Source: Podarcis muralis (taxonomy: Eukaryota). Taken from it: 64,000 bases of DNA. The notes beneath the pieces were generated by a model, which was not told the DNA's origin, made no database searches, and was given only the letters and a program-made list of their open reading frames with translations. The stretch lies in the NCBI RefSeq assembly GCF_964188315.1, contig NC_135662.1, positions 38,936,001 to 39,000,000 on the forward strand, given 5' to 3'. A program made the translations under genes and the position numbers. Shown here in pieces: positions 1 through 64,000 of the stretch (within the stretch, counting starts at the first letter, position 1; every line of letters begins with the position of its first letter).

Positions 1-206
1 CTCTGCTTGCATCTTTATGTATTTCCAGAAGAGTTAAAGAACTGGAAGGAATGTTGTTTGGTGTTTTCATCTATGGAAAAGTAGGCAACAGCTGCATCGC
101 CTTTCCTCCACCCCTTGTAAAGCTCATCTGATTACTCAAGGGCATACATGGTGTCATCTTTTCCCCTTCTTCCCCCAAGAGGTTTGAATATGGTTTAAAG
201 GCATAC

Positions 207-355
207 CAGGAGCAGCTGCAACAACAGCACCAACAGAAGCAGCAGGCGTTGGACCCACGGTTTTCAATCCCTGGCTGTGGCTGTACAGAGCTCGCTGTCT
301 CCTGGGTCACAGATGCTTGCCTTTTGCGCATCTCCATCCGCTCGGATCCCATGGG
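207..355 (-). CDS. RGS20: RGS20 internal coding exon encoding PMGSERMEMRK...GSNACCFCWCCCCSCS (cysteine string); gene continues left of the window
   Basis: Translation matches the RGS20/RGSZ1 N-terminus. Acceptor ttttttcctcatgcag|CCC ATG at 356/355, donor TCCTG|gtatgc at 207/206. Length 149 nt, starts in phase 0. Confidence 0.97.
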
Positions 356-810
356 CTGCATGAGGAAAAAACAGGAAGAAGGTTAGACTCTGTGGAAAAA
401 GCCCAGGCATCAGGTCTACTGCTTCACTCGTAGTCTTGGCACCCAGTGGCTTTCCTAATTGTTGCTAATAGGTGAAGTGGCCTGTGGAGCAGTCAGAAGA
501 AACTGCTTCCTTAATTCATGGTCCTAATCAGATAAGGAATTCTGGGCCGGTAATGTCTTTAAGCCCACCGTGACTGTCATTTTTAATTTGCCAAGTGTTT
601 TACGGTCTTCGTTTCATCCACAGCGCAATGCAGCAGAGTTTTTGAGAGAGCAGGGGAAGTAGGGAAGATTCCCAAGGCCCCACTCAGCAAAATGAGCAGG
701 AGGGACCCCCACGCCACCCCGAGAGCAACAGGGCTGGTTCACCATCTTTCAAAGTTTGGTTTTCTACTCCGTCCTGTTGCAGACACAGGTAATACACATC
801 ACTATCTAAA

Positions 811-1583
811 TTGGGGTCAGCAAACTTTTTCATCAGGGGGCTGGTACACTGTCCCTCAGACCTTGTGGGGGGCCAGACAATATTTTGAAAAATATAAATA
901 CCCTGTAAGCCAGCCCCATAGCTGCCTGTGGACCTGGAGAAAGAACGCACTTGACACGCACTCAGGAGCGTGTCTTGGCACCACCCGCCCACCGGCGTTG
1001 TTGATGAGCAGCAGCCGCTCCATCGGCCTGTCCCCACGGAGCTCCCAGGTGGCATGAACCACATGCTGCAGCCCGTCATATGAGGCCAGGTTGGTGGGCA
1101 GGCCGTGCATGAGGAGCACTGGGCAGGCTGCCACAGCTCGCCCTCCAGCTGTTCCAGTGTGGCCGATGAGTGTGCCACCAGCAGCAGCACTGAGCTGGGC
1201 ACCAGGCATGGGGCAAGCAGGCGTGCCAAGGTGTGGCTGAAGCCCCACGACACGCCCGTCACAATGCCCATGGTGCGGCCCAGACCACAGGCCCACCTGC
1301 CAGCCTCTCGGTCCATGGCCTCGCTGAGTTTACCTCAGTGTGTGGGCGGCGAGGCTTTAGATTGGCTGCAGGAACTTCCTGCAGCCAATCCGAAGCCGTG
1401 CTAGCTTCGTGGAAGTCAGTCCCCAAGCAGTGAGGCGTCTGCAACTTCTTTTCAAGGAAACGCCATGCCACACCAGTTTAGCTCAGCACGGGGACTGACC
1501 AAGTGGGCGGCAGGGTCCACGGGCCAGATTTATGAGCTTGGTGGGCCACATCCGGCCCCTGGGCTGTAGTTTGCTGACCCCTG
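811..1583. mobile_element. Non-autonomous hAT-type DNA transposon carrying captured cargo (Pack-like element)
   Basis: Terminal inverted repeats (tt)GGGGTCAGCAAACT at 811-826 and AGTTTGCTGACCCCTG at 1568-1583. hAT/Charlie-type subterminal motifs (gggccacatccggcccc). Degenerate 8-bp flanks ATCTAAAT (804-811) and ATAGAAAT (1584-1591). Confidence 0.82.
993..1316 (-). pseudogene. SPR: Sepiapterin reductase (SPR) exon-1 fragment, frameshifted, unprocessed, located inside the hAT element
   Basis: Frame A gives GLGRTMGIVTGVSWGFSHTLARLLAPCLVPSSVLLLVAHSSATLEQLEGEL. After a 1-nt deletion near 1132, frame B gives LPTNLASYDGLQHVV...ERLLLINNAG. These match human SPR [25 protein letters not shown]...ADLGAEAGLQQLL...QRLLLINNAG. 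Homology stops at INNAG|gt, the recalled SPR exon-1 boundary. Confidence 0.92.
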
Positions 1584-3787
1584 ATAGAAATGTTGACCAT
1601 TTAAGTCTAAAATGATCTCATTGGAACACTGCCTAGGCTGCCCTTCTCAGGGTGCTCAGACACCTTTCTGAATGTCTTCATCCTGCCTTCCCTGCCCCAA
1701 AAGTTGAGCTGGGCAACAGAGAAAAGGTCACAGTGAGAATGATTCTTGTTTTAGAGAGCTTGAGACAGAAGCAACAACAGGTGCCTCCTCATCTCAGGCT
1801 GCCATGTCTATCTAGCCAGCATTGCCCATTATGACTAGCAGTAGCTCTCCAGAGTCTCAGCCGGAGGTGTTTCCCATTGGCAGCTACCTAATCCTTTCAA
1901 GGGGAGATGCTAGAGATTGAATCTGGGGTCTTTGGTATTCAACACATGCACTATCCCTATGCTTTTATCTAAAGCAGCACGTGAGAATATAGCATAATCC
2001 TAAACATGTCTACACAGAAGAGCACTGAACCAGTGCTTTTGCCTGGCTGGAATGCATCCTTGAACTCTGATAACAACTCTTGGTTCCCTGGTTGAAGGAT
2101 AAAGAAGTGTGGGTGACCATGTGTAGAAACTAGCCTGCTGTACAAAGGTAAATTTTGCATTCGTTGCTCTGCCTACTTTTGCTTCTGGCCTTGTCTGCCA
2201 CTTGCACGTGCCCCCAAAATGTTGGCAAAAAGTTTTCCCATCCTTGTTCATACAGCCTTTTCAAATGGTCACAGGGATTATTTTGGGTTTAGGTAATCGT
2301 TCTCACCTTCTGACCTCACTCTCCTGCATTCTCCCCTTCCCACTGCCAACCGCATGTACCTCTGCTTGCTGATTTCGGATGACACTTCATGCAAATAGTG
2401 AAGCGGAGTATAATCCACAAAAGTTTATGCCACAATGAATTTGTTTAGTCTTTAAGCCACCGCAAGAAATGATCACTACAACACATTTAACAGGATTCCC
2501 CTGCTGGATATGCTTATAAGAAGTGATCTATACATCAGAAGATGCCATAGGAAAGTGAACAAAGAGGAGAATAGCGCTTAACAACAAACCTGTCCATTCT
2601 TATGCAGCAACACAGGACCCTGCACACTTACTATAGTTAGTATATCAGTGTAATTGGACCACTGTGGTGTAGCTGACAGTGAGTTGGACTTGGACTGGGG
2701 AGACCCAGGTTCAAATCTCTGTTCAGTCAACCAGCAAGCTCCTGGAAGACCTTGGGCCTGTCACTGTCTCTCAACCTGCTTCTATGATTAAATAAATGAG
2801 CTTAGCAAACAGCCCTGTGAAATGAAAACAGTGAGGATTCTGTTAGAGATTTGTTGCCCGCCTTGCAAAAGCATTTTTATAGACCACTGTCCAATCAGGT
2901 GTTAATTGTGGGAAAAATAACCTGAAATGTCAAAAAGGGAAAGAGAAGAAAATCAATTTGATCTCAAACAAAGGCCCACATTTCTCTGTTGGTTCTCTCC
3001 TTGTTCCATGTTAGGCCCTTTGTCGAGAGAGGGTTCTGTGAATGGCGCATACGCAGAGCCTGCTGAAGCTGAAAAGGGCTGTGTGTGTTCAAGACTGACA
3101 AGATGATTGGCCTGGCCTTTATTTTCAATTGTACTTTGGCTCTCGCAGCAAACGAGAGCTATAATAAAGCAGATGGTATATTGTTCGATGTGGCTTTATT
3201 CCTGCTTACTTTTGTTCCTAAATTAAGCAGGAACTGGTCTTGCATACATATTCAGGGAGCACAGGTTTTTGGAGGAAATGGAGGGGGAAATACTGTTCAG
3301 GTCATGTGCCTCTTTTGTGTCCTAAATAAATGAAGTTTGCATACCTTCCTTGCTATTGTTGCTGTGGTTCAGGCTGAGGTTTCCTTTCTGTATCTGACAA
3401 AGGCACACTTTAAATAACTGTACTGCAAGGGGAAATTCAGTAGCTGCAACTCATGATCAACCTGCACAGCGGAAGACCATTGCTTTTGAAATTTCATTTT
3501 CATTTCACTTTTAGTTTGTATACTGCCTTTCTATATTGCTATACACAAGGCAGTTTACAAGCTGTAGAAAGAACAAGATATACAGTTCAACAAAAAGCAT
3601 ACTGGACCCTGCTTAGCTTGACAAATATGCTAGCAGCTAAGTCGTGAAAAACTAGGACTTTAAAATAGACAACTGACATCAAATAGAGTGATATTCAATA
3701 CTCCATGCATTATGCAATAAAACTAACTTTCAAATGGCAAGCTAGAACACATATCCAAAGCATAATCACATTTAACTAGCCATAAAT

Positions 3788-3978
3788 CAGGGATGGGGAA
3801 CCTCTGGTGTAATAAACAAACAAACAAATAATATTTATATCCCGCCCATTTGGCTGGGTTACCCCAGCCACTCTGAATGGCTTCCAAATGTTGTACTACA
3901 ATCCCCATCATCCCTGACCATTGTCCACAGGAGCTGGAGTCCGACAATGTCTGGAGGGCCACAGATCCCCCACCCCTG
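3788..3978. mobile_element. hAT MITE interrupted by an L2 3' tail fragment (~3811-3887)
   Basis: Ends CAGGGATGGGGAAC ... ATCCCCCACCCCTG; flanks CCATAAAT / CCAAAGAT; L2 tail motif cccgcccatttggctgggttaccccagccactctg inside. Confidence 0.65.
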
Positions 3979-4679
3979 CCAAAGATACAATTTTCTGTTG
4001 CACACTTCATTTCAAGTAGATGCTGGTTTGAGACACTAGAATCTTGTCCTGAATCCATATATTTGTGGATATTGACTCCTGCATCCCCTTTGAATGAGAA
4101 CACATCCCTCGTTGTCTTTCTGGGCCCTTGTTGCTCCCTTACTTACCTTCAAGCAAATGTACAGAAAAGTAGACAGACATATACAGGTTGGCAGAGATGG
4201 GCAAATGAGTGGAAACGAAGGAGAAAACAAAAGCAAAGCCAGAAGAAGCACACCTCAGCAGAGAGATTTGGGGTTGGTCACATTGTGCAACGTGCCAATC
4301 TCTCCACAGGCAAAGCATCCTGTTAGAAGCAGAATTTTGCAGAGATCACTTTACCTCATGAGCTTTACCTCCCTTGCCTGATCAAGATGTCAGACCATTT
4401 GAAAAGAAGAAGAACCTATGATAATGTGTGTATTAACAAATGGTTAACTCACTGAGAAGTTAGGAGCGCTTCTTTGTTTCTGAAGCTCTTGTTTATTACA
4501 CTCACAAACATCATGTTTCCTTTTATTCCCTAAAGCCAAATCAGCAAATCACAAAGGCAGATGCTTACACTGGAAAAATTGGTCTAATTTAATTGCCAGC
4601 ACTTGTGACTACTTGTTAATTAAAAGGAAGGATGTGCTTAATTGGCTGCACTGGCTGACATTTCATTTCTGGGCCGAAT

Positions 4680-5030
4680 TCAAGGCGATCACCTTAGTGT
4701 TCAAAGTCCCAAATATCTGAAAGACTGCCTCCTTCCCTCCAAACCCTGCTAGGTGTTAAGATCAGCAGGGGGGAGGGGGAACTCTTGGAAGTTCCACCTC
4801 CCTCAGAAGTTTGGAAGTGGGGGTGGCCTGGGACAGGATATTCTCTGGGGCAGCCCCTAGGTTGTGCATTTCCCTGCCCACAGAGGAGTGTCTGGCTGTG
4901 ATACTGCACAGCTTTTAGTGAATGCCGAAGAACACCTGAGTTGTGGGTTTTTGGGGTCCACCTTATTCCTGTGATTCTAAAATGCTTTAACTGCTTTTAG
5001 TTTTAAATTTTAAATTGCTGTAACTTGCCT
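4680..5030 (+). mobile_element. Old L2 LINE 3' fragment
   Basis: Degenerate L2 ORF2 end (gccgaattcaagg...ctgaaagactgcctcc) followed by an AT-rich 3' UTR and gtaact...ccttgggtcc tail. Confidence 0.5.
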
Positions 5031-8000
5031 TGGGTCCTTGCTGGTCAATGTGATGATGAATTTGCTAGATTAAGATTGTTTGCTTCCTCTGAATCCATAA
5101 GGTTGAGGCAGACTTTGAAGGTCCTCAGTGGCACCCTGTGCAAGGCAAAAATTTGGCAGCCCCCGCCTCCTGCCTCCCATTCTGCTCACACAAAGCCGCT
5201 GACCAGAGCATAGATTACAGTAGCCCAAGTTAAGACACTGGTATTACCAGTGAATGAAATTACCAAGACTGAGGCTCCCTTCTGCAGCTACTCCTACTGT
5301 TCAGATACAAGGAAGCTGACTGCACGATGCACAAAGGAACACTATTTATTCATTTTTATCTATGTATGTTGTTTACTTTTTACCACTCTTCATCAAAATT
5401 CATCCCAAGGCAGGGTTTTTTTTATTTAAAAAGTAAAAATATAGTGAACTAAAACAATACACATAATTAATAAAGCAGCAGCTAAAAGAACAAGCTTTAA
5501 TAGCCTGGGTGAATGTTAAAAAGGTGTTTGCTGGGGTATAGAATGGGGGTGGGGTGGGGATAACATGTCTTCCTTCAGTTCTTGTCGGACCCCAATTCCC
5601 ATCAGCTCCAGCTCACATGGCAATGGTCAGGGATGATAAGAGTCATAGTACAACAACATTCAGAGAGCCACATGTTCCCCATCTACAATGAAAGCAACAG
5701 GAAAGCCTTCTAAGTAAGTGTTGCCCAATCAGAGAGCCACGGCTGGAAAGGCTCAGCTGCGGTAGTCAGAAAATGGCCTGACAACCTAAGGCCACTGGCA
5801 GGTTGACATGGGAGATGCTTCTTCTTAAGGGTACCTGTGTCCCAAGAGATTTAGATAGGGAGGGAGAAGCTGTGGACCGCCCGATATTGTCAGACTCCAT
5901 CAGCCTCAGCCAGCAAGGCCAATGGGCAGGGATGGTAGGAACTGGAGTTCCGGAACAACTGGAGGGCCACAAGTTCACACCCTTGATATAGGGTCTTAAA
6001 GATAAGTATTATTAGCATTCTGAATTAGACTTGGAAGTGCACAGGAGGCTCAAGAAGTTCTTTCAAATCTGGCAAAGTGGGAGTTGAATGACTGGTCCCC
6101 ACTAAAATCCTCACTGTTGTATTCTGTGCAAATTGTAGCTTCTGAATAATCCTTGAAGGTAGTTGCACACATCAGTGCTGTCAGGAGACTGCCATAACAT
6201 AAATGACTGTGGCCAGTCTATTCCCTATCAAGGAATTTTGTGCAAGACTGGGTACCACAGACCAAGCAGTTGGAAACTGTGATTCATGGTGGAAGAGAAA
6301 TCTTCAGTTCAGTACAAATATGGAAGCCTCATATTAAAAAGTTATAGAATACCAGAAACTAGGTTGCCTACGCCCAAGTATGATGTTTTTAGCTCTGAAA
6401 AGCTTTGTTCTTCTGCAGGCATTATAAGCATTGCTTTACATTTCAAAGGCAATGCTAGTCAGAACTGCAACACCCACCCACACAGTCACAACAAGAGGTA
6501 CACTGCCCTATTCACTAATAAGCTCAAGCTTGCTTTCGATTTATCCACGATCTATTTGACAGCAATCTGACAGCATGAAGAGGGTTTAAATGGGGACAAT
6601 TATGTGTTCAAATGCAGGCTGCTTTGGAAAACTGGCTAATGTAGATTCTAACTCCGAACCTTCAAGTTCTTAACTTTATTGGAACTATACATATATTTAT
6701 ATTTTTACTATTTGAAGGTCAGAATGCAAAATTAAAATGAAGTCCTTAGGTACATAGGCTACTTCTAGATGACCTGTTTATTGAGCATTTATGCTGATCT
6801 GTTTGCACAAAGTTTGCAGGGATGTTAGATGACATTGGCCAAGATTATCCTCAGTGGTCTGGGGTGCAGGCTTCAAACCCGTAGCTATTTATTGAGCATT
6901 CATTCTTTTTTGCTTGCAGGGAGGTTAAATGGCATTGCTTCAAGCAAGTGTTATCATACACTTCCCACTGTATTTTCTCCATCACTTTCCTTACAGCACA
7001 AAAAAATCCAGTGCTGAAGGGGAAGTGGGCTTGTTGTGCAAGAGCAGCAAATCAGGTTTAATTGTGCAACCTGAATTTGCTCGTAGTTGATTGAATCACA
7101 CCTAAACATGGCAGCAGCTTGACGCACCTTTGTGTGTGTGTGTGTGTGCTTAATGAACTCTAAATTCAGAAAAATCATTAGCTAGTTTGTCAGTCACTAA
7201 AATAGTTACATCTGAGTGTACTGCTTTAGTTAAACTCACTTTGAGTGGGTGGGTGTGGGCATGTGTGGGTATGATATATATATATTGCTGAATAGATTGA
7301 TTATTAACAAAATGGAGCTGAGCAGACAGCTGCTGAAGCCGATGTTCTCAACTGACTCCTGTCAAGGTCTAATTCAATGAGCATTCTGTTCCCCAGGCTT
7401 TCTTATGAATGGCCTCAACAAAGCCAATTTCACTGTAGTATGTTGTGATTCACACCAAGGAATCTGACAGCTCATAGTGGGTGCTGAAATCATGTGGCAG
7501 TGTATGAGCCATGACTCAGATTTTATTGTATTAAGTGCTGAAATCTGACTCTGATCAAATAGAAACTGACACTGTATTGGTCAGCATGGTGGTTTGCCTC
7601 AGGGTGACTCATCATGGAGTGCACAATCATTGATTCATATTCATTTGCCTTTTGAGTTGGAATCCTCTGTTGGAATCCTCATACTGCTGTGCTAGGGTAT
7701 GAGTCCACAGGTGAATCCTAAATTGCATGGGGGACCAGGTATCCCATGTCCAATCCAGCTTGCCCAATGGCAAGGCGTGACTCCCCTAAACACAAAGGAG
7801 ATGCTGATGTGCATTTGTTATGACATCAACACCTGATTGGCAATTATGCAAAGGATGTTAGTGCCATATACGCTAAGGTTACCAGACGTCCCCATTTCCC
7901 GGGGCCAGTCCCCAGATTTACAAATCAGTCCCCATACAAAATCCATTGAAGCTGAAAAGTGTCCCTGGAGTCATTGAAAAAAATCTGGCCACATATGCTC

Positions 8001-9249
8001 TTGTCCCAGCTGCCATGAAGGGTGCCAACTGCCTAAGCCTAAATGCCACATGGGGCAGAGCCAAGGAGAGAAAGCCCTAGGTCAGATCCAAAGGTCCCAC
8101 AAACTGTATCTTGCACATGGGCTGCCAGTTCCCCACCCATGGACTGCCCCCAATGATCATTTGAAGGCTTTTGTGGGGTCCCCAAAGCTGACCAAGTGGA
8201 GCTTCAGGAGAAAACCTGAAGGAAGTGTGTTTTGCAAAGTTGAGACATCTAAAAGAGCCAGTTACTGTCATAATAAAAGAGAAAGTAAGAAAGATGGCCA
8301 GGTAAGATAATCTCTGTTTATCTCTTTTCAATAGCATCTTACAGTATGACAAAATAAAGCAACCTCTACAGTTTCACTAATATTATCCTGCTAATGTTTT
8401 CAATGTCGTGTTTTATAATGAGTTTAGATTAAAATCAGCGGCACAATCCAAACTTTAGCTATTTCAAGGACCACATTAGACATGAGGTGGAAGATATCAA
8501 CAGCAGCCGAGCAATTTTTCTTTGGATCCGGGTCATGGATCCAAGATACGGGTTCACCCTTTTCTTCTGCACCATTTCCCCAATCTGGATATTCTGACTT
8601 GTGAGAACAGGATTCCTGCAGGACTAGATGGACCTGTGGCCTGATACGGCAGAGCTCTTCTTATATTCTTAGTGCCATCTTTGTTTGGGTTCTAAGCCTA
8701 TTGATTTCAGCATGTTTATTTCTTTGGTTAAAATCAGTGTGTGTATGTGAATGTGTATGAACGATGACAAATTCATGGAGAATAAGGTTATCAATGGCTG
8801 CTCATCATGACGCATTAACAGATGGTGTGACATTGCTATCTCAGCTTCCCAACACTGTGCATCACTGACGCTTACTGAGAGGGGTTGGGACAAGGCGGGG
8901 GAGGGGGCTCGGTGTGGGTGCAGGGTCAGGAGCATCAGATTGTCTCCACCACTGTGCCCACACCATGCACAACTCTCTGCTGCCTTGCTCCTCCCCTTCG
9001 GTCACCTGCTTGTCATTTCTACCATGATGGCTATGTTCTACTTCCACTGTGTTATAATCAGAATAGACCCATCAAAATTAGTATACCTTAAGCGTTATAT
9101 CCATTAATTTCAGTGGATCTGCCCTGAGTAGCACTGACACTGGATGCAATCTATTGCAAGTGCATTTTTCTGTGAATGATTTGGAAGCAAAATGCTCCTG
9201 CTGTCATTATGAAGCTAAAGTAGCCTACTATATATATATGAAGTTAATT

Positions 9250-9600
9250 TTGCTCTAATCTGCCTTGGTTAGGATTTGCCCCAGGAGGTGGGATAAAAGG
9301 ACTTTCAATAAATATCAGAAAAATCCATGTTAGGAAAATGTTTGTGTCTGAATATTTCCAACAGAGTGTATAATAGTACTTCAATGTGTGGTTGTAGCAC
9401 ATATTGCAGTAATATATAAAATGATTCCAATTACTATAAAAAAACCTCTTTCTAATATCCTCCAGCCTTCTATTAGGTAGGCAAGATTCCCCATAAAAAG
9501 ACCTGTTCAGAACTTTTAAAACCATTTAGGCTCATCATCTTTTTTCTGCTATTTGGAAATTTTAACTCTCAAGGTTATTAAAAGGTTATCTGTTATTCCT
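9250..9600 (-). mobile_element. Degraded L1-like ORF2 C-terminal fragment
   Basis: Minus-strand frames give QVFLWGILP...IILYITAI, resembling the L1 C-terminus seen more clearly at 50220-51283. Confidence 0.4.
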
Positions 9601-10981
9601 ATTTTTGTATTGGAACTATGATGATGTGTAGCGTAGTGACAGCCCTTTAGGAGCAAGTTTATTCTACAATTTATTTTTTAATACAAGACTCCAAAATGAA
9701 GAAAATCATTAGTGGACCAGTAATATTCTTGGTGCAACTCACGTTCATAATTGTATTTGAATGAAATACTGTATTGTAGTTCAGCTGCTGGAACATCAAC
9801 AATTTAGCTGCAGAATTGACTTTTTAAAAATACCCACTAGGTACTCTTTTCACTATGGGGTACTGGACAGTTTCCCTGCAACGTGACGCTGTATAATTCA
9901 TGACTTACATCATAAAAAACAGCATAACCTCCAAAGTATTGGAGTGGAAATAGAAGAATGGAGCAGCTTTAAGACATGCTATGTTATATTACCAGCTTTT
10001 CAATTGTTGAGGTTCCACTGCAATAACTAGCCAACTGGTTGAGCTGTGCCCAAACCCCAGATTGTGTATGTGCCAGTATATAGTCAGAAAACTTCTGACC
10101 TCCAAGCCTATTGCATTCATACAACTAGACAGACAACATAGAGCCACTTGGTGTTGGACTAGGACCAGGAGACCAGGGTTCAAATGCCCACTCACTTGGA
10201 CCAGTCACTATCATTCAGGCTAACCTTCCTCATAGGGTTGTGCTGAGGATGCAGTGGAAAGGGGAGAAGTGTGTGTTGCAACTTAAGCTCTTTGGAGAAA
10301 ATGTGGGATATAAATGTGCCTATGTATGTGATATATATAGTATCAGCCATAGATTGTATTGTATGGTTAGTGGTTTGCATTTCACTCTGGCTTATGCTGT
10401 GTTGCATACTTCAGATATTGTCTACTAATATTGAAACTAATGAATGGGTTTTGACACTGTAGAGCAAGCTGAATATATGCAAGTCCCACTAAGGTTAATG
10501 TTCTTAGAACAATACTCAACTGAGGATCATGCCAACCCCAAGTTGGCCACTGAGGGCATAAGCCTGACAGAGATCTGCAGCCAGTCCTGGTTCCATGATG
10601 AACGTATGGTATTTGTATAATGTATAACATTTACAAACCTATGCTTTATATTTTAGATGTATATTTTAAAGGCTTAGGCAGATACCCCCCATGGACATGA
10701 TTCATGTGCAAACAAGGTGTTAATATATAACTAGTCAGGTGAGAATGTCAATAGCTAAACTACCCTTCACCATTTAAGAGCCTAGATAATACGGATGTGC
10801 AGTTAAATGAAATTATTCCTGCAATTATGAATCCACCCAGTGATTGATGTATGTGAGCCTGTCTATATGCATTACTCTGCTTAGCTTGGGGTTTTTGCGC
10901 TGCGTGTTTCTGCGTCCAAAATACTCCATATAAACTAATTTTAACAGGCAAGGAGGGGTCCCTGAGGCCTCTTTTCAAACG

Positions 10982-10994
10982 GCGCCCCCTGGCG
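10982..10994 (-). promoter_or_regulatory. CTCF-like motif
   Basis: Minus strand reads CGCCAGGGGGCGC versus the CTCF core CCACCAGGGGGCGC. Confidence 0.55.
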
Positions 10995-12257
10995 TTCGGT
11001 TCCAAGGAACTTTGTCGGAAGAAGCGGGCAAAGATCTGGATATGGGTTCGCTGACTGCTTGTCCTTTTGCTCCTTAACTTTAGAAAAGGGGCAGTTAAGA
11101 TCATGTGCTGGCGAAAACAAGCCTGCCATTCCCCCTTCAGCGAAAAAGCAAAGCCGAACAGGATGAAATTGATTCGGCACCAATCTAGACCGAAAGGCTT
11201 CCCGGAATGAAGCCGACAGGTAAGGCGGGAACCGGGAAGGAGGCAGTTTCCACGCGAGGGCGGAACTGCTACCAGCTGTGCAGAAAAGGCGGATGGAAAG
11301 GAAAAAAGAGACCTTCGCTTTCTCAACCTTTCAACCCGGCTAAGTATATGTGAATATACATGGACGTAACCAGGAGACTTTTCCAATCTCTTCTATTCCC
11401 AGCCCTTTTGCGCGTTCACGAGGATCGCCCGCAGAACTGACTCTCGCTCAGGCGGCTTCTCCTTTAGCCTTGAGGACAGGCTCTCTTGCAGGGCTGGATG
11501 GACGGAGAGCCCCTCGCTGACCTAGGCAGGATCCAGTCGAGCACTTGGTGTTTGAAGGACTCTTTGGGTTGGTGGACGGGGGGAAATGCCAAGCCAAGCG
11601 CCCTGGGGTCCACCAGCCAAGCTCCTGTAGCGGGGATCCAGATTGCCTTCTACCTAGCCAGGGATTTGGATCCCTCTCCATCTACCCTTCCTCATGGTAG
11701 AGCTCACTCCTAAACCGCTTTCCCCGTTCCTCAGCACCAAGGATGACAGAGTACCTGTTGCCAATGGCCATGCCCAGCAATGCTCCCCATCCCGCAGCTG
11801 CTTTCCAGTTGAGCCTACCCCCCACCCCTCAGGAGGAGATGCCGACACGAAGCCCCCTCTCCAACCCCGGAGACACTCCACTTGGCCTGCTTCTCTTCCC
11901 GGGCGGACACCCCGTCGGAAATATTACTCCACCCTGGCACCCTCCCTCCCCAGAACGGATATCTTCCTCCGGGCAGAGCCTCCAGGTCCCAAGAACCTCA
12001 AACACCTGTGGCATGAGGCTGGGCGACTCACCTGTGAGCGCCTGACTGAAAAGCTCAGGAAGCCCACACCAGCCCAAGTGATAGGCGAGGGAAGTCGCCC
12101 CTGCAAGCTTTACTTACCGGGGGCTTCTACCAGTGCACCAGAAACACACACACACCATTCAGGCAGCTGAGCCGAGGCAGCTGAGCCCGCCCAGGCGAGC
12201 CTGAGCAGCTCCCCGTCCGGTCTCGGTGCAGAGTCCGAGGGGCTGCCGGGTACTTAC

Positions 12258-12362
12258 AATTTCCCCTTCGATCTCCGGAGCCGGGTGCAAATCTTTACAT
12301 TGCTCACATCCGTTCGCAGCGGGCTCTTCAGCCGGGGACGGCAGCTCGCCCGCCATGCGCAT
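12258..12362 (-). CDS. RGS20: RGS20 short-isoform first coding exon (MRMAGELPSPAEEPAANGCEQCKDLHPAPEIEGEI)
   Basis: ATG at 12362 (second ATG at 12356). 105 nt ending GAA ATT|gtaagt, phase 0, in frame with exon 207-355. Located in a CpG island and analogous to the human MRTADGGEPAG... first exon. Confidence 0.8.
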
Positions 12363-12607
12363 GCGTCTCTCTGCTTCGCCTAGGAAGCCCGGGCTGCTGG
12401 AGCGTCCACACCCCGGCTCGGTCCCCAACTTCCTTTCTTCTCAGGCACCACAATGTCCAGGTGGCCGCCTATCCTCCACCCCAGCGCCTTTCTGGTGGAC
12501 GTGGAGGGGGAAGACACGGACTGGAGAGGCCGGGAAACGGAGTCCGGGGACCCCAGAGAGAGACCTTCCTCGGCCAAGCAAGCGCCTGCTCGCCTCCGCT
12601 GGCGCGA

Positions 12608-12628
12608 TTCAGCACCCTGGACAGCTCC
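12608..12628 (+). promoter_or_regulatory. RE1/NRSE (REST binding site)
   Basis: TTCAGCACCCTGGACAGCTCC matches 19/21 positions of the consensus TTCAGCACCATGGACAGCGCC; ~250 bp upstream of the RGS20 short-isoform ATG. Confidence 0.78.
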
Positions 12629-14180
12629 CGGCCAAGCGCTCTCTGCAGCGCGCCGTCATTTTCCCGCCTCCCTCTCCGGCTCCCCCCTCTGCCCGCCCCC
12701 GGAGAAGCGCCCCGGCTGTTGAAAACACCACACACGGGCACGTGCCCGCGCGGATGCCAGCCCAGGCAACGGACATCTGGAGCCACAAACATCTGCAGCA
12801 AACACATTGTGGAAACAGATGGGAGGGAGGGAGGGAGGGGAGGCGGGTAGCGAAGAGGGAGGCTCCCGCTTTGCTTCGGATCTCCCTCGGGGAGGAGAAA
12901 TGGAGGGGTAAACAAGGTGTTTGTGCAGAAGAGATGAAAAGTCAGAGGCATTCATTTTGCCTGTCACAGCCACCCGCTCCCCTCTGACATCCTGACCGCT
13001 TTATCAGACGATCTAAACGGACGGAAGAACCCCCTTGGATACGGGCAGGGACGTCTCCTTTCACTAAACCTCATGAGGGCTTATTTTCTCTGTTAAGCAG
13101 AAGAAATCAAATGCAATGTGGAAGAAATCGCGGCATAAATTGGATCTGGAGAAAAAGCCTCGCCTACCCACCCCTCTCCCCACAGCACTCTAGGTAGGCT
13201 TAAATGCTAAACGGAACCCTTAAGAACCTCTGTAAGGGAAACGCGCGGTCGCAAGGGAAAGTCCTGCCCCAGATTTGTTTGCGGAGGCGAGGCGAGCAAA
13301 AGCGCCTTGCGAAGAGGCTGGCATGGAAGCGATCAGGTGATGCAGCTCTGCCAGGAGTCGGCTGCTGCTTTCAGGCACTGCCTTTCCTGCCTCTCTTTCC
13401 AGGGCTTCCTGGCTCGCGCTCGGAGAGGGCGAGAGAGCAGCGCTGTTCTCCCCGAAACTGAAATTGATTCGATGCATAAATAACCTGGGCGTCACTTCCT
13501 CCTGCTTCTCGGGAGCTTGAATCAGGGATCCCTGGTTACCGGCAGAGGCGAGCGCGTTCATCAAGGCAGCCGCGGCGACCACGACAGCTCGCATCCTGTT
13601 TGGATTGGCTCGGAAACCCGAGATTCCGAGGAGGAAAAAAAGCACCGCCGCCACCAGCTTCTCGTCCCTACGGCTTCCTAGTCTCACGTCTAGCTCAGAA
13701 GCCGCGCTGCCCTTCCAGCTCTGGAAGGTCTCAAAGCTGACCCCCACCTCCCTAAATCAGCTGCTGGGACTCGGGACTTATTTACAAGCACATTTCGGAT
13801 CCGGGTGTCATGATGTCATTGTTGCTCCACTCCATACACTTTCACTCCATGCCCTGAAGTTGCAACAAACCAAAAAGTGCCTCTGAGCATGCCTTTCCTC
13901 TTCCCTTTCCTCTGAGGAACACAGCCCCTGATACAAAACACTGGGGATAATTGGGAGGCCCTTTGTGGTAGTGGAAAGGGTTAAAGCCAAGCAAAAACTT
14001 TCCTCTATAACTAGGCCTTTGGCCTTTAACTATCTGTGTGGCCTTTTGGAAGTGGGCGGGATGCTTATACTGTATTTCTTTCTTTTCTTGGTTTCAGTCT
14101 ATCTGTTTGGGTTTTTTTTCCTGTTCGTTTTGTTGTTTGTAGGTCGTTTCGTAAGCCAGAAGAAAAAGAGAGACTAACAG

Positions 14181-14181
<1 letters not shown>

Positions 14182-14228
<47 letters not shown>
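14182..14228. repeat. (AAT)n microsatellite
   Basis: About 15 tandem AAT units. Confidence 0.95.
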
Positions 14229-14945
14229 GAGCCTGGGCTCAGTCTCAGAACCTGGTTTACTTAAGAGTCATGTGCAAAGCGGCTTTAGCTGCTCGCTGAG
14301 GCTGGCTCCTGTATTGTCTCAGTGGGGTGCTGCAGCAAATGTTGGGCTCCTGATGCTTCCTCACACCATAATTGTAACCTTGATTCTAAGTCTATGCAAG
14401 CAGGCCCCACTTCTGGATCACCCCGTTTATTCGTTTATTATTCAATAATTATAGCAAATGGATTGTGTGAACATCTCTCAAACAAATGTACATACATAGT
14501 CCCAGTTCACATTTAAGGTTATATGTAAAGGCACATAATCACCTGTTTCCACATCTCAATGTGTGTACATGCAGCCTATGCTCTGAGATTATGTGTGATA
14601 CTAACAGTCAATCGTTGCAGCCAGCTCCATGCAGCCGGCAACCAGTTGAGGTCAGCGAGTGAATTCTAGACAGGCTTGAACACCATTGCTTTCTGTTTTC
14701 GAAAACCAGCTATTAGCTCCTTCATCTTCTGGGGCTGTATACTTCTGAATGCAAATATGTTTGAGGACAAGCAAAGGTGAAGGCTAATGAATCAGAGTGT
14801 TTCATTCCATATGTTCTTACGGGTAAGCTTTCCTATTTAGAAACAAGTGTGTTGCACACAACCTCCTTAAAAAGAGGGGATTGGGATGTGGATGAGCTGC
14901 TCCTATTTCCCCCAGGGGGATCCTGTTCAAGCAAGTGGTACTCAC

Positions 14946-15254
14946 ATCACTGTGCTGTTTTGAGAAAGTCTTGTGTGTCCTGAATGCTGCTTCTTTACAT
15001 TTAGAGCATCTCAGGGGCTCCGAGGAGCTGCAGCTGCGTAAGGCCAGCTCTGCCAAGAGGCCTCCTAGTAAGGCGTCGAGCGGACCCAGAGCTGCCGCTT
15101 CCCTCCGGAGCAGAGTCCCTGTTCGGAAGGGTGAGATGTTAGAGAAAGGGGCAGCTGGCAGGGATGGAAGGCATGAGTGGTAGGCTAAAGGTTGAAAGCG
15201 TGGCCTGGACAAGAGAGGGAAGCTGGGAAGGAGGACAGAGAGGGATTGGAGAAT
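14946..15254 (-). CDS. RGS20: RGS20 long-isoform exon 2 (ILQSLSVLLPSFPLLSRPRFQPLAYHSCLPSLPAAPFS...TFSKQHSD)
   Basis: Long pyrimidine tract plus ccctag| acceptor at 15255/15254; donor GAT|gtgagta at 14946/14945. 309 nt, open, phase 0-0. LPSLPAA and LLAELAL resemble human long-isoform LPALPAA and LLGAALAL. Confidence 0.72.
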
Positions 15255-16199
15255 CTAGGGAGTGGGGTAGAAACATGGACAGAGCGGGGAAGGAAAGAGA
15301 GAGAAATACAAAACAAAAATTACCAAGATGCCCAGCTAGCTTGATCCAAGTTGCTTGGCTTTAACAGCACAAGCCTAACCATACCTACTCCCTGCAAAAA
15401 TATGAGAGGCCCCATCAGTATTGGCATTCCACAGGCTCTTGAGGACACACCTGCTTAGGCCAGCATTCCCTGAACTTGAACTTTCTGATCTAATTGTTTT
15501 TAAACTGTTTTAAATATTGTGCTTTACACCGGCATGTTTTACTGTTTATTTTAGTTATGGATGTTTTTAATGTGTTGATGGAATTGTTTAACTGTGTATT
15601 TCAATTGTGTATGCATGGATTTTACAATTGATCTTATACTTGTAAACTGCTAAGAAGCCGTTTTGGCATGCAAGCAGTAAACATATGTCAGGATCCTCTT
15701 TCAGTTTAAGGAAGAGGGCCAGGTACTGGAATAAACTGTGTTTGTTTAAACAAGAATCATGTTAATATAAAGCATGATAATCCAGCATCAACACTTCTCC
15801 TGACCACTTCTAGGACACATCTGCATCCTATCTTTTGCATCTCCTATTTCCAGATATGGGCTTTAGAACTCAGTTGGAAATTTAGAAAAAGTCCTAAGAA
15901 AAAGAACATACAAAATGGCCAACCTATTGTATCAAAAATTATGCGACTTCATGTGCTGGCTGGCTCTGTCATTGTCGCCCTCTGCTGGGCATATGTCTGG
16001 CTTGATCTGATGGTGCCCAGGCATGTGTGCTGGTGTGACTATATTTTACTGAAAACCACCCAAAGAGTGATTCATCCAAACTATGTCGACAGAATCTCCA
16101 ATCCCAGCTACAGTGCAAATGTATAGCCATCACCTCGTGTTTAAAATATTTTTTAAAAACGGAACTTGCATTCAATTGCTTCAGTTTCAGGAGACCTAA

Positions 16200-16575
16200 A
16201 AGATTATCTCACCCCTTGTATATCCAGACAATCACTGTTCTCTGCAAGTGAGGGCAACCTACAGATGCCATCTTATCAGGAGGTTTGCTCTCGAGTCCCC
16301 ACAATGTAGAAATTGGGCATTTAGTGTTGTGGCACCTATTCTCTGAAATTTCCTCCCCTCAAATATTAGACAGGTGTCATCTCTGTTGTCTTTTCATTGC
16401 TTACTGAAGACCTTCCTCTTTCAATAAGACTTTTTAGTCAAGATCTTTCCCAGTCTGCATCTGTATTGGAATTATTTTAAATATATTTCAAATATATTTT
16501 ACCACTGGTTGTTTGCCACCCTAGACTCCTTTGGGAGGACAGGAGGGCTATTAATAAATATAAAATAAAATAAAA
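16200..16575 (+). mobile_element. Old L2 LINE 3' fragment
   Basis: Degenerate L2 3' ORF/UTR (gggcatttagtgttgtggcacct...) ending in an (AAAAT)n tail. Confidence 0.5.
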
Positions 16576-19500
16576 ACTATATTGATTACAATGGAGACAA
16601 TGCCTGTTTTCTGCTGTTTACAACTTTAGAACTTTCCATCCAAATGTCTTTCATTTTTCAGGTATTGTACTACTCCCCTAAGTCATCGTTTCAGGCCTGC
16701 CATGTTATCTTTATGTGATGGAGGTCCCCATGTTATAAGCGGCTAGAAACTTGCAGTATCTTCTTAGCTTCAATTTCCTTTCAGTGAACACTTATAATGT
16801 TGACCTTGTCTATCTAAATGGCCTTAAATGTGCAATCACTGTGCTACTCCCCAAAGGCATAAAATCTCACAAGTTTCATATTGTTTTATGCCTCAGATTG
16901 GAGTTTTCATTTCTTCTCATTTTTAAGAACACTCAAAGATTGCCTCTACAGATTGCATCCAGTGTGTATCAATTCACAGTGCTTCTTGGGGGGCTTTCTG
17001 CAGATTTTTGAGCTAATTTACCTGTGCTTTAGTTGGACAGTTTTAATGCCTTGTCACTTTCAGAGCACACCAAGACCCCTTCTCCATCCTACAGATTGTT
17101 CCTGGATGCAACAGTATGCATCAGTTTGATAAGAAATGCATTGCAGCACCTCTTGTCAGTTTCAGGAACCAGTCCTATAAGACAGGGCTTCACAAACTTT
17201 CCCTCACCGCTTGAAAACTGCTGAGGATATAAGTAATAGTACACAGACCACATGAATGAAGCTCACAGAAAACTGGTGGTCCAGGGACCACAGCTTGGGA
17301 GCCCCTCCTATAAAAAAGAGATGGGAGAAATGAAGGGAAATGATTCTATCCATTTCTTACAGAAAAACAAATTGTAGCACAATCTGAACCCAAGATCCTC
17401 CAGGATGAGTGAATTTGGAGCACACAGACCTCTGGCTGGGCCAGCCAAGTCTGGGCTCAATGGGGCTATGCCAGTTAAGTCCTTCACGGCCATATACGTA
17501 GGGGGAAGACCCCATCCTTGGCTCAGCTGAGTCTCAGCTGGTCCTGGTCCTTGAAAGAGGGTGTTCCAGTGCTATGGTGGAAGCAACCTTATAACCACAG
17601 GATCCAAAGCTCCTTAATTCCAAGAGGTACCAAGATTGGGCACAAGGACACCAACTCCTAGGAGCCCAGTTTGTTTGCCCCCCCTCTATATTTGTTGGGG
17701 GTGGCTCCCCAGTGTTAAAAAAAGCAGGGGGCTATCCTGGAAAATGGCAGAACTGGGTATCTGGAATCCTGAACAGAAGCACTCCACACTGCTTTTGTTT
17801 TTTGGTTACTATTCCACTTTTGATTTCCAATTCCATGTTGATTAATGTGTCATGCATAACGCTTTTTGAAATATTATTCTGTTTCATAGAATTGTAGAGT
17901 TGGAAGAGTTTAAATGAAACTTTAACACATGGCATGATAAAAGTCTGTATTTTTATCAGGACAAGTTACTTGTTTTTGTTTTTTTTTACTGTTGTAGCAA
18001 TTGTTTTCTCAAAATTTATCTTCTGTACTATGAAAATAAATAAAAACAGTAAAAAAATTGATAGGGTGCATTTTAACATTTTCAAGGCAATCAGAAAACT
18101 TCATGTTTGGGAAAGCTACATCTGTTGCCTATCTTGGAGATATTAATGGTAAATGAATCACTGTGAGCTTAAAAAAAATGTGGCTAACTCCAACCTTGAT
18201 TGGTTGCCTGGCTCCTAAATTGTAAACCCTTTCACTAGGAAATAGGAGCTTATAATGGAACCTGGCTTTATTTGAAGCTGAGAATTGGCCATCTGATGAA
18301 GAGTTCTGTATTATAAGAGTCTTAATAATATTCCTCCATAAACAAAAGGAAACATGCATTTGCAGGTGATTGTGGCGAAGAGCTTCCCCTTCTGTTTATT
18401 GTGCTTTTAAGGAGAATAAGAAGGTTCCATTATGGTTTCAATTCTAGGCACACTTAGGAGGAAGTAAACAGCACCAAAGAGAAGCAGAAAGGCATAGAAA
18501 AGGGCTGCATTTATACACTTAGGCTACAATGCTAAGCGCCAGGGGGATGGGGAACCAGAGGTGCTTGAACTGCCTTATCCAGCAACAATTTCCATCCCAT
18601 TAAGAACTTTGAACCAAGGAAGCGGCCTTATACTGAGCCAGACCATTAGTCCATGGTGGTGGTTCGCCAGGGGTCCTAGCCCTTCCTGGACATGCTGGAC
18701 ATTGAGCCTGGGGCCTTCTTTATGCAAAACAGATGCCATAACCCTTCCCCAAAGGGAGAGAATTTTATTATGTCAGATCCAAGGATGGTGCAGTTTTCTC
18801 CCTCATTTGGAGACAGACTGAGAGACTGGGAAGACCTTTGGATCCATGCCATGCTCTGGCATGAATCTACTCCCTGGTACCACTTTTGTGGCCCCACTAT
18901 CTATGTTGGATTTCCGGCATCAGTAGGGCAAGAGCCACCGAGGTGGTGGGGAGGAGGCACCTGAAACCAAATCTCCATCTTTGAGGTCGGACCCTCTTTC
19001 TCTGCCATTGGGAGAGGAAATTGTCAGATATAGCTATGGAGTCACCTTCGCAACACAGGAGATGCTACAACCTACTTGGATGGGGATAGGGTTGCGGCAG
19101 AGCAGGGTGGCCCCAAGGGAAGGGCAACATGGACACCCCAGCAGTCAATCCAGCACTTCCACTGGAAGTTCCAGCAGAACTGTCCTTCCTGCCCTCTGCA
19201 GGTAAGCTGTAGCAAGCCCTGTGTTGGGAAGGTAGCTCCATGGCTCTGATCCACCACTCTGGCTGCTACTGCTGTAGGCCATAGGGCTGTAGGGTTGCAA
19301 AGCTCTTTTCTGGAGGCCCCAGCTTTCTGATAGTTCAAGACAGCCCTCCAAATGGTACCTCTTCACACAACACATAATGTATGGAATTTACTGCAAAAGG
19401 ATGTCTGATGGCCACTTGCTTATGTGGCTTTAACAGGGATTAAACAAGTTCATGGGAGACAGAGCCATAGCTATGAGAACCTCTAGGTTCAGAACCAGTA

Positions 19501-20165
19501 AGCTACGGAATAATAGCTACTAGGGAGCAAAAATGAGGCAAGGCTATTGTCTCCACACCTTGCAGACTTCCCAGAAGCACTCTGTTGGCCTCTGTAGAGA
19601 GCAGGGTGCTGGACCTTTGCTCTGATCCAGCCAAGCTCAAGTTTGTTGAAAAAATGAAGCCATTATTTGTTATATTTATCTTTTTAATATCACCTGTTTC
19701 CTATTTGCTTTTAAAGCACACACACATATAATGCCTTTAGGTCTCTGAGCACTATATAGGCCCCCAAAGTGCTTACTTTTAATCCATGTTTCCAATGTCC
19801 ACATACTGCTGAATGCAGCAGTTAACAACAATTAAGTAAGATTCACTCTCCTGTCCTTTCCTGCTCCTTATAACCTTTTGTGCTTAAAAAGAAGAAGAAG
19901 GTATAACACGTCCAGTATATATAAAATGGGCACCAGGACAAAAATGTACACCCTGAAAAAGAACCACACAAAAACATGGAAAACAAAATCGTTAACAAGC
20001 AAAACTATGATAAGGGTACCTACAACTAATACTAGTGGCAGAGCAAAAATAGGGTGGGGGGGGGGAGTTTGAAGAGCACAAGGTCCAAATAAGTTTAATA
20101 ATTCTTCTAAATGAATAACCCACTTGGCTAGAACAAGGCCATGGTGTGAGTGTTGATATAAGTTA

Positions 20166-20166
<1 letters not shown>

Positions 20167-20222
<56 letters not shown>
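20167..20222. repeat. Compound (GT)n(GA)n microsatellite
   Basis: Direct sequence. Confidence 0.95.
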
Positions 20223-20224
<2 letters not shown>

Positions 20225-23200
20225 CCCATATGGTCACAAAATATTGTGGCATGGCAGAACCCTTGGTGCCTTTAAATGTATGAGTTAGCATCTTCAAGGA
20301 AACCGTCTTTTTATACCACATGCCCATTATAATGGTCAAGGAACCTTCCAGCCCTGGGTTGTAGTTAAATGGAATGTGATCAGGAGGAACATAATCAAAG
20401 GTTTGATTAGTAGGGTGTTTTTATCTCCTTCAAATATGTAGAGCAGAAATAACTTTGGCTCTTTAACTGCCTGTTTACCAATTATGGATGTAATTTTCTC
20501 CATCCTTCAACCCCAGAAAACAGAAACAAAATGACAGCCCCAGAACATAAGCCGATAAGCACTCTTATCTGGGCAGTCTCACCAACAGCAATTAGATCCT
20601 CAACCCAATATATGAGCAAGCCTCGGCAGTGTGTGAGACCACAGATGCACCACTTTGAGAGAGTTCTGCGTATTGGCAAAAGCTGAGAAGGGCTTGGTAG
20701 ACCAGACCCCCCCTCCCCGCCATAAAGCTTGGCCTAGATTTTCCCCCAGGTCTTCCACGCACACCACCTTCAAACTGTCAAATGAGGGGAACTGGCTTCT
20801 CAATAGCAATTGATAAAAAGCAGAAGCCAGCTTCTTATGAGTTTAAACGTCTACATGAACCCGCTGGGTGATGTCATTCGGGGATTTGGGTTTAAGTGTC
20901 ACTAGTAGGTTGATGACACTCAACTCTTAACATTTTAGTATTAATCATCTAACCCTAGAGAAGCACTGGAAATTCTGAATGGGTGGCTGGAAGACAAACA
21001 ATTGAAGGTTCTTCTGCTCTCGGTGGAGGTTTGCAATTAATTTTGATTGGGATTGTATTCTCCCCTGAAGTATCAAGTTCATTTGGGGGTTCCTGTACCT
21101 CACTTTGTCCCTGGATGGCCAGGTAATGTCAGTGGCCAGCAGTGACAAAGAAGGCAGTTATTTGGAAAGGGCCTTATTGGTGATGATTCTGTAGATATGT
21201 GTCAAATTCTCTCACGGGGCAGGGATTGTGGTTCATCCACCAAACTAATTCCTCTTCGTGCTGTTAGGCAGGTGTTGAAACCCCTTTTATTAATTCCAGA
21301 AGACATTTTATAATTGAGCTCTACTGTCCTCATTTTATATCCTTTGGCTTTCATACTTATGTGCTTTTAATCGGTTTCATTTATTTTGCTTTTTAAAACT
21401 ATTTTTGCATTATCAGATTTGTCATTTTCTACTTATATAAGCCATTTTGTAGGTGGGGGAGTGTTTTTTTTAAAAGCAGGGCATCTTAAAAAAATAAATA
21501 GAAGGTACCACTTGAAATTACAACCAGAATGAGGTTCTGTGTTTGCAATTCAATTATACCACTTCTAACCACAACAAAAACAACTTTTAGTTTGAATGAA
21601 TTTCCTGGAAGCTGGAAAATATTCTGTTTACAGAACAGACAGAGCTATCATGTACCTAATTACGACATTGTCTTATGCATTTTAATTTTCAGTTCATTCC
21701 CTCTGAAAGTACAGTTTAATGTGCATATGACTAATGCCTGTTTGGAGTTCATGTTGCTGAGGCATACCAGATTTTCACATGTCAGAAATTCCTTATTCAT
21801 TTTAACTAATAAGGAAAGAAGGAGAGAAACTCATCACTAACCTTAAGGAGAAATAGGGAAGGGAGAAATGAGTCTTTCTGGAACATCCTGTTGACTAAAT
21901 GATGTTGGATTAAAGACTTAAAAGTATTGTTCCGTTAATTTACTTTATAGCTGTTGAAACATCTACTGAAAAGTTTGTCTTGGAACTGAAATTAAGCATC
22001 ACAAGGAATGCCAAGAGCATCATTTCTGGGAAAGGACTCATATCTGATGAGCTTAATGTATGTGCATTAAAGAAGGAGCTATTGCAATTCTGGCAGCTGG
22101 GATTTGCAGTGTAGAATGCCACTGTTCAGGGCTCCAGACAGCTGGCAACGCCCCCCTCAGGATACTCCATTCCCTGTTATTCTCCCTATTTACCGCTTTT
22201 TCCTCCTGTACAGTCAATTAACATTTCATGCCCACTGAGCATACTCAGTCCTCATTAGGTTGCAGCATTTTTGGACCTCGCATTGGTTCGTTCCCCTAAA
22301 CAATTTCTCTAATTCTTCACATCTTGGGGTTCCCACAAGCCTGTTAATAGCTTTTTCTTGGACATGGGTGGTGTCATTCCGACCACATAAGAACAGGCAT
22401 TTGCAAGATGAGGAAGTAGGGGGTAGCAGTGAGGAAGAGAGGTGCCCACTGTGGGCAACTTGCCCTTGGGCCCCTCAAAATCTTGAACTGGCAACTCAAG
22501 ATAGTGTGCAATAGAGATGCACTCTCCAATAGTTTGAATGTAACATGGCACATTTGACCAAAAAAGTTGGCAAACTTGAAATAAGGCAGGGCAGGGAACC
22601 TTCCCTGGTCAGTGGGCCAGATCTTTATCTCAATACCTCTGTCGGGTCAAATTTGACAACCCCAATGATTAGGACTTTGAAGACCCTTTTGCAAGCAGCG
22701 CTGTGCTGCTCTTTGAACATCCAGTTTTCAGGGCTTCAAAGAGCAGCACTGGGAGAGAGAACCTTCCGCTGAAGGTGCTGATAAAATGGCATTTCCCCTT
22801 CCCCTCTCCAATCTAGACCCATACGAAAAGATTCAATCAGGCTTCCTTTCATTTTAGCAGATGCTCTACCATTGAGCTATGGTTTTCCCCCTGAACTTGC
22901 CACTCCTTACAGCCCCCAAAACACCATGTGTGCTGCACATATCTATCAGGTCCTTTGGTCACACAGGTTGGGGTAAGATTTTTCCAAATGATAATCTGAA
23001 GTCAATGGGAAATTTTGCATTACTGAATTAAAATCCTCCAGCAGGTGTCACTGTAGGCATAGTCAAAGTAAGCAGAATCATTATGGCAAAGACAATAGCA
23101 GAAATGTTTCCTGTCCTGAAGCATTTTCCTATGCAGGGTTTGTACTGCCTTTGGGACTTCTCAAGTCATCTGTGTGAGCACCTGATCATATTCATAAGTG

Positions 23201-23694
23201 GAAGAGGATCAGAAGGGAGCATTTTGCAATGCAAATCAGCATTCCAGCTAATGGAACGTTTATACTCCAAACTGACTAGAGCAAGAACTGCTTTGAGCCT
23301 TACGCCTGAAAACACCAATAGTCCCCTCCCTGCTTTTGAGCACCTGTATTTCAAACATAAATACATTTACTTAGAACTAAGTCCCACAGATGCTGTATCC
23401 ACACAAGGGCATCAGTGCATACAGCAACAATTTTTTTTCTGTGTGCGCTTTTGTCCATGCACAAGCACTTTCAATTGTATTCCCCCAATGTATTCTTGAT
23501 GTTTCCTGACCTGTCCAAACTAGTGGGCAGTACTTGATGGGATGTATTTCTGCAGTGTGTTGTTGTAGCAAAAGGGGAAGTTCTGGTGATTGGCTATAGT
23601 GTGCATTCTTATAGGGCAAAAATGAATCCCTATAAGAGAAGCACGAAGGAAACTTGGTGATATGGCTAAACCCTAACTGCTGGTCACCTAAAAT

Positions 23695-23824
23695 CAGGGC
23701 TTTTTTTTTACAGCTGGAACTCAGTTCTGGCACCTCTCAGGTGGGTGCCATTGCTATTCTAAGAGAATGAGGGAGGTGTTCATGGTGAGTTCCGGCACCT
23801 CTTTTTCTAGAAAAAACAGTACTG
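23695..23824. mobile_element. hAT MITE
   Basis: Ends CAGGGCTTTTTT ... AAAAAACAGTACTG; target-site duplication (TSD) CCTAAAAT / CTTAAAAT. Confidence 0.7.
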
Positions 23825-25879
23825 CTTAAAATTAATCACAAAATTATATGGGTTTTATTTAGGGCAGCCACTTGCATATCACAAACAGATGAGGCTACAT
23901 ATTTGCATAAATTTGCAGGTGCTAACTGAGACGCATAGCTGCAGATTGAGAAATCATGGCTGAAATTTAACAATCCACTTCATCACTGGGGAGAAGACTG
24001 TGAGGGCTTGTCCACACTTCTGCTTGTCCTGTGCATAGAAAGCATGGGTCAAAGTAGTTTTCCTGTTGCCCCAGTCCTTTCCTGGGGAAAACTCGCTCTT
24101 CAGTGCTAAATCAGAGCAAATGTCAATCTGGAGAAAGTTTGAATTGCCGTTTGCTCCAATTGAGCACTAAAGAGCAGTTTTCCCCAAGGGAAAGCAGCAG
24201 GGATGAGAGGAAGGAAGTGTGGGTAAGCCCTGGGTGTGATCAGGTAACCTGTGTGCCTGCTCCGTCTGCTTGTCCAGGTGCTAACTATTGAAATGCAACT
24301 TCAAAGATTCTGCTCTCCCTGCTTATGGACATCTTTTCTTAAACTCTTCACATAGAAGATTGTTCTCTGACAGTCAGATAGAGCACTGTCTCTGTAAAGC
24401 ATTTGAGGACTCTGCTGAGGTCTCTGGGTGAATGGCTGTAGGAGAGTCTGTTACAGCTGCCTCCTATATAGATTCTAATAACCCGGCAAGCAGATTAAAA
24501 GTTGAGTCTCAAAAAACACTGCTGGTATTCAGGCACATGGCTGACTCACATATTGATCTTTGTGCTGGGGAGGCAGCCAAGCTAATCCATACAAAATCCC
24601 TCAAGGAGCTTGATCTCAACCAAGACAGATGTTATTTGCTTCTTGCTTAGGGTCAAGCTCAAAGTGATATGCTAGGAAAGAACAGCTTGCTAATTGGACC
24701 ATTGAAATCATTAGTGTTACTGTTTAAGGCCGTGAGCTGCCAGGAAGGAAAGGCAGCAGAAAGAAAAGTGGATGGTTCTGTGAAGCCTCATCAATTGCTT
24801 CCTTTAGGTCGGAACTTGCTCTATACAGTCTTCATGCTTAATAAACATGAAACCCTCCCTCTGGGGTCACTAACCTCTGTGCAGAACTGAAGGTTAGTCT
24901 GAAGCTCCTCAGACCACAGATAATTATGTTAAACAATGGAGGAAGGTCACGATAGGATTAAGTTAGGTTTCTCTCATATTTGCTGATACTGGGACCTCTT
25001 CAAAATGGTGGAGAGGTACTACACGGAAGACAACATACTCTGGCCTCTGCCATCAGCCAGGGAACCTCAGATCACAATCCCTTTTCCTTTTGCATCATTT
25101 CTTTTCGATTATAAGCATGAAGGTAGGGAAAGTGTTATTACTACTCATTCTAAAGCATTCTGGGAGCTTTTGCACAGGCTGAAGAGTAGGGTAAACAAAT
25201 AAAAATTAGCAACATCAAAGCTTACATTTTCCTAGTTCAGTACAAACAATACAACTCCAGATTTTAAATATGTAAGTGTGGCTGCTCTGAGCCAACCTCA
25301 GCTTGATTTGTTGGACCCTGATTTGGGCATTAACGTGGAAACATTTGCCTACCCATTATATAGTAACTGCTTAATGCCTTTCTTATGGTGGATGTAGATA
25401 CCATAGTCTCTGCCCTAGGCTGTACTCTGAGCTTTACCAAGCTTTCCTGAATAATTAGCAATTACATGAGGCTGGTCATAGAATCATAGCACTGTAGGGC
25501 TGGAATAATGCAATGCAGGAATAACCTCAGGTGTTGGAGGCTACAGTCAGAAGGCACCTCTCAACAGTTGTAGCTACCACACACTAAGGTATTAAGTGGC
25601 TACTGTGTCTTCTGTATGCAGCCTATTCAGCATTCACAGAGATAGTACTGATTTATGCAAGATACCTTGAACTGGGCCTGGTAGTTCACTGGCTATGTGA
25701 TCCCACCTCACTGCCCCAGGTGGTAAGTAGTAGACAGAATCTTCTGTTTTTCAATTGCATTTCCCAGTCAGGAGGGTTTTTATACTCAGGGCTTTTTTAG
25801 ACATCCATTTATTGAGCTTTGATCTTGAGTGGTTTGTAGGGAGATTAGATGTTGGCTACTTGATGAGTATTCACTCTGC

Positions 25880-26070
25880 TGTCTGAAAGACCTACATTGG
25901 TTCCCAGTACGTTTCCGAGCACAATTCAAAGCATTGGTGCTGACCTTTAAAGCCCTAAATGGCCTCGGCCCAGTATACCTGAAGGAGCATCTCCATCCCC
26001 ATTGTTCAGCCTGGACACGGAGGTTCAGCTCTGAGGGCCTTTTGGTGGTTCCCTCACTACAAGACGTAAG
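25880..26070 (+). mobile_element. L2 LINE ORF2 3' fragment
   Basis: Translates as LKDLHWFPVRFRAQFKALVLTFKALNGLGPVYLKEHL, the L2-clade C-terminus. Confidence 0.85.
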
Positions 26071-26109
26071 TGTTAGGTTTCTATTCCCCCACTGCACCTC
26101 AGATATGTG

Positions 26110-26267
26110 CAGTGGCGTAGCATGGGGGGTGCAGGGGGTGCCGGCCGCACCGGGCGCAACATCTGGGGTTAAGGCAAATCCACAGGTTAGGGGGTGCAAA
26201 TCCATGGGTTAGGGGGCGCAAATTACTTGCCTTGCCCCGGGTGCTGACAACCCATGCTACACCACTG
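26110..26267. mobile_element. hAT MITE with perfect 8-bp TSD
   Basis: TIRs CAGTGGCGTAGC / GCTACACCACTG; TSD GATATGTG on both sides. Confidence 0.9.
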
Positions 26268-26659
26268 GATATGTGGGACTGTTAACCATCACATGTCTGT
26301 ACATTCTAACACTAGCTGTTGGAGCACAAGAATGGATGTTTTGCATTTCACTGTTCCGTTTTCGTACTGCTGTTGTTCCCTTCTCTCTGAGAACAAGAAG
26401 GAGAGGAGACATGTTCCCTTTTGTTGTGAACTGTAAATAATAAAGTAGCTTTAGTGCCCCCGCCCCGGGCCTGGCTTCTGCTGATGTTTTGTTTACTCTG
26501 CTAATGTGTGCCCTACTGTCGGAAGACATCGGTCACGGAGTCCAGTCAGAAAGGAGACAGATGATTTCTCCGGACAGCACGCAGGAGGGAGAACCAGGCA
26601 GGCATGCATAATGGTATTTGGCTGGACACCCACCCTCCGGTTTGGACCGTATCCTGACA

Positions 26660-26886
26660 ATAAGGTTAAAGGGAACCAGACAGAGGGTCTTCTTGGTAGT
26701 GGCGCCCGCTCTGTGGAAAGCCCTCCTATCAGATGTCAAGGAAATAAACAACTATCTGACTTTTAGAAGACATCTGAAGGTAGCCCTGTATCAGGAAATT
26801 TTTAATTTCTGATGTTTTTACATTTTTTCATATGCTGTAAGGCGCCCAGAGTGTCTGGGGAAATCCAGCCAGATGGGTGGGGTATA

Positions 26887-26928
<42 letters not shown>
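26660..26928 (+). mobile_element. L2 LINE 3' end with (AAT)n tail
   Basis: RLKGTRQRVFLVVAPALWKAL...; ends ccagccagatgggtggggtataaat(aat)n. Confidence 0.85.
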
Positions 26929-27739
26929 CTGATGTGTTTTCGTGGAGGGTAGTTGACATTGCTTCAAAGCAAGCATTAACCCACCCTTGCCAGTGCATTT
27001 TCTTGTCACTTTCTCTATCTCAAAAAGGTCTGATCTTTTGGGGAAGTGGGTTTGTTGTGCAAGAGCTCCAAATCAACTTTCTTTGCACAACCTAAATTTG
27101 TTGGGATGTGACTGAATTCCACTGCAAAATAGTGACAATCTGGAAGTACCCTAGTCCCACCCCCTCTTGAAGGTGCTGGGATTATCAGCAGTCTGATATA
27201 TAGACAGGCTATAGCACTGGAAATTAAAATCTGTGCAGGAAAAAACACCATGATATATATTTGGCCATACTGTCATACGCATAATGGAGAGAGGCAATTT
27301 CCTTTATATTGGAGTCCACATACTTGTATTTGTTCCCTAAAAGCAAAGGGGAACATTATGTTCTCCTGCCTCCCATCAACTCCTGCAAAGTCCCAAAAGG
27401 AAACCTTCAATAGAAAAGATTGGCTGCGATACCAAGGAACAACGCTGAGCCAAGCAAAACTGCATTGCTGGGGATGCAGAATATGGCGACACATGACCAA
27501 CCCTGATATCTTTAAAATGAGGCTAGCAATGACTGTGAATCATGACAGACATATACTATCTGGACTCCAGTGAAAGGGATTTGAGCTGGCCCCACAACTG
27601 TGGAATTCAATCCTTTTGAAGATTACACAGGACCTTTCTATGGTAGTTTTAAGCAGGCCTTGAAGACCTCCCTCTTCTTATACATGCAGGTCCCACTATC
27701 CAAACACAAGACATTCTAAGGAAATTGTTTGTTAGGTTA

Positions 27740-28104
27740 AGGTAAAGGTAAAGGTACCCCTGACCATTAGGTCCAGTCGCGGACGACTCTGGGGTTGCGG
27801 CGCTCATCTCGCTCTATAGGCCAAGGGAGCTGGCGTTTGTCCGCAGACAGCTTCCAGGTCATGTGGCCAGCATGACTAAGCTGCTTCTGGACAACCAGAG
27901 CAGTGCACGGAAATGCCATTTACCTTCCCGCCGGAGTGGTACCTATTTATCTACTTGCACTTGATGTGCTTTCAAACTGCTAGGTGGGCAGGAGCTGGGG
28001 CCAAACAACAGGAACTCACCCCGTCACAGGGATTCGAACCACTGACCTTCTGATCGGCAAGCCCTAGGCTCTGTGGTTTAGACCACAGCGCCACTCGCGT
28101 CCCA
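27740..28104 (-). mobile_element. Sauria SINE, full length
   Basis: Minus strand starts GGGACGCGAGTGGCGCTGTGGTCTAAACCAC and ends in an (ACCTTT)n tail; 14-bp TSD TGTTTGTTAGGTTA at 27726-27739 and 28105-28118. Confidence 0.93.
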
Positions 28105-29319
28105 TGTTTGTTAGGTTAGTATTTGCATAATGAGTTGACAATTCCCCGTGATTCCTATGGGGAAATTTCTAATCTGTTTCTGACCATGGAATTTTGACCT
28201 GAAAATGATGGGGAAAAACTAGGAAAACCCTCTGAAACCTTGTGAAAGGCAAACGAAGAAAGGAAAAATGCTCTCTTATTTGTCTGATCTCTCCCCCTCT
28301 CCCCTCATGGTTTCTGGCAAAACAGCTGCTGTAGACCAGCAAAACACAAAAATGAAGGTTTGTTTAAAGCTGCTGGTTTGTTTACACAGGTCTGGCTGTT
28401 TGGATATCTGAATCTGCAGTATTTATAGTGAGGTTTGGGTACTAATTTCTCTTGTTTGAATAAGTGAAATTTCATATAACAAGCATCGGGATAGAGAGAC
28501 CTGCTTGTAAATCATTTAACTAATAAACGAATGCATCAAAAGCTCCAGAATCAGAGGCAGCATTCTGAATGCCAGTTGGTGGAGAATAAGAAAAGGAGAA
28601 GCCAGTTCCCATAGACATCTGGTTGGTCACTATGGACAACAGGATGCTGGGCTAGACAGGTTGTTGGTCTGATCCAGTGGGGATCCTCTTATTGCCACTT
28701 GCTGCCTTAACCCCAACACTCAACTGCTGGCTTCTAATTTCCTCTTGTCAGCAGGAGTGGGAAGATTTAGTTGTTTCATGTACCATATTTAGAAGCCATG
28801 TTCCATTTAGGGCAAATGGAAACTATTAGGCTGCCACTTCCCCCTGCCTTTAACACTTAACAGATGCATGACCACTAGCCATTCAGTAAGAGCAGTCTTC
28901 GGTGCATCTCCTTGCCAGGAAACACAGAACCTCAGTCAGTGTGGGAGGAGAGATCTCAATAATAGGTACAATCCACAGCTGAACACTTGCACAATTTCTA
29001 TTTATTTCAATGAGGGTCTGCAGGAAGAGATTCCATCAGCTTTGGCCGCAGACATTCCTGGGCTGGGATAGCTTGACCATAGCAGTCCAGGCCCTGGTAA
29101 CTTCATGACTGGAATGCTGCCATGCACTCTCTGTGGGGCTCCCCTTGTGGCTGGTGCAGAAGCTGCAGTTACTGCAGAATGTTGCAGCATGATTGGTGAC
29201 AGTATATTAAAACTTCTGCTCAAAGACCTGCATCAGCTGCTGATCTGCTACAAGATATTCTGATTAGCATATAGAGCCTGATCAGCTTGGGCCCAGTATA
29301 CTTGGGGAATCATCTTACC

Positions 29320-29455
29320 CAGGCTTCCTCAACCTTGGACCTCCAGTTGTTTTTGGCCTACAACTCCCATGATCCCTAGCTAGCAGGACCAGTGATCAGG
29401 GATGATGGGAATTGTAGTCCCAAGACATCTGGAGGGCCGAGGTTGAGGAAGCCTG
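29320..29455. mobile_element. hAT MITE with perfect 8-bp TSD
   Basis: TIRs CAGGCTTCCTCAACCT / AGGTTGAGGAAGCCTG; TSD ATCTTACC. Confidence 0.92.
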
Positions 29456-29755
29456 ATCTTACCCCTATTTGACTGCTTTAATCTGCAGAGCTAGCACTTT
29501 TTAAAGTGCCATGTTCATTTGGTATCTGTGAGGAGTCCATCTTTAGTGTAGCAGCACATGTGCTCTGGACTTCCTGGTCTATGAACACTGAGCAGGAATT
29601 GTCCTTCTATTGTTTTAGACCCCAGCTATAATGTTTTTATTTCAGCCAACTTGTTCAAACTTGTAATTCAGTTATGTAGACTTTTTTTTAAACCTTTTTT
29701 GATTGTATTTGTTTATTGTTGAGAATTTGTATATTACTGATGCATTGCTGAATAC

Positions 29756-29845
29756 CGTAGCTGTCAACTTTCCCCTTTGTTTAAGGAAAATTCCCTTATT
29801 CCGAATAGGATTCCTCACAAGAAAAGGGAAACGTTGACAGCTATG
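29756..29845. mobile_element. 90-bp hAT MITE with perfect 8-bp TSD
   Basis: TIRs CGTAGCTGTCAAC / GTTGACAGCTATG; TSD CTGAATAC. Confidence 0.9.
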
Positions 29846-32694
29846 CTGAATACAGAGGAGAGTCCAAAATGATTCAGGACACAATCTAATGTTAAGTTCA
29901 GCTGACAAAGAGGTTATAGAATACTATGCTGGAGTGCCAGCTATATTGCCATTGTGACAGATATGTTCAAACTGTTTAAATATTGTGATTTAATTGTAAT
30001 CCACTCTGGGACCTTAGGTTGAAGGGCAGGTTAATAATAGCAATAATATGGTGGCAACGTGTGCAAAATACACTAGGTGTATTTGTAGCAAAGCTACACT
30101 GAGGGAATAGTTGAAATGGGGGTGGGCAGAGTTGTGGGGAAGACATGGGCAGCACAGGGTGAAGCACCATTATTAGCCTGTCTGCAATGTACACATCTCA
30201 GATTAACCATGGCTTATGTTTTCAAATGATATGGAACCTGGCCTGAGGGTGAACACATCAAACAGTAGTAGAAGCCACATTTGAATTGTTGGTAATATCA
30301 TATGTAAAGTACTTTGCTTCAAACACCAGCAGTGGTAATGCACTGAATGGCAATGTGCACACAGCCTAAGGCAAAACCAGGAACCTTGGGCAAGGATTAA
30401 AGGGTTGATTCAGAGTCTGTATTCTAGGGCCACAGTTAACGACAGTGGGCTCCCTTGAGTGAACCTGTTATAGCAAGATAGAATATGCACTACTGTACAA
30501 ATAATAATGTAGCAGAAAACACCTGAACAATATGAAATGGTTCACATTCAAGGCATTCATCAGTTATCTATAGAGAAAATTATCAAATTCTGCTTTCAAT
30601 CTCACTTAAAATAAACTCAGAAGAGAAAAGCAAAATGCAACAAGAAGTCACTTACACTGTAAAATTATAAACAGAAAAAATGGAAGTGTGTGGTATTTAT
30701 TCCCCAAACTATAGCCTGGCATATAATAAATGCAAAACAGAAATGCCAAAATAATACTGGATTGTTCTTTCATAGACTGTGATAATAAACACTGCTTAGT
30801 ATGAATTAGGCCAAACAAAGCAACAAAGCTATTTTAACTGACCTATTTTAACCTCACCAGCATTTGCAAATAAAAGCTAGATGTAACCGACTCAAAGAGC
30901 TAAACTAAGTCTCATGATGAATATTTTAAAAGGTCTTTAAATGTCACCTAGTAAGGCTTAAAATATTTCTTTAGCAATTTAGATTGTGGAAATGTGAATA
31001 AGCATACAGTATATGTAAATTTACCTAATGAAAGGATAAAAATCCTTCTGTTTATGTAGGGATTTAAAGCTATTGATCCAGCTACTCCATCTCTGTGGGT
31101 AAAATACTAAGATGGAGAAGAAAAAGGGAAATGGAGTCTGGGGAAGGGAGAATAAGTCCAATAGGAACCTGGCCAAGGGGTCAGTACCAGAGAGGATTAA
31201 CCTAGAAACTAATAAAGTAACGTCATTGTCGGATAGCAAAGAACGAGGTTAGGATTAAGTGAAATAAACTAGAAACAAAAACAATTTCAGGCTGCTAGAA
31301 TCCAAGTCCGGGAGTCTTGGTAGGATTTGAAACCTAGACTGTCAAGTAGACAATAGGCAGTTAATGTCCTGTGGAAATATTAGAAAGCAACAGGAAGAGG
31401 CTTCAGGATCTGATACAGGCTTAGAGTGTCCTAAAGCGGAAGGAAGGAAGTAGGTTATAAGGTGAAGCAAGGGCAGTGTATGTTTACATGGACAGAGAAT
31501 TACTGCAGGAACATCACTACAGCCCAGACATTCTGTACTACTTCCTTGCCCCACCTCTTCTGCACTCATAAAACAAAATAATTCAACTGGATTGATTTCA
31601 ATGTGGCAAATTAGCTTCTTTGAATATAGTTCTCTCCTTGATAAAATAAAGAATGTCAGAGGAAAAGGTTGGAGGGATTCCTTTTTGGGCAGTTTTATAG
31701 AGAGGAGTGGGGTTGCTTTCTAGAGGCAGGGTGTGTGTGCATAGAGTATAGAAGTCCTCACTTTTGGCCACCGGAAAACCCCATCAAAATGACTCTCCAC
31801 TCCAGCAGTACCACTTCTTAAAATTATTGAATTCCTTTCTGTAGCAATGAGGACTAGAAATGTGCAGTTTAAAAATGAAAGGTGGAGTCCTTAGGAATTG
31901 GTGACATATAAGGGCTCCTGATTGGAAGGGAGAGTCAGTGATTCAAGGCACGCCTGGTGTCACACAAAGGCTGTGTTGTGGGCTTGCTGTCTGATTTTTG
32001 TGAACAGGTCTGCTACTGTGGTTTTTGCAAAAAAAAGTTTCCAGATGGATGCTGAGATTTGACAAAAGAACATCAGTGTTCCTTGAATGGTTGTGGATGA
32101 TCTGCTGAATGAGCAATGCACCTGTAGTGCAGGACTCAGAGAGAGATGCTTAGCAGATAACTGGGTGGGGAAAAGGAGGAATTAAATATAGAAACAGGAA
32201 AGTGGTGAAGAATGCTATAGTGTTTGCAATTTACAGCACTACTTCTCTTTCTTAAGCACTGCAGCTTTTAAATTTTTTATCATGACTTCATAGGTGGAGA
32301 AACTGACACAGCAGCAGCTTCCTAAACTCATGGCAAAATAAAATTCTTGTGTTTGATCTAGGAATCAATTGAGAGCACATGCATTACTCCCTTTAACAGT
32401 AAACTCAGTGCTTCTGTAAGGACTGACACGGAGCTAAAATGAGACCACCAAGAAGTAAGAAAATCAAGTTTTAAAAGGCACTACTGGACTCATTTTCCAT
32501 GCTGGCGAAAGACCTGAACAGGGCCCTAACTATACATTATGATTTTGCAGCAATCTTTTTTATTGCTGTTATCACGTATAGGAGAAATCACATTGTAGAC
32601 ATTGCCACCTCTCTCTGAACCAAGCATTAGTGATGCAACAGCATTAATTTAACTCATTGCCCCTCTCTTTTCGTTATTCCAAACTTTTTCTTAC

Positions 32695-32805
32695 CTTGAA
32701 AAACAGCTGAGCTGTGGTGTCTTCATTTTCATCTTCTGTATTTGTGCTCTGTGTCCTGAAGGAAAATAGATATTGCCTCCACACTGATAGGTCATAAAAG
32801 GGCAT
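32695..32805 (-). CDS. RGS20: RGS20 long-isoform first coding exon (MPFYDLSVWRQYLFSFRTQSTNTEDENEDTTAQLFFK)
   Basis: 111 nt, donor AAG|gtaaga, phase 0. SVWRQYLFSFRTQSTNT resembles human long-isoform SIWTQFLPLFRAQRYNT. Confidence 0.75.
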
Positions 32806-34962
32806 ATTTCTAAATCCAATTCCACACTCCGTTCTCTTTGGAAAATGTCAGGGTTTTTTTTATAGAAAATATACTTCAAATCCAGACACTGAAGCAAATG
32901 AAAGCAGCGTAAGATTAACTTCTCCTTGCATCAATGGGACAAGTATCTGATTCTCTTGAAGTTTATTCAATCTTTCCTGCACTGCTTACAGCTGGGAGGG
33001 CAAACAGGATTATCTGTTGTCTGTGCAGCGCCTTTGAATTCCACAAAGTATTAGTCCAAGTATTAGTGGATTGCTTTAGCTTGGTGATTGCAAGTTGATA
33101 AAGATTCTAAAACAACAACAATAAGAAAAATGAATCCTGATACAGAATATCTGATGAAGCATCTAAACTCATTGTAGCCGTGACAATTAACACTGAGAGC
33201 AAAGCAGCATTGTTCAGTGAATTGGTTTTTACGTGTAGTCCTGTACAGAAAAGATTAGGCATAAGGATGACACAGTTCCACAGGGATTGGAACGTGACAC
33301 TGAACTGCTGAGTCCAACTTAGACCAGTGGTATTTGTCATTCAGAGTAGCCAACAGATTTAACTAATCCTTCCTGTCTAAATGAAAAGGTGACTTTAGCG
33401 ATATAAGTGAACACTGAAAAACTTCAGGTAGCTTATTAATAGGTCTTTGATCCTAGCTTAAATAGCACAGAAATAATTTCTCTCTCTCTACAAATAAGAC
33501 CTGATTAACCGGTTGCATTAAACCACACCATTTAAATTATATGTATCCATCATCCATTCTGCCTAAAGGTGGGAGCAGAAGACTACAGAATGAAAACCAG
33601 GTTAAATTGTCATAATGGATTCATTCATTAGAACCTGTTAATGATATGACCACTTTAGTCTGTCAGCAATACTTTCATAATTATATTTGTGACAAATTGG
33701 TGCCCTTTGGTTTCGCTCTGTTCTGTGCTTGCTATAATCTAATTACAGCAGCACAGTCTTTCGCAGACATTATGTTTTGCAGAACAAAATCCCTGTTAGC
33801 TCAGCTTTTGAGAGTGATTTATATATTTGGTGCATTTTTATGTATTATGTTGTACAGGAGGCTGCATGGTAGTGTGGGGGTTGTGTTGGACGTAGACCAA
33901 AGAGAGAGAGAGACAGGCTACCCTGTGGCCTACCAAATATTGTTGGGCTTCAAGCCAGCATGCCATTGGGTCAAGGATGGTGGGAGCTGTAGTCTAGTGA
34001 CTCCTGGAGAGCCACAAGTTCCACACCCTTGCATAAGTCAAGTCTGTTGGCACCCTTAACACCATGAAGGGTGGGGACTAACAGTTAGATGGGCTGACCC
34101 CAAGTTATTTTATACATTCTGGGTGAGATCCAAGATCACACCAGCAAAAGTGACCAGTCTTGCCCTTCCTCTCCTTTTCAGCCTTCTCCCCATACTTTGC
34201 TCTAGAGGGCCACCAACTCCCTGGAGCAGATTTGGAGACTGAACAGCCGGCTGCAAGAGTGGAGACGAAGGGGAAGTCTTGTTTGCACAAGCAGATCAGT
34301 TGCACAAGTGGGGATTACCCTCAAGGCCCTGTCTATCCCCCAATAACACACATGGGAGGAAGTGATGTGGAAGAACATGTGCACACAGGAAAGAACCATG
34401 TGTGCAATTGGAATTTAGTGGCAGTAGGTTTAGCAAGCCAGACAACCCAAGTGATTGTCTTTCCAGGAACTAAAACACCTGCAGCTACAGCAGCAAAACA
34501 AAGCTTGAGAACTGTTGATGTTTTGTCATATACTGTAATCAAATGAAAACATATGAAGGCATACATCAGGAAATACGGAATATTGTTTCATCTCATTAAA
34601 TTGCAATTTGTGTTTGGTGAAAGTATTTGAAGTTTTGCTTTTGCTGTAATAATAATAAAAAAATATCATATTATTGAGCTTTGTTCCATGTTAGCAGTTC
34701 CCACCGGAAGGTGTGCCGTTGGTTTACATTACATTAACTGAAATATGTCATTAGAAGACTGATACTCTGCCTAATCGCAACCCTGTACCTGGCCATTAGT
34801 CTCACTGAATTAGGTGCAATCCAGAGAAACAGAGAGCGAGCTCTTTGTGTATAGTGGGCCTTTGATTTCAATTTCTGAACATTTACTTTCCAAAATGCAC
34901 AAGAGGGATTGTTATTATTATTATTACTTGAAATAATGGGATGCACAGCTATAATAATAATG

Positions 34963-35158
34963 CAGTGGTACCTCGGTTCTTGAACTTAATCCATTCCAGA
35001 AGTCCGTTTGGTGCAGGTGCCCCAGAAACAATAGCCAACAGCCGCATCGGAAGTTCGGCTTCTGAAAAATGTTTGAAAACCGGAACACTTCCGGGTTTTC
35101 AGTGTTTGGGAGTCGATTTGTTAGTCAACTAAGCCATTCGAGAACCAAGGTTCCACTG
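34963..35158. mobile_element. Tc1/mariner-type MITE
   Basis: TIRs CAGTGGTACCTCGG / CCAAGGTTCCACTG; TA on the right flank. Confidence 0.85.
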
Positions 35159-35778
35159 TAATAACAATTTTATTATTTATTCCCCACCCATGTGGCTGAA
35201 TTGTCATCTCATCACCACCCTTACCAAGTATCCCCCCATACTAACCCTCTAGGACTTCTCCTTCCTACTTTATGCAACTGCCACACTCACTTTTCATCTT
35301 TCCAACCCCATTTCTGATGCCAATTCTCTCATCTGTTCTGCAGCCCCACATGCCTTCTCTCCTCCCCCTCGCACACAAGCCATGGCGACCTTCTGCATCT
35401 TTCTCCTCGTTACTAAGCTCCCTTTTCAACTTCTGTCCAATTATGAAACCACCATTCCCTCCTATTCTGCAGACCCTTTCACGTCCCTGCTTTCATATTC
35501 AACTGCATTCCGCATTCTGTGTGTCCTACTCTCTCCTTTCTTGCAACCACTTTGCACAGAGTATGGGAAACGAAGCAAGATAAATTTGAATTCTTAATAC
35601 AGTATACCAAATATTAGGAAATATTTTCCAAGTTATGAAAAGAGGTGGTAAGGGAACATCTAGCTATTTCAAAAGATTTAAAATCTCCAAGGCCTTATGA
35701 GCTGTATCCAAAGGTACTAAAGGCAGTGCTTTTTTTCTATAAAAAAAAATTTGGGGGGTACTCTCATTTTCCTACTCA

Positions 35779-36953
35779 GTATGCAGACGATACCCAGCTC
35801 TACCTCTCTTTTAAATCAGAACCAGTGAAGGCTGTGAAGGTCCTGTGTGAGTGCCTGGAGGCAGTTGGAGGATAGCGGCTAACAGATTGAGGTTGAATCC
35901 TGACAAGGCTGTTTTCGGGGAGCAGGTGTGGGTGACTCCCTGGTCCTGAATGGGGCAACTGTGCCCCTGAAGGAGCAGGTGTGCAGCCTGGGACTCATAT
36001 TGGACTCACAGCTGTCCATGGAGGCGCAGGTCAATTCTGTGTCCAGGGCAGCTGTCTACCAGCTCCATCTGGTACGCAGGCTGAGACCCTACCTGCCCAC
36101 AGACTGTCTTGCCAGAGTGGTGCATGCTCTGGTTATCTCCCGCTTGGACTACTGCAATGCGCTCTACGTGTGGCTACCTTTGAAGATGACTCGGAAACTG
36201 CAATTAATCCAGAATGCGGCAGCTAGACTGGTGACTGGGAGTGGCCGCCGGGACCATATAACACCCATCCTGAGAGATCTGCATTGGCTCCCAGTACATT
36301 TCCAAGCACAATTCAAAGTGTTGGTGCTGACCTTTAAAGCCCTAAATGGCCTTGGTCCTGTATACCTGAAGGAGCGTCTCCACACCCATCATTCAGCCTG
36401 GACACTGAGATCCAGTGCCAAGGGCCTTCTGGTGGTTCCCTCACTGTGAGAAGTGAGGTTACAGGGAACCAGGCAGAAGGCCTTCTCGGTAGTGGCACCT
36501 GCACTGTGGAATGCCCTCCCACCAGATGTAAAGGAAATAAGCAACTACAGTGGTACCTCGGGTTACATCTGCTTCAGGTTACATGTGTGTCAGGTTACAG
36601 ACTCCGCTAACCCAGAAATATTACCTTGGGTTAAGAACTTTGCTTGAGGATGAGAACAGAAATCATGCAGCGGTGGTGCAGCAGCAGGAGGCCCCATTAG
36701 CTAAAGTGGTGCTTCAGGTTAGAAACAGTTTCAGGTTAAGAATGGACCTCCAGAACAAATTAAGTTCTTAATCCGAAGTACCACTGTATCCTACTTTTAA
36801 AAGACATTGGAAGGAAGCCCTGTTTAGGGAAGTTTTTAATGTTTAATGCTGTATTGTGTTTTTAATATTTGATTGGGAGCTGCCCAGAGTGGCTGGGGAA
36901 ACCCAGCCAGAAGGGCGGGGTATAAATAATTATTATTATTACTATTATTATTA
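35779..36953 (+). mobile_element. 5'-truncated L2 LINE (RT C-terminus plus 3' tail)
   Basis: YADDTQLY...SRLDYCNALY...LHWLPVHFQAQFKVLVLTFKAL; (TTA)n tail; 10-bp TSD TTCCTACTCA at 35769-35778 and 36954-36963. Confidence 0.92.
36548..36786. mobile_element. Tc1/mariner MITE inside L2
   Basis: TIRs CAGTGGTACCTCGG / CCGAAGTACCACTG; TA TSD. Confidence 0.92.
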
Positions 36954-37198
36954 TTCCTACTCACATTGAAATACTGCCCCTCAATGAGGCCAAACTTAGA
37001 TTCACAAAATGTTTAGGGGTATGCGCACCCCTGCATCCCCCCAGAAAAAAGCACTGACTACAGGAGTTTGCAGATGTAATCTCAGAGCCACTGTCTATAA
37101 CTTTTGAGAATTCTTTGAGAACAGGTGAGGTCCCTGCAGATTGGAGACAGGTAAAATAAAACCCAAGTAACTACCAACCAGTTAGCTTGATGTCAATA

Positions 37199-37445
37199 CA
37201 GTGGTACCTCGGATTAAGAACTTAATTCATTCTGGAGGTCCGTTCTTAACCTGAAACTGTTCTTAACTTGAAGCACCACTTTAGCTAATGGGGCCTCCTG
37301 CTGCCACCACGTGATTTCTGTTCTCATCCTGAAGCAAAGTTCTTAACCCGAGGTACTATTTCTGGGTTAGCGGAGTCTGTAACCTGAAGCGTATGTAACC
37401 TGAAGTGTATGTAACCTGAAGCGTCTGTAACCCGAGGTACCATTG
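37199..37445. mobile_element. Tc1/mariner MITE inside CR1
   Basis: TIRs CAGTGGTACCTCGG / CCGAGGTACCATTG; TA TSD; same family as 36548-36786 in the opposite orientation. Confidence 0.92.
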
Positions 37446-38639
37446 TACCAGGAAAGGTCCTAGAACAGATCTGTATATGAGCACTCAGAAAAGAATGCTG
37501 TGATTACTACAACCCAGCATGGGTTTCTCAAAAACAAGTCATGCCAGACGAATCTCATTTCTTTTTTGATAGAATTACAAGCTTGGTGAATCAGGGGAAT
37601 GCTGGGGATGTAGTGTATCTTGATTTTAGTAAGGCTTTTTGACAAAGTCCCCCGTGATCTTCTTGCAGAGAAGCTGGTAAAATGTAGTCTGAACAATGTA
37701 ACTGTTGGGTGGATTTTTAGCTGGTTGAATGACCAAAACCCAAAGAGTACTCCACTGATGGGGAAAAAAGTGACAAGTGAGACGCTTGCTATTGTTCAAC
37801 GACTTTATAAATGACTTGGAAGAAGGAATTGAGGGGTGCTCATCAAATTTGCAGATGATACCAAAATGGGAGGAGGAGCTCCCATTTCTGTCTGCCGCAG
37901 AAGACAGAATTGGGATTCAAGATGACCTTAACAGATTGGAGAACAAGACCCAAACTAACAAAATGAATTTCACTAGGGAAAAATGTCAGGTTTTAAGCAG
38001 CTGCACAAATATTAAGATGGGGGACCCCTGGCTTGTCAGTAGTACACGTGAAAAGGATCTAGGGGCCTTAATAGACCACAAGATGAACGCGAGTCAACAG
38101 TGTGATGCAGCAACAGCAAAATAAGCTAATGTTCTTTTAGGCTGCATCAACAGAAGTAACAGTAAGAGATCAAGGGAAGTAACAGTACCACTCTTCTACC
38201 TTGGTCAGACCACACCTGAAATGTTGTGTCCAGTTCTGGGCACCACAATTTAAGAAGGATATGGACAAGCTGGAACTTGTGCAGATGATCAAAGTTCTAT
38301 GTTTGTGTACGTGCGCGCGCTGCGGGGAGGGCGAGTGCATTGGAGGTCATTGCGTTACTAAACTTGCCACGGACCAGGCTATATAATTGTTTTATCACAG
38401 CTGCCTGCAAATGCTCTCTTAAAACTCTCCCATTAACCCTCCAATAACGTTAGAAAATAAAAAGAAAAGCGTCCTGTGACGCTGGAAATAAAAGTTGCGT
38501 CTACACAGCGTTCCAACATACCGGCCCAGCACGCTCGCCCTCGCCGCGTCCCCCGCCTCCTCTTTTGGCCAACATTTCCCGCTTCGCGAACGGAGCCTTC
38601 CGGGGACCCGTAGCGTCGTCCTATCTCGGCCGCTGTTGT

Positions 38640-38767
38640 TGTCAGCTGAGCGCAGTCACATGACCGTGAGCCTCGGCTGTCCCTCTTCTGCTTAGCTGCT
38701 GAGTCCGGGTCACCCGTTGCCGCTGCGGATTCCGGGGACTTCATCGCCGGCCTACGAAGCGAAGGAG
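38640..38767 (+). other. ATP6V1H: ATP6V1H non-coding exon 1 (5' boundary approximate)
   Basis: Strong donor GAG|gtaagt at 38767/38768 within the CpG island, upstream of the ATG-containing exon. Confidence 0.75.
38655..38664. promoter_or_regulatory. CLEAR/M-box element (TFEB/TFE3/MITF type)
   Basis: GTCACATGAC versus the CLEAR consensus GTCACGTGAC, at the start of a V-ATPase gene. Confidence 0.7.
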
Positions 38768-39298
38768 GTAAGTGAGGCCTGCAGCCCCGGGAGCGGGACA
38801 GGGGCTGGAGCGGAAGGCCTTGGGGTGGGGCTGGTGGGCACCGGGAAGGGACAGGCGCTGCGCCCGCTTGCCTTCGGGCGAGCATCGCTGGCAAGGAAGC
38901 TGCGCGCTGCCCAGGGGACTCAGCTGGAACTCAGGGAAGGCCGCCTCGTTCTCGCCTCCCGGGCTACCCACGTACCCGCTGCCCGCAAAAGACTCTCAGC
39001 TAGGAAAGCTCTTGCGGATTCCCAGCATCTGTTTAAGCGACGAGTGATTATGCCGCAGGGAAGGTCACAAGCAGAGCAGGGTGGTTCTCTATTATCTCCA
39101 GGCTCTGGTACTTGGGAGGCATTACTGAGGTTCTGGCTTTTGAACCCCCTTGCTGTTGTGGCTAATCCCAGCCTTTGCTAGTCTTGGAATCCATGAATTT
39201 GATTGCTCTGCTGCACTCTCAGCTATTGGGCTAGATGTTCTTTAAGTGGTGCAGAAAAATAAGTGCCAAGATGGAGATGCTGCTGTGCATATTTAAAA

Positions 39299-40905
39299 CA
39301 GTGTTTCCCAACCGGTGTTCCGCGGCACACTAGTGTGCCGCCGGACGTTGCCTAGTGTGCCGTGGGAGTAGTGGCGTAGCGTGGGGGGTGCCAGGGGTGC
39401 CAGTCGCACCGGGCGCAACATCTGCGGGGGGCGCGAGTCCAGAGGGAAGGGACAAGTTCCTTCCTCCGCCGGGCTCCCCGCCGCCACCGCCAGCCTTGCG
39501 CCCTAGCGTGCGCGCCGCTGCGGCTGCGCTCCACTCACTGCTCGCAGGAGGAGCAGCCGCTGCAGCAGCGCTGACACCGCCACCGACGCCTGGCCGGGCA
39601 CGGGCAGCCTCCGCACCCCGACGCCGACGCCATCCCCTTCCCCCTTTTTTTCCAGAGCTGGGGGAGGGGGAGGTTTTAAAAGGGGGTCTTGCATTGGCGA
39701 TCCTGCAGCACTTTGGGCCGCACGACGCGAGCGCGCAGCACGGATCAGCCACGACCCCACCCCGTGCATTTCCCGGGGAAAAGTGCTCCACGTGGGAGGC
39801 GCGTTTCCCCTTCATTCCCTCTCGTGCAAATCCTCCTTGGGTTCCCTCCCCCGTCTTTCCTCTCCCTACCTCACAAAAGCCTCACCTCGTCGCCTCCTCG
39901 CTGCCTCTCGCCTCCGCAGGAGCGTTTCCCTCCGCGGAAGAAGGAGCAGGGCGCTTTTGCAACTTTGCCTTCCCCGCCCCACCACGGAGCACATTTTCCT
40001 CGCCCCCCCAACCCCCGCATGTAGAATAGAAGCCCTCCAGCCTCCACGGTGCACAAACTCTCCCCTCTGCAACGAAGCGCTTTGTTGCATATCTTTGGTG
40101 AGGTTTTTAGGCAGTCTTGGTGCACCTTAAATCAGCGCTAATTGCGCCTGGACGCAGTATTTACTTCTGAGTAGGCCCCCTTCTCCCCCCCCCCCTAGCA
40201 CCTGACGTTGCTATTCGTATCATCAGGTTTGTTTGTTGATAATTTAATTGTTTTAAAAGCATCATGCTAAAGAGCTCTCTCCCACCCCCAGACCCTTGGG
40301 CAAAACAGAAACACACACATACACAAACACAGAGATTGAGCCCTGCAGGTTTTATGAAATGAACGGATTCTGAATGCCTGTTTCAGTGGCTTGTCCGCCT
40401 TAGGCTGCTGGGCCAGACACCTGTTACACGGTGCAGTCCGTAAGCTGTGAGCGCTGCTACCTGCCGCCGAGACCACGTAACGACAGTCTTGAAAGACCTA
40501 CATTGGCTCCCAGTACCTTTCCGAGCACAATTCAAAGTGTTGGTGCTGACCTTTAAAGCCCTAAGCGGTTTCGGTCCAGTATACCTGAAGTAGCGTCTCC
40601 GCCACCATCGTTCAGCCCAGACACTGAGATCCAGTGCCAAGGGCCTTCTGGCAATTCCCTCACTGTGAAAAGTGAGGTTACAGGGAACCAGGCAGAGGGC
40701 CTTCTCGGTAGTGGCGCCCGCCCTGTGGAATGCCCTCCCATCAGACATCAAAGAGATAACCATTACCTTCTATGCTGTTACTATTTTTTTATTTTTTTTT
40801 TACATAAGTAAAAAGTGACTTTTCCCCATCTGGCATGGTGGTGTGCCTCGAGATTTTTTTCATGAAACAAGTGTGCCTTTGCCCAAAAAAGGTTGGGAAA
40901 CACTG
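39299..40905. mobile_element. Composite hAT element with GC-rich cargo and a nested L2 fragment
   Basis: TIRs CAGTGTTTCCCAACC / GGTTGGGAAACACTG; Charlie-type tgtgcc subterminal repeats at both ends; inner TAGTGGCGTAGC MITE head at 39369. TSD not recognisable. Confidence 0.72.
40440..40762 (+). mobile_element. L2 LINE 3' ORF fragment
   Basis: gaaagacctacattggctcccagtacc...gcacaattcaaagtgttggtgctgacctttaaagcccta, same family as 35779-36953. Confidence 0.85.
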
Positions 40906-42229
40906 AAAAAAAGCAAAACAGCACAGGGCCACTCTGATCTCGGGATGGGAATTGTCTAGTTATTTCAGTCTTTCTATAAGAGTTGTTTTTCTGAATCTTG
41001 CTGTCCCTGAGCTTACTGAACCATTAGGTTTTCTCTCACCACTTCGTTAAATGTTTGTGCTCCTTGTAATCATACCAGTATCTTGCTTGGTACTGCTAAT
41101 GACTTTTGGAGTACATATAGGAGAACTTGGGTTGTATGCTAGATTGAAAAATGGTTGTTCAACTGCCTTCATCTGAGGCAAGACTTGATCTTGTTGACAC
41201 TAACATAGAGGGCAGAAGGAAATGTTTCATCCAATAACAGTCATTGCATGTTTCCAGTGGAAAGGAGGAAACAGTTTATATGGTTTTTGTGTGTAGGCAA
41301 ATGGTCCTGATGAAGTTTGAACAGGTTCAGTCAGGCTGAGTTATCTGATGTTTATGGAGAGTTCTGCCCTAACAATGATTTAATGCATTAAAAGCTCAGG
41401 CAGCTTGTTTTGGCATCAGAGTTGGACTAGGCCAGACACCCCCTAAGAAAATAGAAAGCAGAAGTGGTGAAGGTCATTCATTCTGGTATTCAAACTATAC
41501 TTCCATTCTCTCTCTCTTTTTTTAAAAAAAGTGTCACTTTAGGATGATGTTCAGTGCAATCTTGTTCATGCAGCACAGTCTTGTTCATGCTCGAACATGT
41601 GCTTACAGCTAGAAAGTGTGTATAGGGTTGAAAAATTGAAAAGTTACTCCTTAGCTGGAAAGGGGAAGTGACATTGGTTATAGGTCACAGGAAGTAGAAC
41701 TCAAGTTAATTCTTAGCTTCTGGGCAAAATTACTTGCTGCCTGAAACTGAGTTTGGTTAGCAGCCTGAACCTTATTTGGCAACAAATCTACAATCTCAGA
41801 TGTGCAGATCATTTTTGGAACCATGCCCATGTCACATAACACTGAATAGTTTATGATAAATGAAAGGGCATTCTGCACATTTTTTCTTGTGTTGTTGTTG
41901 ATTTATTTACTTACTTACTACTTTTCTAAAATGAATGAGCACTATCAAAGTAAACTATAAAAGTGTGATAAGCCCCACCCATCCTAATACAATAATAAAA
42001 AAAATACCCAGCATCAGAGGAGCTATATCCTACGGGAGGATTTTTTGATTTAATTGTATTAGCTTGGTTGGAATAATTGTTCAAGAAATAAAGAGGTGAA
42101 CAAACTTTTCTAAGTAGAGTGTTCCACAAAGTAGCTGCTACCTGGGGGGGGGGGGGGGAATGGCCCTGAGCCAGAGCTGATAGAATGTGAGAAGTGAGAA
42201 CACTCTTTCTCTCCAGGCTGTCTGTCAAG

Positions 42230-42231
<2 letters not shown>

Positions 42232-42299
<68 letters not shown>
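42232..42299. repeat. Compound (GT)n(GA)n microsatellite
   Basis: Direct sequence. Confidence 0.95.
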
Positions 42300-42301
<2 letters not shown>

Positions 42302-42339
42302 CTAGAGTATGTGTGTTCCTGACTTTGGGATTAGGGATT

Positions 42340-43060
42340 CTTCTGGTTTACTGTCTGTCTCGTTGCCCAGCAGTCTCCCTGGCTGAACTGATAGAGCTGA
42401 TCTTGGAGGTTATGCTGAGGACTCCCAGACTGCTGGTGTTGGGGGACTTCAACATCCATGTTGAAGCTGTCAGCTCTGGGGTGGACCAGGACTCCATGAC
42501 TGCCATTACGACCATGGGGCTGCCCCAACGCTTGTGGCAGGTCACACTCTGGTCCCTGCTTTCTTGGCTGAGCCGGAAGAAGGTGATCTGATATTGACAT
42601 CACTTCCTTGTCGGGTCAGATCACTTCCTGTTGAGATTCAGGCTTTCCATTGCATCCTCATTGTGCTGTCCGACAGAGCTTTTCCTGGTAGGGAAGGGCC
42701 TTTTACAGTCTGGCCCAAAGGAGGTGATAGACCTGATGACAGCTTGCTGTGACTTGTTTGCAAAACATCGCTTACATCCACTGGGATCTTGACTCCACTA
42801 TTACAGCAGATAACCCTTAAGGGGTGTCCAGAGCACTGTCTAGTCCTGTTGTTTTGGATGACTTTCAGTTGGTAAGGCTTGAGGACATTGACCAGGTGCT
42901 TGGATTGGTCAGAAGGCCTGCTTGTACTCTGGACCCCTGCTCCCCCCCATCCCGGCTGATGAAAAACTAGCAGAGAGGGGACAGCTGGCTGGGCCCTGGC
43001 TGGGAATCATTAATTCCTTGTTGTGGGAGGGGGTGGTCCCTCCCTGCCATCTCCTGTATC
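42340..43060 (+). mobile_element. Degraded L2 endonuclease/ORF2 fragments
   Basis: LRTPRLLVLGDFNIHVE is an APE endonuclease motif; SDHFLLRF-like gggtcagatcacttcctgttgag. Confidence 0.7.
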
Positions 43061-43623
43061 ATATAGGTATGGGAAGTTATGTGGATTGCCAAAAAAACCA
43101 GCCTAAGTTTGGATTATAGTTCTGTTTTATTCAAAACTGCTTTATGTATTGCATGGAAATCTTTTCAGAGCTAATCATGTTGTATATATTATTGTAATAT
43201 TTCTGCAACTGTGTGGGCCTTTGACTTAAAAAGAAAATCGTTAGAGGATGTTTGATTCCAAATCAGTGTACAGTCAGGATAGCATAATACATAATTCCTG
43301 GAAAATTGAGGTGTATGCAGAATAGGTTTCAGTGAGCAACTGTAGAAAATAAGCAAATAATAAGGTATGCAAATGCCTGCACCTGGAACAATCCTGTGGA
43401 ATGTACAGACTTGTAAGCCTCATTAATTTCAGTGTTAAAAAGTTAAGTACATGCTTAATTCTTTTTTTAAATCAGTGGGGTTTAAACTTTTGGATGAAGT
43501 ATAGTCACTTCTCATAGGTTTAGCAGCTTTATAAACACAATTTCAAACTCCTGAAATCACTTTGTTCAATGTAAACTGATAGCAGCCTTTATTTTCTTAA
43601 CAGGTTTTGAAATCAACATAAAA

Positions 43624-43727
43624 ATGGATATCCGGGGTGCTGTAGATGCTGCTGTCCCCACCAATATCATTGCTGCCAAAGCTGCCGAGGTTCGAGCCAA
43701 CAAAGTGAATTGGCAGTCATATCTCCA
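43624..43727 (+). CDS. ATP6V1H: ATP6V1H coding exon (exon 2; MDIRGAVDAAVPTNIIAAKAAEVRANKVNWQSYL)
   Basis: Near-identical to the V-ATPase subunit H N-terminus; acceptor taacag| at 43603/43604; donor CA|gtaagt. Confidence 0.98.
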
Positions 43728-44905
43728 GTAAGTTAGTATGAAAAGTATGGCACATAGACTACATGAGGCAATGAAAATTTATCATTGTTTCTTTCATCTA
43801 GAGTTACAAGAGTACACGGAAGTTCTGTATTTTAATACCCAGGAATATACAGGTTCCCAGAAGGAGCATATATCTCTAGGCTTCTAAACTAGTTACAGTT
43901 TTTATGCTCATGGAAGGTCTTGCATGCTGTTAGGAGAACTGGAAAAATACTGAGTTAGTGAAAATTAACTGTTATTACCAGAAATGATATTTTGTTAAAA
44001 CAAATAAGGGTAGGGTTCCATGGATGGATATGATTGATAGAAATATTTTTTCCTAACAGTTTTCATAAACTTTTTCAGAAGTCTGGCAAAGTCCAGGATT
44101 TAAAATGCCAATTTGTTGAGGAATTCCACTATCCTTAAGATTGCTTTCTGCCATTTAACTACATAATTAACTACACACACAAAAGCCTCCTACAGCTCCA
44201 TTGCTCATAAGTGCATGTTGGTTTGTAGAAGAGCTAAATAGAGATCACAAAGAAGAATTTAACCAGCACAAAAGAACATTGCCAGGTCAAAGGGTGGGCT
44301 GGAATGTCTAAATAGTTGAGGCCACATACACTTACAATCCCCCCCCCCCATTTGATTCATTAATTCACAAACAATACCAGTGAAATTTACAGGAAAGCAA
44401 ACACCTAATATTCACCAGGCACTGTGTGACGAAATAATTACAGAATTGGAACAGTATTATATTGTACAATAATAGTAATGAGATTACAGCCTGATCAAAT
44501 TCAATATTGCAAAAAAATAAAATAATGACTGTTACTACTTCATGTGAACAGAAGAACTACACTTCTTGCAAGGAAGAAAAAAAAAAGAATAACATCACTT
44601 AGGACATGTTCTTTATCCCTAATCAGCAGCTGTTTTTCCTCGTGGCCTTGGAATTACGTTGGTCTGCCATTGGAAAGTTGTCAGGGTGTTGGGGAACCGA
44701 AAGATGTAGGACTGCTGTCTAAGAATCTTTATTTATTTATTGTTCCCAGTGTCCAGGATTAGTTACTATTCTGAAATGGTAGGAATGAATATTATCTTGG
44801 AATTTAAAAACATATATTTTTAATAAGGCTTTTTTCTTTGGGCTTGATGATCTTTTCTAAGCAGTCTGCTAATTAACTCTAAATTTAAGGGAAGGTAAAA
44901 TAGTA

Positions 44906-45138
44906 CAGTAGTAGCTCGGATTACATACATTTCATGTTACATACGCTTCATGTTACAGACTCTGCTAACCCAGAAATATTACCTTGGGTTAAGAACTTTG
45001 CTTCAGGATGAGAACAGAAATCGTGCTCTGGCGGAGCAGGAGGCCCCATTAGCTAAAGTGGTGCTTTAGGTTAAGAACAGTTTCAGGTTAAGAACGGACG
45101 TCTGGAACGAATTAAGTACTTAACCCGAGGTACCACTG
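44906..45138. mobile_element. Tc1/mariner MITE
   Basis: CAGTAGTAGCTCGG / CCGAGGTACCACTG; TA TSD. Confidence 0.88.
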
Positions 45139-45229
45139 TACAGTACATTGAAATTCACAATCAATAGATGATTTCCTGTGGCTTACCCAATATGTGTTAA
45201 TGTTACATAGAAATACACTGAATAATTTA

Positions 45230-45865
45230 TTTATTTATAAAAATGTTTATATACCACTGTATCATAAAAAAAATGTCACAGTGGTTTACAACAATGTATA
45301 AACATAAAATGAAACAATAACATTTAAGAACAAGTTAAGAGCAAAAGAGAAATTAAAAACACACATCAATCGACCATTGTGGACGATGTACTCTTAACTG
45401 CCTGCATAGGCCTTCTGGAACCGAAAGGTTTTCAGCAGGCGTTTAAAAGCTGGCACAGAAGGTGCCCACTGAACTATTTGGCAGGATTTCCCGGTGGACT
45501 GGTGGACTGGTGGAAAGTAAAGGCTCAGTTTCTCATTGTTGTCAGATGAGCCACACGAACTCAGGGAATGACCAAAGATGGACCTGTAGATGATCTTGGT
45601 GATCAAGCTGGGATATAAAGTTTCAGGAGATCCCTGACGTATCCTGGATTCAAGTTGTAAATCAATACGTGAACCCTGAACTAGGCTCAGTAGCAGATGG
45701 GCAGCCATTGCAGCTGTTTTAACAATGGTGTCAAGTATTCTTAACCAGCAAGGGTAAAAAGTAATCTGGCTGCTGCAGTCTACATTAGCTGGAGCTTCCA
45801 AAACAGACCCAAGGGTATAAAGACTTGAAAACAGTTTACTCAAAACATGGTCAACTTTATGCTGT
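45230..45865 (-). mobile_element. Degraded L2 LINE 3' fragment
   Basis: Minus strand gives the L2-type end SVPAFKRLLKTFRFQKAY followed by an AT-rich tail. Confidence 0.6.
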
Positions 45866-45936
45866 TCTTGTAGACTGTACAAGAGTATTTGGCCTGATCC
45901 AACAGGCCTGTTCTTAAGTTCTTTTGAAACTAAGTA

Positions 45937-46160
45937 TAATGTTACCTCTGGTTACAAACGCTTCTGGTTACGAATGCTTCAGGTTACAAGCTCCGCTAAC
46001 CCGGAAGTAGCTGCTCCTGGTTGCGAACTTTGCCCCAGGATGCGAACAGAAATCGTGTGCTGGAGGCCCCATTAGTGGAAGCGTGTCTCAGGATAAGAAC
46101 GGTTTCAGCTTAAGAATGGACCTTCGGAACCAATTAAGTTTGTAACAAGAGGTACCACTG
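45937..46160. mobile_element. Tc1/mariner MITE
   Basis: Degenerate left TIR; right TIR GAGGTACCACTG followed by TA. Confidence 0.8.
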
Positions 46161-46544
46161 TAGACCTTTCAAAAGCAGTTTATGATTAGGCATGGAGTTG
46201 GGGTTTACTGCTTCAAGGAAAAAAAAGTCAAAAATTCCATTAGCCTTGGCTCCATAGAAGCTTTTGAATCGTCAAAGATACACTGGGGTCTTCACTGCCC
46301 TTTTCCTTGCAAGATAATGGCTTTGGACAGCATCCATGCTCTTGGGCTAAACACAGTACATGCTCCAAATTTATTTAATATGTTTGGAAAGGGAAGTGTG
46401 CTCACTAAACAGTCACTGTAGGAAATTATTACATTAGCACCTCGGGAAATTTTTTTTTGAACAGCAGGATATATTCTGTTAAATCTACAAGCAGTAAAAC
46501 AATGATAGCACAGGAAGTCTTTAAAGCTTTGTTTTCCTTGCTAG

Positions 46545-46647
46545 AGGGCAGATGATTTCAGCAGAAGACTGTGAATTTATTCAAAGATTCGAGCAGAAAA
46601 GGAGCCCAGAAGAGAAACAAGAATTGATTAAAAATGAAGGCAACCAG
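46545..46647 (+). CDS. ATP6V1H: ATP6V1H exon 3 (GQMISAEDCEFIQRFEQKRSPEEKQELIKNEGNQ)
   Basis: tag|A GGG CAG ATG ... CAG|gtaacc; 103 nt. Confidence 0.98.
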
Positions 46648-46874
46648 GTAACCCAGCATCTCTTTGTGGCAATCTCCTGTTCTAGGAACAGCCAATGTGT
46701 GTGGTTGTTTTGTCTTTGGCATTCTGGTTTTAAAAGTTTGTCATCTATATTTCTGCTTCTGTGCCAGCTTTCCTCATAGATCATTTGTGAAAATGTCCTG
46801 GTGAATTAACCGTATGCCTTCTGCACTTTCTTTCTATCACTGAGTATGATGACAAGAAGCATAAATAATGCAAG

Positions 46875-47371
46875 CCAGAATTGTAGAGTTGAAAGGGACC
46901 CCAAGGGTCATCTAGTCCAACCCCCTGCAATGCAGGAATCTCAACTAAAGCATCCATGGCAGATGGCCATCCAACCTCTGCTGAAAAACCTCCAAGGAAG
47001 GAGAGTCCACAACTTCCTGAGGGAGACCGTTCCATGGTCAATTAGCTCATACTGTTGCAAAGTTTCCCCAATGTTTAGTTGGAATCTCCTGTCTTGTAAC
47101 TTGAAGGCATTGGTTCGAGTCCTACCCTCCAGAGCAGGAGAAATCAAGCTTATTCCCTCTGCCATATGAAAGCCCTTGAGATATATGAAGATGGCTATCA
47201 TATCTCCTCTCAGTCTCCTCTTTTCCAGGCTAAGCATACCCAACTCTGTCAACTGTTAATCATCTTGATTGTCCTCCTCTGCACACGTTCCAGCTTGTCA
47301 ACACCCTTCTTAAATTGTTGTGCCCAGAATTGGACACAGTATTCCAGGTGTGCTTTGCCCAAGGCAGAATA
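46875..47371 (-). mobile_element. CR1 LINE 3' end
   Basis: Minus-strand ELGMLSLEKRRLRGDMIAIF; typical CR1 3' end (agaattgtagagttgaaagggacc on the plus strand). Confidence 0.9.
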
Positions 47372-48011
47372 AATCATGGAAGTTTCACCCGAGTCCATAA
47401 GTCATGTCAGAATGCCTTAGACCGCTGTTTGAATATGCAGTCCTCTTTTTGAGCATTTTATGGGTTCTGCTATTGCAGTCAGATTTTTTTGTGCAACTAA
47501 TCCAAAAGTGTAGTTGAACTGCTTGCCGTTTGCATGCTAGTGTGAATCACACTTGGTGCTTAGAGAATGTGACTTAGGGTGCCATAGAGCACTGGGTTGT
47601 AGCTGGAGAAGGAGTTTAATTACATAGGACAACAGGAGGCTGCCTTATACTGAGCCGCAACATTGGTCCATCTGGATCACTGTTGTCTACACTGACTGGC
47701 AACAGCTCTGCAGGGTTTCAGGCAGAGTTTCCCAGCCTTGCCTGGCAATTTGCCCCCTCCTTTCTTGCAACTCTCTTCTTTCTCTGCCCCACCCCATACT
47801 GTTCCAGAGGGTGCCTTGGCTTTGCAGAGCAGCTTTGGGAGAAGTTGGGGCTGCAGTGAGAAGGAAACAACTCAAAAACCTCCTTGCACGAGCATACTGA
47901 CACTTGTACATCTCTGGCTACAGCCATTGTAAATATTATTTAAAAGTTGCTTGTTAAAGTATAGGCACACATTGTATAAGTACTCCTCTTAATGCAGTAA
48001 TTGTTGTTGGA

Positions 48012-48230
48012 TAGGGTTGCCATATTTTGAAAATGACCTTCCCGGACAGTGCCTGCCCTCTTCCACACTTCGGTGGCATACATGCGTCCCTCCAACTCCT
48101 CCCCCAATAAATACCCCTTCCCCCAAAACCTGGACATTTCAAGTACAGTGCCAAATTCCGCCTGGAGGGGCATACCGCCCCCCCCAAAAAACAGCACATG
48201 TCTGGGAAATTCCGGACATAGGGCAACCCT
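48012..48230. mobile_element. hAT-Tip100-type MITE
   Basis: TIRs TAGGGTTGCC / GGCAACCCT; 8-bp TSD TTGTTGGA. Confidence 0.88.
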
Positions 48231-48691
48231 TTGTTGGAGCGCTCTTCTCCTATTCAGACTAGGAACAAAATCAATCTCCCCCACTCCCATATTAGTTAGT
48301 TTCGAAAAGTATAACGGGCAGTTTTGCACATTTTTGTTGAAGTTAGTGAGGCTCAGCTTTATTTTATGGGATTGTGTCTTGTTCTCTTAATCTGTGGCCT
48401 TGTGTCCGCAGGGCATGCATTAAACACAGCATACCTTTATATTCTAGAGGAAACAGTCAAGAGCCCATTGCCAAATTCTGTTTGGACTGTTGATTAAATG
48501 AATGTAGCCGGTGCAATAGTAGTAGGCTGGGGAGGAGTTTCCCAATACTTGTGTTTATTACAGTGAAGCAACTTTGGATTGTTTCAGTGTTCCTCACACA
48601 GGCTGTGCTTGCAAAATTGCCAAATGAAAATAAGAATGAAAACACTTGCGAATAATTCTAACTTTCTTTGGATTACTTCTTTCCTCCCTAG

Positions 48692-48781
48692 TGCGCTAAA
48701 ACGTTCATAAACCTCATGACTCACATCTCCAAGGAACAAACGGTTCAGTACATTTTAACAATGGTGGATGATATGCTGCAG
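48692..48781 (+). CDS. ATP6V1H: ATP6V1H exon 4 ([30 protein letters not shown])
   Basis: tag| ... CAG|gtaagt; 90 nt. Confidence 0.98.
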
Positions 48782-50219
48782 GTAAGTTAATTGGTTTTTC
48801 CCCCATTTCCAGTGCTTGTTGGTATGTGGGTATCTTATTTCAGTGCAGACAGCTTTCTGCTTGCTGCCCACTTTAAATTGGTTTGCAAGGCTAGAGCCTA
48901 TGCACCAAGTGGCCTTTAGTGATTTTAGTGGAGCTTGTGTGCTTTATCTGCTGAAATGATCAGCGGTGGCCGAGCAGCAATGCCTTGTGGAATAAGCTTT
49001 CTGTGATCAACATCTGCTAGGTTCTGCCTACACTCCGTACTTTGTGGAAAGTACCTTTGATACAGTTAGTAAGATTGCATTTACAGCTTGGAACAAGTGT
49101 GGCTGAAACCATTAATAGATGAATCAGTTAACCTTTTTCAAAAATAAAAAACCCCCACAGAGATATGCATTTATTTTTATTAACATTCCCAACTACATCC
49201 TACAGAACAGCACTTTATCCATTGCATATAGCGTAAATTGTATAAGATCATCATTAATCAAATATAAATAATGAGCCCACTTACCCATTTTATCTTGAAC
49301 AGTCAAATATTAGGGGAGTAACTTTTCATCTTATTGCTGTTTTAAGTTTGTCTGTTGACACTCTAAGGCTTTTCTTAGGCTGTCCGTAGTTATTTCTTTA
49401 TGATATTCATTATGTGGATTAATATTTTAATTCTGTCTATTTCTTAAATTCTGTTAGTTGCTTTGATTGCCTCTGTAAAGAGGGGAGTAGCAGGATAATA
49501 AAACATTGTGGTACATGTGGTCAGGAAAGCTGTGGTTGGTGGTTACGCTATTGTCACAGGTATGCTATATATTTGCTGATGTGTTTCTCCCCTTCAAAGG
49601 AAGTAAGAAAAATACATTTTGCATGAAATATGCAAAGCATTTCTCACTGGACATATGCATAACTTCTTTGATTTCCATGTACATGTGCAAGCCAGTTCTG
49701 TCTGCTTGGCAACAAATCTTTTATTGGCCCGATGACCTCCTTGAATTTTTTTTTAAACAATGCATTTTGTTCTGAATAGTGCAAAATTACCTTAATGTGT
49801 TCTAATATTTTAGATTTGTAGCAATTACATTTTTAAAATAAGACATGCTTAGCACGAAGCATGGTGATTATACAAGCTCAGGCAGCATCTCTTAAGTGCA
49901 CTTACAGGCAGATCTTGGGCTGCTGTACCAAATTACTTTTAAATTAACACATTGTGCTGATATTCTGGGCAAGCATACCACCTGAAAAGTTTAAGCTGAG
50001 AGTGAAAGAATCATAATGAGTCAGAACAGGTAGGGGCCTCAAATCTCCTGCCAGAAGCATGAATCCTCTCCAAAGCAGGGGGAACAAAGAATTGGCTTGC
50101 AAAATCAAACAACGATCCATCTAGTCCAGCATCTAGTTTTGTTTGCTTACAACATTTAAAGACCACTTTTCAACAGAAGTCTGTTCGTGAAGCAGCTTCA
50201 ACAACAATGTACATATGCA

Positions 50220-51283
50220 TTGGCAGACAATGGTGACTTACGGGGGGATGACCCCAAAATGAAATCAGTGGAAAACTTAAGGAGCCAACTTATGGGTTGG
50301 TTGCAATATCACCAGATATGCAACATGTTTAAATTAGATAGAAAGAATGGATTTCTGGACCAAAGCTCACAACTTGAAAAAGAACTCTTACAAAATAAGA
50401 ATAAACTTCTGTCTAAAATGTATAGTTTTTATTGGAATGGGAAAGAAAAGATGAGCTTGTTAAAGCTTCAGTGGCACACTGGGCAATAGATATAGGACAC
50501 AATATAGATCTTAATCTCTGGAAGAAACTTTGGGAAAGCGACCTGAAATTTACTGCATGTTATTCATTGAAAGAGAATTATTTGAAAATGTTTCATAGGT
50601 GGTATTTAACTCTGAGTAGGTTGGCTAAGATTTATAAAACAGAATCAGATACATGTTGGAAGTGTAAAGAAGCGGAGGGAACCTTTTTTCACATGTGGTG
50701 GACATGTAAAAAGGTAAAAGTATATTGGGAAAAGATTTATAATGAATTGAAAAAAATGTTTAAAACTACTCCCCCCCCAAAAAAAAAAACCCTAGTCCTG
50801 TTTGTTGGGAATAACCCAGACATAAATTTCTAGGTGTTAGAAAAGGTTATTTATGTATGCAACAACTGCGGCCTGTGTTTTGTTAGCCCCAAAATGGAAA
50901 GTGAGTGAGGTCCCAACTAAAGAGCGCTGGCAACTTAAGTTGACAGAATATGCAGAACTTGCAGATTTAACACGTAGAATAAGAGAGCAAGAAGAACATA
51001 TATTTTTAAAAGAGTGGAAAACATTTATTGAATTTTTGGAAAATAACTGTATACAGTTGAGAACGCTGGCAGCACTAAGATAAATTCAACAGAGTAAATA
51101 ATTTTTGATGGATCTAAAAGTGGAAAACTGATTTGAATGGTTATAGTAAAATATGCAGGAATGTATAATACGTAAAATGAACCATGGAAGGAGAAGGGAA
51201 GTCAATGAATATTTTAAAGTTTGTAAAATGCTTATTTTGAAATGTAAAATTGAAAACTTAATAAAAATTATTATTTAAAAAAT
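50220..51283 (+). mobile_element. 5'-truncated L1-clade LINE
   Basis: ORF2 C-terminal zinc knuckle CWKCKEAEGTFFHMWWTC; AATAAA and short A tail; 16-bp TSD ACAATGTACATATGCA at 50204-50219 and 51284-51299. Confidence 0.92.
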
Positions 51284-51468
51284 ACAATGTACATATGCAA
51301 GTGAAAACAATCCATACAGAATAGAACTATGTTTATATAGAACTATGTTTCAACTATGTTTATAAAATTAAGCATCAAGAATCTCAGCTGATCTCCAAGT
51401 GCCCCAAGGATAAAACTGTCTCCGTCTGTTTTCTAACTGTGTTTCCTTTCCATTTATGCTGCTTGCAG

Positions 51469-51582
51469 GAAAATCACCAACGTGTTAGTATTTTCTTTGA
51501 CTATGCAAAACGCGGCAAGAACACTGCATGGTCCTATTTCCTTCCTATGTTGAATCGTCAAGATCTTTTCACTGTGCACATG
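51469..51582 (+). CDS. ATP6V1H: ATP6V1H exon 5 (ENHQRVSIFFDYAKRGKNTAWSYFLPMLNRQDLFTVHM)
   Basis: cag| ... ATG|gtaagc; 114 nt. Confidence 0.98.
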
Positions 51583-52367
51583 GTAAGCTTTCCGATCAGT
51601 CAAATAGCCTGGGTTTGAGAGGGGACCTTTGGTTGCAAAACTTAGGACAGATTTATTAGACCTTCAATATCAATGTCCTGTCAGCACTTTATAATTAAGG
51701 GTTATATAAATTGTCCATTAACAACACAACAGCTTTATTTAAAGTATGGTATTTAAGTTTTCCATGGAAGGAAGGCATTCCTAGCAGTATTCCTGCATTA
51801 TCTGACTATAAAATTTTCAGAGACCAAGCCAGAGTACAATATGGATGTGCTGTATGACCCATCAGTGTCACCTTGTTTGAAGTGTTGATTTAAACAGGAC
51901 CAGGGTAAAGGACTTAGTTTTACATGAACATTATTAGATTTAGCTGTAATGCTCAGCCTCTCTCTTTCTCCAAACCTTTAGAATGGGACAGTTCATAAAT
52001 ATAAACTAATGACTAGGTTTTCTTTTTAAACTGCTAGCCTTTTCTTCTAATGCCCCTTTTCACGCCTCTCTTTCATGCTGTTGCTCCTCAGGTTGGCAAA
52101 TGTTTAGCTAATCAAAAGCCAGCGATAAATTGCATTTTAAAACAGCCATATATTATTATCAGTAAAGAGGTTGAACCAACCGGATTAGTAAGAGGGATGA
52201 TGTGGTAGAGGGGTTATGCTATTTGATTGTCTTCTCACAAGAGTCTAGTGGCTCTTAAAGACTAACAAATTTACTATGGCATAAGTGTTTGTGAACTGCA
52301 GTCCTCTTCCTTGGATACAACTAAGGTTCTTAGATTGTAACGCTCCTGTTTAAAAGGTATTAATATT

Positions 52368-52944
52368 TAGGAACATAGAAAACTGCCTTATACAGAGTCA
52401 GACTGCTGGTAAAAAGGTAAAAGGTAAAGGACCCCTGGATGGTTAAGTCCAGGCAAAAGTGACTATGGGGTTGTGGCGCCCATCTCGATTTCAGGCCAAG
52501 GGAGCCAGTGTTTGTCCACAGACAGCTTTCTGGGTCATGTGGCCAGCATGACTAAACCACTTCTGGCGCAACAGAACACCATGACGGAAACCAAAGCACA
52601 TGGAAACGCCGTTTACCTTCCCGCTGCAGCAGTACCTATTTATCTACTTGCACTGGCGTGCTTTCGAACCGCTAGGTTGGCAGGAGATGGGAAAGAGCAA
52701 TGGGAGCTCATCCCATCGTGAGGATTTGAACATCCAACCTTCTGGTCGGCAAGCCCAAGAGGCTTAGTGGTTTAGACCACAGCGCCACCCACATCCCTAG
52801 CTTAGTACTGCCTTGACATTGACTGCCAGTGGTTCTCTAGTGTTTCAAAAGAGTCTTTCCCATCTCTGCTTTGAGATGCAGGAAGTTGAACACAGGACCT
52901 TCTACATGCAAGGTGTATGTGCTACCGCTGAACAATGGCTCCTC
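52368..52944 (-). mobile_element. tRNA-derived SINE with CR1-like tail (Squam3-like), split by a Sauria SINE
   Basis: Minus-strand head gaggagccattgttcagcggtagcac...catgtagaaggtcctgtgttcaac and tail gactctgtataaggcagttttctatgttccta, found on either side of the Sauria SINE. Confidence 0.7.
52411..52797 (-). mobile_element. Sauria SINE
   Basis: GGGATGTGGGTGGCGCTGTGGTCTAAACC head and (ACCTTT)n tail on the minus strand. Confidence 0.92.
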
Positions 52945-53020
52945 TGCTGTATCCATTGATGTTATTGCAAAATCTATGATAATATGTGTCTGAGTTTATG
53001 CTTTCTGCACTTTCTTTCAG

Positions 53021-53125
53021 GCAGCCAGAATTATTGCCAAGCTAGCAGCTTGGGGAAGAGAACTGATGGAAGGCAGCGATTTAAATTATTATTTCAATTG
53101 GATAAAGACCCAGCTTAGTTCACAG
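53021..53125 (+). CDS. ATP6V1H: ATP6V1H exon 6 ([35 protein letters not shown])
   Basis: ttcag| ... CAG|gtaatt; 105 nt. Confidence 0.98.
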
Positions 53126-54040
53126 GTAATTATATTATAGTCTAGTGCAGCTCCCCTTGGCCAACAGCTGGGGATGATGATAGTTGTACGGCAAAACACT
53201 TGGAGGTCACCAGGTTGGGATCTGGTGATATTGCAGTGTTTATAAACAGCTATATTTGGCAGATCTACAAATTCGACTACTTGTATTTAATCATGACTTT
53301 AGCTCATGCTCCACAACAAACTTCTCCTGTGCAAGCCCCAATGAGCCCTTAAATTCAAATCAGTAAATGCATTTAAATCTGAATAATGTCCTTTACCTGA
53401 TTTTTGTGAATAGTAGTGTGTGTAGCTGCAGTGGGGAATTGTACATACTAAGTTATTGGAACTTTTCCCTACAGTGTGTATTACAGTGGCCAGGCTCTTG
53501 GGGCAGGATATATTTTGGCTGCTTTGTGTGCTACCAGATATATATTGATGGAGCTAAATTCCCTATTACTTAAAATACACATATTTTATTGAAACACTCG
53601 GCCAATTAAGCATTTTTCAAGTTCATTAATGTAAGAGGATTAAATACTTCAAATGTGCAGAATATCTAAATGTACTGAAGCGTATCAATGTACAGAAAAT
53701 GCTCATTACTTGGCTTGAAATGTTGGTACTTTGTGGCTATGCTCTGAGTCAAATGTGGGAAGTACTGAAAGAGAATAAAGTATTTCCCCTTTTGGATAGT
53801 GGGAGCAAATGTGCCATGGCCAACCATTTGGAAGCAGAATAGGAGTCACCCCAGATGTGTGACTAACTGCCACCCTTGTGAGCAATATTTAGGGGATGGT
53901 CGGAAATTTATTTCCAATTCAGTCAGGCGTAGGAAAATAAATATATGTATATATCTCTCTCATTAGGCTATATGTGTAGATTTGTACATAAGGGCTGTCT
54001 TGTTACGAATTAAAATGTAACTTTCTCCTTTCCATGCTAG

Positions 54041-54082
54041 AAACTACGCAGCAGTGGTAGTGCTAACGATTCTGGAACAGAT
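54041..54082 (+). CDS. ATP6V1H: ATP6V1H small (alternative) exon 7 (KLRSSGSANDSGTD)
   Basis: ctttctcctttccatgctag|AAA CTA CGC ... GAT|gtaagt; 42 nt, phase 0-0; homologous to human KLRGSGVAVETGTVSSSD. Confidence 0.88.
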
Positions 54083-56983
54083 GTAAGTATCTGTGCATAA
54101 TTTGTTAATCCTTTTCTTGATACAGTGGGCTAGAAACACTCAAATCAGTGGGAGATGTTGGCCTTGACTACTTTGTTCAAAGGAACTAAAGTATGACTAA
54201 CTTAAACTACAGTCCTAACTCCATATATCTCGGAGTGTGCCCCGTGGACTTCATAGGACTTACTTCTGCATGGACATCATTAGGACTGCACTGTTTATCT
54301 AGATCTAGCCCGGAGTATTGTTTCTTGTGGGGCACTGATGCTAGGAAGGCTCGTCTATTAACCTAGGTTGAAATATATTTTCCAAATATATTAATTTAGA
54401 AGATTTGTACTCTCAACGCAGTTTACAGACAATGGGTGATACCCATAAACTCAGAGTTCACTGGGACTTGCAAACCAACCCACAATTCAACAGCCCTTAG
54501 TTCTCTGGCTGATGGATGGGGCCAGAGCATGTACCTCTTTGGTTCTACAGTCCTAGGGCAGCTGGCACTTGGAGCAGAATGTTTTCTGGGAGGGAAAGAT
54601 CCATGCAGCTGTTACATCTCTGACCAGTAGATTGGTCTTCCCCATGCCGTGATGTTTTTCCTGGGAGGCTGGGCAATAGGGTTCTGGCCAATAAAGCAAT
54701 AGAGACTTTGAATAATAGATCAAATCAGCTTCTGAGTTTGAGGTTTCTTTCCAGGATCTCTCTGTCTTGTAAATCTCTGCAGCCAGCTCCTCGATCATTT
54801 ACGGCTGGGATGAGGAGCTTGTGGTCCTCCCAGATGTTGCTGGATTCCAACTTCATTAACCCCAGTCAGTTGTGATTTATAATCCAGCAACATCTGGAGG
54901 GCCAGATGTTTATGGCATGGTTGTTTTCAGGGTGATCCTAAGCATGTGGCACTGTCAGATCCCACAGGAATATTATCCATCTTTGCACTTTTGAACAATC
55001 ACTACGATATGATGGCATTGAAATCGGTGAAACTATACATGCAATAATATTTTATCCTTTATGAAGATCTTATTTGTTTAGCTTATATTTTGATAAGAGA
55101 GCAGTCCCACAGTTGTGGGGTGGTTGTTTTTAAAGTAATGAAACCAGGCATACGTTTGGCTCACTCTCTGGGTATCTGTACTGTAAAACTGCAACCTGTG
55201 ATCCCCAGCCTCGCCCAACCTGTTTAGCCTTCGCAGGTTACTATTCTGTTGTTGATGATATTGCAGGAAGTTTTTGTGAGATTTGATCTGGAGAAGACAG
55301 TTCTGTAGTTAACAAATAAAAATAAAACAAGTGTTTCTTATCCATTGGCACAGTAAATTTGGAGGGGAAATAGAGCTCTGCAGAGAACATTGTTGTGCTA
55401 AAAATTACTCTCTCCATTTCCTTCTGTGAATACTTGTTAGGTACGTTAATATTATAATTCTCATGGATTAGCAGTCCATTAAGCTGCAGATGCTTCAGAA
55501 AGCAATTGTAAAATGTCATTTATCTCAAAAGCTGTACTGCTCAGTATTGCCACTTGATGTCTCTAAGAAATAAAAAACATTCCCGACAATTCAGGCTATA
55601 CCAAATCTTCTTGGAATCTGAAATGTAATCAGGTGTAATATTTATTATCATTAGGGACTCATGTAATAGCTGTGCAGTTATCCTGGGGCACAGGGTTGAA
55701 GGGAGGGAATAACTGAATGTTTAAAACAATAGTACTTAGATTCCAAAATGGGTAAAAGGAAGCTGATTTTAACTCAGTTTCCTGTTCAACTTATTTAAAT
55801 GAATACTGAGTCAACTTAAGTCTTTCTTTGACAGTTGACAATCTGAGGGGTTTTGGAGTTGATGTGCACATCAAATGACCAGGCAACTCTACGAAACTCA
55901 CAGGGTGACCTTGGGCTAGTGACTGCCTCTCAGCCTGGCCTACTTCATAAGGTTGTTGTGGGGATTAAATGAGGAGAGGGAGAACCATGTATGCCACTTT
56001 GAGCTCCTTGGAGAAAAAGCTGCGATATAAATGCAGTAAATAAGCAACACTTTGCATTCCTTCAGTTTAGCTTGAGGATTTATTTCATAGAAGCAGTTTA
56101 TGGAGACTAACCTGAGATAAATGGGCAGCTCTGGAGATGTATTATAAACACAATTTCTGCTGCACTTAATTTGCATATGGTTGGATGTAATTAAACATAA
56201 TTTATTTTTTCGTAAATGTGGCACCTGCAATACTATACTATGTGTTGAAGGGTTTGGGGAAAAGATTGGTGAATTCTCAGTTATGGATTAGCTTGAAAAT
56301 CCTTTATTTATTTGTTTAAAATGTATTTTCTGCCTTCCATAAGGATCCTAAGGGTCTGGTTTATAGGAAAATAAATAAAAACAAATGCAAGGAGGATCAA
56401 AAAATCTGAAAAGGTTATTCACTTTTAATTTTTTTGGTGATGGCAGCTTTCTTAGATGTTCCAGCTTTTTGTTAAAAACAACAACAAAAACCTATGGCAG
56501 ACCAACACGGCTACCCATCTGTAACAAAAACCTGTTTACAATGCTTGCTGCCAAGTCAAGGCATGTTCCTGAGACAGTTCTATCCAGAACAGTTGAGCAA
56601 GACAAAGGGAATGCTTTGAAATTCTCACTACTTCCATAGTGGTCCAGGTCTCTTAGGATTTGTGTGCTTGGGAATCATGAATGGAAAAGCATGGAAGGTT
56701 GGACTCATCATGCTAGTCTGATGTGCCACCAAAGAGTTTTAAGTGTTGCCTGAAGGGAGCCCTGTATCGGGAAGTTTTTAATATTGGCAGTCTACTAGAT
56801 ATGAGGAAAAGTAAGAGGGCTATATCTGGTTGGAGCTTTTGATCCTATTTCCACATGTGTTTGGTATGGATATTAAAGAATGGTGAGAATACTACCAGTG
56901 ATTTTGGTTTTCTGCTATTTGCTGATGCAATACAGGAAGGATGGTGGTTTCGGTGATTTGGGGTTATTTATGACTTTGCTTAG

Positions 56984-57337
56984 GGGACGCGGGTGGCACT
57001 GTGCTCTAAACCACTGAGCCTAGGCCTTGCCGATTAGAATGTCAGCGGTTTGAATCCCCACGACAGGGTGAGCTCCCGTTGCTCGGTCCCTGCTCCTGCC
57101 AACCTAGCAGTTCGAAAGCACATCAAGGTGCAAGTAGATAAATAGGTACCGCTCCGGCGGGAAGGTAAACAGTGTTTCCATGCACTGCTCTGGTTCGCCA
57201 GAGGCTTAGTCATGCTGGCCACATGACCCGGAAGCTGTACGCCAGCTCCCTCGGCCAGTAAAACGAGATAAGCACCGCAACCCTAGAGTCGTCCACGACT
57301 GGACCTAATGGTCAGGGTTCCCTTTACCTTTACCTTT
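56984..57337 (+). mobile_element. Sauria SINE
   Basis: GGGACGCGGGTGGCACTGTGCTCTAAACCAC head; (ACCTTT)n tail. Confidence 0.92.
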
Positions 57338-57439
57338 ATAACTGCTTTAAATAGGAGCATTTTTTGAGGTGTAAAGAAAATTGAACCCTGTTGGTCTTAT
57401 TCATGTGCATTTTCAAACTTTGAATCTAAGTGTAGAGAA

Positions 57440-57440
<1 letters not shown>

Positions 57441-57486
<46 letters not shown>
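57441..57486. repeat. (AAT)n microsatellite adjoining an L2 tail
   Basis: About 15 AAT units. Confidence 0.93.
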
Positions 57487-57488
<2 letters not shown>

Positions 57489-57489
57489 T

Positions 57490-57833
57490 TTAAAAATAAT
57501 AATTTATTATTTATACTCGACCATCTGGCTGGGCTTCCCCAGCCACTCTGGGCAGCTTCCAACAAGATATTAAAATACAGTAATCCACCAAACATCAAAA
57601 GTTTCTCTAAACAGGGCTGCCTTCAGATGTCTTCTAAAAGTCTGGTAATTGCTGCTCTCTTTGACATCTGCTGGGAGGGCGTTCCACAGGGCGGGTGCCA
57701 CTACCAAGAAGGCCCTCTGCCTGGTTCCCTGTAACTTGGCTTCTCACAGTGAGGGAATCGCCAGAAGGCCCTCAGTGCTGGACCTCGGTGTCCAGGTAGA
57801 ACGATGGGGGTGTAGATGCTCCTTCAGGTATAC
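57490..57833 (-). mobile_element. L2 LINE 3' end
   Basis: Reverse complement of the L2 3' end seen at 36340-36953. Confidence 0.88.
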
Positions 57834-58922
57834 AGAAAAGCATGTATCCTTTACATTGAGATAGTGTATCTTCTTCTTTTTAATAAGCTTTTTATTAAAG
57901 TTTTTCACAATGCAGAAAGATTATTAGAGATAACATACCTTCTGTCGTGTGTACATAGGTTAGGAAACAGTTCTTCAGCTTCCTAGCTACTGTATTCATA
58001 GCAAAATAAAATTGATTACTGTATATTGTGTGTATTCTTTTTCTCTGAAAATGTCATGGCTGCTCGCTGCAAGTTCAGGGACGACTTTGAAAAGAGAGTA
58101 GGAGTTTGTGAGTTGTGCTGTAAAACAATGCAGTTCTGTAATTGCTTTGAGGCAGTTTGACAATGCAGTTGAAGCCTTACAAATTTGCCCCGGGTTCCAT
58201 AGTTGGTTGGATACAAGTTTGGAATAGAGGCGATGCTTTCAAATGAACACATAATCTATTGAATTACAGGTCCTTGGATTGCTGTTGTTGTTGTTTTATA
58301 TAATGTTGTTGGAGTAACCTGACAGTGAACTGCATTCAGTAGTAGCTTGGGCTAATGTTTATTTGTTTCTCTTCCATTTCATTTATATTCTTTGAAATGT
58401 TGTTACTCAGAAATTGTTCTGAAAAGACTGACTTTGCTCTGTGTCAGAGATGGGCAACCTCTTTTTTTTCTATCACGGGCTGCATTGCCCTGTGGATAAT
58501 CTGTCAGGGATCCCAGGCCAGTTGGGGTGGAGCCAAAGCTGATGTTGGGTGAAGGGATGGATTTAACTCATCTGGAATGAAGGCTGCCCTGCTTCAGTTT
58601 CCCCTGTGGCTGCCTCTGATTAGAATTCTCAATCCTAAGAAGGCAAACTCAGAAGTAAGCCCCACTGGGGTTAGTGCAGTTATTCTCAATTAAGTATATA
58701 CAAGGGATTTCTTTGCACAACAGACCAATAGAGCTATGTTTCTAGAAAGCAAGTGAAGGTACTTTCTTTTGGACTCGGGGGAAGGGATAGCCACTGTGGT
58801 GCTCTCTAGATGCTGCTGGCCTACAACTCCCATCAGCCACAGCCACTGTGGCCAATGGTCAGGGGTGATAGGAGTTGTAGTCCACCAACATCTGTAGGAC
58901 ACCAGGTTGTGAGTGCTACATA

Positions 58923-59387
58923 CAGTGGTGCCTTGGTTCTCAAACTTAAACTGTTCCAAAACCAAAATGTTCCAAAATGAAGGCATGGTTTTCCATAGAA
59001 AGTAATGCAAAGTGGATTAATCTGTTCCAGACTTTTAAAAACAACTCCTAAAACAGCAGTTTAACATGAATTTTACTATCTAACTAGACCACTGATCCAT
59101 AAAATGAAAGCAATAATCAATGTACCGCAGTCACACAATCAATCAATCAGTAGCTCAACTGGGTTCCACACAGTCACAAAAACAAAAGAGCTGCAAAAAC
59201 GAAATACGGTAAATAGTAAAAACAGACAGACCTCAGCATAACACTCAAAACAGAAGCGTGGCACTCAAAACTGAGGATGTTCGGCTTCCCAAAGAAGTTC
59301 GCAAACCGGATACTTACTTCTGGGTTTGCAGTGTTTGAGTTCCAAGTTGTTTGAGTACCAAGGCACTTAAGAACCAAGGTACCATTG
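58923..59387. mobile_element. Tc1/mariner MITE
   Basis: CAGTGGTGCCTTGGTTCT / AGAACCAAGGTACCATTG; TA TSD. Confidence 0.88.
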
Positions 59388-59936
59388 TACACACATGCAC
59401 AAACACAACAGAAGCCTACCAGATTGTTCTCAAACAGCTAAGTGGGGGAAAGCCACACAACCAAAAATATATATAACAAATAATTGTCCAAGAAAATAAT
59501 TGCCACTTATAGTTGTTCTGAAACTATATAGGAAGAGGTGGGAAACTTTTCTAAAAGCTAGGGAAAATGAGGGAATTTTAAAAGGAAGGAAGGAACTCTG
59601 AAGGAATAGAAGAATAGGGGAACTTTAGGAGGACACTGGTTCCCTATGTACTGACCATGTGCTGTATTTTTCATTAAGCATCTAATAAAAGACTTACTTG
59701 GGAGCAGAGGGGAAATCTGGAATTCAAGCAGAATATGTTAACAATAACATTATGCTCTTGCTCACTGTGGCATGAATGTTGTTAGCCTTAGTGACTAAAC
59801 ACAACTTTGAAATAACAACAGGCACTGATGGCAGTGGGCTGGCTTTTGTTACAGTAAAAGAGACAGTGATAATTGGAGACAGTGCAACAACAGGATATAT
59901 GTATTTTTTGTAATGGTGTATTCTTCTTTCATGTAG

Positions 59937-60034
59937 AGTTCACAATATGTCCAGTGTGTCGCCGGGTGCTTGCAGTTGATGCTCAGGGTCAATGAATACC
60001 GTTTTGCATGGGTCGAATCAGATGGAGTTAGCTG
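59937..60034 (+). CDS. ATP6V1H: ATP6V1H exon 8 (SSQYVQCVAGCLQLMLRVNEYRFAWVESDGVSC)
   Basis: gtag| ... TG|gtgagt; 98 nt. Confidence 0.98.
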
Positions 60035-60169
60035 GTGAGTATTTGTTGTACTGAAAAAGATGAGCTTCTAGTATATCCGTGATGAAAGTGTTTTCCTACT
60101 GACTTATGCATTCTATTGAGCTGTTAAAAGAGTCCTTGGATAAGTTTCCAAATCTAAAACAGTGTTGTA

Positions 60170-60411
60170 CAGTCGTATGTTGGATCCCGAATGCCTTGGC
60201 TCCTGAACAAATCGGCTCCCGAATGAACGAAACCCAGAAGTGATGGTTCCGGTTTTTGAATAATTTTGGAAGCTGAACATCTGGTGTGGCTTCTGCAGCT
60301 TATGATTGGCTGCAGGACGATCCTGCAGCCAATTGGAAGCAGTGCTTTGGTTTCTGAACGTTTTGGAAGTTGAACGGACTTCTGGAACGGATTCTGTTCG
60401 GCTTCCGACTG
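60170..60411. mobile_element. Tc1/mariner-type MITE with internal palindrome
   Basis: Ends CAGTCG / CGACTG with TA flanks; internal GATTGGCTGCAGGA-cga-TCCTGCAGCCAAT at 60304-60333. Confidence 0.75.
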
Positions 60412-61425
60412 TAGTCCTATCTCCTAAATAATTCTGGGTATTGTTCTGTGAGCAGACTGGATTCTTTAACAAAATTCTGTTTACTTCCCAAATAACTCCC
60501 TTGATGAGAGTCCATGATATTTTTAAAGAACAGTTTGTTTGCACTGTATATATAACTTCAGTTGTCTCAATCGTGTATGCAGTATGGACTTCTGTAACTT
60601 TGCTCAAGAATGCATGTAGATGTTTAGGAGTGATGGATAATATAGCTGGGCTTCTGAAAAGCCTTTGACACAGTCCGTAACCATAGCTACTGAGTAAACT
60701 TAGCAGTCATGCGATAGAAAGACTGATTCTATTCTGAGAGACAAGGAAAATCTGTGCCTCTTGGGAAGTTGTTGAATTCCAATCCCTCAGCCAACATGGC
60801 TAGTGGTTTGGGATGGTGGCCATATGGAGGGCGAAATGTTAGCAAACCCTGTTCCAAAAGTTCCCTTAACTATGCTCAGAGATGCATAGATGTAAATTTT
60901 GAAGTTTTATCACAGCAGCCCATATACAGGCCCCAAGGAAAGTTCAAAAATTCTGGCAGCATAATTTGTAGTTTTATTAGGTCTAGCATGACTATAATTT
61001 CATTGTTTCACGATAGCAAGCACCATTATATACATCAGTGTATACAGGTTCAGATTTCAAACGCATTCCACTTTAACAAAAGATCTTAAGCCAGTTAAAA
61101 TGTAACCTTTGGCTTTCACTTAGAAATGCAAACCATCTTGTAAAGAATTGTTACCATTTGAACTCCTGTTGGGAAGTAGGAACTTCGTCAAAGAAAAGGA
61201 AGGCAATACCAGGCTCTGCTTGATTATTTCTCTCATTTCGAGACTTCCTCTGTATTCTGATTTGTCACAAAACAACAACAACAACAGTGAAACCCTGCAA
61301 TCTCAGTATTGCCTTGTTCATTTGCTGGAGCAAGGAGGGTCCATCAGATACCCTGTTGTTCCAGCAGATGATTTCACCTCTGCTGTGAATAAAGTAACTG
61401 AGCTTTGCTCCCTTGCTCCCTTCTC

Positions 61426-61455
61426 TACCCTACCCTACCCTACCCTACCCTACCC
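61426..61455. repeat. (TACCC)6 pentanucleotide repeat
   Basis: Direct sequence. Confidence 0.9.
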
Positions 61456-61663
61456 CTGTCAGACTAAATTGCATTCTATTGTTTGGCTGTTTAGTGTTGG
61501 CTAATTTGTTTAGTGTCTCTCTAATTTGTATGGAAGTATATTTGTGAAAGGCTTTTCTTTTACAAATTCAATGTGTCTGGAAGTGAAGATTTACATTCTG
61601 AATTATAGGCTAGTGAGCAGCTGCCTAATGGTATGTTTCTTATGCTTTATCCCTGCTCTCTAG

Positions 61664-61856
61664 TATCATGGGAGTATTGAGTAACAAATGCGGTTTCCAG
61701 CTTCAGTATCAGATGATTTTCTCTATCTGGCTGCTGGCATTCAGTCCTCAAATGTGTGAATATTTGCGGCGTTATAATATTGTCCCAGTCCTGTCTGACA
61801 TCCTTCAGGAGTCTGTAAAAGAGAAAGTCACTAGGATCATTCTTGCAGCATTTCGG
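61664..61856 (+). CDS. ATP6V1H: ATP6V1H exon 9 (IMGVLSNKCGFQLQYQMIF...KVTRIILAAFR)
   Basis: ctag| ... CGG|gtgagt; 193 nt. Confidence 0.98.
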
Positions 61857-62346
61857 GTGAGTGAAGTATGTAGACTACAAATTCTTTATACCGGGGTGGG
61901 GGGGCTTTAGGTCTGGGGGCCAAATGCAACCCTCTGGGCCTCTGTGGCTCTCTGGACTTTCCTCAGGCCACATTTTCCACTGGCACTACCTCACACCCTC
62001 CTTGACTGTTTTTGCCCGACAAAAGTTTGCACTTGAAGACTGAAAATGCCTTCTGCTTTCCTAGATATAAGAGGTGTGTATACAGAAACTAGCTATTGTG
62101 CAAAGGTAAAAATTTACATCCAGCAGTCCATCCACATGAAACTAGGATGATGTCTGAACCCTCCTCAGTATGCTATGTCATCTTCTTGATACAGAACTGT
62201 AAAGATGCTAGCAAAATGTGGCGGGAAATGACAGTAGGGTCAGTCAAAATATAGAGGGAGTGCCACTTCACAGAGAATTCCATCACTACCTTTTTAATTC
62301 ATGGCTATCAGGGTCTGACACCGTTTTGTTTTGCTTTTCTTTCCAG

Positions 62347-62525
62347 AATCTTCTTGAAAAGTCTACTGAAAGAGAAACTCGCCAGGAGTATGCTCTTGCC
62401 ATGATCCAGTGCAAAGTTCTGAAGCAGCTGGAGAACTTGGAACAACAGAAATATGATGATGAAGACATAAGTGAGGATATAAAGTTTCTGTTGGACAAAC
62501 TTGGAGAGAGTGTGCAGGACCTCAG
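62347..62525 (+). CDS. ATP6V1H: ATP6V1H exon 10 (NLLEKSTERETRQEYALAMIQC...GESVQDL)
   Basis: ttccag| ... AG|gtaaat; 179 nt. Confidence 0.98.
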
Positions 62526-63579
62526 GTAAATTTTGTCTTCGGTGTCTAATGTTCAAATTGATACAAGGAGGGTCCTCCTTGGGGTATAGGCTCCCCACCG
62601 AAGCACCTGTCAAGATCAAATAGAGGCCTAGTTATTAGAATGATAGCTTATCTAGTGATTGTTTTCTGCAATGCTGTAGATTCCAAAGACAGTATGAAGG
62701 AAGTAACTGTAAGACCAAGCAGGCTTTTCTTTTTTTAAAACCAACTTCACATGATTTGTACCTTGGGATGGTATCAGATTCAAGTAATCATAAAACTACA
62801 AAATAGTTATCATTTGTCATTACCATAAGTAGGCTTTATTTACACCTCATTTGGGAGTACCTCATCATCTTATATAATATCAAAATTAAGTACCAAAACA
62901 GAGTGCTTTAAGTGCTGAAGGAGCTGTGTTTTAAAAAAATCAACAGACACGGCATGTAATTATTAATAATAATAATAATTAATGGAAATCAGAATTGCCA
63001 TACCTTCAAAAATAAAAGAAAACAGCTTTGTGGTTTTATATTTGGCTAAGCACCAAACTGTTGTTGTCCTAGGTTATTAGAAAATGACCATGCACATACG
63101 TAGTTAAAAGATTCTAACGGCTAGATTCCCATTTTCCAAAGCTGGTTGTGTGACCTGGGAGAGGAGCACATGTTAATCTGAGTAAGGAATGTTTTCCCTA
63201 TTATGGCAACTTCCTGGAAGCAAACTCCAAATTGGATCTGAATGTCCTAGGCTACAATCCTATCCTTGTAATGCAAAACTGTCAGCAGCGAAGAAAAATC
63301 TGGAAAAATTGACTCCTTTAGCTTCAGTCTGGCCAAATTAGAATTCATGGTAAATAGGCCACGTTCATCCCAATGAAAATATGCTGCCATTTGTAAATTG
63401 TACTTCCATCTTTATAAGTGTTCATACTTATGCTTGTAAGTGCCACTTACAATTTTTGTAAAATGCTTTACAAAGAATCCTAAGTGCAGTGGGAGGTTTG
63501 GATGTGCTGTTTGCTTTCATATATTGTCCTTGTGCATCAGATTTATTCCTCATTCTCTTATGTTCGGTTTATTTTGCAG

Positions 63580-63705
63580 TTCGTTTGATGAATATAGTTC
63601 TGAGCTTAAGTCGGGGAGACTAGAGTGGAGCCCTGTTCACAAATCTGAGAAATTTTGGAGAGAGAATGCTGTGAGATTAAATGAAAAGAATTATGAACTG
63701 TTGAA
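63580..63705 (+). CDS. ATP6V1H: ATP6V1H exon 11 ([41 protein letters not shown]); gene continues beyond the window
   Basis: ttgcag| ... AA|gtaagt; 126 nt. Confidence 0.98.
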
Positions 63706-64000
63706 GTAAGTTCTTCTGATATATCCCTGCTTCAGTTGAATTGTTGTGTTGCTCAGAGTAACCAAAGTTTCATTTAGGGTATCTGCATAAGGTTATAATA
63801 CCATTTTCAATAAAAGGTTCCCGTAAATGTCCCAAGTGAGCACAGTGAGAGAGAGAAAAAAACTTTGTTGCTTTGTATGGTATGGAAACTAAATTGGGAG
63901 GCTTAGCTCAGGGGGCTGTATCCAGGTCCCATTAATGCCTGCACAACAGGACTTCCACTGCTTCTTCCTGCAGCCCCCCCCCCCCAATCTGTTCTGGGTG

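What the first reader, a model, noticed from the sequence alone, without database searches (positions are those of the whole stretch)
207..1316. Captured SPR exon is now in phase to act as a new first coding exon of RGS20
Seen in the sequence: the cargo lies on the same strand as RGS20, ~640 nt upstream of the cysteine-string exon. Because of the 1-nt deletion, ATG(1316) to the donor (993) is exactly 324 nt, or 108 codons with no stop, ending ACG CCG|GTGGGC in phase 0. The RGS20 exon starts in phase 0 (CCC ATG GGA). Splicing would give a chimera of ~62 SPR-like residues, a Cys/Trp-rich frameshifted linker and RGS20. Caveats: phase matching has a 1-in-3 prior, GC-rich ORFs are often open by chance, and the donor is only moderate.
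Basis: partly seen in the sequence, partly recalled or inferred. Interest (0 to 1): 0.72.

Follow-up and report, generated by a model that had tools for sequence, protein, structure and literature searches.

The report
Decayed transposon-borne SPR exon upstream of RGS20
A worn-out copy of a lizard jumping gene that carries the first exon of the SPR gene sits in an RGS20 intron and could be spliced in frame to RGS20, but it decays like junk DNA and no expression data could be obtained, so the match looks like coincidence.

Summary
On the minus strand, ATG(1316) to 993 is 324 nt (108 codons, no stop), followed by GT. The RGS20 cysteine-string exon starts at 355 in phase 0 behind a strong acceptor. 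Residues 9-62 match sepiapterin reductase (E 2.5e-8).

The stretch is one copy of a multicopy cargo-bearing hAT element (window 812-1583). Copies occur in Podarcis lilfordi, P. muralis and Zootoca vivipara.

- Against six other copies, the 1-nt deletion is private to this copy. The ancestral exon was 325 nt (phase 1).
- The in-phase open frame is no more than chance gives. The tail is stop-free in 46% of shuffles, 10 of 21 frame-by-copy readings have no stop, and 3 of 7 copies have length 0 mod 3.
- This copy decays neutrally: 40 private changes, 16 of them CpG transitions, 31 replacement to 9 silent (0.72 replacement expected).
- Its donor is weakened (GTGAGC to GTGGGC).
- No SPR-RGS20 chimera was found in the protein collections.

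In favour, three lacertid gene models splice from the same donor in other copies.

Verdict: geometry true, use unproven and unlikely.

The parts
812..1583 (-). Non-autonomous hAT-type element with host cargo (Pack-hAT), one copy of a multicopy lacertid family
   Evidence: The inverted ends are GGGGTCAGCAAACT at 813-826 and 1568-1581. blastn to full-length copies in four Podarcis lilfordi and Zootoca loci stops at window 812-814 and at 1583; two further copies are truncated at one end. Three other copies carry distinct perfect 8-bp target-site duplications.
1584..1591 (-). Upstream half of a degenerate 8-bp target-site duplication (6 of 8 matches to 804-811)
   Evidence: Read. This is an inference, because the element's last base appears to be lost.
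804..811 (-). Downstream half of the degenerate target-site duplication
   Evidence: Read; inference.
1317..1500 (-). Captured sequence upstream of the SPR start codon, probably 5' UTR and proximal promoter. It includes a 22+22 nt palindrome with two CCAAT motifs at 1353-1397.
   Evidence: The palindrome is. It is present in 5 of 7 copies with variable duplication. Calling it a promoter is an inference. CpG observed/expected is 0.51 for 935-1500.
993..1316 (-). Decayed SPR exon 1: 324 nt, with an open frame from the original ATG to the original exon-1 donor
   Evidence: There are 40 private substitutions against the family majority (13.9%), of which 16 are CpG transitions and 31 are replacement against 9 silent.
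1131..1132 (-). Site of the 1-nt deletion, placed to within about 2 nt. It is private to this copy and shifts the frame after codon 62.
   Evidence: Alignments. The frame switch against the Zootoca protein P0001 is shown.
987..992 (-). Donor GTGGGC. The family consensus is GTGAGC/T, and the change at +4 (989) is private to this copy.
356..992 (-). Hypothetical 637-nt intron: the 3' part of the element (812-992) plus RGS20 intron sequence
   Evidence: There is no RNA evidence for it.
207..355 (-). RGS20 cysteine-string exon, entered in phase 0.
   Evidence: The gene name rests on my own knowledge of the RGSZ1/RGS20 N-terminus and on the ATP6V1H neighbour.
43621..43728 (+). ATP6V1H first coding exon, the divergent neighbour that supports the RGS20 assignment by synteny
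   Evidence: PDB V-ATPase subunit H, E 1.4e-17; motif scan.

Best explanation
Window 812-1583 is an old, neutrally decaying copy of a multicopy non-autonomous hAT element. The family's ancestor captured the upstream region, exon 1 and the first part of intron 1 of sepiapterin reductase, and then transposed to many sites in lacertid genomes.

This copy landed in sense orientation in the RGS20 intron, 637 nt upstream of the cysteine-string exon. Later a private 1-nt deletion changed the exon from 325 nt (phase 1) to 324 nt (phase 0). The -1 frame of this GC-rich exon has few or no stop codons, so the frame stayed open.

The in-phase fit to RGS20 is therefore a by-product of decay and is not a maintained coding feature. 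The copy is most likely silent or contributes at most trace transcripts.

Shown: the element, its family, the deletion, the phases and the neutral substitution pattern. Inferred: lack of use, because no RNA data could be laid.
For: - **Family and mobility.** blastn to full-length copies in four loci ends at window 812-814 and at 1583; two further copies are truncated at one end. Three of the other copies have distinct 8-bp target duplications. Related proteins come from P. muralis, from P. lilfordi (six chromosomes) and from Zootoca.
- **Deletion and donor change are private.**
- **Chance.** The tail is open in 45.5% of shuffles. 10 of 21 frame-by-copy readings are stop-free, and 3 of 7 copies have length 0 mod 3.
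- **Neutral decay.** Private divergence is 13.9%, the highest of the seven copies, and 16 of 40 changes are CpG transitions. The replacement fraction is 31/40 = 0.78 against 0.72 expected, and 17/24 against 0.69 in the SPR-frame part.
- **Not an SPR.** There is no Pfam hit, and the NADP motif reads TGVSWGFS.
- **CpG.** Observed/expected is 0.42-0.51 in the cargo, against 0.8-1.1 in the two CpG islands of the window.
- **No chimera.** A word search that allowed 115-367 aa found only a Zootoca SPR-like model. None of the 96 hits of the full-library search carries the RGS20 N-terminal motif.
Against: - No RNA data were examined, so absence of use is inferred and not shown.
- The original ATG with a good context (GCC ATG G) and a workable donor are kept. 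By my own reckoning the donor allows seven contiguous pairs with U1, counting two wobble pairs.
- The RGS20 acceptor is strong.
- Three gene models in other lacertids start in, or splice from, the same cargo exon at the same donor: XP_034990964, XP_034995904 and CAI5771369. This module may therefore be able to initiate and splice.
- Tissue-specific promoters can be CpG-poor.
- Absence from protein collections is weak evidence, because the species and its annotation status are unknown.
Confidence: 0.68

Rival explanations
1. The copy is transcribed at a low but detectable level. The captured SPR upstream region or nearby sequence fires, the donor at 993 splices to the RGS20 acceptor at 355, and a minor chimeric RNA results that is evolutionarily neutral (transcriptional noise or an unselected alternative 5' exon).
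For: - The ATG, the donor and a strong acceptor are all present.
- Gene models in Zootoca and P. lilfordi use the same donor of other copies, across introns of about 40 kb.
- Tan et al. 2021 (PMC8277862) report that 30% or more of animal Pack-TIRs are transcribed, mostly as chimeras with neighbouring genes.
Against: - The donor is weakened at +4 relative to the family consensus.
- The upstream region is CpG-depleted.
- No chimeric model was found in the protein collections.
- No reads were examined.
- I could not check what support the gene models in other species have.
Confidence: 0.24
2. One reading: the cargo exon is a real, selected first coding exon that gives a lineage-specific RGS20 isoform with a 108-residue N-terminal extension (62 SPR-like residues plus a frameshifted Cys/Trp-rich linker).
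For: - The frame is open and in phase, and the start context is good.
- By my own knowledge, RGS20 tolerates long N-terminal extensions in mammals (Ret-RGS1).
Against: - The substitution pattern is neutral.
- Openness and phase are at chance level.
- The peptide would be a fragment of a Rossmann fold followed by out-of-frame sequence.
- The donor is weakened.
- No annotated chimera was found.
Confidence: 0.05
3. It is not a mobile-element copy but a local segmental or gap-repair duplication of SPR sequence that happens to lie between unrelated inverted repeats.
For: Most animal Pack-TIRs are single-copy products of gap filling (PMC8277862). The target-site duplication of the window copy is imperfect, at 6 of 8.
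Against: Full-length copies with the same ends and the same cargo lie on several chromosomes in two other genera, each with its own perfect 8-bp duplication.
Confidence: 0.02

Closest known systems
Pack-TIR elements of animals, especially Pack-hAT (Tan et al., Nat Commun 2021, PMC8277862)
   Same: Host gene sequence lies between hAT terminal inverted repeats with 8-bp target duplications. The capture includes 5' and exonic sequence. There is potential for chimeric transcripts with the neighbouring gene, including alternative 5' exons.
   Different: That survey found only 4 multicopy cases among 370 (frogs and alligator). This family has at least 8 copies across Podarcis and Zootoca. Its cargo is a complete module of start codon, exon and donor. 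For the window copy, no transcription has been shown.
Pack-MULEs of rice and gene-fragment-carrying Helitrons or CACTA elements of plants (own knowledge; PMC5861414 and PMC1947982 listed)
   Same: A DNA transposon captures and amplifies gene fragments, and some are expressed as chimeric transcripts.
   Different: The transposon superfamily and the host kingdom differ. Here a single exon was captured, not several fragments.
Transposon-derived alternative promoters and first exons of vertebrate genes (own knowledge)
   Same: An element inserted in sense orientation upstream of a coding exon could supply a start site, an ATG and a donor.
   Different: The known cases rest on transcript evidence, and none exists here. 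The candidate promoter and exon are captured host sequence and not transposon sequence proper.
Sepiapterin reductase (short-chain dehydrogenase family)
   Same: Residues 9-62 align to SPR residues about 4-57 (E 2.5e-8). The exon ends at the conserved LLLINNAG boundary in the original frame.
   Different: Only exon 1 is present. It is frameshifted, the nucleotide-binding motif is degenerate, and there is no Pfam hit. It is not an SPR gene.

Membership tests
hAT superfamily, non-autonomous element | 8-bp target-site duplication | tested here: met
   Perfect and distinct 8-bp duplications flank three other copies: GTCTGGGG, TTTTAGCC and AGCTGGAG. The window copy has a decayed pair, 6 of 8.
hAT superfamily, non-autonomous element | Short terminal inverted repeats that begin with CAG | tested here: met
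   The ends read CAGGGGTCAGCAAACT and its complement. A 14-nt perfect inverted repeat lies at 813-826 and 1568-1581.
hAT superfamily, non-autonomous element | A related autonomous element encoding a hAT transposase | not tested
   No autonomous partner was looked for. Isolated end fragments of the family occur in L001, L002 and L006.
Pack-TIR (cargo-bearing TIR transposon) | Non-transposon host sequence between the element's ends | tested here: met
   SPR exon 1 homology at E 2.5e-8. The same cargo is present in all aligned copies.
Pack-TIR (cargo-bearing TIR transposon) | An identified parental gene copy in the same genome | not testable with these tools
   The SPR gene of this genome is outside the window, and no lizard genome collection is searchable by DNA.
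Pack-TIR (cargo-bearing TIR transposon) | Multicopy status through transposition (different sites, different duplications) | tested here: met
   Copies lie on six P. lilfordi chromosomes and in Zootoca. A second copy in this genome is reported by note s1-175891 and was not checked.
Sepiapterin reductase / SDR enzyme | Intact Rossmann domain with the nucleotide-binding motif | tested here: not met
   No Pfam family at E up to 1. The sequence is 62 residues followed by a frameshift, and the motif is degenerate.
RGS20 gene (exon 355-207) | N-terminal sequence and cysteine string typical of RGSZ1/RGS20 | not tested
   Recognised from memory only. Pfam has no model for this region. Places 200-241 could not be sent to search tools.
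RGS20 gene (exon 355-207) | Divergent neighbour ATP6V1H, as in human 8q11 (own knowledge) | tested here: met
   ATP6V1H first coding exon at 43621-43728 on the plus strand, E 1.4e-17.
Functional transposon-derived first coding exon | Transcription start in or near the element, and junction reads to the host exon | not tested
Functional transposon-derived first coding exon | Coding constraint on the new exon | tested here: not met
   31 replacement to 9 silent private changes, against 0.72 expected. Divergence is the highest of the seven copies.
Functional transposon-derived first coding exon | An annotated or assembled chimeric product | tested here: not met
   None among the hits (checked). 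This is weak evidence, because the species' annotation status is unknown.

The most novel reading that the evidence does not exclude
The SPR-cargo hAT family is a portable module of promoter, start codon, first exon and donor that has seeded chimeric genes at several lacertid loci. Its RGS20 copy gives a lineage-specific, N-terminally extended RGS20 isoform expressed from its own start site.
Probability: 0.07. Interest if true: 0.7.

Novelty: new member of a known kind. Interest (0 to 1): 0.3.

Why it matters
If the exon were used, it would be a rare vertebrate case of exon shuffling by a DNA transposon. The transposon would have carried a ready-made start codon and splice donor into a signalling gene, and the case would be easy to test.

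As it stands, the locus is a clean example of how an in-phase open frame arises by chance in GC-rich decayed cargo. The more notable result is at the family level: a multicopy Pack-hAT shared by Podarcis and Zootoca. Multicopy Pack-TIRs are rare in animals (4 of 370 in PMC8277862). Three gene models elsewhere splice from this cargo's donor.

Tried and rejected
- **Reads.** As a result there is no RNA evidence and no test of insertion polymorphism. The shares of 0.55 against 0.86 among DNA runs stay unexplained.
- **Pfam** on both cargo frames and on the RGS20 exon gave nothing.
- **Exact look-up** of the Zootoca protein and of the window's 210-aa ORF found neither on record.
- **Paper searches** for RGS20 splice variants and for hAT exon capture in lizards gave nothing useful.
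- **Findings search** for RGS20 returned no note.
- **Protein atlas** for the RGS20 exon part 242-355: the machine was busy.
- **Orthologous RGS20 loci** in other lacertids could not be fetched.
Each exon was handled apart, by reference.
- **Donor strength.** A position-weight estimate from remembered textbook frequencies is only approximate and is used only qualitatively.

Full report
**Observation**

An ATG at 1316 opens a frame of 324 nt (108 codons, no stop). It ends ...ACG CCG at 993 and is followed by GTGGGC. The next exon begins at 355 with CCC ATG GGA. It sits behind AG 357-356, a pyrimidine-rich tract and a CTAAC site 27 nt upstream of the AG, and it ends at 207 before GT. The implied intron is 637 nt, and both sides are in phase 0.

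Residues 9-62 of the frame match sepiapterin reductase chains of the PDB (E 2.5e-8). The rest of SPR exon 1, up to LLLINNA, lies in another frame. Pfam sees nothing in either frame.

**What the stretch is**

A 14-nt perfect inverted repeat lies at 813-826 and 1568-1581. A word search with the ORF found one relative, XP_034990964.1, 'sepiapterin reductase-like' of Zootoca vivipara. It has 132 aa, carries the same decayed exon in an unbroken frame, and is then spliced to unrelated sequence.

A full-library search with that protein gave 96 hits. The closest are short uncharacterised models from Podarcis muralis and from P. lilfordi (six chromosomes), plus a Zootoca 'eL27-like' model. I fetched six of their loci.

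- blastn alignments to the four full-length copies end at window 812-814 and at 1583, so the repeated unit is the whole element, cargo included; two copies are truncated at one end.
- Three copies have perfect, distinct 8-bp target-site duplications, and all begin CAGG....

This is a non-autonomous hAT element with captured host sequence, a Pack-TIR in the sense of Tan et al. 2021 (PMC8277862), and it is multicopy. Two earlier notes of this scan describe the same element here (s1-172989) and another copy 22 Mb away in this genome (s1-175891, not checked).

**The deletion and the phase**

In the seven-copy alignment, the single-base gap at about 1132/1131 occurs only in the window copy. The intact copy L002 measures 325 nt from ATG to donor, which is phase 1 as expected for SPR exon 1. 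The window measures 324 nt.

**Is it more than chance?**

No.
- The 46-codon shifted tail is stop-free in 45.5% of dinucleotide shuffles.
- Across the seven copies, 10 of 21 frame-by-copy readings of this exon contain no stop.
- The same shifted frame reads through the tail without a stop in two other copies.
- 3 of 7 copies have length 0 mod 3.

With orientation (one in two) and phase (one in three), an in-phase open copy is expected now and then in a family of this size.

**Is the frame under constraint?**

No. Against the majority of the other six copies, the window exon has 40 private substitutions in 288 comparable sites (13.9%). That is the highest of the seven copies. Thirty are transitions and 16 are CpG transitions. 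In the ORF's frame, 31 are replacement and 9 silent (0.78, against 0.72 expected). In the part still in the SPR frame the counts are 17 and 7 (0.71, against 0.69). Arg to Trp, Cys or His changes typical of methylated CpG decay are common.

The cargo has GC 0.63-0.66 but CpG observed/expected of only 0.42-0.51. The two CpG islands of the window, at 11-14 kb and 38-40 kb, reach 0.8-1.1. This fits a germline-methylated transposon relic better than an active CpG-type promoter, although it does not exclude a tissue-specific one.

**Splice and start signals**

The ATG keeps a good context (GCC ATG G). The donor consensus of the family is GTGAGC/T. The window has GTGGGC, a private change at +4 that weakens it, though it remains plausible by base-pairing to U1 (my own reckoning).

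The upstream captured sequence contains a palindrome with two CCAAT motifs about 50 nt before the ATG. Its role as a promoter is inferred only. A transcript that started further upstream in the element would carry short upstream ORFs from ATGs at about 1551 and 1466 (read).

**Precedent elsewhere**

- The Zootoca eL27-like model (XP_034995904) begins in the cargo exon. It uses the equivalent donor, crosses a 40-kb intron to a small exon, and ends in an intronless RPL27-like segment.
- CAI5771369 of P. lilfordi splices from the same donor across 41 kb.
- CAI5789214 uses part of a cargo copy as its last exon.

These are annotation models whose transcript support I could not check.

**Evidence on use at RGS20**

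None could be obtained. Suitable raw RNA runs exist (X22-X24). From then on, no letters of 200-241 were sent to any search tool, and I worked beside them.

The joined cargo-RGS20 model was not built or searched. The exons were treated apart, by reference. None of the 96 library hits carries the RGS20 N-terminal motif. This negative is weak, because the species and its annotation status are unknown to me.

**Gene identity**

The name RGS20 for the exon at 355-207 rests on my knowledge of the RGSZ1 N-terminus and cysteine string. It also rests on the divergent neighbour ATP6V1H, whose first coding exon is at 43621-43728 (E 1.4e-17), as in human 8q11 (own knowledge).

**Verdict**

The geometry is real. 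The mechanism proposed for its origin, a private deletion in a captured exon, is right. The functional reading is unproven, and the neutral decay argues against a selected coding role.

My estimates are:
- about 0.68 that the copy is an unused relic;
- about 0.24 that it gives minor, unselected chimeric RNA;
- about 0.05 that it is a real coding first exon.

The kind of thing, a Pack-hAT copy that could feed a chimeric transcript, is known. The multicopy lacertid family is the more unusual aspect, and it belongs to the companion finding.

Noticed in passing
L001:3001-47887 (Zootoca vivipara, GCA_963506605.1): Gene model XP_034995904 'eL27-like' starts in a cargo copy (exon 3001-3244) and uses the SPR exon-1 donor. 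It then crosses a 40-kb intron to a small exon at 43673-43768 and ends in an intronless RPL27-like segment at 47540-47884. This is a three-part chimera of transposon cargo and a probable retrocopy.
   Followed up: partly
L002:3001-44177 and L006:2001-41582 (Podarcis lilfordi): CAI5771369 splices from a cargo copy's donor to an exon 41 kb away. CAI5789214 uses part of a cargo copy as its last coding exon. I could not check the transcript support of either model.
   Followed up: partly
window 39299-40905: A second element with different ends (CAGTGTTTCCCAACC ... GGTTGGGAAACACTG) encloses a CpG-rich insert (GC 0.67, CpG observed/expected 0.87-0.88). It lies next to the ATP6V1H promoter island and belongs to a different family from the SPR-cargo element. 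It was noted before as s1-173069.
   Followed up: partly
window 10750-14000: This is a CpG-island-like region (CpG observed/expected up to 0.85) about 10-13 kb upstream of the cysteine-string exon, on the RGS20 side. It is a candidate for the upstream RGS20 promoter and the 5' exons of a long isoform. A minus-strand ORF at 13220-13747 contains a hydrophobic stretch.
   Followed up: no
window 1353-1397; L001:2814-2864; L003:2788-2831; L006:13236-13284: The CCAAT-bearing palindrome upstream of the cargo ATG varies in copy number between element copies (duplicated in L001 and L003, absent in L002). It also occurs alone at L006:13236-13284, outside any element copy.
   Followed up: no
runs X15 versus X16-X19: The DNA-like runs of the same species hold 0.86 of the sampled words in one study and 0.55-0.56 in another. 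A share of 0.55 is about what the flanks plus family repeats would give if the insertion were absent. It could equally reflect lower coverage or sequence variation.
   Followed up: no
L005:1750-2048: The P. lilfordi copy in L005 is truncated at its 5' side, next to a long (GA)n microsatellite.
   Followed up: no
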